From Epithemia pelagica (Eukaryota > Protista > Bacillariophyta), in assembly GCA_946965045.2 (NCBI GenBank), contig OX337234.1, positions 3,720,001 through 3,784,000 of the forward strand: a DNA stretch of 64,000 bases, given 5' to 3'. Every line of letters begins with the position of its first letter. Positions within the stretch are counted from its first letter, which is position 1. Under the pieces are notes generated by a model. The model saw only the letters and a list, made by a program, of their open reading frames with translations, was not told the origin of the DNA and searched no databases. This document shows positions 1-64,000 of this stretch, in pieces. Position numbers and translations under genes: made by a program.

Positions 1-3000
1 GAAGCGATCAACGATGAAAGGGACGGTGTAGCTCTACTCAAGTTGATCAAACAAACAACCTTCACGTTTGACTCCGGCCGAATCTACAAGCTGGTCGGTC
101 GTGACAAGTTGAAGGAAGAGTTTTATGGCTTGAAACGCAGAAACAATCAAACCCTACACAGCTATTATGAAGTGTTTAGGGCAAAAGTGAAAGTTCTCAA
201 TGAGGTCGGTGTGGTGTTGTATGACAAAGATCTCGTGGAGATGATTGCTAAGAAAAACGGAAGGGACCCTCCATCATCTATCGATCGTGACGAAGCACAA
301 GAGAGATGTGTGGCAATCCGATTCATCCGAACATGTGGCCATCGCGAGTACGAGGCCCATTTGCAAAACATGTTTTTGGACGGCCACAAAGATGTGTACC
401 CTGCCACTCTGGCGGATGCAAGGGCAATTCTTGATAACCGCATGACAGGTAAACAGAAGCAACCGAACCAAAACCAACAGACTCCGACTGAGAATGCCAC
501 TGGCATGGCATACCATACACAAGAGTTGGATGACAGCAATGAAAGCCAAGCAGCGTCCACATTGACTGGTAACAGCCACATGACAACAAACTCACGACAA
601 ACCCAGGGTCGCAATGGGAGTGGCAACAATAGCCGAGGAAGAGAACAAGGGAGTACAGGCAGCGGTCAATCACGAGGTCATGAATCAAATCAAACACAAA
701 CCAACAATAATGGTGAATTGAATGAGACCAATGAATCAACCCGCCTTCAGGATACGCACCGTGACTCACTTCAATATTCTTTTTCTGCTTCTTCTTCACA
801 GGCTAGCATATCCCCAGAATGGCTACTCCTCGACAACCAATCGACTGTAGACATCATCCGAGATCCCACCCTCCTCAAGAACATTCACACAGCCGAGCGC
901 CCAATCATGATCCAAAGTCACGCTGGGCGACGTCAAATTTCCAAACAAGGCCTACTCCCCGGATATGGCATCGTCTGGCATGACCCGGAAGGGCCGGCCA
1001 ACATCATATCACTCAATAATGCACGCACAAGGTTCTCAATCAAGTATGACAGCGAGAACGGGAACACCTTCAATCTCTTCGACCGATCTTCAGGGCGACT
1101 CAAACACCAATTCCTGCCAAGTCAAGACGGTTTGTTCTATATGGATACGTCAAGAATGCAGAGTAGTTTCATCACTACGGTTAATGATAATGAATCTGCT
1201 TATTCTCAAGACGAAGTCTATAGAGCTAAACTGGCACGATCATTAATGGCCAAGATAGGTCGTCCATCCACACGTGATTTCGTACACATCATACGAAACA
1301 ATCTGTTGCCGAACACAACTATCACTGTGGACGACGTCAAGAGGGCCGAGAAAATATACGGACCAGACCTTGGGAGTCTCAAGGGCAAGACGACGCGTCG
1401 TAAATCTCCTGTGGTTGACTCGTCACAGACCGTGCCACCACGGATCAAAGAAGAACACAAGGATGTGACACTCACTGTTGATATTCTCCACGTCAACAAC
1501 ATTCCTTTCCTCGCAACGACGTCAAGGAAGTTGCATTTTGGGACTATGGAAGCAATGGCCAATACCACCGACGATGATGTCATGAACTCGTTGCGCAGAG
1601 TGGTTGCGATCTATCGCAGAGGTGGCTTGCGCCCGCGGATGTTGCTCGCGGACGGAGCCTTCTGTTCCGAAAAGATGAAGACAGAGTTGCAATTGATCGG
1701 TGTGTTGTTAAACCCTACCGCAAGAGATGAACATGTGGGAGACATTGAAAGGTACATACGTACAGTAAAAGAAAGAATGAGATGTGTTTATAACACCCTA
1801 CCATTCAAAGAAATCCCGAAGGTCATGATCATTGAGATGGCCAAATTCGCTACCTTCTGGCTAAATAGTTTTCCTCATCGGTTGGGGATTTCACAATCAG
1901 AAAGCCCACGACTGCTCGTCACGGGAGAACAGGTCGACTTCAACAAGCACTGTCGCTTCGAATTTGGACAGTACGTCCAATGCCATGAAGAGCATGACAA
2001 CTCGATGGCGCCCAGGACCATAGGTGCTCTAGCATTGAGGCCTACTGGAAATCGTCAGGGTAGTTATTATTTTTTGAGTCTTGTCAGCGGACGAGTCATA
2101 ACACGGAATCACGCCACAGCCCTACCGATGCCCCAAGAAGTGATCCAACGTGTGCACCAATTGGCTAGAGCCCAAAATATGCAACCAGGGTTAGCTTTCG
2201 GTAATAGAGACAATCGGATTTTGTGGATGGATCAAGACAACGACCTTTACAACGAAGAAGACGATGAATCCTACATCAATGAAGAACAGGATGACATCGA
2301 GCTACGCTATGATGATGATATGATCGAAAATGAACTGGTGGATGCCGTCAACAATCCCGACTATGTTGACCATGAAGAAGATGTCAACGGCGAACCTGCA
2401 ATCAACCCGATGTTTGGTCCCGATGATCAACACATGGAAATTCAAGGAGTGGGTGACCCACTAGCCGGAGAACTTGACGAACTGAACGGTCCGGAAATTG
2501 AAGGAGTGGAGGCAGATGGAGAACTGCCAATCCATCCTATGGCAGAAGATGATGGTAGTGTAGTCCCGGAGGAGGCAGTGATGGATGTGGAGGAGGATGT
2601 GGGGGATAATAAGGGGGAGCTAGCCGGTGGAGAGGATATGGAAGAGGGACAAGACATACAAGACATTGACGCTAATGACGCTAATGAAGGTACCGAAGAT
2701 AACAGTGAGGCTGATCCGGTACGTCAGCAACAACAACAACAACAACAACAACAACACAGGTACAATCTACGACCAATTCGCGAAAGGAGCTACGCGCACC
2801 GATACGGGCACTCGTTTGCCTGCATCGATACTCTAAAAGGAGGGCGTTATGATGGAATCCTGCGAGATGGAGTGTTGTTTCTCGTAGCGAGTGAGGTGAA
2901 TCAAGCCACACCGCAGATGCCTATGAAGAAGGGTATCAAACTGTTTGGAAACAAGGGAGTGGCCGCCGTGAAGGTGGAAATCCAACAATTACATGATAGA

Positions 3001-4761
3001 GGAGTCTTGAGGGCAGTACACAAAACTGACCTCAGCTGGAATGAGGTGCAACAAGCACTAGGTTACCTCATGTTTTTGAAACGAAAACGGTGTGGCAAGA
3101 TTAAAGGAAGAGGCTGTGCCGACGGACGCAAACAACGTGCGTACATAGAGAAGGAAGATTCGGCTTCTCCTACCGTGGCCACCGATTCTGTATTCATCAC
3201 TGCCGTCATTGACGCCCTAGAACAACGTGTGGTTGCTGTGGCAGACATCCCAGGTGCGTTTATGCACTCAGATATGGATCCTGGCGTGTATATGCGGCTT
3301 ACTGGACTAATGGCTGAGCTACTCCTAGAAGTCGACCATGAAGCATATGCCCCATATCTAACATATGAGAAGGGCGAGCCGGTTATATACGTGGAAATGT
3401 TGAAGGCTCTCTACGGGACGTTGCGTGCAGCTCGTCTCTTCTGGGAAAAATTGACCGTGGTGCTCAAAAGTTGGGGATTTCAAATCAACCCCTATGATTC
3501 ATGCGTTGCCAACAAAACAATCAACAACAAACAATGCACGGTAACTTGGCACATTGACGATCTGAAAATATCGCATGTGGACGGTGCCGTTGTAAACAAA
3601 TTTATTGAGGACCTCAAAGCAGAGTTCGGCCAGTTGGGAGAAATCTCTGTGTCGGAAGGGACAAGGCACGACTATTTGGGCATGTTCTTAGACTATGGAG
3701 AGGATGGGGTTGTGCAGGTGGACATGCGATCCTACCTAGACACCATTTTGATCTCGCTACCAAAAGAATGGATCGGTAAAGCACGGTCACCGGCTGCTAA
3801 GCATTTATATCATACGGACCCGAACTCTCGAAAACTCAATGAGGAGGAGGCGGATCGATTCCACAGTGTAACAATGCAGTTAGCGTACATGGCGCAAAGA
3901 GGACGCCCAGATATACGCACTGCTGTGGCCTTTTTGAGCACTCGTGTCATGAATCCAGACGTTGACGATCAGAGAAAACTCGGTCGGGTTCTCAAGTACC
4001 TACAATCAACCAAGGATCTGATCCTACGACTAGAGGGTGATGGATCTGGAACACTATGTTGGTGGGTGGATGCCTCCTTCGCTACTCACCCAGACATGAA
4101 AGGACAGACCGGCGGAGTAATGACTATGGGCAAGGGTGCCGTCATGACTGCCTCATCAAAACAAAAACTTGTGGCGCGAAGTTCAACCGAATGTGAATTG
4201 ATAGGCGTGCACGACGTGTTGCCGTCAATGTTATGGAGCCAGAACTTTCTGAGAGCCCAAGGACATGAAGTAAAGAACGTTGTCCTGCACCAGGACAATC
4301 AGAGCAGTATCCTACTGGAACGAAACGGTCGGTTGTCGAGCTCGAAAAGAACCAAACACACCAATCTACGATATTTCTATATCACAGATTGTATTCGCCG
4401 AAAGGACGTGAATGTGCGTTTCTGTCCGACGGATGAGATGATCGCTGACTTCTTTACTAAACCATTGCAGGGTCAAGCTTTTTATCGCCTGCGGGATATC
4501 ATCATGAATGTGGTCCCGAGTAGTAAGTACCACTCCTCGGCCCAAAGGAGTGTGTTGAGGATATGTGACCAGGCGACAAGCAGCAGCGAGCAGACGACGA
4601 GTAGCAGCGAGCAAGCAGCGACTCAAGAATGTGATTCGGAAGCAAAGGATCCAAACTTGAATGAGGAAGATGCCGAAGCATGGACTTTAGTCCGTCGACG
4701 TGGCAAAAGCAACATTAGGCAAGATGAACAAGCAAGTGTTCATTCTAAGGAGATTCCGTAG
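1..4761 (+). CDS. Copia gag-pol polyprotein (5'-partial; frame is open from base 1)
   Basis: Protease WLLLDNQSTVDII; integrase TVDILHV / LLADGAF / HVGDIERYIRTVKER; RT KGRGCADGR, ADIPGAF, LKALYG, WHIDDLKI; RNase H WVDASFA, SSTECEL, QDNQS, IADFFTKPLQG. Confidence 0.95.
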   Translation, partial: EAINDERDGVALLKLIKQTTFTFDSGRIYKLVGRDKLKEEFYGLKRRNNQTLHSYYEVFRAKVKVLNEVGVVLYDKDLVEMIAKKNGRDPPSSIDRDEAQERCVAIRFIRTCGHREYEAHLQNMFLDGHKDVYPATLADARAILDNRMTGKQKQPNQNQQTPTENATGMAYHTQELDDSNESQAASTLTGNSHMTTNSRQTQGRNGSGNNSRGREQGSTGSGQSRGHESNQTQTNNNGELNETNESTRLQDTHRDSLQYSFSASSSQASISPEWLLLDNQSTVDIIRDPTLLKNIHTAERPIMIQSHAGRRQISKQGLLPGYGIVWHDPEGPANIISLNNARTRFSIKYDSENGNTFNLFDRSSGRLKHQFLPSQDGLFYMDTSRMQSSFITTVNDNESAYSQDEVYRAKLARSLMAKIGRPSTRDFVHIIRNNLLPNTTITVDDVKRAEKIYGPDLGSLKGKTTRRKSPVVDSSQTVPPRIKEEHKDVTLTVDILHVNNIPFLATTSRKLHFGTMEAMANTTDDDVMNSLRRVVAIYRRGGLRPRMLLADGAFCSEKMKTELQLIGVLLNPTARDEHVGDIERYIRTVKERMRCVYNTLPFKEIPKVMIIEMAKFATFWLNSFPHRLGISQSESPRLLVTGEQVDFNKHCRFEFGQYVQCHEEHDNSMAPRTIGALALRPTGNRQGSYYFLSLVSGRVITRNHATALPMPQEVIQRVHQLARAQNMQPGLAFGNRDNRILWMDQDNDLYNEEDDESYINEEQDDIELRYDDDMIENELVDAVNNPDYVDHEEDVNGEPAINPMFGPDDQHMEIQGVGDPLAGELDELNGPEIEGVEADGELPIHPMAEDDGSVVPEEAVMDVEEDVGDNKGELAGGEDMEEGQDIQDIDANDANEGTEDNSEADPVRQQQQQQQQQQHRYNLRPIRERSYAHRYGHSFACIDTLKGGRYDGILRDGVLFLVASEVNQATPQMPMKKGIKLFGNKGVAAVKVEIQQLHDRGVLRAVHKTDLSWNEVQQALGYLMFLKRKRCGKIKGRGCADGRKQRAYIEKEDSASPTVATDSVFITAVIDALEQRVVAVADIPGAFMHSDMDPGVYMRLTGLMAELLLEVDHEAYAPYLTYEKGEPVIYVEMLKALYGTLRAARLFWEKLTVVLKSWGFQINPYDSCVANKTINNKQCTVTWHIDDLKISHVDGAVVNKFIEDLKAEFGQLGEISVSEGTRHDYLGMFLDYGEDGVVQVDMRSYLDTILISLPKEWIGKARSPAAKHLYHTDPNSRKLNEEEADRFHSVTMQLAYMAQRGRPDIRTAVAFLSTRVMNPDVDDQRKLGRVLKYLQSTKDLILRLEGDGSGTLCWWVDASFATHPDMKGQTGGVMTMGKGAVMTASSKQKLVARSSTECELIGVHDVLPSMLWSQNFLRAQGHEVKNVVLHQDNQSSILLERNGRLSSSKRTKHTNLRYFYITDCIRRKDVNVRFCPTDEMIADFFTKPLQGQAFYRLRDIIMNVVPSSKYHSSAQRSVLRICDQATSSSEQTTSSSEQAATQECDSEAKDPNLNEEDAEAWTLVRRRGKSNIRQDEQASVHSKEIP

Positions 4762-5030
4762 TTCGATAAGCCTATAAAGAGTTGCTTTTACGGCACGGCT
4801 TGAGTGAGTTTCAACATAGAGACCACATTCTTGCGCTGACAGTCGTGGTAGTTCGTTCGATGTTTGTTCAGCTCAAAGTTTGGATACTGAGAACTATAAT
4901 CTTGACCGAAGGTATTCGAGGTTGATCCTGTTTGGCACGACAGCTGGTGCTTTATTGGTTCGTGTCGTTGAATGTTTATAGATCATTCTTCCGCAACTCG
5001 TGGTAGTTTGTCCGACTCTTGCCCATTTCA
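4553..5030 (+). repeat. Putative 3' LTR of the first Copia element
   Basis: Begins TGTTGA right after the PPT-like AAAGGAG. Candidate ends are TCAACA at 4816 (perfect inverted terminus) or TTTCA at 5030. The 5' LTR is not in the window, so it cannot be compared. Confidence 0.5.
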
Positions 5031-6132
5031 AACTGGAGACTGGGAATCAACCTTGATAGCAGTGATTCGGGATTTATTCTTGCTTGTCAATGTCGAAGAG
5101 AAATACATGTTACCAAAATCGGGAAGTGCAATGGACACTTGTAAACGCTCCAGGAGACGCACCAGCTCCAAATATTGCCAGCTATTAACTGTCCCTTTTC
5201 TGTGTTGCGCCACTTCCTGAATTTGCTCCAATTGTCCATTTCAAAGTGGCAACATAGGACTTAAGCGTACCAAGACCACAGTGTGAAGCAATCCGCAACA
5301 AGGGAAATGTTGTTGTCCATTTCTGGGGCATTCAACTATGGACACTGACGACACTGATACAATGGACCAGAACCCAGAGACCACTGTCGCCAATTTCTTA
5401 CTGGATCCACAAAGACTTGCAAAGTCATGTCATCCTGCAAAAGACGTAACTCAGTCGATGACAAAAGAGCTCCAAGCAAAACCCCATGTGATTAATAACT
5501 TGCTTTGCGGCGCACAACAGGCTTGCACCAAACGCATCACCACTTATTAGCCCCTCATATATCACCATCACCTGTGTTCCAACTATTCAAAAGAATCCAG
5601 GATTCCCAAAACCATGCTATTGAAGAACCATGCATGTGGTCCTCCTATCGCAACTAGTCTTGAATTGTCTTTCGTTACGAAAGGCCATATTCCTTTCACC
5701 ACCGTTTTTCGACCTCAACGTAGCACTTTTCTTTGGAGATGATTCCCTCTATCTTGCAGTTGTTTGTCGAGATATTGCCTTTTGTGGCGTAACCGTTTTG
5801 CGTCCCCAGAACGGTCCACCAAAACGCTTTTACTGTTATAGGTTTGGTGCTTTCCCAGACAATGGCCAAAGCTCACGACGAAGACGCGACTGAGTGTTGC
5901 CTGTTTTCAATCCATACGTCTTGTGTTGGAAACCAACCCCTATTCTTCCAGCGACCATCTAATCCGCGTGGAACAGTGCTAGAGGTGCTGGGTTCCGTCC
6001 CACCACGTCCACGTCCGAGACTGATGAGAGTCATGGCTTCTTTTGGGAACCATGTTTTCCTTGGAGAATCCTATTTGGTGCGAGTCTTGCTGGTAAGATG
6101 GTTTCTCCTGTGGTATCCGCCAATCGTTTGAA

Positions 6133-6939
6133 TCATACATGGTCAGAGGCTCTCGAATTGTCCGAGGCGTTGGAGTATGGAGAACATATAATACAGTACC
6201 TTTTGCCATGTGGACCCTGGAGGTGGTTCTTCGATAAGCCCACATATGGCTGGAACAGAAAACAGCGCAATGGGTAGGTATTCTGAATACACGACTGTCC
6301 GTGGACCGTATCGGGCAACAAGGCTGGCACACCACCTTTCAAGACTTGCACATCGTCTTGGGTCAAGGCACTCGTGGGAGCCGACGAATCCTCCTTTTTA
6401 TTGGTGACCAATGTCAGTGGCAAATAGGCTCGATCGGCTCCAAAGAGTGCCAGTCGTTCCGTCCAATAACGACACAGTCGTTGCGCCACGGCCCACAAAT
6501 CGTAGTGACAATACCGGACAAAGTGCACCGGGTCCGATTCCAATAAAATCAGGTCCACAGGTGCCTGTTGATAAGCGGCTCGGTCCGACCAGGGCAAACT
6601 CTGAATGACAGCATGAACATGGTGTCGCACCCGATCGCGCAGCACCGGCAATTGCGACAAGTCGTCGTTTGGATTCGTATTATTATTATTCGTGTGGTTG
6701 GGATTCGGTGGCAAGGGTGCTGTGGGTGGGGGTTCCAAGGGCGGTGGATAGACCGAGGGATGGGTCGATGGAGGTTGCAAGGTGGTTGTCGTGTTGGTTG
6801 TTGTGGCGGCTGTGGCAGTCGTTGTTGAAACGCGAGCAAGACGTTCCAGCGATCCTCCTTCATTCGGTTGTTGTGGTTGTTGTTGTGGAAGGGAGGATCC
6901 ACCTCCCGCACGCGCCGCCGAGAGTCGATATGGATTCAT
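6133..6939 (-). CDS. CRAL-TRIO-like N-terminal domain protein; paralogue of the gene split at 14190/28885; 3' part probably spliced or degenerate
   Basis: LSQLPVLRDRVRHHVHAVIQS...ESDPVHFVRYCHYDLWAVAQRLCRYWTERLALFGADRAYLPL aligns by eye with 28885-29270. A basic coiled-coil remnant (KRLRHKRQYLDKQLQDRGNHLQRK) lies downstream at about 5745-5830. Confidence 0.6.
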   Translation of the reverse strand: MNPYRLSAARAGGGSSLPQQQPQQPNEGGSLERLARVSTTTATAATTTNTTTTLQPPSTHPSVYPPPLEPPPTAPLPPNPNHTNNNNTNPNDDLSQLPVLRDRVRHHVHAVIQSLPWSDRAAYQQAPVDLILLESDPVHFVRYCHYDLWAVAQRLCRYWTERLALFGADRAYLPLTLVTNKKEDSSAPTSALTQDDVQVLKGGVPALLPDTVHGQSCIQNTYPLRCFLFQPYVGLSKNHLQGPHGKRYCIICSPYSNASDNSRASDHV

Positions 6940-7153
6940 GGTGTGGCTGCTGCTTCTTGAAGAAACGGAACAAAGAAGAATGAACCGCACTGTCGGTTGT
7001 CCGTCAGGAATCAGAGTGCTTGGTGGACTGTGGCTAGCAGGAATCGGTATATATATGTAGAATGGAGAGTTTGGCGCTTTTGGTTCTTGGTGTTGCTGGC
7101 TGGTTGTGTGGTGTTTAAACTACCAATTCCTCTCGGAATAGAGAAGGATGGGA

Positions 7154-7325
7154 TTCCTTCCTTCCTTCCTTCGTTTGTTTGTTTGATCGTTCGTTCGTTC
7201 GTTCGTTCGTTCGTTCGTTCGTTTGTTTGTTTGTTTGTTTGTTTGTTTGTTTGTTTGTTTGTTTGTTTGTTCGTTCGTTCGTTCGTTCGTTCGTTCGTTC
7301 GTTCGTTCGTTCGTTCGTTCGTTCG
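7154..7325. repeat. Compound tetranucleotide microsatellite (TTCC)n(TTTG)n(TTCG)n
   Basis: Directly visible; it generates the spurious ERTN/KQTN ORFs in the track. Confidence 0.97.
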
Positions 7326-8785
7326 TCGTGTGACTCGTTTGGGATGGGCAGTCGGTAAACCAAAAAAGTTGCCGAAAGAGACTGTGACACACCTGTTTGC
7401 AACTGCAAAAGTCACACCAACAGGAGTGATGATTCAGTAGAGTTGTGATTGCAGTTCGATCCAAAAGACAAAAGAGTGTGGTGTAACAAGATATTTTTGA
7501 TCGATTACATTCATGGAATACTCGTATGTCTGTAGAGTGAGCGACAATGGATCCTTCGCATCCACAAAATCGCCACGCCCATCACAGACATTACACAAAA
7601 CGAAAACGAAGGCCATAGGCCATCCCTGTGCGTCATGATGAGCAGATGTTTGACTCATCTATGGAAATAGTAGAGGGTAAAGTAGTGTAAACTGTGCGAG
7701 AATCGAGTCTGTGGTGTCGTCGCGACCCAGAGTGGGTGGCACTACACGGTCGCGGAGCATCTGTGTGACATACCATCATCCCAGTCGACGATCCTCTCAT
7801 TTTTTTTGGTTCTCTCTCTCTCTGTTGTTGTTCTTGTTGTTGCTGTGTTGGTGCCTTATTGTGTGCGGATGGATGGACAATTGCTTCTTCTCTGTATAGA
7901 GAGTGGCCGCAACTCCCGTGTCTCTCGCCATTCTTGTGTTTCTCTGGTGGTCGGGGTTCCAAACTGTCTGTGGTGTTTGTGATGGTTGCTACCTAGGTAG
8001 TTTGTGATGTGATGGCTCGATTCTCGACACATGATTTCCCTACGACTCCTACACCATCCTCATCCTCATCATCATCTTCCTTCTTCTTGCTCTTCTTCTA
8101 GCCAAGAACGTCTTGTTCCATTTCCCAGCACGTCACGCCACAAAAAAACAACAAGAATCACAGTCACAGCCACCACACGGTCGAACCGTCGTCGTAGTAG
8201 GAGAGTAAGGGACCATTCTTCTCCTCCTCCTAACGACGGCCTTGGCAGCGACCACGACCCGTGCAGTCGTTTGTTTGTTCGTGCGTCTTGTGTGTGGAAA
8301 GGACGACGACCACATGAACACCAACAACCACAAGCCTCCGACGCTGCTCCTTTGCTGATACTGCGGTTCCATGGTCGTATCGTGGTTGCAGAATGACACC
8401 ACCACCCACAACAAACCGAATGCATCGGATCCTATTTTAACGAGTGGAGCGTGGGATGCGCACCAACACGACGCGAACCCAAAAAGGGTGGCAGGACGAC
8501 GACAGTACGGCATGTATACGTCCCGGCACAGGTCCAAGGACCCAGGGATAATAGGTAGTCCACCCGAGTCACGGACGACGCATCATGATCGGGACGAATC
8601 CGACCAAAGCCATTGTGAGAAATGACCCCAGAACCCCAAGTCGTCGTTTGGATGATGGTTTCTAGTATAGTATAGAGTTTCGGGATAGTTTACAGTATCA
8701 AAGCAATGAAACAGCTACAACAAAGTGTGAAACAACGATGGCAATCAGCAACCCCCATGTGGTGTCTCTTTTGGTGTGGTGGTGG

Positions 8786-9979
8786 TTAGGCCGCCGGTGC
8801 CATGGTAGCTCCTCCCGCCCGTGTCATGATGGTTGTCTCCGTCGTAGTGATGGAGGAGAAGGATCTCCCATCCATTACCATTGTACTATTGCTCGGGGTG
8901 TTCCACGACAAGGAGGAAACGGACAACGAGGAGGATGTAGAGGCATCGTGAAAGGATTCCAATTCATTGACCGTTTCACACAGCGATTGGACAGCCAATT
9001 GGGCTTCTTGCACCTTGAACCGATAATACTGTTGTTGGGACTGTCGCGATTGAAAGACGACCGTCATGACATGGAGCGTCAATCCCAAAAACAAGAGGAC
9101 CAAGACATTGTCTCCACCACCGCCACTACTAGTTTCGGAAGGGGAATCCCAATCATGGTGGTCCTGAAATGGTTGTGGTTCTTGTTGCTCTTGTTCGGCG
9201 GCACTGTAGAGGGCGGATAAAAAGGTTTTTTTGGCCATGCGCATGGATCGCAAACATCGATCGAGATACTTTTCTTGCTTCTTGGTTTGGTGGTGTTGTT
9301 GTTGTGCCACAAGCCACTGGGCCACTCCATGATTGTACAACATAATTCCAAATTGCTGCGTAATCTCGGCTCCACTCTGCTGGCAACTTCCAGCACCCGC
9401 ACAAGACTGACAGCAGCAGGTAGCACCACCACCATGTCGGGCCAGACGAATGGGAAACAACAAGGACGATGTCGGACCGTATTGAACGGCTGCTCGCAAC
9501 GTGGGAATGGTCTCGTCTTGATCGTCCAATCCTTGCACTTCGACACATGGCAGGACCGAATGGAACGAGGATTTCAGAGTCTTGGATTTTCTGCTGGAAT
9601 GCGGATTCCTGTGGTCTCCCACACACTCTGGGTGTGGTTGTTGTTGGTACAATGTTTGAATGTATCGTTTGGAAGCGGAGGAATAAATCGTCTTGTAGTC
9701 TTGTTGTTGTTGTTGTCGTTCTTGATGTTGTGGTTCTTGTGGTTCTGAGTGTTGTAATTCTGGTTGTGGTTCTTGTTGTTCCAAGGACGAGGATGGTCCC
9801 ATGGCGACAAAGGCGATCCGCATCAAGGTCAAGCAATCACTGAGGGTTCGAAGGGCCGTCTCGTAATGGCCTCGTTCCAACAAGGTCACGGCCATGTTGT
9901 TTAACGATACAGCGGCCCGATACGAATGATTGCGAACCAGAGGGCTGCTGGTCAAAGTGGCAGTATGTGGAGGAGTCAT
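8786..9979 (-). CDS. Hypothetical helical (TPR-like) protein
   Basis: Long ORF, likely start MTPPH at 9979. Motif AAVSLNNMAVTLLERGHYETALRTLSDCLTLMR and a second helical block IMLYNHGVAQWL...YLDRCLRSMRMA. Confidence 0.6.
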   Translation of the reverse strand: MTPPHTATLTSSPLVRNHSYRAAVSLNNMAVTLLERGHYETALRTLSDCLTLMRIAFVAMGPSSSLEQQEPQPELQHSEPQEPQHQERQQQQQDYKTIYSSASKRYIQTLYQQQPHPECVGDHRNPHSSRKSKTLKSSFHSVLPCVEVQGLDDQDETIPTLRAAVQYGPTSSLLFPIRLARHGGGATCCCQSCAGAGSCQQSGAEITQQFGIMLYNHGVAQWLVAQQQHHQTKKQEKYLDRCLRSMRMAKKTFLSALYSAAEQEQQEPQPFQDHHDWDSPSETSSGGGGDNVLVLLFLGLTLHVMTVVFQSRQSQQQYYRFKVQEAQLAVQSLCETVNELESFHDASTSSSLSVSSLSWNTPSNSTMVMDGRSFSSITTTETTIMTRAGGATMAPAA

Positions 9980-11243
9980 GCTGTGTGGTTCTCTCGGCTT
10001 GTTCGGATTCGAATAAATGTTGGACACTGTTTGTGGTTTGTTTGTTGTTTGTTCGTTTGCTTTGGTAGTTTGTGTTGTTTGTTTCCACGCAAGGTTGTTT
10101 GTGGTTTTGGTTCCAATTGTGTGGGGACTTGCGATTGTTTGTTTGCTTGCTTGTTTGTAAGGGAAGTTTGTCCGGCCACCGGCCATGGTGTCTCTATAAG
10201 AAACAATAAACAATAACAGTCAGAATCCTACGTACAAGAGACTTATGGATTCTCGAAGAAAGAAAAAAGGGATTCTAAGTCAGGGCATCCAAACTACCAC
10301 CCCGCATTATAAACCTTACTGGAATCAAAAGGGGGCGAAAAGGACCATAGAACGAGGGGCCGTAAAAGGAATTGCAAGGCAGAAATACTATGCAATTCGA
10401 GTTTGGGGCTGGATAAGGGGGTACTGAACGATTCATCAGTCCATAAGTCTTAATCTTACATATCCAATATCCATTAGAGCAGTCGAGGGATGGTAATATA
10501 AGTGTGTCATTGGTTATTTCGGGATCCCCGGTGTGCTGGATGATTCGTCATTCGTCACCGCAATGGAGTTCGGGAGTTCCAACTTCCAACCGCATCTTTT
10601 GAAAAAGGGGCAGGACATCGTGAATCGTGACCAGGTGACGGACCAACATCCGATTCATTGGACATAGTCTACCTCTACTACTAGAGGAAGTATCGTGCAC
10701 CCTCCAACCAACCACAGTGTGCGTTGTTTACGACTGGAGCTCCATGCTCCATATTGATGCAAGAAGAACATCTACCTAGGCGTAGGTAGTTCCTCTTTGA
10801 CTATGATTCAATTCATTCTCAAACTGGATCATTGAGACAGCTCTACCTAGTTGCTCCTAGAAGCTTGAGTAGTATCATGCATTTTGGCCAAGCTATTCAT
10901 TGTTTTGGTCGAAACGTCAGCAGTCAACGTGACTTGCGAGCTTGCGAAACCTGGTCTATCTCGAAAGCAGACCATGGGGGTACTGCACTCAGCGAAAGAG
11001 GGCCTATGGGATCCAGTAGCGGCTACCACGATTACCCAGGGAACGATCGACACGGTATTTCTCCCACTCTTTGGTTCACGGTGTCTATCATTCACGATGG
11101 GGTGTCATGGATACCCCCTTCTGAAGGATACGGGGGACATGTTTCTCGGGGTGGAAACACAGTGGGGCTGTCGCTATCAAGTCTTCTACGAGCTCGTATA
11201 TTGCATATTGTATGACATCTGCCTACAATCTACAATGTGCACT

Positions 11244-11311
11244 GCCATGGGCCATGGGCCATGGGCCGCCATGGGCCATGGGCCATGGCCCATGGGCCAT
11301 GGGCCATGGGC
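11244..11311. repeat. Short tandem repeat of a GCCATGG heptamer (about 9 copies)
   Basis: gccatgggccatgggccatggg... is directly visible. Confidence 0.9.
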
Positions 11312-12110
11312 GTGGCTTATGGCTTATGGATACGAGTATTGTTGTTATCTAGTATTGAATTATAATAATATTCAGTCGCTGGTTCATGCCTATAATATCG
11401 ATATTGTGTCAACCAGAGGCTATCTAGTGTTCTAATATTATTATTCAATCCAGTTAGAAGGACGTAGTCAACATCTGTCATCATAAGCAGGGCTCTGACC
11501 TCTGACGCAGTATCTAAGTGGCTTGCTCGATGAAGCATGAAGCGTGACTTGAATTCGCTTTTGGAATCGATTCGCCTCTCTTCTGGCTGGGAACCAGAGG
11601 TTCGTTTGCTTCCATCAAAATGTTGGATGCGCACGCCAACTGTGCTTGGAACACCCAAGATCATCGTCTTCATGTCTGGCTCTCATTCGAATTATTGCGA
11701 ATTGAGGTCTGGGATGTGACGCCTTGTGTGGCGTTTCAAAATTTAAAAATTCTCCGATGGCTTTTCCAAGACGGTATAGCTAGCTATGGAGCTATTGCTA
11801 GCTAGCTAGTTACTCCTACATATAGTATAGATAAGAAGGTTCCTCCAACAGTTTTCTCTATATTATCATGCCGGAAGTAATATGCACCCAGAACGACGAA
11901 AGACCCATTCCATGTCGACCGAACCGCATTCTCGACCAACCGAACACCCCCACGATACTACTACTAGGTAGAACATTCTATATCGTCGTCCTTGTGTGTG
12001 TGTTTGTGGTTCAACGAGACAAACAGTGTGCTTTGGGCGGGAATGGGAGCCGTATCGGAAATCGGACTACTACGAGAGGTCCCACCCACTCTCTTCGAAT
12101 ACGCTCTAGT

Positions 12111-14190
12111 CTAGTTGTTGTCCTTTTCCTTGGTGTTGTTGTGGTTGTCTCCATCCTCCGACTTGTAGGGGGGATTCTTCCCAATGTTGCTAGTACTGCT
12201 ACCCTCACGTGTCTGGGATGTTGTGGTAGGTGCTGCTGTGTCGTGTAGTAGTACACTCAAAGCCAAAGGTTGGTGTTCTTCTTGTTCTGGTTGGCCTTTT
12301 ATTTTTTCTTCTTCTTTTGCGGCTGCGGACGGCCGCGGTGCCAAAGAGGTTGTGGTTCGGGCGGAACCAGGGGTCGTGGCGCGTGGAATGATGACTTGCG
12401 GTGATGATTGTGGTGGTGGCACGGCGACGTGTGCTTGGGCTTGATCCCACAAATGATGGAGTCTCGCAAACTCGTTTTGCAATCGTTTCTGTTCGAGTCG
12501 TAAGGTCGACACTTGTTCCTCGAGGGATTGACGTTGCGTGTGGTACCGTTGTCGCAACTTGCGGGACGCAATCAAATTGGAGGTACGTTTGCGTTGCAGA
12601 GCCACCGACTCGGGCAAGGACTGGCGGTCTGCGTGTGGTTGTGGTTGCATTGTCTGGGCCAGCATCCATGCCGGCTCCTGCCGCCCTGGTTTTCGTCTTG
12701 CAGCACTGGAGGCGGAAGAGTGAGTGAGTCTGCTGTTGATGTTGTCCTCTTTTTGTTCGGACACATGTGGTTCGGTAGTACTAGCCGGCTGTAAGGAGGA
12801 GGGGGCCTTGCTTTTTTCCAATACCATGCGGCTGATGCTGGAGGAATCCGTCAGGAGCATTTGCAATGCTGCAGCTGGTGAAAGGGACAGTCCGGTTGCT
12901 GCAGCAACAGACGAGGCGGCGGGGTTTGGTCGTCCTCCATCACCATGAGGAGGAAGATGCCAATCTCCCCGATGAGACGGACCTGTGACTCCCAGATGTT
13001 GTTGGGGAACAATGGTACTAGGGACGAAAAGCCCCAAACGACCGCCAGGAGCTGCTCCTCCTTGTCTTCCCTGGAGTGCAGGTTCGTGTCCTTGTCGTGT
13101 CGGACCCGTGAGTTGTTTGGCCGGCTGCTGCTGTTGCTGTGGAGCAGAAGGACGATGCGGTGGTGCTGGCGGTCGAGGCATGAGAACAACCATGTTAGGA
13201 GTACTGCTACTAGTAGTACTAGTACTGCTGTCTTTACTAGGAAAAGCCGTTGTCGTCGTCGAACCCGTAATTCCTCCTCTCGTCTGGTGGGACGGTGGCG
13301 GCAAGAATGGAGCAGTACTAGTCCTAGGAGGCATACCCTTTGATGCCGTGGTAGGACTTCTTGTGCTGGCTTTTGTACCAGCACTCACATTCCCAGTGAT
13401 CCCAGACGGTTGTTGTTGCTTCTGTGCGCTGCTGGTCCGTCGAGGAGGACTGGTGGGAGAGGCAGCAACGTTCGATGATGAAGCAGTGGTCTTTGTTGGT
13501 TCCAGTTTGAGCAATTGATCCTTGTACCACAACAATTCCAAGCGTTTACGATATCGACACCATTCGATAAAGTGATCACAGGTCCATTGACCACCAAAGG
13601 ATTGGGGAATGCCTTGACGCGTCAAGCCTCGACACGTCGACAAGAGCGACTGTACGACAGGATTGGGTTGCTGTGGACTAGCAGTTTGATGCTGTGGTTG
13701 TTGTTGCTGCTGTTTGATGGAGGTTGGTTCGGCCGGTTGCGGTTCGAGCAGGTGCTGTGTAATCCGGCAGTCTTGTTCGGAACCCCTAAAACAGTCTCGG
13801 AGTGTCGTTGCCGCTTCCGCCAAGATGCTCACGGCATGGTCGGGTCGTTTCTGCAAGGGAATGCCCAACAAGTAAAAGTTCCACTGCAAGGGAAACACGT
13901 GAGCGGCCAACCAGGCGATCCGCCGGACCAATTCCCAATCCACCTTGTAATTTCGGGGTGTCACCACGACCCATAAACAATCAATGCCTTCCACTTGGGG
14001 TTCCGAAAAGCACAATGACGACGAAGAAGAAGAATCGTCCCCCAGAACACCATGGAGCATATCGTCCTGGGCCAAGAGTTTGGCAAGATAAAACCACGCA
14101 CGCAACAGATTCTCGGTGGTGGCCGTGGGCAATCGTTGTCTCCGATCCACTAAACAGCCTCGAAAGGCGGGGCCCGTAGTAGGCACCCTG
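12111..14190 (-). pseudogene. 3' part of a CRAL-TRIO-like + bZIP gene interrupted by the outer Copia
   Basis: Removing 14191-28884 and one ACCCTG copy restores the frame ...NETDSRVPTTGPAFRG.... Contains GIPQSFGGQW and a bZIP (KRTSNLIASRKLRQR, N-x7-R, followed by four Leu heptads) at about 12435-12600. Confidence 0.85.
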
Positions 14191-14659
14191 TGTTGTTTTC
14201 CTGCTACCGTGGGCAACAAGAACGAGCTCAACCCGTGTAAAACAAAGTTAAGTTGTGTGCTTAGTCTTTACTTCTACTTCTACTCGTAGCGATGGCTGTG
14301 ATCCGTTGGATCATCGGCCGTTGGATAAAGTAGGTTGGAGATCTTTTTGCGATCTTGTTGCGATCTTGGTTTCCTATGTATTCGTCGTCCAGCCCGTTCT
14401 TGCCTGTCAGAATGTTTAGACGACGACTGTTATGGGATGCCATAGGATCTCGCTCCTCTATGTATTGGACTTGTTTGGGCCGTTATTGTTGATGACGCGT
14501 TGCTCCAAATGAGATTTGGTCGGCCCATTGGTTCATTTGTTCTGTTTGAAATAACGATGGTACTCGTCTCTTGTCGGTCGAATCTTCTACTTCCGAATGC
14601 CGGTTCCGAATATTGGTCGCACTTCTTCATTCACTGACCATATCTCATTATTTTGAACA
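14191..14659 (-). repeat. 3' LTR of the outer Copia
   Basis: TGTT...AACA termini; matches 28416-28884; the ORF-track translations inside both copies are identical. Confidence 0.96.
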
Positions 14660-14668
14660 CTCCCTCTC
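14660..14668 (-). promoter_or_regulatory. Polypurine tract of the outer Copia
   Basis: GAGAGGGAG on the minus strand abutting the 3' LTR. Confidence 0.85.
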
Positions 14669-14686
14669 GGCCGAGTAGAGTCGATG

Positions 14687-17600
14687 TTACCATCCTTGTA
14701 TACTCTCGCGATGTTTCTCGAACGATGATTCGTTGAGCGATTTAGTGAAGATATCCGCGGTCTGATCGTCTGTCGCGCACGGGTGAATCTCGATCTCTTT
14801 TCGTTCCACAAAAGATTTAAAATGGAACAACTTGGTGCACAGATACCGTGTCCTGGGTCTGTACTTGTATATCGTTGCGAGTTCGACTGCACCACTGTTA
14901 TCTTCGAAGGCCTTGCAGTGTATATTGGGTGTCGTAGAGAGAATAGGGAATCCCAAATCCTTCATCTCACGAGTGATGGCCACCAACGGAATAACGGTAC
15001 GTAGTGCGTGTGACAAACTGATGATCTCTGCTTCTGTGGTTGATAAGGCTATCTCTGACTGCAGTTTTGATTGCCAGAGGATGGGGCAACCTGCATAGAA
15101 GACCACAAATCCCGTTCGAGACCGAGCCATGTCCTTGTTTGGGTGGTCGAGCTTGTTAAAATTGCCCGCAAAGTCCGCGTCGGCGAACACTTGGAAAGAT
15201 TTCGTGGTGTCTGGTTTTAGTATCACTCCTTGCTTTCTTGTCCCGGCGAGGTAACGTGCTATGTGTTTGACGGCTTTCCCATGAATTGCTTTTGGGTTTT
15301 CGCAAAATCTGGCGCATTGGTGGACGGCGAAACTAATATCTGGTCTCGTGCTCTTTTCCAGGAAGTTGAGTTTCCCGATCGCCGACCTGTAATGGAAATG
15401 GTGATCAAAGGCTTTTCCGTCTTGGTCTTGTCTCAAGCGTACTGTGGTCGGTGCCGGTGTTTCTTTCTTCTTGGTTGATTCGTCGGCAAGGTGCAGATCT
15501 TGGAGGATTGAGTCGATTAAATGTGGCTGAGTCAAGTGGATGGTGCCATCCTCTTTTCTGTCGATGTTGACCCCAAGAAAATCGTTGACTCCGTCTTCAT
15601 AGGTCATCTTCAGACCACTATTCTCCATTGTAACAATCAACCGGTCGAGTTCTTCTTTGTCAGGACCCAACAATAAGGAATCGTCCGTATACAAAATGTA
15701 TACGCATCTACCATGATAAAAGAGGCACTCGTCGTGCGCACTTTGTTGGAAACCGACTTGCTTAAGTCGTTCCACGAGGTGTTGATTCCAGACTCGGGCG
15801 CCCTGCTTCTGCCCATAGTAATTTTGCTTGATCTTGAGGACGTAGTCTTCTGCTCGCTGGTTTCCTTTTGTATCGAATGTGAAGCTTTTGGGCGCTTCCA
15901 TATACATATCAGTCTCGGCGACTGCTTGAGTATATGCCAGCACATAATCTACCTGTTTGATGTGCCATCCTTGTGTGAGTGCCATAGTCAGGATGAATCT
16001 CACGACGGGCCATTGAATCACGGGAGCGTAGGTTTCCCAATAGTTAACCCCCTTTTCTTGCATGGACCCATCATATGCCAATCTGGATTTCCATTTGTAG
16101 ACTTCTCTAGTTTTTAGTCTTCTCTTTCGGACGCAACTCCACACTCCTCGAGAGATTAGCGCTCCTTTCGGAATGTCCTTTCGCTTGACCACCTCCCATA
16201 GTCCATTATCGCTATGATCTTGTACTTCTTTCTGTGCTGCCTTTATGAATTCCGCTCGATCCTCTTGTTTCATCGCTTCATGCCAGTACATAACATCTGG
16301 ATTGCTGTTAGCTTGAGCGGTATTGACTGTCACAGTTGGTTTAGCTGTGATAGCTACTTCTCCGATCGCGTCTTCGGGCTCTTGAAGCGAAGTCAAGTAG
16401 TCTTGATATCGTTGTGTTCGACGAGGAGTACGTTGGGACCGCCTAGCTCCCTCATGCTCTGGCATAGTTTCTCGTTCTTCCATTGGCGGGTTAGCATCGT
16501 TAGTTTGGTCCCTGTCTTCGGGTATCGTAACGTCGATCTCACGTCGGGATGACGTCGTTGTACTTCCGAATTCCACGCGTGGTTGATTCTCCCTCATGCG
16601 TGGTCTGGATTTTGTGAACCCTGCCTTATACTGCCATTGAGATATTGGTTGGGCCTCTCCGAAACTTTTGCGTATAGTTTCAAATTGGTCATCGTATTGA
16701 ACATGAAATTGAGGTGACGTCAATCCGGAAGAAAGGGACAAGATAAGTCCGATTGTCCTTGCATGTTGGGGAGAATAGCCCAAGAAAATGCCAACTCGAG
16801 CTCGTTCGGAACATTTGGGAATTGGAGTTCCGCTTTGTAATTCGTTGTCGAGTACGTATGCTGGGCATCCGAACGTATGTGCGAGTCGTGTATTGAATCT
16901 TACCGTTGAACCTGTAAATAGTTCCATTGGCGTCTTTTCCTTGTGTTTCTTCATTGGTGCCTCATTGAACATGTCGTTGGCATAGCGGACTGCATAGGGC
17001 CATAAGTTCGTCGTCACTGTACTAGGCCAGCGTCGTTGGGCGTGTATTAGCATTGTTCTTCCTGATTCTTGTAGTTCTCTAATACGTCGTTCGGCCATGC
17101 CACTTTGAAAATGAGCATTAACCCCACTGAAAGTTAATCGTTGATTCTTCATTTGTACTGCTTCCCGGAATTTATTATCGGCAAAGATACCGTTATCGGC
17201 GTGATAATGTCGGATCTTGACTCCGTGAGTGTCTGCCCAAGCTTCAAACCGTTCTTTAGCTTCGATCGTGTCTTTTGCTGATGTACTCCGTTGAAGGTGT
17301 ACATAGCCTACACCTGAGAAGTGGTCGACGAAAACCGTAGCCACCCTATACCTGTCCCGTGTGGGAGTCCCTCGTAGATGCGCAATGTAACCCGGAGTCT
17401 TTGAAATCATTTGGTCGACTGATACGCATTGGCCCGGTGACGTCATGGTATCTAGCGTTCCACGATGACCTTTGATTCGCCAGGGACGTCGCGTAGCTTT
17501 CCCGTACATACACGCCGTACAGACCGGGACCTTACAGTTTGCAAGTCGCTTTGGGAGTCCTCCTTGGCGTGCCAGGCTTTGGATTTTCGCCATCGACAGG

Positions 17601-17861
17601 TGACCCATTCTATGATGCGTTCGGAGTAACTCTAGCGTTGGACTTTCGGGGAGTACCTCTTCTTCATTAGGAATCACATGTACGGTATCGCTGGGGTCTA
17701 TGAGGAACTCGGTAGTCATCGGTACATCTCTTGTTGGAAAATAATGTTCATTTTGTTCGTCGTCGAGATTCTTGTGATTTTCGTCGATACTCCAATCGTC
17801 TCCCTCATCTTGGTCCATTGTTGATGGAGACCGTTCCATGACGGATTCGTCGTCGTCTTCA
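14687..17861 (-). CDS. Outer Copia pol, 3' part (integrase, RT, RNase H)
   Basis: HHRMGH...CTAC zinc site; VSVDQM / HADNGIF / MAERRIREL integrase triad; YWETYAPV, YTDDSLL; FADADFAG, STTEAE, FEDNSGA, ADIFTKSL. Confidence 0.95.
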
Positions 17862-18644
17862 TGTTACAATTCTTTCTGAATCGTAGGGACATTGATGCTC
17901 GGTAGAGCAGACAATCAGGTAGGTCACCAACCGATACAAGCTTCTCAGGGTCAGAGAAGCAAGCAAGTCGAAGTCTATCAGAAGGATAGTCGGGACACAA
18001 AAGAGGATGTGATAAATGGTGATATTGTTAGATTGTGTGTTGATTACTACGATAGGTCTACGTGAAATGTTCGGTCCTGCCAAGGGTCATGTGTCATAGG
18101 TTCTTGGCGGCAACAGGTTTGGAATAGTTGGAGTTGATTCATGTGATGTATATGACATGTATATGTGGGCGGATAACATATACAGGGTCAACAGCTCTTG
18201 CTTTGGGTTGGCATAGTTGTTTTCATGGCGCGCAGCTTGTTGACAATTTGGAGATTGTGGGAATGGAAATATGGTCTCGCGTGATCGTGTGTCGTGCTTG
18301 GGATACTTAGACCGTTGGATCGGATAGATGCCGATAGCGCTCGGATGTCGCTTGGGCGCGCTCGATGATTTCGGGCGCGTACGCTTAGGGCGTTAGTATA
18401 ATGTCCGAGCAACGGCCAAATTTATGTCCGTTGTAATACCGCACGACCCAGTTTAGTCTTGAGAGTGAGTTCGTCAATCTATTCTCACTTTTCATGATTT
18501 GCGAAGAAATATAGGTCGATATAGCGCGAAGCTAGGAAACATAGCTCGAAGCTAGAGGGCATGATGCGATAGCACGAGGCTATGTGACATGGGGAATCGA
18601 TGAGATGTAGAATCTAACCACCATAGACGGTGAGAATTCTAACA
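17862..18644 (-). repeat. 3' LTR of the inner Copia
   Basis: TGTTA...TAACA termini; matches 25463-26245; preceded on the minus strand by GGGGAG (18645-18650). Confidence 0.96.
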
Positions 18645-21600
18645 CTCCCCACAACTCGTCGTTTCAGCCTTGTCATCATTGGATTTGTTGAGATCTTGAA
18701 CTTCTCCTTTCCAAAACAACAATGGCTTGAGCATGGGCCAAATAGATACGAAATCCCAATGTTTGCTAAGGATATCGGCAGGGTTGGTCTTTCCATCTTT
18801 CCAGTAGAATGCAACATACTTTGCTGCGATGGCTTCACGAACTCGGTGGTATGACAGAAGATGGTGTCTCTTGGATAGTATGGAGTGAGGAACGGTTGCA
18901 TTGAGCACAACAGATCTGTTATCTCCGTACAAGTAACTTCGCTCTCGGATAGGTACTCCAAGGTAGCGGAGAGAATGTCGTAATTCTGTAATCTGATCTA
19001 TTGCTGTCCTTGCAGCCACAAACTCGGATCCATAGGTAGCAGTTTCCACCGTGCTCTGTCTCTTGCTGTACCAGTCAATAGGTGTTCCGTTCAACAAATG
19101 TAGAACAGCAGTGACGGATTTACCAGTGACTATGTCATGCATGAGATTGGCATCAACATAATGAGTTGTGGTAACATAGCGGCCAAGAGGTGTTGGGCAG
19201 TCTTCAGGAATACGTTCACTTGCATTCGAATAGACAGTGCGAGTCCAATCAAATTCTTGGGTAGGAAGACTTGAATAATCAGGCTCTCCAATCCTAAATC
19301 TGATTGCGCCTTTTGGGAGATGTGCAAGGTATCCATAGATACGCTTGGCTCTATCAAGATGTCCTTTCCTCGGAGCAGCACGAAAGCGTGATAGCGTCAT
19401 TGTAGCGGTGAAGACGTCGAAACGACCAATAGTGATCACCCATTGGAGTTGTCCAATCAGAGTTTGGAAATGGCTAGTACCTTCTTCATCAAGGAGGTCA
19501 GAATCATCCAATTCAGGATGGTCTCCACCAATAAGAGGTGTTTTGGCTTTCTTGGGTTTCTCCTTGAAGATTCGTTCGAAAGTGTCCATCATCTTACCAA
19601 TGTAGCGTCTTGGATCTGCTACGAATGTTCCATCAGAATCCTTGGTGTAACAACATCCCAAATGGAAATCAATAGGTCCATCTCCTTTGAGTTTGAAGTT
19701 GTATTTCTCCTTCAGGATCTTGCAGATATTCCCAGGATCAGTAGAAATAATGGCTAAGTCATCAACGTATACGGCAATGTATTCGTAACAGTCTTCTCCA
19801 GGTGCTTTCCTCATCCAGATATCCGGATCTGCTTTGCTTGGTGAAAATCCCATGTCTGTCAAAACATCGAATAAGACATCATGCCAGCGTGCGCCTGATG
19901 ACTTCAATCCATAAAGTGCCTTGTATATAATCAGGATGTGACCTTCTAATTCCTTGAATTCAGGTCCTGCGACAATGAAAATTTTCTCCCCTGTCAAGGC
20001 TTCCAGATATGCATTTCCAATATCTGCTCCCCATATTTCCAAGTCATTCAAAGTACCCAGGAATAAGGCAATGCGGAGGTTGCGAATGGAAACAACACCT
20101 GAATAGATTGTCTCAACAGGTTCTTTTGTGAGATGTCCATCTGCGACAAGTCTTGCTTTATGTCGTCCATCATGTTTTACGTCAAAGACAAGATGCACAC
20201 GTATCTTATGATATCCTTCAGGTGCATTGGATACTTTCCCTTTAATGAAGATGGCTTTCCCAAAATCCTTGAATGTCTTGTAGGACTGGATCTGTGACAA
20301 TTCTAATTCTGTTGCATCCTGCCACTTTGTGTTGCCATGTTGTTTATCAAGAGCAACAGCTTCCTCATAATTGCGTGGTACTTGAAATCCAAACTTATAC
20401 TTGACGGAATGGTGAACTTGTTTAATCCTTGACTGTTTGGCTGCTCGAATGAGACGTTTGCTTGTTTTGACATAACGTTTCAAATGCTTCCATCCAGGTT
20501 CGTTGAGTAAACCATGTTTCTTTCCATAAATTGCTACAGTGATCGGATCATCATTGGCGATGAGTGATAAAGGTTCATAGGTAGTCTCCCCAGTTTCCCA
20601 ATCAACAAGCAAATTATATTTGCTCCCCTTGTAATCTGGATCAGTTGTGGTCAGTGGGCCTTGATGGGCAATGACATCCCTGAACCTGAAAAGATTATCT
20701 CCAGAGGCTTGAGCTTGGTTATCTCGTTCGATATACTCCATGAGTTGATTATAGGATATCATCTCATCAACATCAGAATTTGTCTTTCGGTAAATGTACT
20801 TGACACGTTCTTCCTGTTTCGTTGCTTCTTCATTAAGATCAATGACTCGTTTGATGACACGTGCACGGTGTCGCTCCCCATTTTCTTCTGTGTCGCATAG
20901 GAATGTGCGTCCTATCATGTCGTCAAAATCGATCGTGGGCATTGGTTTGGATGGATCTTCACTATCACTGCGAATGAAGACAGTGTCAGCTTGCTTATCA
21001 TTGTCATCCTTCTCAGACGAATCCTCCCCTGAAGGTCGATCCACACGTAGGTTAGGTGTAGTGGATTCAACACGGCGAACGGCAGAACGATAGATTATCT
21101 GGTTATCCTGGGTGAGAATTTTCCAAGTAAAAGAATCACCAACGTTGTGAGCAAAACCAACCCAGTGGCCAAGTTTCTCATCAGAAGAAGATGGATATGA
21201 ACCGGAATTGGGTTCAGCGGGGTCGACACGGTAGTAAACCTCATCCCAGAAAGGAAAGAACAAGAGATGAGTAATGTCGGGTGGGCGACCGGAGAGAGCC
21301 TCAAGAGGAGTGCGACCGGAGTGGGTGGGTGATGACGTATGGTTCAATAAGTCACAGACATACTCAAGGCAAAGAAGCCAGGTGTTGGCAGGGCAACCAG
21401 TGGCATTCATGAGAGCGTTGGTCATACGTTTAACGGTCTGATAACGGTTTTCAGCCTTATTCTGGTGTTGATGATAAGGTTCAGATCGATACTCCCCAAT
21501 AAGCAAAGTGCGAAGAATGTCTTTGACCTTTTGAGAGATGAGAGATGAACCACCATCACTGATAAGGGTCTCCATGGCACCACGAAACCGGATGTTATCC

Positions 21601-24326
21601 TGGAGAGTATTGACAAACTGTTTGGTCGACTTGATCCCATAGATATCAGTAACCAGAGTATCTCGACCAACAAAGATTTGTGCGACTTTACCGCCATGGT
21701 CAACAGCAGGGGTGTCGGAGAAAACCGAGTCAGTAGCAACGGGTTCATGACGTCGAGGTATATTAAGGACCGGATTGCGAGCCTTGAAATGTTTCTTGAG
21801 GGTGTCGTGGTCAAAAGTAATGCTACCATTACGTGTAGTGTGCTTGAACGTATCGGCAATAACATCTTCAGATTGCCAACCAAAGAATGGACGGAACTTC
21901 TTCCAGTCATACGCTTCCTGGTAACGACGGTGGACAGAGGCATGAAGTGTAGGATCATTACCTTCTGCGTCAGCATAGATAGAAAAGAAGGGTGCGTCGT
22001 CAGGTCCATGATCATATGGGAGATCCAAAAGGAGATTGAGGTTACAAACAACACGATCAGTGTACTCCCCATAGTTGTCATATGGATGGTTCGACATACT
22101 ACCATCAGTCTTGACGTGTTTCCAATCAGGATCATTGTCAGAGGGTGTGGGAGAATACGAATGGTCCAGAACACCAGGATCCCATGTGTCGGGTGACGTG
22201 AAGATGATCTGAGGTAAGGTATCCATGTCATCGTCGCTGGGGATACCCAAGGAGTGGATGTAGGCTAACCCATCCTTGATGTGAAGGGGTATGGCACGAC
22301 CATCAAGTGTAGTGATGCGTTGTTTACCATCAACTTTAACAGATCGTTCATCAACAGCAAGTCCGAAATGCTCGAATTGACCAGGAGCATGGATAGATAA
22401 GCCCTTCCCATAATAAGCATATTCATTGAAGATGCCGACAATAGGTCCATCATTGGTCTCAAACTTTGCGGCACATGTGATGACAGGAAGCCCAGTAAGT
22501 TCATGGTTATCAATACCCACAATAGTGATATGACGGCCAGTCTTAGAAAGGATGCGCATGTCAGAACCAGCAAGTCCTCCATTAGCACCACGGTCAATCA
22601 ATTGATTCCCTGGTAAAGTAGATTTCCTGGAAAACAGATAGCGTGGGACATGTCCTGCTTGTTTATGCATGTTGGCTTTGAAAGTAACCTTCTTGCTTGT
22701 CTTGGACTTGGCGTTAGAAAGAACACTAGTCAGGTCAGTTGCCGGGTGATTGATATCAGTCGTCATGGCTTGGTTGATAAATTGTGTAACCGGATCTGAA
22801 TCATCTGAATGCTCAGGGACTACGCCAGGTGAGTCGTCATCAGATGCAACTTGGTTGGGGTCAGGATCAGGTTCCGGATCAATGTCAAGGGCATGTGTTT
22901 GCACTGTCCTCGGTGTTGTTGATGAAGGTGCTTGAATCATCTTGTTATACTCAATGATCAACTTGCGATCTTCTTCAGAAAGTTTGAACCATAGGTCACG
23001 CGGTAGACTAACCTTGGACGAAGAGGATGGAGATTCAGATGTCGCTTTGGTGTTGTGGACATGATACTCCATATCATCTTGTGAGGTTATGTCAGCATCT
23101 GTATCTTGGCCATATAGTGATTCATGTTGTTTGACATGTCGACGGCGACTATGAACAGATGACTGGGTTGCTTGATCATGGTCATAAGCTGCGTCTAGAA
23201 GGAGACGGAAGTATGATTGATAGCAAAGGGATTTTGCACCGGATTTGGTGTTCACCACATTATCCAAGATCTTGACTCGGCGGAGATCAGGTACCTTTTC
23301 TACAGCTTGCATGAGGAAGGTCATCCTGGTATGATCAGGGATGCGATCAGACAATGTCACTAGATTGTCTAGCAAACGTAGCTGCTCTTGAAAGTGTAGA
23401 AGAAATTGACGTGTTGTTCCGCGCCATGTGTCGTCAAGACGTAGATTGGAAATGTAGTTGGTTAAGCGGAGGACTTCTCGCTTTGCTAGGTCGGATTCGG
23501 TATGCAAAGAGTGTAACTTCTGCAATACGGCACGCGCATCTTCATCATGTTCATGTTCACGTACATAGGCTCGACCTTGGTCAGTCTGAATGATACGGAC
23601 AAGAACGGAGTAAAGAAATACTTGTTGCTCTTGAAAAAGTTCTTCGGCATACTCATCATCATGGGGTGGTGTGTATTTGAAATTCAGGACGTTGGATAGG
23701 CCTTGAGCCTTAGCTGTAGTTTTGAATACACGCCAGAATGAATCGTAGTATCGTTCATCCTTGAATACCTCGTATGCAGTTGCGTCGCGCTTAGTTCCCT
23801 TTCTGAATGCTGTAAGGTCTTGTTGAGATTGGGATGCGGCAGTAACTGTGCTGACAGATTTCACAGATGACGGTGACTTCATTGGCGAGACTGGGACTTG
23901 ACTAGGTGGTCCCTTAGAGAAATCTGTGTTGATCCTCCAAGTGTTGAACTCTTTCCTCGTTAGGTTCATCCAGTCGCTATTGGATAGCTCGTCTTGAATT
24001 TCATTGGTCTTGTATGTGGCCCAATAAGCCAAGAGCTTGATCTGCTGTCTTGTGGGGCCTTGTAGATCATGTGTCTGTTTGTTGACCTTGTATTGTGTCA
24101 GTTCCTTCATGGATTCCTCGGTATTAGTTTGCATATACGAGATAACATGGGTAATGTTCTCAAAACCATGGTATTTCATCCACTTCATTAAGTAGTCGGC
24201 CCTTTCTTTGGTGAAGAATTGGCAGACAGTAAATATGATGTGGTCGAATAGGTCTGTGTCCGAGACATTGTCTTGGTTATCTTCTCCCTTAGGAGTCGTA
24301 GGTGTCTTGGGTGATTGAGGATCCAT
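18639..24326 (-). CDS. Inner Copia gag-pol polyprotein with a chromodomain-like integrase extension
   Basis: Protease LIDRGANGGLAG; integrase VATDSVFSD / LISDGGS / NKAENRYQ; RT KARLVADGH, ADIGNAYL, VYVDDLA; RNase H YVDANL, TYGSEF, GDNRSV, ADILSK. Confidence 0.96.
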   Translation of the reverse strand: MDPQSPKTPTTPKGEDNQDNVSDTDLFDHIIFTVCQFFTKERADYLMKWMKYHGFENITHVISYMQTNTEESMKELTQYKVNKQTHDLQGPTRQQIKLLAYWATYKTNEIQDELSNSDWMNLTRKEFNTWRINTDFSKGPPSQVPVSPMKSPSSVKSVSTVTAASQSQQDLTAFRKGTKRDATAYEVFKDERYYDSFWRVFKTTAKAQGLSNVLNFKYTPPHDDEYAEELFQEQQVFLYSVLVRIIQTDQGRAYVREHEHDEDARAVLQKLHSLHTESDLAKREVLRLTNYISNLRLDDTWRGTTRQFLLHFQEQLRLLDNLVTLSDRIPDHTRMTFLMQAVEKVPDLRRVKILDNVVNTKSGAKSLCYQSYFRLLLDAAYDHDQATQSSVHSRRRHVKQHESLYGQDTDADITSQDDMEYHVHNTKATSESPSSSSKVSLPRDLWFKLSEEDRKLIIEYNKMIQAPSSTTPRTVQTHALDIDPEPDPDPNQVASDDDSPGVVPEHSDDSDPVTQFINQAMTTDINHPATDLTSVLSNAKSKTSKKVTFKANMHKQAGHVPRYLFSRKSTLPGNQLIDRGANGGLAGSDMRILSKTGRHITIVGIDNHELTGLPVITCAAKFETNDGPIVGIFNEYAYYGKGLSIHAPGQFEHFGLAVDERSVKVDGKQRITTLDGRAIPLHIKDGLAYIHSLGIPSDDDMDTLPQIIFTSPDTWDPGVLDHSYSPTPSDNDPDWKHVKTDGSMSNHPYDNYGEYTDRVVCNLNLLLDLPYDHGPDDAPFFSIYADAEGNDPTLHASVHRRYQEAYDWKKFRPFFGWQSEDVIADTFKHTTRNGSITFDHDTLKKHFKARNPVLNIPRRHEPVATDSVFSDTPAVDHGGKVAQIFVGRDTLVTDIYGIKSTKQFVNTLQDNIRFRGAMETLISDGGSSLISQKVKDILRTLLIGEYRSEPYHQHQNKAENRYQTVKRMTNALMNATGCPANTWLLCLEYVCDLLNHTSSPTHSGRTPLEALSGRPPDITHLLFFPFWDEVYYRVDPAEPNSGSYPSSSDEKLGHWVGFAHNVGDSFTWKILTQDNQIIYRSAVRRVESTTPNLRVDRPSGEDSSEKDDNDKQADTVFIRSDSEDPSKPMPTIDFDDMIGRTFLCDTEENGERHRARVIKRVIDLNEEATKQEERVKYIYRKTNSDVDEMISYNQLMEYIERDNQAQASGDNLFRFRDVIAHQGPLTTTDPDYKGSKYNLLVDWETGETTYEPLSLIANDDPITVAIYGKKHGLLNEPGWKHLKRYVKTSKRLIRAAKQSRIKQVHHSVKYKFGFQVPRNYEEAVALDKQHGNTKWQDATELELSQIQSYKTFKDFGKAIFIKGKVSNAPEGYHKIRVHLVFDVKHDGRHKARLVADGHLTKEPVETIYSGVVSIRNLRIALFLGTLNDLEIWGADIGNAYLEALTGEKIFIVAGPEFKELEGHILIIYKALYGLKSSGARWHDVLFDVLTDMGFSPSKADPDIWMRKAPGEDCYEYIAVYVDDLAIISTDPGNICKILKEKYNFKLKGDGPIDFHLGCCYTKDSDGTFVADPRRYIGKMMDTFERIFKEKPKKAKTPLIGGDHPELDDSDLLDEEGTSHFQTLIGQLQWVITIGRFDVFTATMTLSRFRAAPRKGHLDRAKRIYGYLAHLPKGAIRFRIGEPDYSSLPTQEFDWTRTVYSNASERIPEDCPTPLGRYVTTTHYVDANLMHDIVTGKSVTAVLHLLNGTPIDWYSKRQSTVETATYGSEFVAARTAIDQITELRHSLRYLGVPIRERSYLYGDNRSVVLNATVPHSILSKRHHLLSYHRVREAIAAKYVAFYWKDGKTNPADILSKHWDFVSIWPMLKPLLFWKGEVQDLNKSNDDKAETTSCGEC

Positions 24327-24646
24327 GGTGTTATTTGGTTGGTTCGATGTTTATTTAATGTGCGGTGTGATGTGGTTTATTTAATGTGTGATGTGATGTG
24401 AACCCGGATGTACCACGTGTGCCACGTATGTACCACGTATGTAATACCCGGATGTGTGTTGTGATGTGCGACTCCTGGAAATTTCCGTTGATTTCGACAA
24501 ATTTTCGCCGAGTTTCAACAAATTTTCGCCGAATTTTCGCGATTTGACGGGAATGTGTGGCGTGTTGTGCGACCAAGGGTACCCGGATGTGCGTTGAGTT
24601 TAAGTCTTGGAAAGGTTTTGAGAGGACGGGAGTTAACTATGAGTAA

Positions 24647-25426
24647 TTAAGCTTCGGTCTCTGAATCCTCACCCTCTTCCGAATGATCAGAGTCGCTTCC
24701 AGGCTCAGATGGGGCAGCACAAGCAACAGAAGAAGGGGTATCACCTTCAGCCAGGTGGTTCTCGACCTCGGCACGCAAAGGGTAGATAGTTGCACGATGG
24801 TCCTCGATGGTATGGACCTCGTGGATGTAGGCAACGTAGTTATCTAGGCGTACAACGTTAGGAGGCAGAGGGCAAGTCGTCGCGTTCACGACGTGGATGG
24901 TATTGTAGTATCCAGTTGGGCGCTCGAAGGTTAGGAAGCGGAGGTGGACAGTACGGATGGGGTTGCCCGAGAGGGCGGCAAAGATGAGGCGACGCCTCGG
25001 AGAACGATGAAGTTGGTCGTTCAGACGGTCAATGTCTTCTTGGTCGACGATGTGGGTCACCGATTGGAACTGGCGTTCGATCTGGGTCTCCCCACGGATG
25101 ATCTCGGGATCGAAGGTCGAACAAGTTGGTTGGCGGAAGTACTTGATATGATCAGCAATCAACCGGGTGGTACGACGGGATCGAGAAGGGACGAGCCGAC
25201 GAGGCGGACTCGGGGGCCGAAGCAACGGCGCAGGGATTGGAGCGTGAGGCTGGGTTGGAGTCTCGAATGGGTTGCTGTTGGAACTGTCGACGGAGATGTT
25301 GACCGATGTGTTGGCTGCCTTCGGCGTCGGCACCAGTTCCTGCTGCACCAGGGTATCGGGCTGCCCGGGATGCAGGTTGGCTCGATAGATCTGTCGTACA
25401 GGAGTGATAATCTCGTTAGTATCCAT
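24647..25426 (-). CDS. Extra ORF (ORF0, 259 aa) between the 5' LTR and gag of the inner Copia; function unknown
   Basis: ATG 37 nt inside the internal region, sense to gag-pol. Pro-rich/basic N-half, globular-looking middle, acidic tail. Confidence 0.65.
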   Translation of the reverse strand: MDTNEIITPVRQIYRANLHPGQPDTLVQQELVPTPKAANTSVNISVDSSNSNPFETPTQPHAPIPAPLLRPPSPPRRLVPSRSRRTTRLIADHIKYFRQPTCSTFDPEIIRGETQIERQFQSVTHIVDQEDIDRLNDQLHRSPRRRLIFAALSGNPIRTVHLRFLTFERPTGYYNTIHVVNATTCPLPPNVVRLDNYVAYIHEVHTIEDHRATIYPLRAEVENHLAEGDTPSSVACAAPSEPGSDSDHSEEGEDSETEA

Positions 25427-25450
25427 GAAACCACAAGGAAATAAGCTTTG

Positions 25451-25462
25451 AGACTGTTAATC
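25451..25462 (-). promoter_or_regulatory. Putative PBS of the inner Copia, complementary to a tRNA-Asn(GUU) anticodon arm
   Basis: The + strand reads AGA-CTGTTAA-TC and continues TG into the LTR; CUGUUAA is the canonical Asn anticodon loop. Confidence 0.55.
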
Positions 25463-26245
25463 TGTTACAATTCTTTCTGAATCGTAGGGACATTGATGCT
25501 CGGTAGAGCAGACAATCAGGTAGGTCACCAACCGATACAAGCTTCTCAGGGTCAGAGAAGCAAGCAAGTCGAAGTCTATCAGAAGGATAGTCGGGACACA
25601 AAAGAGGATGTGATAAATGGTGATATTGTTAGATTGTGTGTTGATTACTACGATAGGTCTACGTGAAATGTTCGGTCCTGCCAAGGGTCATGTGTCATAG
25701 GTTCTTGGCGGCAACAGGTTTGGAATAGTTGGAGTTGATTCATGTGATGTATATGACATGTATATGTGGGCGGATAACATATACAGGGTCAACAGCTCTT
25801 GCTTTGGGTTGGCATAGTTGTTTTCATGGCGCGCAGCTTGTTGACAATTTGGAGATTGTGGGAATGGAAATATGGTCTCGCGTGATCGTGTGTCGTGCTT
25901 GGGATACTTAGACCGTTGGATCGGATAGATGCCGATAGCGCTCGGATGTCGCTTGGGCGCGCTCGATGATTTCGGGCGCGTACGCTTAGGGCGTTAGTAT
26001 AATGTCCGAGCAACGGCCAAATTTATGTCCGTTGTAATACCGCACGACCCAGTTTAGTCTTGAGAGTGAGTTCGTCAATCTATTCTCACTTTTCATGATT
26101 TGCGAAGAAATATAGGTCGATATAGCGCGAAGCTAGGAAACATAGCTCGAAGCTAGAGGGCATGATGCGATAGCACGAGGCTATGTGACATGGGGAATCG
26201 ATGAGATGTAGAATCTAACCACCATAGACGGTGAGAATTCTAACA
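25463..26245 (-). repeat. 5' LTR of the inner Copia
   Basis: Same length (783 bp) and apparently the same sequence as 17862-18644. Confidence 0.96.
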
Positions 26246-27107
26246 CTTCAATGAGGTTTGCGTTGTTGACCAGCAAGGGCTTGTTGTCCTCTTGTTGGAT
26301 TGTCGTGCCTGCCTTTTTGCAAAACGCTTCGTATTTTGTGTATCCTGGGGCAGTCGTAAACTCACCCACATTGGAACCTCGTTGTTTCAATGGAATCGTC
26401 CGTTTGAAGAGTCCTTGCCCCCAAATCAATTCGATAGCGTTGCTATATGTCACACATCGTGTTCCTCTCGGCAAGGGTTTGATATCTTTTGCTGTTTGTG
26501 CCCAATGTTGGGGCGAAAGCAGTTTGGTTGGAGTCGATGGGATGTAGAAGGACCTTGGGAGCGTGATCGTATGGATCTTGCCGTCGTCGTCCTCGATATC
26601 CCATCGTATCGTCGTCTCGTATATATCTGGTTGATATGTTCCTGCTACTCCCTTGACCTTTCGTTTGATTTTGATTGGTTTGGTGCAGCAGTCTTGTATG
26701 TCGTTCGTAATTGACGCGGTTGCGCAATTGTCAATCAAGACTTTCCTGCTGTCGGTATCAAAGCCAACTTCGTGAGCCGCTCGGTGAGTAACTTGTCCAG
26801 TTGTCGAAGTCAGTATCGTTGCCATGCATAATGCCCGGAGGAGTCCTGTATAGTTAGTTCTCCGTCGTCTCCGGCCATGGTCGATTCTTCGTTTCTTCTT
26901 CACTTTGATTTTGGTCGCGAGAGAGGTCGCTATGGAGTCGCATAGCCTTTGGACGTAGTCTAGGACTGACTCCAGGTGGTAGCACCTAGGACACCATAGC
27001 CCGTAGCACAGCATAGTGTAACTTGATAAAAGGATCGTCACTAATACTGTGTAAACGAGCTGCTTGATCATGTCGTGCAGCCCGGGGAACCATCCCGGGT
27101 TTGGTTG
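26246..27107 (-). CDS. Outer Copia pol, 5' part (hydrophobic leader plus protease); in frame with gag and with 14687-17861
   Basis: FDTDSRKVLIDNCATASITND protease motif. Removing the inner element restores ...NANLIEDDDESVMERS.... Confidence 0.9.
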
Positions 27108-28364
27108 TCATTCGTCGGTGCTGTTGTCGCTGTCATCGTCTTCATCGTGGGTAGCACCGGCTAGGGCGCTAGCAAGGCGGAGTCCTGGGTTCGTTCCCGT
27201 GTTCTCGGACGTAGTATCATCTTTGTTCTCGTGTGCTGCGTCGTAGGCCCGTTTCTTATCTCCTGTCAGACCACGTCCGTTACACGTTGCGGACGTGTGG
27301 TTTTTGTTGGTCGACCACTTTCCGTGCCACTTGCACCAGTACCACATTTTTCCGTTGACTTCCTTCGTCTCGGACTGACCACTCTTTGGTCCCACCGTAA
27401 GCCAGGCCTTATCGTTGTCAGTTGCCTTGTCCGTCTTCCCTTTGCTTGTCTGTTTCTTCTGGTCAGTTGGGTTAGTCTTGCGTTTCTGTTCCTTGAGTTT
27501 ATTCACGGATGCTTCAAGTGCGATCAATTTCTGGTCGCGTGCCGAGAGAGCCTGCCATTTCTTCTGTTCCACGAGCGTCTGGTACTTGGTGCGAGCAACG
27601 CTCATTAGTTGACGCGGGGTCAGTCCTGGATTGTCTCCTTCTTCATATGCGTTCTTCTTGCGACGAATGAACTCTAGAAAGTTATCGTCGTTCACGGTTT
27701 CGTACGCCTTAAATAGATTCGGTAGAAGGTCGAGCGTCTGCTCGCCGCGCGCGTTGAGAGCCCGAAGAGTCTCGTCTACATAGAAGTTAAACTTGGCGAT
27801 GTCCGCGTTCACATCCATAATATAGATGTGAAGGTCAGCCAGGCGTTGGCGTAGAACCATAACGGTGGCTTCAGTGTCCACATGTGCCAACGAGATCAAA
27901 ACCTTGAGGAGAAGGGGTCCGGAACCACGCCCATCGATAGTGAAGTCTTCGCGTCGAATATTGACCTGTGCCTTGGCGTCGTCGGTAAGTGATGCCATAA
28001 TGCAAGTGTATGCCATGTATGCATTCTGTGTCTGACGATTGGCTCCATTGAAGTGTTCAACATAGGCACGGACTTGTTGCAAGGAGACACGACCGTACTC
28101 GCTGGTGAGCAAACGAAGATTGGCGTTGGGGGCAGCGATCGCTTCTGGAATTGCAAAGATCGAAGTCCAGTTTTGTTCAACGATCCTGTCTTGGAGAGTA
28201 TCAAGGAACGTCTTGAGTCCGTCGGCTTCAAGATCGTAGAGATCGCCACTATCGTACAATCCACGAATCGCTTGCTTGTAAAACTTCGCTCCTCCTGCCG
28301 TCGTGAAGTTGATCACTTGATTGGCGTTGGCATGCGCGGGTGAAAGGGCAAAATTTGCGGCCAT
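27108..28364 (-). CDS. Outer Copia gag (418 aa)
   Basis: First ORF after the PBS; C-terminal zinc-knuckle variant WCKWHGKWSTNKNHTSATC; ends in TGA in frame with pol. Confidence 0.9.
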   Translation of the reverse strand: MAANFALSPAHANANQVINFTTAGGAKFYKQAIRGLYDSGDLYDLEADGLKTFLDTLQDRIVEQNWTSIFAIPEAIAAPNANLRLLTSEYGRVSLQQVRAYVEHFNGANRQTQNAYMAYTCIMASLTDDAKAQVNIRREDFTIDGRGSGPLLLKVLISLAHVDTEATVMVLRQRLADLHIYIMDVNADIAKFNFYVDETLRALNARGEQTLDLLPNLFKAYETVNDDNFLEFIRRKKNAYEEGDNPGLTPRQLMSVARTKYQTLVEQKKWQALSARDQKLIALEASVNKLKEQKRKTNPTDQKKQTSKGKTDKATDNDKAWLTVGPKSGQSETKEVNGKMWYWCKWHGKWSTNKNHTSATCNGRGLTGDKKRAYDAAHENKDDTTSENTGTNPGLRLASALAGATHDEDDDSDNSTDE

Positions 28365-28400
28365 GGTGGATGATGAATTGACAACGTTTTAGCTGTAAAC

Positions 28401-28415
28401 AGCGCAGAGGAAGCG
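28401..28415 (-). promoter_or_regulatory. Putative PBS of the outer Copia, complementary to the D-arm of initiator tRNA-Met
   Basis: The + strand AGCGCAGAGGAAGCG(TG) abuts the LTR and matches 15 of 17 nt of the recalled human tRNA-iMet segment GGCGCAGCGGAAGCGTG. Confidence 0.7.
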
Positions 28416-28884
28416 TGTTGTTTTCCTGCTACCGTGGGCAACAAGAACGAGCTCAACCCGTGTAAAACAAAGTTAAGTTGTGTGCTTAGTCTTTACTTCT
28501 ACTTCTACTCGTAGCGATGGCTGTGATCCGTTGGATCATCGGCCGTTGGATAAAGTAGGTTGGAGATCTTTTTGCGATCTTGTTGCGATCTTGGTTTCCT
28601 ATGTATTCGTCGTCCAGCCCGTTCTTGCCTGTCAGAATGTTTAGACGACGACTGTTATGGGATGCCATAGGATCTCGCTCCTCTATGTATTGGACTTGTT
28701 TGGGCCGTTATTGTTGATGACGCGTTGCTCCAAATGAGATTTGGTCGGCCCATTGGTTCATTTGTTCTGTTTGAAATAACGATGGTACTCGTCTCTTGTC
28801 GGTCGAATCTTCTACTTCCGAATGCCGGTTCCGAATATTGGTCGCACTTCTTCATTCACTGACCATATCTCATTATTTTGAACA
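28416..28884 (-). repeat. 5' LTR of the outer Copia
   Basis: 469 bp; matches 14191-14659. Confidence 0.96.
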
Positions 28885-29649
28885 ACCCTGCTGTCAGTCT
28901 CATTCTCGTTTGGCACTATCAATGCCGGAAAGCCGGCCCACAAGGTTTGTTCGACATCTTCCTGAGTCAAGGCACCGGCTCCCGTGAGACTGAGGGGCAA
29001 AAAGGCTCGTTCCGGTCCAAAGAGGGCCACCCGTTCGGTCCAATACCGACACAATCGTTGTGCACCGGCCAGTAAATTGTACCGACCCATGCGAACAAAT
29101 TGCAGTGGATCCGTTTCGGTCAACACGACATGCGCATTGCGTTGAAAAGCCATTGTATAGGCTCGACGTTGCTCCCAGGGAATACAAGATTGAATGGTAG
29201 CATGGACATGGCGTCGAATGCGAGCCCGAAGTTCGGGCAACTGGGATAACTCATTACTATTGGACAACAACAGAGGAGATTGCAGTGGAGGAGGAGGGAG
29301 AGGAGGTTGTAAGGCAAAAAGAAGAGACCCTTCAGTAGGTGTTGTGGTAGTGGTAGGGAGAAGTGGCTGTTGTGGATCTTGTTGGTCTTGTGGCTAAAAA
29401 TAAAGATGGTTAGGAACGAAGAAGACAGCAGTGTGAGAAAAGAATGACGAGTTGTTGTTTCCAACAGTTAGATCTGTTTCAAACAGCCTCATCTCTAGAA
29501 GCCAGCTATTTAACCAGTCTCCTCGCATTCATGACGAGGGCCTCGCACCAAAACTCGACCATTTAGGTACGGCCGAGGCATGGTGTGATGAAGATGAAGA
29601 TGAAGAACCCTTTCCAACTACTCACCTCGTTGTCGCCACCCTCTGGCAT
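28885..29649 (-). pseudogene. 5' part of the interrupted CRAL-TRIO-like + bZIP gene
   Basis: ETDPLQFVRMGRYNLLAGAQRLCRYWTERVALFG motif. Proposed exon 1 at 29649-29626 (MPEGGDNE), intron 29625-29394 (GTGAGT...TAG), exon 2 from 29393; the exon 1 model is tentative. Confidence 0.8.
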
Positions 29650-30766
29650 TGAGATCTCGAAAACAGGCCGTCGTCTGGATCAATCCTTTCTCGTCACTCT
29701 GCTCTGAGGATTTACAAAATGTCTCCCTCTGTTTTGTTAGATTCGACAATCGACAATGCCTCACACTCACAGACCAAACTACTTAGAATGTAGAATGAGA
29801 ACTGTAATAGAATGCGGTTCGCGCAAAAGCATTTTCTCTCTAAGCGCAAAAACGGGACAGAGGGCGACGTCGTCGACATTGGTAAACTGCATAATCTATT
29901 AGGTGTAGAGTGTTGATATGGTAGATTCTGTAGAAGCTGTTGCGCCCGCTATGGTTCGAGTTGGGACTTTTCTGAGCTTCGAGATTTGAGCCCATGTTCC
30001 TTGCGTACGATGACGAATGACGACCTCCTCTCTAGAGCATAACTCTAGGAGATAGGAGAAAGATGATACCAGTCCCGGACGATGGGTTGTGCTATGGACC
30101 TTGGGCGTGGATCGTTGAACAACCTATCTGAGATACCATCGGACATCGTACTCATATTGACCAAGAACCAAGGAATAATAGGACATAGCACATAGCACAT
30201 AGTACATCATAGATCATAGCTCGTAGCACATCATAGATCATAGCAGACCCAAGTCTGTATAGAGTATGGAGTGTATGGAAGATGGAAGGGCAAAGTAGTA
30301 GTATAAAGATTACGATACAATAAACAATTATTATCATCAATAAATCCCACCTGGGATCTCTCGCTTGCCTGGCCAGAAAATGTCCAGGGACTATCGTACA
30401 TACAATAAACAATATTATGACAGCTTTGCTACTCTACTACGAGTACGAATAGTATTACTAACTACTACTCCCTTCGTCGCACATGACTCAACTACCTAGG
30501 TAGCCCCGACGATCAATGTAGGAGTATAGGAAAGCATTGGAGGCATTGACCATGGAACGAATCCGTGTCCGTGGGATCTAGTTAGACTATTCAATTCTCA
30601 TATGGCTATGCAACCGAAGGGCTGTGTTTCTACCCCTCTTTGTAATGAGTTCCGACTTCCGAACCTTTAAACTGTCTCCAATAGCTAGGGTAAACAACTT
30701 CTGTTAGTGCATTAGGGAACTGGACTAATACATGGTAGTAAAGAGGTGAAGACTTTGGAGCTTCGT

Positions 30767-33700
30767 TTACCAAATGGAGTGATAGTTCGTCGACATGCTG
30801 TTGGCATCATTGTGAATATTTAGGTCCGCTAGTCTTTTTTCTTTTTCGACCGGACCCCATCCCGACATGATCGATAAGCCGCCCTCGGTATTCCCATCAC
30901 CGAGTTGGTCAGCGGACAAAAGGTCATTTGCTACACCAAACAAAAAGTCACCAGGTCCAGAAAGGTTTCCTTCACTAGATGTGTTTCTGAGTCCCATCAA
31001 CAGCGACGTCGGTGGCGGAGTATTCGTCGCCGCATCATGTCCACCTCCCAACGCCTTCGAGGTAGAACCGCTCAACGGAAGATCGCCCCAAAGTGACGAA
31101 CCATGTCCAGTGAATGCGGATGTTAGAGGCTGCGTCATGGCAGCATTGTTGTCGGTGATGTTGTCCATCAGCAAACCGGCGGGTGGTCCACCGGAGAGTG
31201 AAGAAGTATCGTTGTGGGTTGCTCCAATGCCGACTCCGTGGCCAAAGAAACTCGACGATGAAGCCCGATCATTCATATTCGTAAAAGGCACAGAAGAAGA
31301 AGCATTCTCTCCCCCTACATCGGGGAAGATTCTGGAAGGTGAAAAGGAACTTGCACTTTCGCTTGTTCCAGAACCAGCAAACGGACCGGGCTCAGGGGGG
31401 AAGCCAAGGAAACTAGAAGCTGAAGAACCAATGCTACTCGTGCGATCAAAAAGCCACTCGCGTTCCACGGTCATTGAATTTCTTGAAAAGAAGGACAGTC
31501 TACTCTGGTGAGGGTGTTCCTTGTCGTTGCCGTATCCATTCTGCGACATTGGATGTTCGGCTAACGCCGACGAAGCATCAAACGGACCCATCCCCGGTGA
31601 GAGGTGATCGATCGTCATTCCTGCAGGAGCACTGGGGATACCAGCAAGAAGACTACTACCCGGGGTGTCTTGTACTCCCAAGTCCAAATGACCAGCCGCG
31701 GATCCCAGCCCACTTTGTAGAACTGGATATGATTCCGGTATCCCTGGAGGTCGATTGGCATAGGAATGACCCATTCGTTGAGACTGGTGATCATTCGAGC
31801 CTCTGGAAACCGCGTCAAAGGCAGCACTTGCAAAGCCTGGTGGCGGCATTGCTTGTTGTGGTTGTGGTGGCTGAGAATAAGATTGAAGAGGCGGCGGTGC
31901 TGAAAAGGGTTGTTGGGTTAAGGGCAGGCCTTGAAGCAGCATTGTGGAGGGTTGACTGACAATGGTACTGATTGTGGTGGCCCGAGAACTTTCAATTGTG
32001 GATATTGTGGCATCGTCATTCATTGCGTCCGATGAGGCAACCGTGGAGACATCATTACTGTTTCCATGTGCCGTAACCATGGTCGTGGGAACAGAGGATG
32101 CGGCGCTGTGGCTCGCTGTGGCCACGGAGGATGTGGCTGGAACGGTCATTGGAGGTGCAGGAGCCACTTTCAAGGCCGTCGGAAGGGGAATGGGACGACT
32201 TGTATTGTGTTTGGGAATGGCCGCTTCTTCTTGTTTCTTGTTCCATTCACGATTGCGCCGTCGTTGTTCCTCCTTTCGTTTGTTGGCGAGCATTTCCTTT
32301 TGTTGAGGATTCAGTTGGGTAGATGAGACGGCTTCCGTCTTTGCTTTGTTGGACCCTGATCCCCGTTCACCAGCCCCTTTCCCGCGTTCCCGAGAGCTTG
32401 AGGTGGAGCTACCATCAAAGGATGAAACAGCGCCGGGGGCCTGTTCTTCCTCCTTGGTAGCCTCGTGAGAACTAACCGTCATTTTCTTACTGCCCGTTGT
32501 GGAATCCTTGGTTTCCTTGTTTTGTGGTGCGACAGAGGTGTCATTGGTTGGATGATCCAACATCCATGCAATCACCGTATCAGGCGTGGCCTTGTCTGGA
32601 CCGCCCAATGCTTGGATTGCTTGTACCACTGGTGCCTGTTCGAATCCCATTCCCATGAGCAATACTGTCAAAGGGTCAGATTCAATAGTGTCCGAGGACG
32701 TAAGGTTGTTTGTGTCCACCGACCCTGGTTTCGTGGTTATTTTCGTGTCAGAATCCGTCCGGTCCAGCTTGCTATCTTGGTCTCCGTGATTGGATTTCAC
32801 AGACATGTCCTCCGCCGTCTTCTTCTCAGCAGGAGTTTGGTGGGACGACACACTGGTACTTGATGGTTCGACGCTCTGGTCTTCTGGAGTAGCCGTGGCA
32901 GTTGCGTCATTGTTGTTAGTGTTGCTGCTGCTGTGGTTTTTCTTTTTCTTGTTTCGTGCCCGCTTCTTTTTCGAAGTCGTCGTTGTCGTTGCCGTGTTGG
33001 TCCCTTGTTGTTGTTCTTGTTCAGCACACGCATTGGATGACTGTTGTTCCAGAGGTTTGGTCGAGGTTTCCTCGTTGCTGTTGGTTCCCTTTTTGTGTTT
33101 GGTTTTCGTCGTGCCACTGGTACTGGGTTGTTGTTGTTGTTGTGGTTTGCTCGCGGCCGCGGCGGATTCCGAGGCAGTCGTCGTCGTGCTATTCGGATTG
33201 CTCCACAAGGCTTGTGTGGCCGCCTGTTGAACGGCCCGTTCAAATTCCACATGAGCCGCTTCCGACAAGGGACGGCGTGGAGATTGATGGGTCGTCGTGA
33301 CGTGTTCCAAGCGTTCCAGGATCCGAATCCACGCCGTCAAGTACGGTTGCGGACAGGCCTGGACGGTCTTGTCCAAATGTTGCGACCACGCCATGCCATG
33401 GGTTTCCAGGCCCAAGACCACGGCAGAGGATAAAATGGCATGTTGCTGGCTGGTCACGCCCAAGGACGCCTGCTTGTTCTGGGTGGACTGTTTGGACGTT
33501 TTAGTATTCTGTGTGGACATTGTGGTAGAGAGACTGGAGGACGATTGTTGTTGTTGTTGTTGTTGTTGTTTGGAAACGGTATGAATGGCAAACAAGAGTG
33601 CTTGGACGGTCGTGACACCTTGATTGCGATTGGATCGCAACCAGGTTTGATTGTCGGCCGTGGTTTGGGACACACTGGCTCCATATTGCAACAAGAGTTC

Positions 33701-36541
33701 GACGGTACGTAAGGATCCCGCCAAGGCGGCATACAACAAACAGGGCCATCCGGATTCATCACAGGGTCGATTCAAATGAGAAATCATCCAATACTGCGAA
33801 GACGAAGGACTAGTAAGGTTGGTCGCGGTCGAGGACGACAACCGGTCAGTCTCGCTGGCGGAACTGGATGCGTGCTTGACACTTGTCGTCGTAGTAGTAG
33901 AGGCTTGTTGTTGTTGTGCTTGCTGTTGTTGTTGCTGTTGCTGTTGGGCTTGTTGGGCTTGCGAGGCAATGGTGGCCAAGGCTTGTAAAATGGCTCGTAC
34001 AGTGGCGACATCGCCCAACCAACAGGCGGTATGCAAGGGCGATCGTCCCGTTCGGGTATCGGGTTGAAACCACCACAGGGGATGAACCGTGGCCAACAAG
34101 AATTGCAACAAGACATGACGCGGCAAGGAACTCAACAACCAATTATTGTTGGTATTGTGGGTCGCATTGGTATTGGATAAGGAGGGCGGTGCCACGACGG
34201 AATAGAGAGGAATGCGTTGTTTGGGCAAGGCTTGGACAAAGAGAGGTCGCCATTGCGTCCAAGGATCCGTGGCTTGCAAGGGACATTGCAACAAGAGCTT
34301 TTTCAAGGCATCTACGACCAAGGCACAATTGGTACTGGCACGGTCATCCTCATCCTCTTCTTGTTTGTCTTTGTCTTGTTTGGAAGTCTTGGAGGCAGCG
34401 TCCTTGTGGTTGGATTCATTGCTGCTATTGTTGTTGTTGTTGTTGTTATAAAACATGGTTTGACACAGGGCTGCCACTTGATTGCGCCACGTGGCAATTC
34501 GTTTGGCCCGTTGTTTGGCCGATTCCTTGACGACCAATGGCGGTTGTGGGGATTGGGATTGCGATTGGCCTTCCCGTGTTGTTTTGGTTGTGTGATTGCT
34601 GCTGCTGGTGACGGGTTGGACCGTTTGAATGGGTTGGGAGGAGGAGGATGTCGCGGAACGTGTGGTTGTAGTTGTCGTAGAAGAAGAAGAAGAAGTTCGT
34701 GTCGTATTCGTTGTGGTCGTGGAAGAGTTGCTTGGTTCTTGTTGTTGAGCAGCCGCGGCTGCCGCCAGGGCCGCAGCGGCGGCCCCGGCACTTCCACTGG
34801 CAGTGGGATAAAAGTAGACATTTTCATCGTTGTCCTGTTCATTGTGGTGGTGGTCGTCATCGTCCGCAGAACCATGGCCCGCTGCGGCCGCGGCAGCCAT
34901 GGTCAAGGCGGCCTTGCGCGCTCGATCTTCTTGTTCCAAGGCATCTTCCATGGCTTGTCGTTCCAAGGTGGACCAATCGGGGACGGCAATGCCACAAAAG
35001 ATTCGATTGTTGTTATTGTTATTGTTGGTCGAACTGCCACTCGAGTCGGCCGCACGACGAGCCGGATCAAAGGAATAATTGCCTGGATCGGGCAAGCGAG
35101 AGACGGGTCGTGTTGTGGGTGTTGTCGTAGTGGTGGTGGTTGCGGTGGTGTGGACCGACGAGAGTTCCTGGGAACCACTGGATAATGATGACGATTGCTG
35201 TTGTTCCTTCCACCGTTGTCGTTCCACCAATGGAATTTCTTCCAGCGGTGGTGGTACCACATCGGCCGATTGTTCCTCCATGACCAACAACAAGTCCTGG
35301 TCGTTATTCTCATGAGAGGGATCCAAGCCATAATCAAAGCCTTGGTGGTTGGGTCCAGCGTCCCCCGATCCATACACCGATGTCGTCGTCGTCGTCGTCG
35401 TTGACCAGACTCCCCAGGCATCGTGCGAGACAGTGGATGGCATGGAGGACGAGTTGGACGATGAAGACGATGCGGCAGCCGCTGCAGCTGCTGCGGCCAA
35501 GAGATTGTTGTGAATGAATTCGGGCAAGGACGGAGCCGTATGGTTATTTGGGTTGTGATTGTGGTGATTGTTGTGCAAGGATTGTTGTTGTTGTTGCTGT
35601 TGTTGCTGCTTGTCTCGTTTGTTGCGTTTCTTGGGATTACCGGTCCACGGTTTTGTTGTCGTGGTAGTACTCTGTGGTGCGGCTTTGCCCTTTTTGCTGG
35701 TCCGTGATTCGTGGTCGTCCTGGTTGTTGTTGGGTTTCCGAGAAGGGTCTTCCTCCTGTTTCTTCTTTTGGTTGGCATCAGTTGGAACAACAGAAGGGGC
35801 TGGTTGTTCTTCTTTTTCCTCCTCCGACAAGCGCGGCGGTCCATACTGCAAGGCCAAGAGCAATTGTTCCGGAGAGGCCTGATCCACAGAATTGGTGGTG
35901 TGTTTGTGGTGGGTCGTTGTAGCAGTTGCGGATTCCGAAAAAGTATCATCATTCTTGGATTGGGTTATTGTGGAAGGATGATCCGTCGTGGTGATCCACA
36001 ATTGTTGGGCTTGGTGAAGGGCTTGGAATGTGGTGTCGTGTTTGTCGTCGTCGTCGTTGTGTGCTGGATTCCAATCACTCCACCAGGGACACTGTTGGGG
36101 TGGCAGGGGTGGCGTGGCCTGCAATTGTTCCGTGTCGAGGGGCAAGCCCATGAGTTCGACAAACATGCTCATTAAGGACTTCATTTCCTTTTCCGTACAG
36201 GGCGGTGGTGGCAAGGTCCTGTTATTGTTGTTGTTGGTAGTATTGGTGTTGTTGGTCGTGGTCGTCGTCCCGGTGCTGCTGGATCGGGGGGCCGTGTTGC
36301 TGCTGGACCAAGACGAGGAACGAGGCATGGTGGTCGTATTAGTCGTAGTAGCAGTATGACTCGAATGGCTTTGGTAGGTGGCTGCGGCCAACCAATTCCA
36401 ATATTCGGCGGCTTGGTCGGCCGTCCAGCCTGGATCGTGGACCAGCAGTGTATTGGTGGTATGGTTGTTGCTGCTTGTAGTAGTACTTTGAGGTTTGGAA
36501 GAATTGTGGTTGTGGCTGCTGCGTTTGGGTGGATGCCGCAT
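30767..36541 (-). CDS. Large low-complexity protein with ankyrin repeats and a UBA-like domain
   Basis: GRSPLHTACWLGDVATVRAIL and GWPCLLYAALAGSLRTVELLLQYGA (ankyrin); LMGMGFEQAPVVQAIQALGG...VIAWMLDH (UBA). Likely start MRHPP at 36541. Confidence 0.85.
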   Translation of the reverse strand: MRHPPKRSSHNHNSSKPQSTTTSSNNHTTNTLLVHDPGWTADQAAEYWNWLAAATYQSHSSHTATTTNTTTMPRSSSWSSSNTAPRSSSTGTTTTTNNTNTTNNNNNRTLPPPPCTEKEMKSLMSMFVELMGLPLDTEQLQATPPLPPQQCPWWSDWNPAHNDDDDKHDTTFQALHQAQQLWITTTDHPSTITQSKNDDTFSESATATTTHHKHTTNSVDQASPEQLLLALQYGPPRLSEEEKEEQPAPSVVPTDANQKKKQEEDPSRKPNNNQDDHESRTSKKGKAAPQSTTTTTKPWTGNPKKRNKRDKQQQQQQQQQSLHNNHHNHNPNNHTAPSLPEFIHNNLLAAAAAAAAASSSSSNSSSMPSTVSHDAWGVWSTTTTTTTSVYGSGDAGPNHQGFDYGLDPSHENNDQDLLLVMEEQSADVVPPPLEEIPLVERQRWKEQQQSSSLSSGSQELSSVHTTATTTTTTTPTTRPVSRLPDPGNYSFDPARRAADSSGSSTNNNNNNNRIFCGIAVPDWSTLERQAMEDALEQEDRARKAALTMAAAAAAGHGSADDDDHHHNEQDNDENVYFYPTASGSAGAAAAALAAAAAAQQQEPSNSSTTTTNTTRTSSSSSTTTTTTRSATSSSSQPIQTVQPVTSSSNHTTKTTREGQSQSQSPQPPLVVKESAKQRAKRIATWRNQVAALCQTMFYNNNNNNNSSNESNHKDAASKTSKQDKDKQEEDEDDRASTNCALVVDALKKLLLQCPLQATDPWTQWRPLFVQALPKQRIPLYSVVAPPSLSNTNATHNTNNNWLLSSLPRHVLLQFLLATVHPLWWFQPDTRTGRSPLHTACWLGDVATVRAILQALATIASQAQQAQQQQQQQQQAQQQQASTTTTTSVKHASSSASETDRLSSSTATNLTSPSSSQYWMISHLNRPCDESGWPCLLYAALAGSLRTVELLLQYGASVSQTTADNQTWLRSNRNQGVTTVQALLFAIHTVSKQQQQQQQQSSSSLSTTMSTQNTKTSKQSTQNKQASLGVTSQQHAILSSAVVLGLETHGMAWSQHLDKTVQACPQPYLTAWIRILERLEHVTTTHQSPRRPLSEAAHVEFERAVQQAATQALWSNPNSTTTTASESAAAASKPQQQQQPSTSGTTKTKHKKGTNSNEETSTKPLEQQSSNACAEQEQQQGTNTATTTTTSKKKRARNKKKKNHSSSNTNNNDATATATPEDQSVEPSSTSVSSHQTPAEKKTAEDMSVKSNHGDQDSKLDRTDSDTKITTKPGSVDTNNLTSSDTIESDPLTVLLMGMGFEQAPVVQAIQALGGPDKATPDTVIAWMLDHPTNDTSVAPQNKETKDSTTGSKKMTVSSHEATKEEEQAPGAVSSFDGSSTSSSRERGKGAGERGSGSNKAKTEAVSSTQLNPQQKEMLANKRKEEQRRRNREWNKKQEEAAIPKHNTSRPIPLPTALKVAPAPPMTVPATSSVATASHSAASSVPTTMVTAHGNSNDVSTVASSDAMNDDATISTIESSRATTISTIVSQPSTMLLQGLPLTQQPFSAPPPLQSYSQPPQPQQAMPPPGFASAAFDAVSRGSNDHQSQRMGHSYANRPPGIPESYPVLQSGLGSAAGHLDLGVQDTPGSSLLAGIPSAPAGMTIDHLSPGMGPFDASSALAEHPMSQNGYGNDKEHPHQSRLSFFSRNSMTVEREWLFDRTSSIGSSASSFLGFPPEPGPFAGSGTSESASSFSPSRIFPDVGGENASSSVPFTNMNDRASSSSFFGHGVGIGATHNDTSSLSGGPPAGLLMDNITDNNAAMTQPLTSAFTGHGSSLWGDLPLSGSTSKALGGGHDAATNTPPPTSLLMGLRNTSSEGNLSGPGDFLFGVANDLLSADQLGDGNTEGGLSIMSGWGPVEKEKRLADLNIHNDANSMSTNYHSIW

Positions 36542-37279
36542 ACTTGCTTGTTTCGTTCTTTTGTTCGTTGCGCGGATGGAGTTTGGTGGTTCCAATCCAA
36601 ACGAGTGAGTGAGTGTGAATCGAGAGACGCGCTCGAATCGAATCGAACCAAAACGGTTTCCACAACACAAACCCAACGAGAGAGAGAACCTCAAACCCAA
36701 CTGTGGAATGTAGGTGCGACAACCAACCCAAAAACCGTAGTGTGGTGTTCCAGCTCCACAACGCGCCTGGAAACTCGCAATTTCTCCTGGCGCTCGTTCT
36801 ATCAATCGAGATGTGTAGAGAGATACACGGCTCTCGGTTGTGGTGATTGTGTGTGTCGACACGAGAGACGAGGATGATTGTCTCGTTCTCTCTCTGTTGT
36901 TGTCGTTGTCAAAACCCAAGAGGCACTCTGTCGTCCCACACAAAAGGTGGCAGACTTTTTGTCTGGCCGTCGATCGACCGAACTGGTTTTCGGGGTCTGG
37001 CCGTCTGGCATCTGTTTCCGGGAATCGTGGGGGAATCGAGTCCTGCGCGCGTGCCGGTCAAAAGGTTCGACGGTGGGCCGTTGGAAAACGCATCCTACGC
37101 CATGTTTGCAGCGTGTTGCAAACCTGCTCCGGCACGATAGGGCCTATTCGAGAGAGAGAGAAAACGAGAGGCCAAGATTCTCCCATCCAAGCAAGAGTCT
37201 CATAAAAACAACCAACAACAACAACCACAACAACCACAACCCCAACACAACAAACACAACGATAACAAAATCCAACAAG

Positions 37280-37729
37280 ATGGTGCGCATGATTGAAAGT
37301 ATGTCCCAATATCAAGAGCTCGTCGAGCTGTCCAAAACCAAATTGGTCGTGGTCGATTTCACCGCCAGTTGGTACGTCTATAGTGTAGAGTGTTGTGACA
37401 GTGTCATTTGTGTTGGGTGTCGACCGAGTCTCATATTCGTCTTGTTCTTGTTCTTGTCCTTGTCCTTCTTTTCTATATATATATATATATATATGTACAT
37501 CAGGTGCGGCCCCTGTCGTTACATTTCGCCCCTGTTTGAGCAAATGGCGGAGGAATTTAGTCAAGCCGAATTGGTCAAGGTGGACGTGGATCAAGCCGAC
37601 GATGTCGCCGCCCATTGCGGCATTCGGGCCATGCCGACATTTTTATTCTTGAAGGACGGCGCCAAGGTTCATGAAGTCATGGGCGCGGATCAAGTCAAAT
37701 TGCGCGAAGCTATCATGAAATTCATGTAA
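37280..37729 (+). CDS. TRX: Thioredoxin (two exons: 37280-37371 and 37504-37729)
   Basis: Splicing GTACGT...CAG rebuilds VVVDFTASWCGPC; downstream KVDVD and AMPTF motifs. Confidence 0.95.
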   Translation: MVRMIESMSQYQELVELSKTKLVVVDFTASWYVYSVECCDSVICVGCRPSLIFVLFLFLSLSFFSIYIYIYMYIRCGPCRYISPLFEQMAEEFSQAELVKVDVDQADDVAAHCGIRAMPTFLFLKDGAKVHEVMGADQVKLREAIMKFM

Positions 37730-38073
37730 GACCACAGACCAGGAGTTTACGTTTCACAAATCGATATACGACCGGACAAAGGGGGAACATTTCACCTCTC
37801 GATAGTATTCGTTCGAAAGGAGGGAACGCTGCTCTACTACGATTCTTCTTCTTCTTATTATTATTATTATTATTAATATGTAAGACGATCCATTCGACGA
37901 AACGACCATCACTCTCTCCATAGACCATGTTTTGTGTGTGCGTGTTGTCGTATTCGAGTGACACGACTGGGTCTCGTAGACTTTTGTCGAGTCGCAGTCT
38001 CGATCGTGTCCATGGTTTATTGTGGAGTGTGCCATCGGGAAAGGACGGACGGGGGCAGTCTCTCTATACCTCA

Positions 38074-38076
<3 letters not shown>

Positions 38077-38133
<57 letters not shown>
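38077..38133. repeat. (TC)n microsatellite
   Basis: Directly visible. Confidence 0.97.
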
Positions 38134-38139
<6 letters not shown>

Positions 38140-38345
38140 ACTACACAAAATTAGGTGTCGTCCGGAATGGGTGTGAGAGAGTATAGGAGGACCCTTCACG
38201 AATACTATACTACGAGCGGTATGAGGGCCATCCTTTGCACCATCCAAATGCCACAACTATAGAAATATCTTAAATACTCTAGAGGATTCGACGGATTCCC
38301 TGGACTTTTGCGAAACGCTATCTATAGACAAGAAGAATTTCCGTG

Positions 38346-40241
38346 TCATGAGTTTTTCTTCTTCTTGTTGTTTGTTGCGTTGGTTCCATCCTCCTCGTCG
38401 TCCTTCTTGCTCTCGTCGGCGTTGGCCGCTGGTGCCAAGAGATCGGCCGCTTCCTGGGGTCGCAACCACGACAAGACTTGATTCGGATACCCATTTTGCA
38501 AATCGCGTGCCGGAAAGGGCCGTTTCGTCGGTGGTTGCACCTGCACCAATTCCAAAATGGATCCATCGTGACAGGTCGCATACAAGCCGTCGCGTTTCTT
38601 GTGGGGGCCCAATCGCAGCACACGATCATTCTCCGTAGTACTGTCCCCCTCTTGGGGATTGGATCCCTCGGAGACGACGCGTGCCTGAATAATCTTGACC
38701 TTAAGAATCAAGGGCTTACTGGCTGTCGTTGATGTGGTCGAAGTGCTTGCGTCCTCCTCCTCATTGCTTTGTGCTGGCGTGACTTGAATCCACACATGAA
38801 CACCGGGCCATTCCAACAAGCCGCGCCACAAATTCAAGCCTTGTCGAGCCGTCAAGACGGCCAAATCCAAGTCGCCTTCGGATTGATTGGGTTGATTCAC
38901 GTGCCGAATCAGTGGGGCGGCCGTGACGTGTGCTTCATCTTGCACTTGAGCTGTATCTTGAGTCATTTGGCCCGTCCAAATGCCGGGCAAGGCTTGCAAC
39001 AACAATTGTGTGCCAAGGGCAAACAAGCGGGGCAAGACCGTCGTGGTGGTATCGGTATCGTCGTCAATCGATTGCGCTTGTTGGGCGACAATGGGACCGG
39101 CATCCATTTTCGACACGGTATACAAGACACTGACACCGACGGGATTGTCGCCGGCTTGCAAGGATCGTTGCACCGGCGAGGCGCCCCGCCACTGGGGCAA
39201 CAAACTGGGATGAATATTGACCGTGCCCAACCGCGGCGTGGCCAAGAATTTCTTGGGGAGATATTGCCCATAGGCGGCCGTGACACACAAGTCGGGTTGC
39301 AATTTGTTGGGCAAACTGCTCGTGAGAAAGTCGGCATCCTTGGACAGTTTTTCGGGGGTGTAAAGGGGCAGATTGAGGGATTCTGCGACTTTCGCCACGG
39401 GCGTCGGTTCGACTTTTTTGCGACGACGCTTGGCTGGTTGCGTCACGACCCCGACAATTTCAAAGGATGGCGTCGTGCTGGATTCTGGTTGTTGGGAGGC
39501 CACCGAGGCTTCGTGTAGAGTTTGCAAGGTGGTGGCCGCCACTTGGGGCGTGCCCAAAAAGACGAGACGAAAGGGACGTGATGATGGTGATGTGGTTGGA
39601 TCGTCGCCTTTGTCCTGCTGTGATGGTTGCGGCTGATTTTCGTTGTTCGGCGTGACGGGTGTGGCAAAGTACCATCGTTTGGCTTGTGCTGCTGATGGTG
39701 GTGATTCTTGTGGATTGTTGTTGTTGTTGTTGTTGGAATCACTGGCTCCATTGACCTGGGCGAATAACGAGATGGAGCTGCTGGGAAGAGTGGTGCTTGG
39801 AGTCTTTGTCCTTGTCGCCCGTATTGTTTGGTGTGCCCCAAAGCTGCGGTTCATGGTCCTGGAGGCTGTCGTCGAAGAAAATGACGAAAAGGCTTGAACG
39901 AACCAGACCGAAGAACATGTCGTCGTTGTCGTCCTCGTCATTCTGGAACCCCCCAACCACCCTGGAACGGTCCTTGTGGTCGTCGTTCGTTTCACAGACT
40001 CTACCAACGAACCACGTCCGACCGCCATGGTCGTGCTCGTCGTCGTTGCTGCCAAGGCCGTCATGAGGAGGAGAATGATCACCCACACAACTTCTACGAC
40101 CGTTCGACCGTGTTGTTGTGGTGGTTCTGGTCGTGGCGTGGCCTTCTTGGAATTGGAACTGGACGTTGTTGTGGGGCTAAAGGATGGCCCAAACAAAGAA
40201 GGATGAGAATGGCGATGATATAGTCGTAGTAGGGAAATCAT
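38346..40241 (-). CDS. fmt: Methionyl-tRNA formyltransferase, organelle-targeted (start codon uncertain)
   Basis: RLVFLGTPQVA, VVTQPAK, AAYGQYLP, NIHPSLLPQWRGASPVQ, MDAGPI. The long N-extension contains VQAF, resembling the diatom plastid ASAF cleavage motif. Confidence 0.93.
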   Translation of the reverse strand: MISLLRLYHRHSHPSLFGPSFSPTTTSSSNSKKATPRPEPPQQHGRTVVEVVWVIILLLMTALAATTTSTTMAVGRGSLVESVKRTTTTRTVPGWLGGSRMTRTTTTTCSSVWFVQAFSSFSSTTASRTMNRSFGAHQTIRATRTKTPSTTLPSSSISLFAQVNGASDSNNNNNNNPQESPPSAAQAKRWYFATPVTPNNENQPQPSQQDKGDDPTTSPSSRPFRLVFLGTPQVAATTLQTLHEASVASQQPESSTTPSFEIVGVVTQPAKRRRKKVEPTPVAKVAESLNLPLYTPEKLSKDADFLTSSLPNKLQPDLCVTAAYGQYLPKKFLATPRLGTVNIHPSLLPQWRGASPVQRSLQAGDNPVGVSVLYTVSKMDAGPIVAQQAQSIDDDTDTTTTVLPRLFALGTQLLLQALPGIWTGQMTQDTAQVQDEAHVTAAPLIRHVNQPNQSEGDLDLAVLTARQGLNLWRGLLEWPGVHVWIQVTPAQSNEEEDASTSTTSTTASKPLILKVKIIQARVVSEGSNPQEGDSTTENDRVLRLGPHKKRDGLYATCHDGSILELVQVQPPTKRPFPARDLQNGYPNQVLSWLRPQEAADLLAPAANADESKKDDEEDGTNATNNKKKKNS

Positions 40242-40761
40242 GTAGAGAATTGAACCGTAACAACACTAGCCAGCATCACCACCACACACCACAGTCCAGA
40301 GGCAACCACCCAAACGAAAAAGGCAAGAGAAAGGCAAGAGAGAGAGAGAGACTGGAGAGCTGGTGCTATTCCAGAGACAACAACCAACAACAACGAAAAA
40401 ATGAGAGGCTCTGCGAGCATCGACTGCGAGGATGGCATGTCACACAGAGTTTCCGCGACCTATTATAGTGCGACCCATTCTGGTCGACGTCGGAATTCCT
40501 TATCCTATGTGGGGCCCGAAAAAGCGGTTCGTCTATGTGGCCCCTTGTCACAAGCGGGCTGTCCCCCCGCTCCATGATTCCGAGTGTCATGGCGTCAGGG
40601 CAGTCGGTCGGCGTCACGTTGCGACGTGCGTGCGGCAGCTGGAAGAATAGGAAGCTACGGGAAAAATAAGATGTCATGGATATTACTAGATACCTAGACA
40701 AAAGCGCATGGGTTGTTACTAGAGGAAAGCTTCTTATACCATCAATTATGCTATAGGCTCT

Positions 40762-41691
40762 CTACTCATAGTCTTGAACGTCGTCATCATTGTCACCACC
40801 ATATCCTTCAGTTGCACGCTCAACCATGCAAGAAATGAGCATGACAAGTGTAGGTAAGGCAGCCCCACTGGGCCCATCCCCATCGAGCTTGTAGAACATG
40901 GGCCGAGACACAACATCACCTTTGATGTCAATCATGTTATTCTCGACCTTCTTCTCTAGGTGGATTGTTAGGTTGGTGGTGACGACTTTACTGTCATCCT
41001 GTTTGAGTTTCTCTTTTGTTTCAACGATGCCAGCAGCTTTGGCACTTGAAGCATTAGAAGCGACGCCACCACCACGATCCAACTGGCCCTCGAAAAGCCG
41101 CTGAGGGTCGAAAAGATACTCGGGCCATTTGTGGACGATCCGAATCTTCATACCACCAGGAGCAATGGAAACTGACATATCCTCCGCCCGTGTTCCCGAT
41201 GGAAGAAGAACGAAGAAGCAAAGGCGAAGATTCTTATCCTTGTCATGCCAATAAGAGTTCATCGTTGGCCAGTAGAGGTCTCCACTGGCATGCATCTTAC
41301 CCTTCTTTGTCCCCCCTGTCTTTGCAGAGCGTGGTGTTTTCATGCTGACACTTGCACCACCAGGAGTGGGAGAACCAAAGAATGCAGTGGCACGACCAGC
41401 TTGACCCATCAATCCACCCCCCGGAGACATAAACCCAACATGCTCTGCCTCTCCACGCCGGGCTCCCGTTGAGAGAGCCACATCCTCAGCAGCTTTCAGG
41501 TTGCGTTGGGCGTTCTTCCACGAGGAGCTGAAGTTCTGGAACTTCAGCACCTCTCCTTCCGAAGCTTCGTAGACTGCCTTGTACTGTTCTCGGGAGGGAT
41601 TAGGAGGCATCTTGCCTTCACTAATCTGCTTGCGAATGTATTCGCCTTGCTCCCCCTTCCAATTAAAAGCCTTTGTAGATTTCTTTGCCAT
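40762..41691 (-). CDS. Transposon accessory ORF A: putative helical DNA-binding N-terminus plus an alpha-crystallin/HSP20-like domain
   Basis: Likely start MAKKS. YWHDKDKNLRLCFFVLLPSGTRAEDMSVSIAPGGMKIRIVHKWP resembles sHSP beta3-beta5 strands; fold assigned by eye only. Confidence 0.7.
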   Translation of the reverse strand: MAKKSTKAFNWKGEQGEYIRKQISEGKMPPNPSREQYKAVYEASEGEVLKFQNFSSSWKNAQRNLKAAEDVALSTGARRGEAEHVGFMSPGGGLMGQAGRATAFFGSPTPGGASVSMKTPRSAKTGGTKKGKMHASGDLYWPTMNSYWHDKDKNLRLCFFVLLPSGTRAEDMSVSIAPGGMKIRIVHKWPEYLFDPQRLFEGQLDRGGGVASNASSAKAAGIVETKEKLKQDDSKVVTTNLTIHLEKKVENNMIDIKGDVVSRPMFYKLDGDGPSGAALPTLVMLISCMVERATEGYGGDNDDDVQDYE

Positions 41692-42072
41692 GTTGTTTGA
41701 TTGTTTGCTGCGTTCCTCTTGCGGTTTGGGAGTCGGCGCTTTGTGAGCCACCAAAGCAACAAAACCACATGAGTCCATCTGGTCCCTCTGGGATCTGGGA
41801 GGCGGAGAGAGGAGAGACCATACTGGGTGGATGGCATAATTCTTCATTCATGGTTCAAGTGAAGACAAGATTGGTCGTTTGAAGGGCATATCATGGGCAG
41901 TGGTATTCGTTTTTGTCTGGACTAGAATATAGACGATAGTTAGCTTGCTGTCATTCAAAGTGTCTGTCTTTCCTACACAAGTTACTATGAGTCATTGTAT
42001 GGCTGTATCTTAGGCGTGTGTTATGGGGAGTAGGGCGATTGGATATTGGATAGTATGAAGGTATTATTACTC

Positions 42073-42996
42073 CTAAGCATAACCAGCAGGCATCGAAAAA
42101 TGTCTGTCATCGTAGTCAACGTCGAAAAGAGTGAGTTCTCCATTTTCGACAGAAAGCTGAACAATCACAGCAACTGCCCGAAACATGGCAGAGTGCTTGT
42201 CCAATGAATGCTTTAAGCATTCTTTGATGCACTTCCATTCCTTTAGGCGCCTGTTGATTGTTTCATGTCTGTTGCGGACGCGCTGTCGTAGCTCCACGTC
42301 CGCTGCTGTCCGCGAGTTCACTTCGGGCGTGAGAATTTTTGTAGGTTCGCCCACATATCCATCATCCGCTTCTGCCTTCTCGTTGTCATGTAGGAAAGAC
42401 TTCATCGCGTGGCGGAAAATTTTAAGATCTGGCCAACGCCCGCAAGGGAAGGGTCCATGCACCCACACAATGTCACGGCTGCGGATGGACAGGCCAATCT
42501 CCCAACGAGTTCCAGGGCCGTTGAACTTGTGCGAAAACCAACCCTTCCAAAAGGGCCGATAACTGGGAACCCTGGTGTCTGTTCCATCCACAGAAACTGT
42601 AGAATCGTTGTAGATGTCATTGTTGAATCGATTTTCCCAGCGAATTACAAGCGGTTCGAGAAACGAAAGCCCACGGACAAAATGCCAGCTCCACTTCCGA
42701 AATGTCTTGGGGTCCACTCTTCCACCATCCTCCCCTCCAGCATCCTTAGCCATATCAGGCTCATCTGCGTAGGTCCGAAGAAGCATGAGAGCCCACAAAA
42801 GATGCTTGGGTTGTGGATTGTTTGGCATCTCATGCTCTCGTGCATCCTCCAAACGAACCCATAGGATGCTGCACATGGATGGCGAGGCCCCAAACTTGTT
42901 GGCCCAGAGACGCCGAAAGGTCTCCGTCTCGGAGATTCTCTTGCGCAAGATGCTTGCTCCCAGTTCCTGAAACAGCTCTGGAGCAATGGCGTTCAT
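42073..42996 (-). CDS. DDE transposase (DDE_Tnp_4-like, Harbinger/ISL2EU/IS5 group)
   Basis: LLWALMLLRTY...KTFRKW helix-turn-helix region; catalytic VSVDGTD, EADDGYVG and RHETINRRLK. Confidence 0.9.
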   Translation of the reverse strand: MNAIAPELFQELGASILRKRISETETFRRLWANKFGASPSMCSILWVRLEDAREHEMPNNPQPKHLLWALMLLRTYADEPDMAKDAGGEDGGRVDPKTFRKWSWHFVRGLSFLEPLVIRWENRFNNDIYNDSTVSVDGTDTRVPSYRPFWKGWFSHKFNGPGTRWEIGLSIRSRDIVWVHGPFPCGRWPDLKIFRHAMKSFLHDNEKAEADDGYVGEPTKILTPEVNSRTAADVELRQRVRNRHETINRRLKEWKCIKECLKHSLDKHSAMFRAVAVIVQLSVENGELTLFDVDYDDRHFSMPAGYA

Positions 42997-43223
42997 CGTC
43001 GTTTTTGTTGGATTGTTGGGAGAATTGTGTGTGAGGCTGAAGACGAATCGTGATATCGTTGATGAGGTAAGACACACTACTTAGAGTACCTACAGTAGAA
43101 CTTATGAATACGTAAGTAGTGTACATCAGTATTCTGTACACCCGATGGATATCCATGGATACCCACGATACTCACAAAATCACAGATTTCCCGTGGAAAC
43201 TGGGAATCCCAACAAGTCGAATT

Positions 43224-43537
43224 TTCCGACGCCATTTTCTCAGGCCTTGAAGGACCTCAGACAAAACCACACCAGGATCTGTTAGACCCCAATGGACCCT
43301 CAAGATCCCCCATGAAACATATGGGATTGGGGCATCGTGGCTCTCAGGATATGCTTGGGAAAGTGTGGATATCAACGCTTTTTTGATGATTTCACGACTT
43401 TCCCAAGCATATCCTGAGAGCCACAATGCCCCAATCCCATATGTCTCTTGGGCGATGTTTAGGGTGCATTGAGGTCTAATGGATGCTGGTATGGCTCTGA
43501 GTGAAAAGCTCCACAGCTCGAGAAAATGGCGTCGGAA
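43224..43537. other. Long imperfect fold-back (314 nt) inside the transposon
   Basis: 18-bp perfect outer stem (43224-43241 / 43520-43537), interrupted middle pairing, and a 48-bp inner stem with one mismatch (43317-43364 / 43397-43444). Confidence 0.92.
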
Positions 43538-44102
43538 TAATGGGAATGGTGGATACCCATGGACATCATGGATATCCACCATTCCCATCGTTTCATAGTT
43601 TTGCCATGGAGGTGCGAGAGCGCCGGCAGAGACCCATGTACAATAATACGCACTACTTCAGAACCATAAAGTGACACATACGAGTAATCCAAATAGTATT
43701 GTACAAATCCGGCCCATCCGGGATCTTTCTGGAATATATATAAAATACAAATATTGCCTTGGGATGGCTTCGTTTTATGCCTCTTGCGATATACTCCGAC
43801 GTCCGTTGACGTGGTGTTCACATACAAATTTTCAATTCTAAGGCTTAAGTCTCGACGCTTTATACCTACGACTAGACACGACCAAGCGGGGTGATTGAGA
43901 TGAAGAAACTACTGTGTGGTTGTGTGGAGCGAACACACTTTGCAACAAAAATGGTGGCGGCATCTCATTTTGTCTCATCTTGTGTTTTCCATTCGGCCAT
44001 TGCGCCTCTACCTTTCGCACGGCTACTATCCATCAATCAAACGCTTTGTCTCGTCTGAAGCTCATTTCTTGCTGATTGTTGGGTTTCTTCTTTGTAAGTG
44101 AA

Positions 44103-45921
44103 ATGCGTTTTCAAGAAGTCTTTGAAACAATGCGTCAGAGGTTTGACAATGGGCTTTGGGATCCTAACTTGTGTTCCAAAGCCCATGTTGAATACTTGTT
44201 TCATGAGAATGGGGGATTTGGAGTCGATTTTGAATCATTTTCCACCCTTTATCGTCGTGCTTGTTGTGAGGAACTCACAACCAAATGGAAGACCACTCGT
44301 GAACGAGAGAGGACTGCTGCTCTTGGAGTTGATGCTCCTCCTCCTCCTCTTGTTGCGAATCCTGTCGCAGGTGTGTTTGATTGTTGGTGTTTTGAGTTGC
44401 ATGCAGCTTTCTCACATCATTGTTGTTTCAGTTGTGCCAGTCAACATGTTTTCGTCCTTTCGTGACAATGTGGAGGAGTCAGACGACGATGAGAGCTATG
44501 ACGATAATGAGGAAGAAGACGACGGGGCGGAACAACAAGACGGCTATGCGGAGCAGGTCTTTGGAAGCACAGGTGGTGCTGGCATGGGGAAAGGCGAGGG
44601 AGGAGGGGATGGCTACGTTGTCCTGGGTGACAGTGCCCCCAATCGTGATGCTTTCCTAGACGAAAAAATGAAGAAGATGTCGATAGCCCCCCAAAAAATG
44701 GTGGCTTTGGTTGATGGGCCAGTATCCCCGTTTCCAGTGATCTTTTCATCTTGGAAAGCCCATGATGGGCAGAAGCGACTCTCGGTCGCAGTGAATCTGC
44801 TTTCGGGGGTGGTGCCAAAGGCAGTCGCCCCCTCTATTACGAAGAACTCAGAGATCCAACTTACTCTGAAGTGGCCAAAGGCAACAACAAGTGTGGCACA
44901 GTTTGTTCCTGTCAAGTTCCTCGCCCAGCTTCACCGGTATGGCCACACAGCTATTGGGCCTCCCCGCAATGCTGAAGAGATGAAGACCTACCCCTTCCAG
45001 ACTGTGCCTGTTGTCTCCAATCTGGTCGTTCAGATGGACAAATGGAAGAAGCGGTCGAATGTGCCCGGGGAGGATATGCGGCCAAGCATGACAATCAACC
45101 TCAGTGCCCCTTGTCAGCTTGACCCGATCCCAGTTGGGAACTCCTTTGATTTGATGGGCCTGGAGGGAGATCGTGTGACGCTGAAGAGCCACGGATACTG
45201 GTGTGGCGCTCTTCTGTTGGAGTGTGAAGGACAACGCAACACCTTCCGTAAGCCTGTGGGGCCAGACCACTACACATTTGTTTGTCGGAGCAACGGAGGA
45301 TGGGCGAGTCAGCAGGATACAGATGAGCTAATGGAGGATGCAAACGAAAGCAACAACAACGCAAACAATCAGCGACCAAAGCGTACGCGCACTACAAACG
45401 CTACATCAACCACAATTGCAGCCAATGATCTCATGCAAGAGAATGAGATGCTGAAGAGTCGCCTCGAAGAGGTGCAATCTGCGCACACCGAGGCCGTGAA
45501 GCAGATGCTCTCGGCCGAGCAGTATGCCGAAAGTTGCAAGAAAGATGTCGAGTTTCTCCGTGCATCTGTAGAACTCAAGAAGCATGCTTTGGAACAAGCC
45601 AAGGCTGAGGCGGAGACACATGCTCGGGCAGCCCAAGAAATGTCAAACGACATTCACACAAAATTCGCTGGGCATGCACGTTCTTGCATGGAGATGGCTC
45701 GGCAAGCTGTAATCAGCACCGAAAAATGTCTGGATGAGGCGAACAAGGATTTGAACTCTCCAGGAGTCACCACTCACGCAAACGCTGCACGAGAATATGT
45801 GAAAAAGACGGTCCAGCTCTATCAGAAGCACTTTGGTGAGGGAACTGCAGTCGTCGGGAACCAGGATCGAAACATGGAGACAGCAACAGCAGTGAGCGAC
45901 TTTGACGACTTTGATAATTAG
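44103..45921 (+). CDS. Transposon accessory ORF C (intron 44371-44431): helical N-domain, acidic linker, alpha-crystallin-like domain, coiled-coil tail
   Basis: A phase-1 GT...AG intron joins MRFQEVF...PVA to VVPVNMF in frame. PFPVIFSSWKAHDGQKRLSVAVNLLSGVVPKAVAPSITKNSEIQLTLKWP resembles ORF A. Confidence 0.7.
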
Positions 45922-46842
45922 GTACCATATAACAATGACTACTAGTTTCTACATTCAATTGATTCTCTAAGAGCTCTTGGTCTTCTCGGTGGAATTGTGA
46001 TGAGGCCGCAAAGCTGTAGACTAGAGGACGATGGAGTCACATAGCGACTCCTTAGGGATGCCCTTGGATAACCATGCACATCTCGTTTTTCCCGTAGCTT
46101 CTAGATCTCACCCCTTATCCTACACGCAACATTCCGAGAGTACTGGCGCCGGGGCAGTCGGTCGACCGTACCCTAGCGGGTAGGCGCGGCAGCTGGAAGA
46201 ATAGACTATTCCCTTTTCCCTTATCCTACACGCAACAGAAAATCTCTGCTTTTCTAGTGTATGGAGTGTGCTCACTTTTCGAATAGTTTGTATTCTCGTT
46301 GGTCCATCGGGTTTTGGAAATGCACAAGGCGACATCTACAAGAAACTCTAGACCTCTTTTGTTAGATATTATTGACTTGAGAGCGGTGCGTGTCGAAAAA
46401 CAACCCTCTAACTACTAGCTAGGACCATAGCAATGATAGGAATCTCTTCTTTTGTTATCGGCGATCCACAAGCGAGCAAAGATACCCACAGAGGAGGACA
46501 TTCAAGTTTCGGATTTGGGGGAGAGTTCTGTTGACAGTTGACAGTTGACACACCCGCAATGGCACAAAAGAGACGGCCATGATTGATGAGTGCAGATTAT
46601 TCTGTACTTCCCATTGTGTATCGGCAGATTGCCCTCACAACAGAGCAAGTTTTGGATTCTGTTGACACTGCGACCTGTGACACCCAACCACATGCTGCGA
46701 TCTGCAGTGTGTGTATTCGATGGTGCCAAGCTGTCTTTCTTCCCAGTGTGTGGTCGGCAGTCGGCAGAGGTGCGCAACAAGTCATTCTCTTCGTGCCCTC
46801 ATAGTTATGGGTGCTGATCCTTTTTCTCTTTCTCTCATCATC

Positions 46843-48102
46843 ATGAAGACGACTCCTGTTGTTGTTGGCAAGATCATGTTCTTGTTCTTGTTGTCGTTGC
46901 TGTCCTTGGGTTGGTATGGACCCAAAACAACATTGGCGGTGGACGCGGACCTCCTCCAAGACGTCCCGGACACGAAATCCACTCATTTGCGTGCTTTGGC
47001 GGAGTTATCTCATGTGCCGGATCGGAACCATGAATCGCAGGACCTCAGTTTGGACGACGAAGCAAAACAGAATCTCCGGGCTCTCGATACTGCGCCTGAT
47101 TGCGAGGGCTTCGACAATAACCATGATTGTAACAACGAACATGGCTGTTCATGGATTAAAGATTCCTGTGTGGATTCTTGCAGCACCTTCAGTGATGAAC
47201 AGGACTGTATCGGCACGGGCTACTGTTTTTTCAGGGGAGATTCCAATTCTTGTATCAGGGCTTGCGACTCCTTCACTGGTTCAACACCATGTCAGGAGAG
47301 ACATGACAACTACTGTTCTTGGGACGAGGATGCCAAAAAGTGCACGGATATTTCATGTGACCTCGTCGCTGATCAGTTCTGTGAAGACAGACTCGATTGT
47401 TTTTGGGACGAAGAAGGCGAAGGTCGACCCACGTGCAAGTTTCGTCTTTGCAATGACCCTATCGTTACACAAGATCAATGTTTGCACCGAGACGACTGTG
47501 TTTGGTTCGAAGATTCCAATGGTGGCGGTTCCTGTGAGGCTCATTGCGAGTACATCACTGATGGAACGCAATGTGTGGGCAGGGAAGACTGTTTTTATAA
47601 TGGAGAGGACTGTTATATTGCTTGCAAGTCCGCTAGGGAAGAAAAGGAATGTAAGGACGAAGCCTGCTGCAAGTGGTCTGAATATTCATGTACGCAGCTT
47701 TCTTGCGGTGAAAGTCGTGTGTCATGTCGCAACACATCGCACTGTTCTTACAAGTTGTATGACACACATACTGATGCAACATATGGAAGTTGTCAATATG
47801 GTTGCAAGTCCATCACTCTGCAACAAGACTGTGCATCCAGATCCGACTGTTATTGGTCACCAGGGGAAGAAACGTGCACGTATACCCCTTGCAGTGGCTT
47901 CTCGGATTCACAGCAATGTCCGGACCCGGACCCGTTAACTAACAAGGCATATTTTTGTCAGTGGCATTACGGAGATGAGAACGGGATTGGTGAATGCAAA
48001 CTCTCTGGATGCCAATATCTAGGATCCGAAGAATGCTTATTGGAAGACGCGTGTGAATGGGATGTGGATGCTTTTTATAAGTGCCAGGATATCAATTCTT
48101 GA
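46843..48102 (+). CDS. Secreted Cys-repeat protein A1 (11 four-Cys repeats)
   Basis: Hydrophobic signal MFLFLLSLLSLGW, two RAL motifs, then 11 units of C-x5-8-C-x5-12-C-x-(W/F/Y)-x4-14-C. Confidence 0.85.
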   Translation: MKTTPVVVGKIMFLFLLSLLSLGWYGPKTTLAVDADLLQDVPDTKSTHLRALAELSHVPDRNHESQDLSLDDEAKQNLRALDTAPDCEGFDNNHDCNNEHGCSWIKDSCVDSCSTFSDEQDCIGTGYCFFRGDSNSCIRACDSFTGSTPCQERHDNYCSWDEDAKKCTDISCDLVADQFCEDRLDCFWDEEGEGRPTCKFRLCNDPIVTQDQCLHRDDCVWFEDSNGGGSCEAHCEYITDGTQCVGREDCFYNGEDCYIACKSAREEKECKDEACCKWSEYSCTQLSCGESRVSCRNTSHCSYKLYDTHTDATYGSCQYGCKSITLQQDCASRSDCYWSPGEETCTYTPCSGFSDSQQCPDPDPLTNKAYFCQWHYGDENGIGECKLSGCQYLGSEECLLEDACEWDVDAFYKCQDINS

Positions 48103-48582
48103 CGATCCACGGGACACGAATCGATCCGCTACACAGTGGATGTAGTATTCAAGCAAGCAACGAACCAATCGAGATCAAACGGGAGCACGAAGCACGAGCC
48201 AATTGGATCCAATGTCAACGTTGATACGACCACCCTATAAGATTACCAATAGGCACCATTGATATCTCCAATCCATCACCGTACTACTCTAGCTAGGAGG
48301 AGAATAGATAGAATGCTTCATAATAGCTAATCTTCTGTTTCCGATATCTGCGATCCAGGGGCGATCCATAATCCTGGAGGATTCTCGTCGTGCTGCTTCT
48401 CTGTGATATCTTTTGCCTGTGCTCCTTTGCAAGAAGACATTGCTCATTGTTTGGGTTGTGGTGGTCCGAGGAGTGTCATTCAAGGACAATATCGTTCTTT
48501 GGTATATGCCTTGTACAGGTCGTTTGTCGAGGAACGAGCGTTTGGGAGTTTGGGCGAGATCTTGCTCCTCTTATTCTACACT

Positions 48583-49116
48583 ATGAAGACGAGGACATGG
48601 GCCACTGCATGGTTTCTCCTTTTGGGATGCTGTGTTATTATACTCTTTGTTGCATTGCGGTTGCAGCTACATGATGCACACACGACATCCAGTATGGTTG
48701 CCTCTCGAGTGTTCCAACAAGCCAGTTACAGAAACGAGGGAAACCGCACGGATGCAATGCCTCTAGCAGAGCCACACGGCAATACTACAACCTTTCAACT
48801 ACGAGGCTTGCAGCAGCAACAACAACAAGAACAAGAACGCTACCCACACAAACTGCACTTGGCGCCACCACATGTGCCCCATCCGAAACTTGTGTTAAAG
48901 ACCAAGGACAATCCCACGGGCACGGATCAATTTTGCAACAGCTACAAAGACGAGGCGACGTGTTTGAATACCAAGGGTCGGTGCGATTGGTTTTCCACCC
49001 AATATTGCGCCATTTCCTGTCAATCCTTTATCAAGGAATCCAGTTGCATCAGTTTGGCTATCACCTGTCGATGGGTGGACGGCCGAGGATGCATTCGCCA
49101 AAAGAGACCACGATGA
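48583..49116 (+). CDS. Small signal/anchor-bearing Cys-repeat protein B1 (two repeats)
   Basis: WFLLLGCCVIILFVAL hydrophobic segment, LRGL, then CNSY...CLNTKGRCDW...C and CQSF...CISLAITCRW...C. Confidence 0.8.
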   Translation: MKTRTWATAWFLLLGCCVIILFVALRLQLHDAHTTSSMVASRVFQQASYRNEGNRTDAMPLAEPHGNTTTFQLRGLQQQQQQEQERYPHKLHLAPPHVPHPKLVLKTKDNPTGTDQFCNSYKDEATCLNTKGRCDWFSTQYCAISCQSFIKESSCISLAITCRWVDGRGCIRQKRPR

Positions 49117-50850
49117 GGATACCATCGCAATGACAACAACAACAACAACAACAATAACAACAACAACAACCACAACGCCTCTCCAGAAAGCTTTGGTTGT
49201 GTCTCCACAATAAAATATCCCATGGTGATGAGCAATGAGGAGGCGAAATGACCGTAGCTAATGTACGCCAAACGATCTATAGAACAAGTGTGTGAAAGGG
49301 ATGGATATGGATTGGTCTAGACAGCCATGGACGGCGACAAGGACCTTTTCAGCGACACGTCGATTGCAAACTCCACCCGAAATGACTAGCAAAAGTCAAG
49401 GACATGATGTACGGAAAGGGTTTGGTCGTTGCCCACCGACGGATGCGACAACAACAACAACAACAGTCCTGCCACTACCACAACCACAACCACACACGAC
49501 AACACGATAATATGATCACAACAACAACCACGACGTGTCACATTTCCCCGCCGTGAGAGGTCGGATTCACCGTCAGGTGGATGCCTTGATTCGATGCAGT
49601 TTCAATGGGACTGAATCGCACGCCTCGTTGCCGCCTTGGTCCAAACGGAAGCGGATCCACTGCAATGTGTCCGCTATTTTGGGCCCTTGACACTCACGCC
49701 GGGTCAGGGGGGGCTTGACGGAGGACGATCTTGCAACGAGTCGAGACCGGTATCCGGCGGTGTTGTTGCCCCAGACGACGAGCCGTCACGGTCACTGGTG
49801 CTTTTTTGTTGATTGATTGATTGATTGACGACGACGACGGATTCCCACTCCCACGACAGATCATACATGTTGCGGGCCGTCTTTGTTCCATGCCGTCTTT
49901 TCGCAAGACTCCATTTTGTCATTGAGGATTCCCAATGGGGCATGACTGAGATTGTCCAGCAGGTATCATCATAGGAGACGTATCCTCGTGTGGTTAAGTC
50001 GTCTCTCAGGGGTTGGTTCCCCGGTTTCGTCCTGATCATGCGTTGTCCATGACGCGGGTGGACTATTGTATGCCTTGGTCCATTCGACTGTACTGGGACG
50101 TAGGATCCGTACCACCATGTCGTCGTCCAACAAAAAACCTTGCACCCTTTGTGGTCTCGTGTCGTCTTGGAACCTCCCACTCCTCTCGTTGTTTATACAC
50201 TGTAACGGCTCGTGTGGTTTGGACGGCGAAGGACACGACTCCAGTGAGAACTACACGGCCACGAGCCAGTTTCGGGCACAACGGGATGCCTTGCGTTTTC
50301 AAGGTCGTTGGGTTCACGGTACATATTGTAGACGGCCCATTCCCTAGTACTGGATGCTAGTCGATGAGTTTCTATGGAGTATGCTCAATTTTAGCTATGT
50401 TTGTTGCCAATCGGGTTTGGGAAACAATACACCAGGCAACATCCCTAGATTGATGGATCTCTTTTTAGTTAGATCGACTTGAGACAATGCGTGCCGGATA
50501 GCAGGGGAGGCAGCGATAGCCCAGTCTTGCAGTTTCTTCCTTTTGCGTCATTCTTTATATCCGCGATCGAACTAGGCGAACAAAGAGACGCACAGTTCCA
50601 ATGGGAGAAGAGCACGGCAGCGATCTCCGCTATTTTATTATTTCAGATTCAAGCTGTTGACACTACCAACGAATACAGCAAAACACGGCCAAGATTGCAG
50701 ACTCTATTTCTGCATCATACTTTCCTTTGTGTGGTCGGCAGAGGGCAGAGGTGTGGGCAACAAAAGTCGTTCTTTGTAAGTTCTTGGTGCAGATCCTCTC
50801 TCTTTCTCTCATCAATAATAAAGACGAGTCCTGTTGGTGTTGGCAAGATC

Positions 50851-51867
50851 ATGTTCTTGTTCTTGGTGTCGTTGCTTTCCTTACAGGGGTGGTATGGGCC
50901 CAGGACAACATTGGCGGTGAATCCTGAACGGCTGGAGCCCAACGACCCGAATCATGACAGGATGAAATTCACTCATTTGCGTGCCGTGGCGGACGTGTCG
51001 TCGTCTCCAGTGCAAGCTGAGAACGACCGGTTGCCGACCATGCCGCGCGCTCTCGATCCGGCGGTGGATTGTAGGACCAACGGTGGAAACGACCCTGACC
51101 TATGCCTTTCATTTCTAGAGTGTCATTGGGTACGTGGTTCCTGTAGGGCTTTTTCTTGCAGATACATCAATACTCGACAAGAGTGTCATGCCAGGGAAGC
51201 CCTGTGTTTTTGGCAAGACGACGCGTGTCAGGATGCCCCGTGCCACATCCTCAATGATGCGCAAGTATGCGCCGACAGAGATGGATGTACCTGGGATGCG
51301 ACTATTGGATGCCGGCTCCCGTGTATCGAACTAGGGTTGGACGAATGCTTGGCCGCCGAATCGTGTCGCAAACAAACGTTCATGTATTTGGGCCCGAAAT
51401 GCGTCAACCAACCATGATTCTTCTTGATGATCCAAAAGCCATGAGTCGATGTACAAAAATGCGTCAACAAACCATGATGATTCTGGATTGATGATCCAAT
51501 ATGGGCCATAATGATTCAATGTCCAACACATTGTGGATGTATCCAACCCACCAAGCAACGAAACAATGGTGTACGCTCGGACGCCACCACTGTTCTTTGA
51601 ATGATCAAGGTCGTGTGTGTCAAGATGGTTGCAAGTTCATCACTGAGTGGGACACATGTGAGGAGCGATCCGACTGTTCTTGGTCATCCTCGGGAGGAGG
51701 AACGTCCTTGCAGTGACATTGGTAGTTCAAAAGGTTGTACAGGACGTTGTACTTGGGATACGGACAGTGGTACATGCGAACCCTCCTCGTGTTACAATCT
51801 CGGGTCATAAGAATGCCCAAAGGAAGACGCGTGTGAATGGGATGGTTTGTTCGAGGATGCTGCTTGA
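50851..51867 (+). pseudogene. Cys-repeat paralogue A2, truncated or decaying
   Basis: N-terminus homologous to A1, with the A1-equivalent ATG replaced. Four repeats, then a stop at 51417; further repeat remnants with frameshifts and a TAA continue to 51867. Confidence 0.7.
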
Positions 51868-52269
51868 TGATCCAAAAGGGACACGATGCGATCCGCAACA
51901 TATTGGAGTTGCAGCAAGCAACGAAGTAATACAAGACAACCATGGGTACCTTCAATTGACAACATCTACAACCACCCTAGCACTCTATACCATAACAGGC
52001 ACCATATACAGATTATATAATATCTCCAATCCATCACCGCTCACACCGTAGCTAAATTGGAAAGGACTCCGCATTGTCTTTGTATTCCATACGAAAATTG
52101 TGTATTTACCATGAAGCATCATCATAGGAGGGTATAGGGGGCATCCCATGGTGGACTTGAACGCCGTGATGAATGCCTAGATTGCAAATAATAGATGTAT
52201 GGCATAGCTATATCCGCGATCCAGGGGCGATCCATAGTCTGGTGCTGTAATAGATTGAGCAACTTTCGC
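50928..52269 (+). repeat. Copy 1 of a 1.34-kb direct duplication
   Basis: Matches 55780-57118 with scattered substitutions and a 3-bp indel. Confidence 0.95.
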
Positions 52270-52405
52270 ACAATTTCGTGGCAGACGAAATTGAAAGTGC
52301 CCTAGTTTCTGCTCCTTTAAAGATACTTTCTGCTGTCTCGTAGCTTTTGTACTGAGCCTTACACACCAGAAAGTGTGTGTGGGCCGTATCGGAACGCCGA
52401 CGACC

Positions 52406-54541
52406 ATGGCCGATCCTCCTCCTGCCGCCGTTGCTTCTACAAGAGCTAATGATACTACTATGTCGGATAACAACTCTAGTGTTCAGTTTCGCAATGACGA
52501 TACGGCAAACGGGAATGATAATCGCGCTTCTACAACAGAGAAACAACACAACGCCACTGACGACGACGATGCAAGTGCAGCAACGGCAACGACTACCCAC
52601 CAACCGATTGTGTATGAAGGTGATGAAGAAGAATACACCATTAAATTTGTCTTCCGCCCGCAAGACGACCAAGCTAACAATCAAGTCGCCAAGCATCACT
52701 ATGCTATCTTACAGATCATCGCCAAGGTCTATCCTGAAGTGAAAATATATGATAACCGTGGAGCACACTTGAAGGCGAAAAGGATCGAGTCATTGAAAAC
52801 CTACTCCGCATATTTACGACACTTTGACTTGCATTATTCCAAAGGCAACAAGAGCAAGAATCGATCTGCGATTTACGTGGTGATACATCGATTTTTATCG
52901 CGAATTCCAATTCATGAGGTCAGAAAACATTTCTCGGTGCAAGAAAAACTGAAATCCGGTACCGCAAAAATGACAAGGCACATGTGGAGAGAAGACGAAA
53001 CAAGAATTTCGAATCTTGGATTCTTCGTTGGGTACGACCCAAGCAATATCTTGCCAGAAGATATGCATGACATCGTCGAGAACAAGATCATTAACCAAAC
53101 AGGCACGCCCAAGAAAAGGATTCCTAAATTCTGTTGCAATTACTCTTCCCCGATTCTGTATGACAAGGACACCGACGACAGATATGTAACGAAAGCGTTC
53201 GACCTCCAGTGCCGGCAAAGCGACGCCAAAGCACTTTTGGACATTCTTCATGCAACCTACGTTGAAGATCCAGATTTTGTCTTCCATCGATCAAGGCATA
53301 CTCACAAGCAACTATACATCAACGCAATGAAGGAACAGAATGCCTATTTACGCGACTGCCGAATCATCCCCATTGCAGGCATACATCCCGCGATTATGTG
53401 GACTCTGGGCGACAAGCTATGCGAATTCGAAGGAGTGATACGTGTTACAAAACACAAAGACAGTGATCTGAAAGGACGGTTCAACGTACATACAAGTGAA
53501 CCACATTTCAACGATCTAAAAGGACGGTTCAGGAGAGAACGAGCATCACTTGTCCAATTTGAGAGGAACAACCACAATTTGAATCTCCAGCCATATGAGG
53601 ATGGAGGACCGAGATTAGCTTTCAAGATTAACAATCAAGGCGAAGAGGAAGACGAAGAGTCCGCAAACACATCACACGCAGGCTCTTATGCGACCTACAT
53701 GACTGCCATGAATGAAAGATACGCCAGAGCAGCAGAAGAATCAGATGAAGGCTCGCTAACAAGCCCACCAGTGTCAACAGGACCAGTTACTCAGGCATGG
53801 ACAAGTAGTGTACCGATCGAAACTGTTGTTGCATCTAAGACCGATTACTCAATCAAAAGCCAAGTGAGTCAAGAAGAATACGATCGCATGAAGACGGACC
53901 TTACCTCCAAAGTCGAAGAAGTAGAAGACAAATTTTGCGCGTTTGTGGAAGAGCAACGTATGAAACAAGATCAAGAACGTGACGCCTTAGTACAATCTAT
54001 TATGGCAGCAGTCCAACAACAAGTTGCTGCATCGATTCAACAACAGATGCAAATGCATCCAGCACCGGTTCCTTTCTATCCACAACAACAACCACCACAA
54101 CAAGTACATCATCACCAACAACTACCAACTGCTCCAGGTCACCATCCGGGAATGTACCAAGCTCCTCAAAATCGAATGATGCCACCACCACCGATGCCAC
54201 AACAACAACAATATACTTCACACCAAATGCCACCACAATTTCAGGTACAAAGCCAACCAAGCTCGCCGATACAGCCTCATCAGCTCCACCCAATGGATCA
54301 TGAACCAGCTACTGGACATTATACTCACGAACAACAACAACAACAACACACTACAAACTATCAACAACAAATCAACCCTCCGAATAGGAGCCACAACGAA
54401 ATGGGTCTACAGCCATCGAGCGACCCCCAGCAGCAGGCCACGCCAAATCTAGACGTGAGCATGGTCCAACCAAACTCGCCCTTGCAAGCGGACGGGTCGT
54501 TGGCCGACAGAAGCATGTTTAGTCATGAGTCGAAATCATAA
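52406..54541 (+). CDS. LINE ORF1 protein
   Basis: 711-aa ORF immediately upstream of, and overlapping, an APE ORF; coiled-coil and Q/P-rich C-terminus. Confidence 0.75.
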   Translation: MADPPPAAVASTRANDTTMSDNNSSVQFRNDDTANGNDNRASTTEKQHNATDDDDASAATATTTHQPIVYEGDEEEYTIKFVFRPQDDQANNQVAKHHYAILQIIAKVYPEVKIYDNRGAHLKAKRIESLKTYSAYLRHFDLHYSKGNKSKNRSAIYVVIHRFLSRIPIHEVRKHFSVQEKLKSGTAKMTRHMWREDETRISNLGFFVGYDPSNILPEDMHDIVENKIINQTGTPKKRIPKFCCNYSSPILYDKDTDDRYVTKAFDLQCRQSDAKALLDILHATYVEDPDFVFHRSRHTHKQLYINAMKEQNAYLRDCRIIPIAGIHPAIMWTLGDKLCEFEGVIRVTKHKDSDLKGRFNVHTSEPHFNDLKGRFRRERASLVQFERNNHNLNLQPYEDGGPRLAFKINNQGEEEDEESANTSHAGSYATYMTAMNERYARAAEESDEGSLTSPPVSTGPVTQAWTSSVPIETVVASKTDYSIKSQVSQEEYDRMKTDLTSKVEEVEDKFCAFVEEQRMKQDQERDALVQSIMAAVQQQVAASIQQQMQMHPAPVPFYPQQQPPQQVHHHQQLPTAPGHHPGMYQAPQNRMMPPPPMPQQQQYTSHQMPPQFQVQSQPSSPIQPHQLHPMDHEPATGHYTHEQQQQQHTTNYQQQINPPNRSHNEMGLQPSSDPQQQATPNLDVSMVQPNSPLQADGSLADRSMFSHESKS

Positions 54542-55779
54542 CTTACCGGAGATTAACAACTACATAAACCACAATCATCATCACTTCGCAACTATGCCAG
54601 AACCCACACAACAGGAAGACTTTCCTGATCTATTCCACGACACACTCCAACACAATTTAACCACACAAGAAACATTCAAATTCGACGAACCAATTGGAAT
54701 ACTATCACAAGAAAAAGATGACAATACTTTTCAAGTATTTGGGAGCAATCCTAATGGATTGACTCTGGGGCATGATGGAGGAGACTTCGCAGAGCTATGT
54801 TTGGAAATGAGTAACTCGCAAGTTGATACATGGTGCATCTATGAAACAAAATTGGATACAACACAGCACAATGTGCGAAACAAATTACACAATACAATAC
54901 GGAAACAAACAGAACACTCACGCATCGTCTATGGGAGTAGTTCGATTTCAACAGTAAGAGGACGAACCTATAAACCAGGAGGGATACTACAAGTCACACA
55001 AGGTCAGACTACTGGACGAGTAGTGAAACAGGGACAAGATTCTATGGGAAGATGGGCTTATCAAGTGTTTTCGTGCAGAGGCCATAAAACTTTGACAGTG
55101 ATCACTGCTTATCAAGTTTGTCATCAGACATTAATCGACGAAACAACGCAGAGGAGACGCTCCTTTACTGCCTCGGCACAACAAGTTTCAATGCTCCGAC
55201 AAATGAATCGCACGTGTACTCCTCGAGAGGCATTTATCCAAGATCTAGGAGCCTTTATTCAAGAAAGAGCTGCTTGCAACTCAGGCATTCTATTAATCGG
55301 TGACTTCAACGAAGCACTCTCAGATTCCTTCTCAGGCATGTCGAAACTATGTTCCGACAATAACCTACAAGATCTCATGTGGCAAATACTCGGGACCACT
55401 GACTTTGGAACTCATGCGAAAGGCCGAGAGAGAATCGACTATGTTTTGTGCAGCGATTGGGTAGCTTCAGCTGTCAAGAATGGATACTACGAAGCATTTG
55501 GATACCGCCCAAAGGGTGATCACCGCAACATCATGATAGATTTTGATATCGAAAAACTGTTTGGAAATCGTACTCAACCATTGGGACCAATCTCCAGTCG
55601 AGATTTCACAAGCCAAGACAAATCTTCCAATAGGAAGTATATTGAAGCGAAGCATCGATACTGTCGTGATCACAATTTCGGACGTAGACTTGCAGCTTTA
55701 CAAGAAGAATGGGATCCCGAGGAAGCTGAAAAACTAGACAAAGATTGGCAACGGGCTGGCGAGTATGCTGCGAAACAAT
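54525..55779 (+). pseudogene. LINE ORF2, truncated after the APE endonuclease
   Basis: SNPNGL, YETKLD, IGDFNE, RIDYVL and GDHRNI are the canonical APE motifs. Confidence 0.9.
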
Positions 55780-57118
55780 ACGGCTGGAGCCCAACGACCC
55801 GAATCATGACAGGATGAAATTCACTCATTTGCGTGCCGTGGCGGACGTGTCGTCGTCTCCAGTGCAAGCTGAGAACGACCGGTTGCCGACCATGCCGCGA
55901 GCGCTCGATCCGGCGGTGGATTGTAGGACCAACGGTGGAAACGACCCTGACCTATGCCTTTCATTTCTAGAGTGTCATTGGGTACGTGGTTCCTGTAGGG
56001 CTTTTTCTTGCAGATACATCAATACTCGACAAGAGTGTCATGCCAGGGAAGCCCTGTGTTTTTGGCAAGACGACGCGTGTCAGGATGCCCCGTGCCACAT
56101 CCTCAATGATGCGCAAGTATGCGCCGACAGAGATGGATGTACCTGGGATGCGACTATTGGATGCCGGCTCCCGTGTATCGAACGAGGGTTGGACGAATGC
56201 TTGGCCGCCGAATCGTGTCGCAAACAAACGTTCATGTATTTGGGCCCGAAATGCGTCAACCAACCATGATTCTTCTTGATGATCCAAAAGCCATGAGTCG
56301 ATGTACAAAAATGCGTCAACAAACCATGATGATTCTGGATTGATGATCCAATATGGGCCATAATGATTCAATGTCCAACACATTGTGGATGTATCCAACC
56401 CACCAAGCAACGAAACAATGGTGTACGCTCGGACGCCACCACTGTTCTTTGAATGATCAAGGTCGTGTGTGTCAAGATGGTTGCAAGTTCATCACTGAGT
56501 GGGACACATGTGAGGAGCGATCCGACTGTTCTTGGTCATCCTCGGGAGGAGGAACGTCCTTGCAGTGACATTGGTAGTTCAAAAGGTTGTACAGGGCGTT
56601 GTACCAGGGATACGCACAGTGGTACATGCGAACCCTCCTCGTGTGACAATCTCGGGTCAGAAGAATCCCCAAAGGAAGACGCGTGTGAATGGGATGGTTT
56701 GTTCGAGGATGCTGCTTGATGATCCAAAAGGGACACGATGCGATCCGCAACATATTGGAGTTGCAGCAAGCAACGAAGTAGTACAAGACAACCATGGGTA
56801 CCTTCAATTGACAACATCTACAACCACCCTAGCACTATGTACCATAACAGGCACCATATACATATATAATATCTCCAATCCATCACCGCTCACACCGTAG
56901 CTAAATTGGAAAGGACTCCGCATTGTCTTTGTATTCCATACGAAAATTGTGTATTTACCATGAAGCATCATCATAGGAGGGTATAGGGGGCATCCCATGG
57001 TGGACTTGAACGCCGTGATGAATGCCTAGATTGCAAATAATAGATGTATGGCATAGCTATATCCGCGATCCAGGGGCGATCCATACTCTGGTGCTGTAAT
57101 AGATTGAGCAACTTTCGC
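55780..57118 (+). repeat. Copy 2 of the 1.34-kb duplication (lacks the A2 signal peptide; runs into the LINE-free site)
   Basis: Starts ACGGCTGGAGCCC and ends AACTTTCGC, then continues into sequence homologous to the region upstream of B1. Confidence 0.95.
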
Positions 57119-57292
57119 GTGTGGGCGTTTGACATTGCTCCTTTGGGGTTGTGGTGGTCCAGAGGAGTGTCATTCAAAGACAATATCGTTCTTTGGTATC
57201 TATGCCTTGTACAGGTTGTTTGCCGAATAACGAGCGTTGTGGAGTTTGTGGCGAGTACAATCTTCCTCATTTTTCTCCTCCTTCTTGTCAAC

Positions 57293-57838
57293 ATGGCGAC
57301 GACGACGATGACGGTCACAAGACCATGGACCTCGGTATGGTTTCTCCTGTTTGGTTGCTGCATGACTTTGCTCTTTCTTGCATTTGGGTTACATGGTTCA
57401 CACACGACATTCTTGGTTGCCTCCCATGTGATTCAACAAGCCAGCTACCAAGACGAGGGACAACAGAAGGTTGCAATGCCTCTAGCAGAGCCACACATCG
57501 GCGACGGCAATATTACAACCTTTCAACTACGCGGCTTGCAACAACAAGAACAAGAACGATACCCACACAAGTTGCACTTGGCGCCACCACATGTGCCCCC
57601 TCCGAAACTGGTCTTGAAAAACAAGGACAATCCGACGGGCAAGGATCAATTTTGCAACAGTTACAAAACCAAGGATACTTGCTTGAATACAAGGGGTCGT
57701 TGCGAATGGTTTCCCGCCGAATATTGTGCCATTTCCTGTCAAACCTTCATCAAGGAATCCAGTTGCATCATTTTGGATATTAGTTGTCGATGGGTGGACG
57801 GCCAAGGATGCATTCGCAAAAAGAGACCACGAGAATAA
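57293..57838 (+). CDS. Small Cys-repeat protein B2, paralogue of B1
   Basis: Nearly colinear with 48583-49116 (HKLHLAPPHVP, KDNPTG.DQFCNSYK, YCAISCQ.FIKESSC). Confidence 0.82.
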   Translation: MATTTMTVTRPWTSVWFLLFGCCMTLLFLAFGLHGSHTTFLVASHVIQQASYQDEGQQKVAMPLAEPHIGDGNITTFQLRGLQQQEQERYPHKLHLAPPHVPPPKLVLKNKDNPTGKDQFCNSYKTKDTCLNTRGRCEWFPAEYCAISCQTFIKESSCIILDISCRWVDGQGCIRKKRPRE

Positions 57839-58864
57839 AGAGAATACCATGTCGCATCAACCACAACAGCAACAGGACATTCACAGAAGAATGTATGTGT
57901 GTAAAAACACATTGTAGAACGTGTCTTGGAGAATTGGGTATCCTCTCCTGAAACAGTTAGGGACAATGTAATACATCATAACTAAGGGTAAAGGACACCG
58001 AGCAAAGAACGACCACAACGACACAATCTAGTGTGAATGGTTGTCGTCCATTTAGAGAACCCTTGACCACTCACACGCGCGAGAACAAAGGAGAATACAC
58101 AAGACTGTCTGTTTGGCCCAACTCTCCAACGACCCCTAGACTCGTAGGTTGCCTTTGTGGTATCCAACCCATGTCATTATCGGTGGGCTTGCGTTGGCTG
58201 CCTGGTTGTTGGACGACACGGTGAGGATGGATGGGCTGATAGATACAGCTGGATATGAGCGTTGGTTTGCAGATTGGGTTTCGGTTGTGTCTGGAACCGA
58301 GAGAGAGAATGCGCGTAGAATCGATCGTATGGATCTAGCTAGTGTGGCATTGCTGCTAGAGAGACCGTCCAGACAATGACATGTCCACACTCGATCCAAT
58401 CTCGAATATACTCTCGTCCTTCTTTTCTAGAGGTAGAGAGGAGAAGGAGAAGACTATATTATGTCTCGCAATGCGTTTCGTTCTAAGAGTACCACTACGA
58501 TAGTACGAATAGCTATTGCCTATATTTTAGGGGCGATCCAATGGCGAATCAAGATCTTCGCGGATTCAAAGTTCAAACTTTTGGATCGTTTCGGCGTAAC
58601 AAGGATTGACGACGTGAGCATCTGACGTGGCTGAGCATCTGAAAAGCTGCAAATAACAACCATAATAATAGTAGTGGTCAAGACGCTTCAGTTTTCAGTT
58701 GTTTGGTTTGCCATACTCATTTTCAAGAGAAAGAGGGACTGTAATAAAAGGAAGAAGGGGAAGCGAAGGAGAACGGATCTGTTGCCAGAAGACGAACATT
58801 ATTGTATTATCATTATTAACCGTATCCGAACAACAAGAAGGCCCTCCGAATCATCATCATCATC

Positions 58865-59238
58865 ATGATCCAGACAACAGTTTCGTGGATCAAGCCATTT
58901 CTCCTGGCGAGCATCGTGTTGTTGCTATGGTGTGCTCCTGCGGCATTGGCAGCCACGGCCTTGAACGACCATGAGGGAGAGATCCTCCAAGGAAGGACAG
59001 AGTCATCATCCTCCTCCAGCCTACGAGGTGTACCGTCCAATCGGCCGTGAAGCGAGTGGATCGTCTTAATCTCGACACGCCCAGCCCTCCTCCAAAGTGC
59101 AGCAATTGTGATGATCCTCCACGCACCACCTCGTGCTTCGATCTCGACGAAAGGTACTGTAAGCGGAATCCCGATTGTCAGTGGGGAGGGAGTTCCTATG
59201 CACCTTGTGACGTTCCAGGTGATTGTCCCTTTATTTGA
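58865..59238 (+). pseudogene. Signal-peptide Cys-repeat gene C with a frame break near 59040-59050
   Basis: Signal MIQTTVSWIKPFLLASIVLLLWCAPAALA and LRGV, then the Cys unit CFDLDERYCKRNPDCQWGGSSYAPC in the -1 frame. Confidence 0.55.
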
Positions 59239-59957
59239 TTGAAGAGGCAGGGCCCCAAGAGAATTGACCATTGGACACACTTTTGCACAAGGCACAAGAT
59301 ATGGGATACGACCCACACAGAATCATCCTCTATTTTCAGTGACACAGTTTCTCTACCATAAAAATAAAAGCCTTTTGCTTTGCGACACCTATGCAAACCC
59401 CTTCAAGGTGTGTGTCTATACATCGTCCGTTGGTTCGCACGGTTGTTGGGAAACGGTGTGTTGTTGGGTGAGGCGATTTGGGGCCATTCCTCTATACAAG
59501 AGAGCCGTGATTTTGGTAATTGCTCACTCCGAACGGTTCATTCACGGTCGTCCAGGGGCTTTCTCTGGAGAAGAAGACTATACCGACAACCTCGTGTGGC
59601 TCTGGTTCCATAGTCCTAATTCTGTTCTTCCCTCCACAGTATGCAGCGACGACTATCTCAATGATTCTAGAGCTAGAGAAGGACTCGCTTACTTTTTGGT
59701 AGGTAGCTTTTGCTATAGGAGTAGATTCCAGATCGAACGCGTTTAGATCGCTCTTATTTTCTCGCGATCTTTTGGCAATCATCACAATCTATCACAATGT
59801 CTTTCCAGGGTATCCTCAACGCGACAACCCCGACAATAACTACGACTACGACTACGACTACTACATTGTCACCTCTCTCTGGATCTCTCTCTGTTGTCTC
59901 CAATTTTTTCTTGCCACAAACCAAAGGTTGGGACTCTGACAACAAACAGAGAAAAGA

Positions 59958-61506
59958 ATGGCGTTAGTGAGGGATCCTTCTTCGTCTCGCCGCAGCCATG
60001 ATAGCCATGATGCACCATCATCGTCCTTGTCGTTGTTGTGAGGTCGACACGCGGAATTGCAACGCTTGCAAGACGTGACCCGGCAGATTGCATCCGAACC
60101 AACCAAACACGTGGTGTGGTTTCATGGTCCCAGGGGATCGGGCAAAACAGCACTGTGTCAAGCTTTGGAGGCACGTGTCAACTCTCTGGCCAACAACCAT
60201 CACCACTGCAAGAACGACAACCACAAGCACGATCATTCGATTCCTGTCCAGTATCGCTACCTGTTTGGCAAATTTGATCAATTTCACGACAATTCGACAC
60301 CCTATTAGGCCTTGGTACAAGCCTTGGAATGTGCCGTTCGGCCAACGACAAACAAGGAAAATGAGGATTCGACCAATACATCCTTACTACAATCCATGGG
60401 AACGGAATGCTACCATGTCTTGGCGCAACTCATGCCTTCTCTCAAACAAAACCAGGAAAAGGAGGCGGAGAACAAGAACCACAATGATGATGATGATCCA
60501 GTGCCAAAAAACAGTGAAGAAGAACAATCACATCAAAACCCACAAGATAGTGGCAAACCCATGGTCATGCCTCCACATCTCTTGGCCATTGCCATGACCT
60601 GCTTTTTGAGTACCTTGTCTTCCCCTCAATCGCCAACAATTTTGGTGCTGGACGATTTGCAATGGACCGATACTGATTCTCTCATCATTTTACGAGTCTT
60701 GCTCCAGTACCAACAATTTCATCACTTGCTGTTCCTTGGCTTGTATCGAGATGACGAAAAGGAGGCGGAGGATGTGTCCTCCTCCTCGTCGTCGTCGTCA
60801 AATTCGTATGCACGCTTTCAGATATGGCTCGAGGAAACCACACACAATCCGGATCCGGGCCAAGCCTTGTGGCCTGACCCATGAAGGTCCATGAAATGGC
60901 CATTGGCAATCTCAGTCGCGCCGAAACATTCGAATGGATTTGCCACATTGTTTGGTGGGGTTTTGGTTGGGCAAGGAGAAACACAACCGGTCGTATCGGA
61001 AACATGCCATCCAGACACTGCAATGGTTCAAGGAACGACCCAATCCCAACACGGTTCCTCTCCGACTTTGGCTCGAGGCCTACGAGGCCACCACAGAACG
61101 ACGACATGTATCGGATGGGGCCAAGGTTCAAAAGATGTGGCAAAGCGTCATGGTTATGCTCGCCCGGAGTGGATTGATCCATTATGGTGCCATGGCCAAT
61201 GAACTCTTGGCCGACTTTTTGTTGTCGTCGTGTCAGGAACCCCAAGATGCGCACGGTACGGCCCAACTCCACGTGAAACGTGCCATGGACTTGTACCAGG
61301 AATGGGGAGCGATCGTCAAGGTTGAGGCTCTGCTTCAATCGCACAATGTGTCGTCCGACCATGATGGAACGAATGGCACCAGCAACAAGACTGGCTCGAG
61401 ACTGCGAGGACGAGAACGGTTCAGTTCCCGAATCGATGCCGCCTCCAAGTCCCAAGTACAAGAACTGCTGGTGGACGAAGTGAATGAGGGTAGTCCAGAA
61501 TCATGA
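59958..61506 (+). pseudogene. Decayed AAA/STAND-type P-loop ATPase with a helical C-terminus
   Basis: Walker A HGPRGSGKT, FGKFDQ, Walker B LVLDDLQW, C-terminal AMANELLADF...YQEWGAIVKV. In-frame TGA (about 60042) and TAG (60306-60308), plus two frameshifts. Confidence 0.8.
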
Positions 61507-64000
61507 GACTATTGCTGGTCTTGTCGCTATCGTTTGGAAATGCCCGACCCGCTTCTTTGCTCTCTCGTGGCAACACACAACACCTTGCGTTACGCACGAT
61601 GTGTTGTTCAAGGGGCACAGTAAAATCAAGAGGATCGAAAGGTTCGGATGGGCTCGCTTGGGATCAAACGAAGCCGCACTTCTCTGCCGCTGTTTGCATC
61701 CTTCATAAAGTTAGCGCACGACGGTGCTCCTATTCTGGGGGACTTACCGTTAAGCGTCAAAATCACTTTGAGTATGGACTATTATTTTAGCTCCTAGGTT
61801 GACTTTGAACGGATAACGTTAAGTTATGGTCTCAACGGATTGGGGCAATTCACATCAAGATGGAACCCTCGGTATCAGTGTCCACTGCTTAGCTGTTTTT
61901 TGTCTGTGCCACCTTCACAGGTTCCCAAGTGGACACAGCCAGCATTTTATGTTTTTCGTCTGTCTGTCTACCCAATAAAATTCCTCAGGGTTGGAGCAAG
62001 GCCAGCGTGCATGTGTTGGTGGTTGTCCTCTGGTCACCACGATTCAAATTTTGTGGGCAACCCTCCCGTCCTCGTCTGTCACAAAACACCAAAAACCGAG
62101 CCAAATGCTTGACCATGACGTGAGGTGAGAACAATGGATGCAACATGCTGGGCTGAACCTGAACTGCTTCTCACTTCTCACTACTGTGGCTTATTTCTAA
62201 TCTTCTTGTTTCTTTTTCTTTCTTCTCACTCATCACTGCTGCAATCTTTCCTCTTGTTCATGCATGATCCTTTGGCTTGTCTCTTGTTGAACGAGTAGAC
62301 AAGGAACAAGCCGCTTGATGTCAACTGGAGTATCTTACCCGTCTCATTTGTTGATGTAGGAATAATTGTTTTGTTGTTTGATTGTTGGTTGGTTGCTTTC
62401 ATGTCTTCTGTAGGATAGATGATTCACTATCGTCATAGGTCGTAGCATCATCTCATTTCTCAATGACCGAACACTTTGTTGTTTTTGCTTCAAATAGATG
62501 GGAAGCCCTCTTGCTCTTGCCACACCCTACTTTCCATGTCTATCAGTTCATAGAGTCAAAAGTTGTAGCTGTAGCGTGTGAGAGCTGCTTGTGTTCATGG
62601 TGAAACTGAGAGTCATTGCCATGCTCAAAACAGAAAAGAGATCTGCAACGAATTCAGAATGCACTGAACTCTACGAATGAATAGCACTTGAGTTCTATTT
62701 CTACTCCTAGAATATAAAGAAAACAATGTCTGCAGTCTGTTTATGAATCGAATGAAAGTTATAGAAAATCCGTCATTTCAACATGTAGAATGGCACGTAA
62801 TGAGCTACCCAGAGACACAACAGATGATCGCCTCTCTTCCCATGAGCAGAGCAAACAAAAGTGACAAGTGTCAGTGATCAGTGAGCATGAGCTATGTAAT
62901 TGTCATGGCAATTGGCAACGGATCACACTCACCTGGAATGCCATTCGTACGATGTGCTTCGGCAACAAGAGAAAAGAGAATTGTGTGCTTGTCATTATGA
63001 ATTATGGAGCAACCAGCAGTTATCCACGCACGGCCGCTTGCTGGGCATGCGTCTGTTTCAAACTGTGAAAACTCCAGCTGGGTATGCGTGCCAATTTGCC
63101 ATTTGATCATTTCTATTTGTCTCAAAAGCAAAAAATGATGTCTGTGTCCACCTGGGAACCTAAAATGATGGCACAGACAAAAAACAGCTAAGCAGTGGAC
63201 ACTGATACCGAGGGATTGAAATTCGAAATTCGTTGTCTCATGTTTGTTTTTTTCCCAATCGGGAAGGGCGCACCACAAAAAAAACACGGCGAGATATAAG
63301 GGTGATATGAAGAGCAAGCAGAGAAAGGAAACAACAATAACAACGACAACACACCAGGTACAGGCACCACTCTCCGTCACTTTCGGCGTAAAAGGCGCTC
63401 AGCGAGATACCAAGTGGGGAATTGAAATTGTCTTCTTCTTGCAATTTACGATACGATCAGGATCTAACCAACGAAGAACGAACAGGCAGCATTGACGAAG
63501 AACGCAGTCTTTGCTGCCAGTTTCCAGCACCATTGTATCTGGAGTGAGCGCATAAACGCTTGATGCGAGTTTCTTGAAACCGAGGTGGGCACTCAACATT
63601 TACGGCCCGCCCGGCTCGCTGGTGTTTTTGTATTTTGTATTGCCCAATGTCTGATAAAAACTTATGATATACATGATGTATAGAAAATTAATAAGCCCTA
63701 AATTTTTGCTAGATTATAATAATATTATACAGCTCCCCCACATCCGCGACTCGAAAAGATTTGTGCCTTTCGCAAATGCTATGGAGCGCTACCCCCCTGT
63801 TTGCTGGAGAGATAAATACTCCAGTAGAAGGCATCTGAAATCAAGGTGGTACGGCATGGACAAACAGAACCACGAACAGTTGCTCTCGTTAATATATTCC
63901 GTTGGTGCGACGAGGAAATCATGGCCAAGTCGTCCCGTCTCTCAACAGATAGGCATCCATTCGGTCCATAAAACAACCGTCTTGATCATCCTGGTCAGGC

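Follow-up and report, generated by a model that had tools for sequence, protein, structure and literature searches.

Descriptions of autonomous DNA transposons usually stop at TIRs and genes, and little attention is paid to the non-coding DNA inside them. The locus analysed here raises the question of what a long fold-back in such internal DNA might do. It lies in a window of 64,000 nt from the diatom Epithemia pelagica (contig OX337234.1, positions 3,720,001 to 3,784,000; all coordinates below are those of the window unless another locus is named). The original prediction described the structure as a pre-miRNA-like fold-back of 314 nt (43224-43537) inside a Harbinger-type transposon and offered alternative roles, i.e., a small-RNA source carried by the element itself or a structure acting as DNA at a bidirectional promoter.

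The host element, whose limits were taken from a self-search of the genome (60.5 Mb, 23 contigs), is a PIF/Harbinger element of a raphid pennate diatom with a length of 5,451 bp (40651-46101), and its assignment to the Harbinger type was confirmed by a DDE_Tnp_4 transposase, 24-nt TIRs, and a 3-bp TSD. For a host formyltransferase, the closest clusters were those of Bacillariophyta. The parts of the element are as follows:

40648-40650, no strand: left TSD, TAG, standing directly beside both element ends
40651-40683, plus strand: left TIR and inner-TIR motif, 24 nt GAAGCTACGGGAAAAATAAGATGT plus GATGTCATGGATAT; homology among the five copies begins here
40762-41847, minus strand: ORF1, accessory protein of 361 aa, on the same strand as the transposase and downstream of it
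42073-43077, minus strand: transposase ORF (DDE_Tnp_4), likely start ATG near 42996, giving 307 aa
44098-45921, plus strand: ORF C, 607 aa, or 572 aa from an ATG near 44203; divergent from the transposase and lineage-specific
46065-46101, minus strand: right TIR (46078-46101) with inner-TIR motif and a 10-mer copy, TGGATAACCA at 46065
46102-46104, no strand: right TSD, TAG, from the flank comparison of copies

The two TIRs are 92% complementary over their 24 nt. Five full-length copies were found, 99-100% identical to each other and at unrelated insertion sites (the four others on contigs 17, 1, and 9 and, as a second copy, on contig 7). Perfect 3-bp TSDs are present in three of the five (TAG, TCA/TCA, and ACG/ACG), a fourth copy has AAT/TAT, and the fifth is ambiguous; these TSDs differ from the classical TWA. 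The transposase matched PF13359 in Pfam with 25.5 bits (cut-off 24.8) and had 123 homologues at an E-value of 1e-40 or lower, many of them with PF13359 and including proteins of the diatoms Mayamaea, Fistulifera, and Seminavis; its start methionine is conserved in P0004, P0005, and P0015. ORF1 is open in four of the five copies and 50-74% identical in relatives; it had no Pfam match and gave only a weak CS/HSP20-like lead (Atlas score 0.78). ORF C was found in the host family, the contig-11 relative described below, and three database proteins only, and carries no Pfam domain. For PIF/Harbinger elements, a second ORF for a Myb/SANT-like DNA-binding protein is expected; neither this nor another DNA-binding domain was found in ORF1 and ORF C (Pfam for both, Atlas for ORF1). 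The near-identity of the copies, the TSDs, and the encoded DDE_Tnp_4 transposase suggest that the element is young and probably active.

A repeat search recovered fold-back arms of 166 nt each, 78% complementary and 12 nt apart. The parts of the structure and its immediate surroundings, none of them assigned to a strand, are the following:

43146-43165: two adjacent 10-mer copies, TGGATATCCA/TGGATACCCA, in the left hairpin flank, from the motif scan
43209-43374: left palindrome arm, gapless against the left arm of the contig-11 relative (L018) with 60% identity; the core described earlier starts at 43224
43365-43396: apical loop of 32 nt, containing a 10-mer copy at 43366-43375
43387-43552: right palindrome arm, from the arm-to-arm alignment and the alignment with L018; the core described earlier ends at 43537
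43390-43398: TTTCACGAC block, at the end of the loop and the start of the right inner stem; the same block is found in L018
43540-43588: second small hairpin with 22-nt arms, 95% complementary, directly after the main fold-back

The predicted architecture was recovered on reading the sequence and aligning the arms to each other: an 18-bp perfect outer stem (43224-43241 with 43520-43537), a mismatched middle section, a 48-bp inner stem with one mismatch (43317-43364 with 43397-43444), and a partly pairing 32-nt loop. The folding check that had been proposed was likewise passed, as the plus strand reached an MFE of -206.7 kcal/mol compared to -93.5 +/- 5.6 kcal/mol for shuffled sequences (z = -20.4; 0 of 100 as good). 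Folded as minus-strand RNA, the same stretch reached -221.3 kcal/mol (z = -22.2), i.e., 15 kcal/mol better. The small hairpin is made up of two copies of the 10-mer (43550 and 43569) and a TIR-like 14-mer, GATGTCCATGGGTAT, at 43553 on the minus strand. As for location, the spacer between the transposase ORF and ORF C, given as 1 kb by the original prediction, measures 1,020 bp, and the fold-back is indeed far from the TIRs (about 2.5 kb to either); counted from the transposase start codon, the palindrome lies 130-210 bp upstream, in the spacer that leads to the divergent ORF C. Also as described, the fold-back has no TSD of its own, since its flanks read ATT (left) and TAA (right) and no direct repeat of 2-10 bp was present at the arm ends.

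The fold-back is integral to the element. The original prediction had raised the cases that the hairpin might be absent from other copies or might occur as an independent MITE with its own TSD. Instead, it is present in all five copies and in a 99.3% identical copy of the element from an independent assembly (L040), which also shows that it is not an assembly artefact, and neither solo copies nor a TSD were detected: a genome-wide search for solo hairpin copies, run at E-values of up to 10, returned five matches, every one inside a full-length element. A dispersed MITE was rejected on the basis of these matches. For a search for compensatory changes, the five near-identical copies had too little variation (seven events, none paired); 41 two-sided changes were counted against the relative on contig 11.

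This relative (L018) has a transposase with 69% and an ORF C with 51% amino acid identity to those of the window family, and its transposase copy carries two stops. Its hairpin (4390-4548 with 4587-4745 of that locus) is also located between transposase and ORF C and has 159-nt arms with 97% complementarity, a 38-nt loop, and an MFE of -321 kcal/mol. The hairpins of the two lineages align without gaps and in a shared register, in which column i pairs with column 387-i; their identity is 59.6% in register compared to 21-30% off register. The TTTCACGAC block is identical in both, and the remaining loop is identical at 3 of 12 positions of the alignment. The spacer outside the hairpin could not be aligned between the window element and L018, and the synonymous sites of the transposase are saturated (pS 0.70-0.74; dN about 0.21). 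An in-register identity of this degree at saturated pS, with the remaining spacer unalignable, indicates that constraint acts locally on the hairpin, and on its primary sequence in addition to its structure.

The two arms co-evolve. Among 172 positions, 127 are paired in both lineages, comprising 84 unchanged pairs, 41 with two-sided changes, and 2 with one-sided changes. In slid controls, in which the partner was shifted by 1-3 columns (own script), only 1-4 two-sided changes were counted, and the co-evolution of the arms follows from this difference, with the covariation resting on two independent lineages with an intact hairpin. The 84 unchanged pairs (49% of the positions), retained despite saturated silent sites, are not what selection on structure only would predict for a 160-bp stem. 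Judged from its distribution, the hairpin is ancestral to at least three lineages, and its retention in a relative at saturated divergence indicates that the palindrome is probably a functional control element of the transposon.

The sequence around the palindrome was scanned for the palindromic 10-mer TGGATATCCA, allowing up to one mismatch. Eight sites were found in the 64-kb window compared to 2.4 expected, and no shuffle reached eight. Six of these sites are in the element, namely at 43146 and 43156 in the left flank, at 43550 and 43569 in the right flank, at 43366 in the loop, and at 46065 beside the right TIR. In L018, the 10-mer stands exactly at both hairpin bases, and altogether it flanks the hairpin in three lineages. 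The third of these (L038, L039, L042, and L043, from another assembly) has about 70% nucleotide identity. In L038, 15 sites of the 10-mer were counted compared to 0.9 expected, and two arrays with a 10-bp period comprise 14 sites; the centre between the arrays, about 350 nt long, is homologous to the hairpin and retains hardly any self-complementarity (arm-to-arm score z of about 2.4, MFE z of about -2). In the window as well as in L038, direct and inverted repeats of the 10-mer accumulate above chance close to the transposase promoter region. A possible link to the element ends comes from the inner-TIR pattern GATGT(N0-2)CATGGNTAT, which was defined post hoc and occurs three times in 64 kb, i.e., in both TIRs and in the right hairpin flank. 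The ends themselves carry one 10-mer copy (46065, beside the right TIR) in addition to this TIR-like 14-mer pattern.

A similar layout was found in other Harbinger families. Family E, with a length of 3,148 bp, at least 32 copies in this genome, and a transposase that is 34-41% identical, has in every copy a 223-nt palindrome of TGGGTCG repeats between the divergent ORF1 and transposase, and the motif at the palindrome centre occurs otherwise only in the two TIRs of that family (again a TIR-like pattern defined post hoc). In a relative from Mayamaea pseudoterrestris, two inverted GACATATGTC arrays surround 190 nt between divergent genes. Among metagenomic relatives with enough upstream sequence, about 6 of about 25 show arrays and/or palindromes at a distance of 60-650 bp upstream of the transposase; in one of the metagenomic relatives, L055, a unique palindrome is surrounded by GCAGTGCAGCGCA arrays. 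Not every family has the feature: of about 17 Harbinger families that were sampled in this genome, about 3 had a palindrome of 80 nt or more close to the transposase start. Across families, the modules are situated 130-300 bp upstream of the transposase start and usually midway between divergent genes. The recurrence of arrays with a central palindrome between divergent genes points to a general, undescribed control module of diatom Harbinger elements.

We put a probability of roughly 45% on the fold-back being the centre of a mirror-symmetric cis-regulatory module that would act mainly as double-stranded DNA. Among the roles offered by the original prediction, that of a structure acting as DNA at a bidirectional promoter has the most support, on the grounds of the family-specific motif arrays, the TIR-like site, the conservation of primary sequence, and the same layout elsewhere. 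The module would consist of the central palindrome (about 2 x 160 bp), the copies of the 10-mer on each side, and one inner-TIR-like site. Its two arms would represent head-to-head copies of one promoter/operator sequence, and the 10-mers would be putative binding sites of a dimeric DNA-binding protein, probably encoded by the element, since each family has its own motif and this motif seems to echo the TIR. That double-stranded DNA is recognized sequence-specifically is suggested by the family-specific palindromic motifs at helical-turn spacing, the apparent echo of the TIR, the primary-sequence conservation, and the consistent position. In this way, the two divergent genes would be transcribed in a coordinated and probably autoregulated manner. 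The complementarity of the arms would be maintained by correction of one arm from the other, either by gene conversion or by repair in a hairpin that is extruded or single-stranded; selection for cruciform formation may contribute, with negative supercoiling supplied by divergent transcription. Were a transposase mRNA to begin upstream of the hairpin, its leader would measure about 600 nt and include a stem of -220 kcal/mol and several upstream ATGs; given this burden, the translated mRNA more likely starts between the hairpin and the ATG, which would place the palindrome upstream of the promoter. We infer a promoter or operator function from position and motif architecture only.

Several observations run against a promoter. 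A symmetric promoter by itself does not need 97% arm complementarity over unique sequence, so that this reading leans on the postulated gene conversion. The right arm is about 650 bp away from the start of ORF C, much further than the left arm is from the transposase. Furthermore, the G:U bias on the transposase-sense strand hints at transcription through the hairpin.

The chief alternative, at the RNA level, is a long hpRNA source: both arms would be transcribed, most likely as the transposase-sense (minus) strand, into about 160 bp of dsRNA, from which a Dicer-like enzyme would produce siRNAs for Argonaute silencing of the element family. Silencing would be transcriptional or post-transcriptional and self-limiting, and in cis the stem would also block the translation of any transposase mRNA containing the hairpin. 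We consider this rather unlikely, although several observations are consistent with it. The combination of a long near-perfect inverted repeat and a short spacer is found both in the window (166-nt arms, 78%, with the 48 bp at the apex having one mismatch) and in L018 (159-nt arms, 97%), the predicted stems are extremely stable on both strands and were kept in two lineages with 41 two-sided changes, and the minus strand is the better folding one by the 15 kcal/mol given above. Wobble mismatches favour the minus strand as well (13 vs 4 in the window family; 18 vs 6 over both lineages, p = 0.023). This bias fits selection on a minus-strand RNA or transcription-coupled mutation, either of which implies leftward transcription through the hairpin; in family E, no such strand asymmetry was found (7 vs 7). 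Genes for a Dicer-like protein with two RNase III domains, for Piwi/Argonaute, and for several RdRPs are present in the genome. In Phaeodactylum, inverted-repeat constructs trigger silencing, and most diatom small RNAs map to TEs (PMC4247016). In addition, L038 with its decayed hairpin (transposase cluster with 91 members) has a higher copy number than the five-copy hairpin family, which would fit an escape from silencing, albeit anecdotally.

Other results argue against an hpRNA. Self-targeting siRNAs need complementary arms and not a conserved sequence, yet 49% of the pairs are unchanged at saturated dS. The two-sided changes lack the excess of transitions expected for passage via G:U intermediates; with 16 transition-type and 22 transversion-type changes, they resemble the overall spectrum (49:95), and this spectrum consequently does not separate RNA selection from gene conversion. 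Across lineages, it is the flanking, protein-site-like 10-mers that are conserved best and not the stem, and the motifs have outlasted the stem in L038. The palindrome-bearing family E still has at least 32 copies. Trans targets were not found either, in that the arms had no other genomic match at E-values of up to 10, a search of limited sensitivity that 20-24-nt matches could escape. The operator and hpRNA readings are not mutually exclusive. That the hairpin is transcribed in transposase-sense orientation and throttles its own family via Dicer/Argonaute siRNAs, as a built-in, heritable, self-limiting RNAi trigger, we judge to be unlikely; in a stronger version, the palindrome possibly does both, serving as a mirror-symmetric operator when DNA and as a silencing trigger when RNA.

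The palindrome could alternatively be a neutral by-product, i.e., an old inverted duplication without function, kept palindromic only by intramolecular gene conversion and heading for decay. The gradation of arm complementarity from 97% in L018, whose transposase has two stops, via 78% in the window to nearly complete decay in L038 is what sporadic homogenization with subsequent decay would produce, and the two-sided changes follow the general mutation spectrum. Such an origin is nevertheless improbable, because gene conversion between the arms does not slow the divergence between lineages, and the hairpin is the sole alignable non-coding island (60% identity, no gaps, same centre) where silent sites are saturated and the flanking spacer is unalignable. 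Long palindromes are, moreover, normally unstable, yet the one in the window has been retained in register, and analogous modules recur at the same position in unrelated families.

The structure being a fold-back, and the flanks of L038 being inverted arrays of a 10-bp repeat that look superficially Foldback-like, a MITE or Foldback-type element nested in a Harbinger ancestor and now riding along was also weighed. This is very improbable, as the 60-Mb genome holds no independent copies and the arm ends show no TSD; other Harbinger families have other motifs at the same position, which is not expected from independent nested insertions, and the motif appears to be shared with the host element's own TIRs.

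The likeness to a pre-miRNA, on which the original prediction had drawn, was not borne out. The near-perfect apical stem with bulged flanks would suit a miRNA-like gene giving one dominant small RNA aimed at host genes, and matches to miRNA precursor models of Rfam were obtained. These remained below threshold, however, at 20-40 bits compared to gathering scores of 67-80 (the best at 40.6 bits against 70), and they fell on both strands and on unrelated animal and plant families, which is the pattern of a generic hairpin similarity; no known RNA family was thus found in Rfam. A stem of about 160 bp is far longer than that of a pre-miRNA and of hpRNA size, the arms have no other match in the genome, and canonical miRNAs have not been validated in any diatom (PMC4247016), making a miRNA gene extremely improbable. 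There is next to no chance that the 138-aa ORF through the hairpin (43588-43172, minus strand) is a gene or a 5' exon of the transposase: it has an ATG and spans the whole palindrome, and tblastn found a homologous region in L017, but this coding reading was rejected on flat between-lineage substitution rates over codon positions (0.39/0.41/0.41) and stops in the homologous frame of L018, with tblastn matching in both orientations as a palindrome predicts, the transposase start methionine conserved downstream, and no Pfam match for the ORF.

Several known systems were compared with the module. Some DNA transposons are autoregulated via transposase-binding repeats that are subterminal or overlap the promoter: in En/Spm, 12-bp motifs for TnpA lie in direct and inverted orientation over the promoter and serve autoregulation, and in bacterial IS elements the transposase promoter is located inside an inverted repeat. 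The diatom module resembles these arrays in its short direct and inverted motif repeats near the transposase promoter, which are family-specific and may be related to the ends. It differs from them in being internal (2.5 kb from the ends) and between divergent genes, and in having at its centre a conserved, co-evolving, unique palindrome of 2 x 160 bp, with sites that are predicted. In phage Mu, the internal activation sequence/operator is located between divergent promoters, and the proteins binding to it share the end-binding domain. This region has in common with the diatom module that an internal site between divergent genes appears to share recognition features with the ends, which could couple regulation and transposition; Mu is, however, a bacteriophage with another transposase family and no long palindrome, so that the likeness would be functional only. 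Foldback (FB) elements have long TIRs made up of 10-, 20-, and 31-bp tandem repeats, and the inverted 10-bp-repeat arrays flanking the central segment of L038 are similar. Unlike Foldback elements, the module has neither independent mobility nor a TSD, and its arrays are inside a Harbinger element whose own ends the motif seems to match.

Among RNA-based systems, the maize locus Mu killer, an inverted duplication of MuDR that gives rise to a hairpin RNA silencing the family, is a rearranged single-locus derivative whose arms consist of transposase gene and TIR and which is transcribed by read-through from a flanking gene (PMC3440606). The diatom structure shares with it a transposon-associated long inverted repeat and a potential hairpin RNA against its own family. 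Unlike Mu killer, the diatom palindrome is present in every intact copy and in a diverged lineage, is not derived from coding sequence or TIR, and is conserved. The analogy to Mu killer drawn in the original prediction did not hold up, as no piece of the transposase gene or of the TIRs is duplicated in the arms. An origin of the arms from elsewhere in the element was rejected, since no similarity beyond short motifs was found. Drosophila hpRNAs, plant IR-derived siRNA loci, and MITE-derived MIRNA genes served as further comparison loci (PMC10004981, PMC9641971). As in host hpRNA/endo-siRNA loci, long near-perfect inverted repeats with short spacers occur in a host with RNAi machinery; those loci belong to the host or derive from dispersed MITEs, whereas the diatom hairpin is a single-position part of an autonomous element. 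In sum, the hallmarks tested for a MITE, for a curated miRNA family, and for a duplication of the Mu killer type are missing from the structure, and at the sequence level it appears to have those of an hpRNA locus and of a binding-site array. A limited literature search returned no description of a conserved internal palindromic module in PIF/Harbinger or diatom transposons.

Of the non-coding DNA of the element, only the internal palindrome of 350 bp is conserved across saturating divergence. As an operator, it would offer a handle on how two-gene Harbinger elements coordinate and limit their expression, and diatom engineering could gain a compact regulatory part that works in both directions. 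As an hpRNA source, it would mean that the transposon encodes a device for its own silencing, and it would supply a defined natural substrate for the RNAi of diatoms, which is poorly understood; should the self-limiting hpRNA prove true, it would be the first natural hpRNA locus defined in diatoms, conserved across lineages. As the family looks young and is probably active, either reading is directly testable with existing methods.

Two accessory open reading frames accompany the transposase gene in the Harbinger element:

40762-41847, minus strand, accessory ORF (ORF1)
44098-45921, plus strand, accessory ORF (ORF C)

Harbinger elements are normally expected to encode a Myb/SANT domain, and no such domain was recognisable in ORF1 or ORF C. 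For ORF1, Atlas returned only a weak lead to CS (HSP20/p23-like) domains (score 0.78), and the Pfam matches of ORF C were weak and of coiled-coil type only. In the same genome, the second element copy on contig 7 (~2.997 Mb) carries a 7-bp deletion in ORF1 (window-equivalent positions 41762-41768) and the copy on contig 17 (~2.25 Mb) a TAA within ORF C; all three ORFs are open in the remaining element copies.

To the left of the element, the window holds a dispersed repeat of ~144 bp (40507-40650; at least 40 matches genome-wide, 84-99% identity), which terminates precisely at the point of insertion (...CTGGAAGAATAG|). As partial units related to this repeat lie to the right of the element (46105-46240), the Harbinger sits within a short tandem of such units.

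On contig 11, at 2.01-2.06 Mb, a stretch spanning at least 7.3 kb occurs in three copies (loci L015, L016, and L017/L018; 99.5-99.9% identical), each containing the left part of the diverged relative. Its transposase has two in-frame stops, common to all three copies. Homology of the two truncated copies stops 79 nt short of where the hairpin lies in the full copy (position 7311 vs. 7390 of L017), which places a duplication breakpoint near the palindrome.

Family E, a separate Harbinger family of this genome, is represented by an element at ~4.25 Mb on contig 3 (L025, 2367-5514) and at least 31 further copies. The element is 3,148 bp long, its copies are 95-100% identical, and its TIRs of ~30 nt start with CTGGGAGCTGGGGTAATCCTGAGCAG. 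Between the transposase and the divergent ORF1 lies a 223-nt palindrome of TGGGTCG repeats; the motif GAGC(N1-2)GGTCG occurs only in both TIRs and at two sites at the palindrome centre. The Mayamaea pseudoterrestris locus (L041, GCA_027923505.1) carries two transposase genes in tandem (6013-6949 and 7239-8100), both of the same Harbinger clade, and its inverted GACATATGTC arrays are located only upstream of the first.

The apical loop of the hairpin bears, on its 3' side, an asymmetric block, TTTCACGAC (window 43390-43398; 4576-4585 in L018, the contig 11 hairpin locus), that is identical between both hairpin lineages, while the remaining loop is unconserved (3/12). This block may serve as a specific recognition site at the tip of the hairpin.
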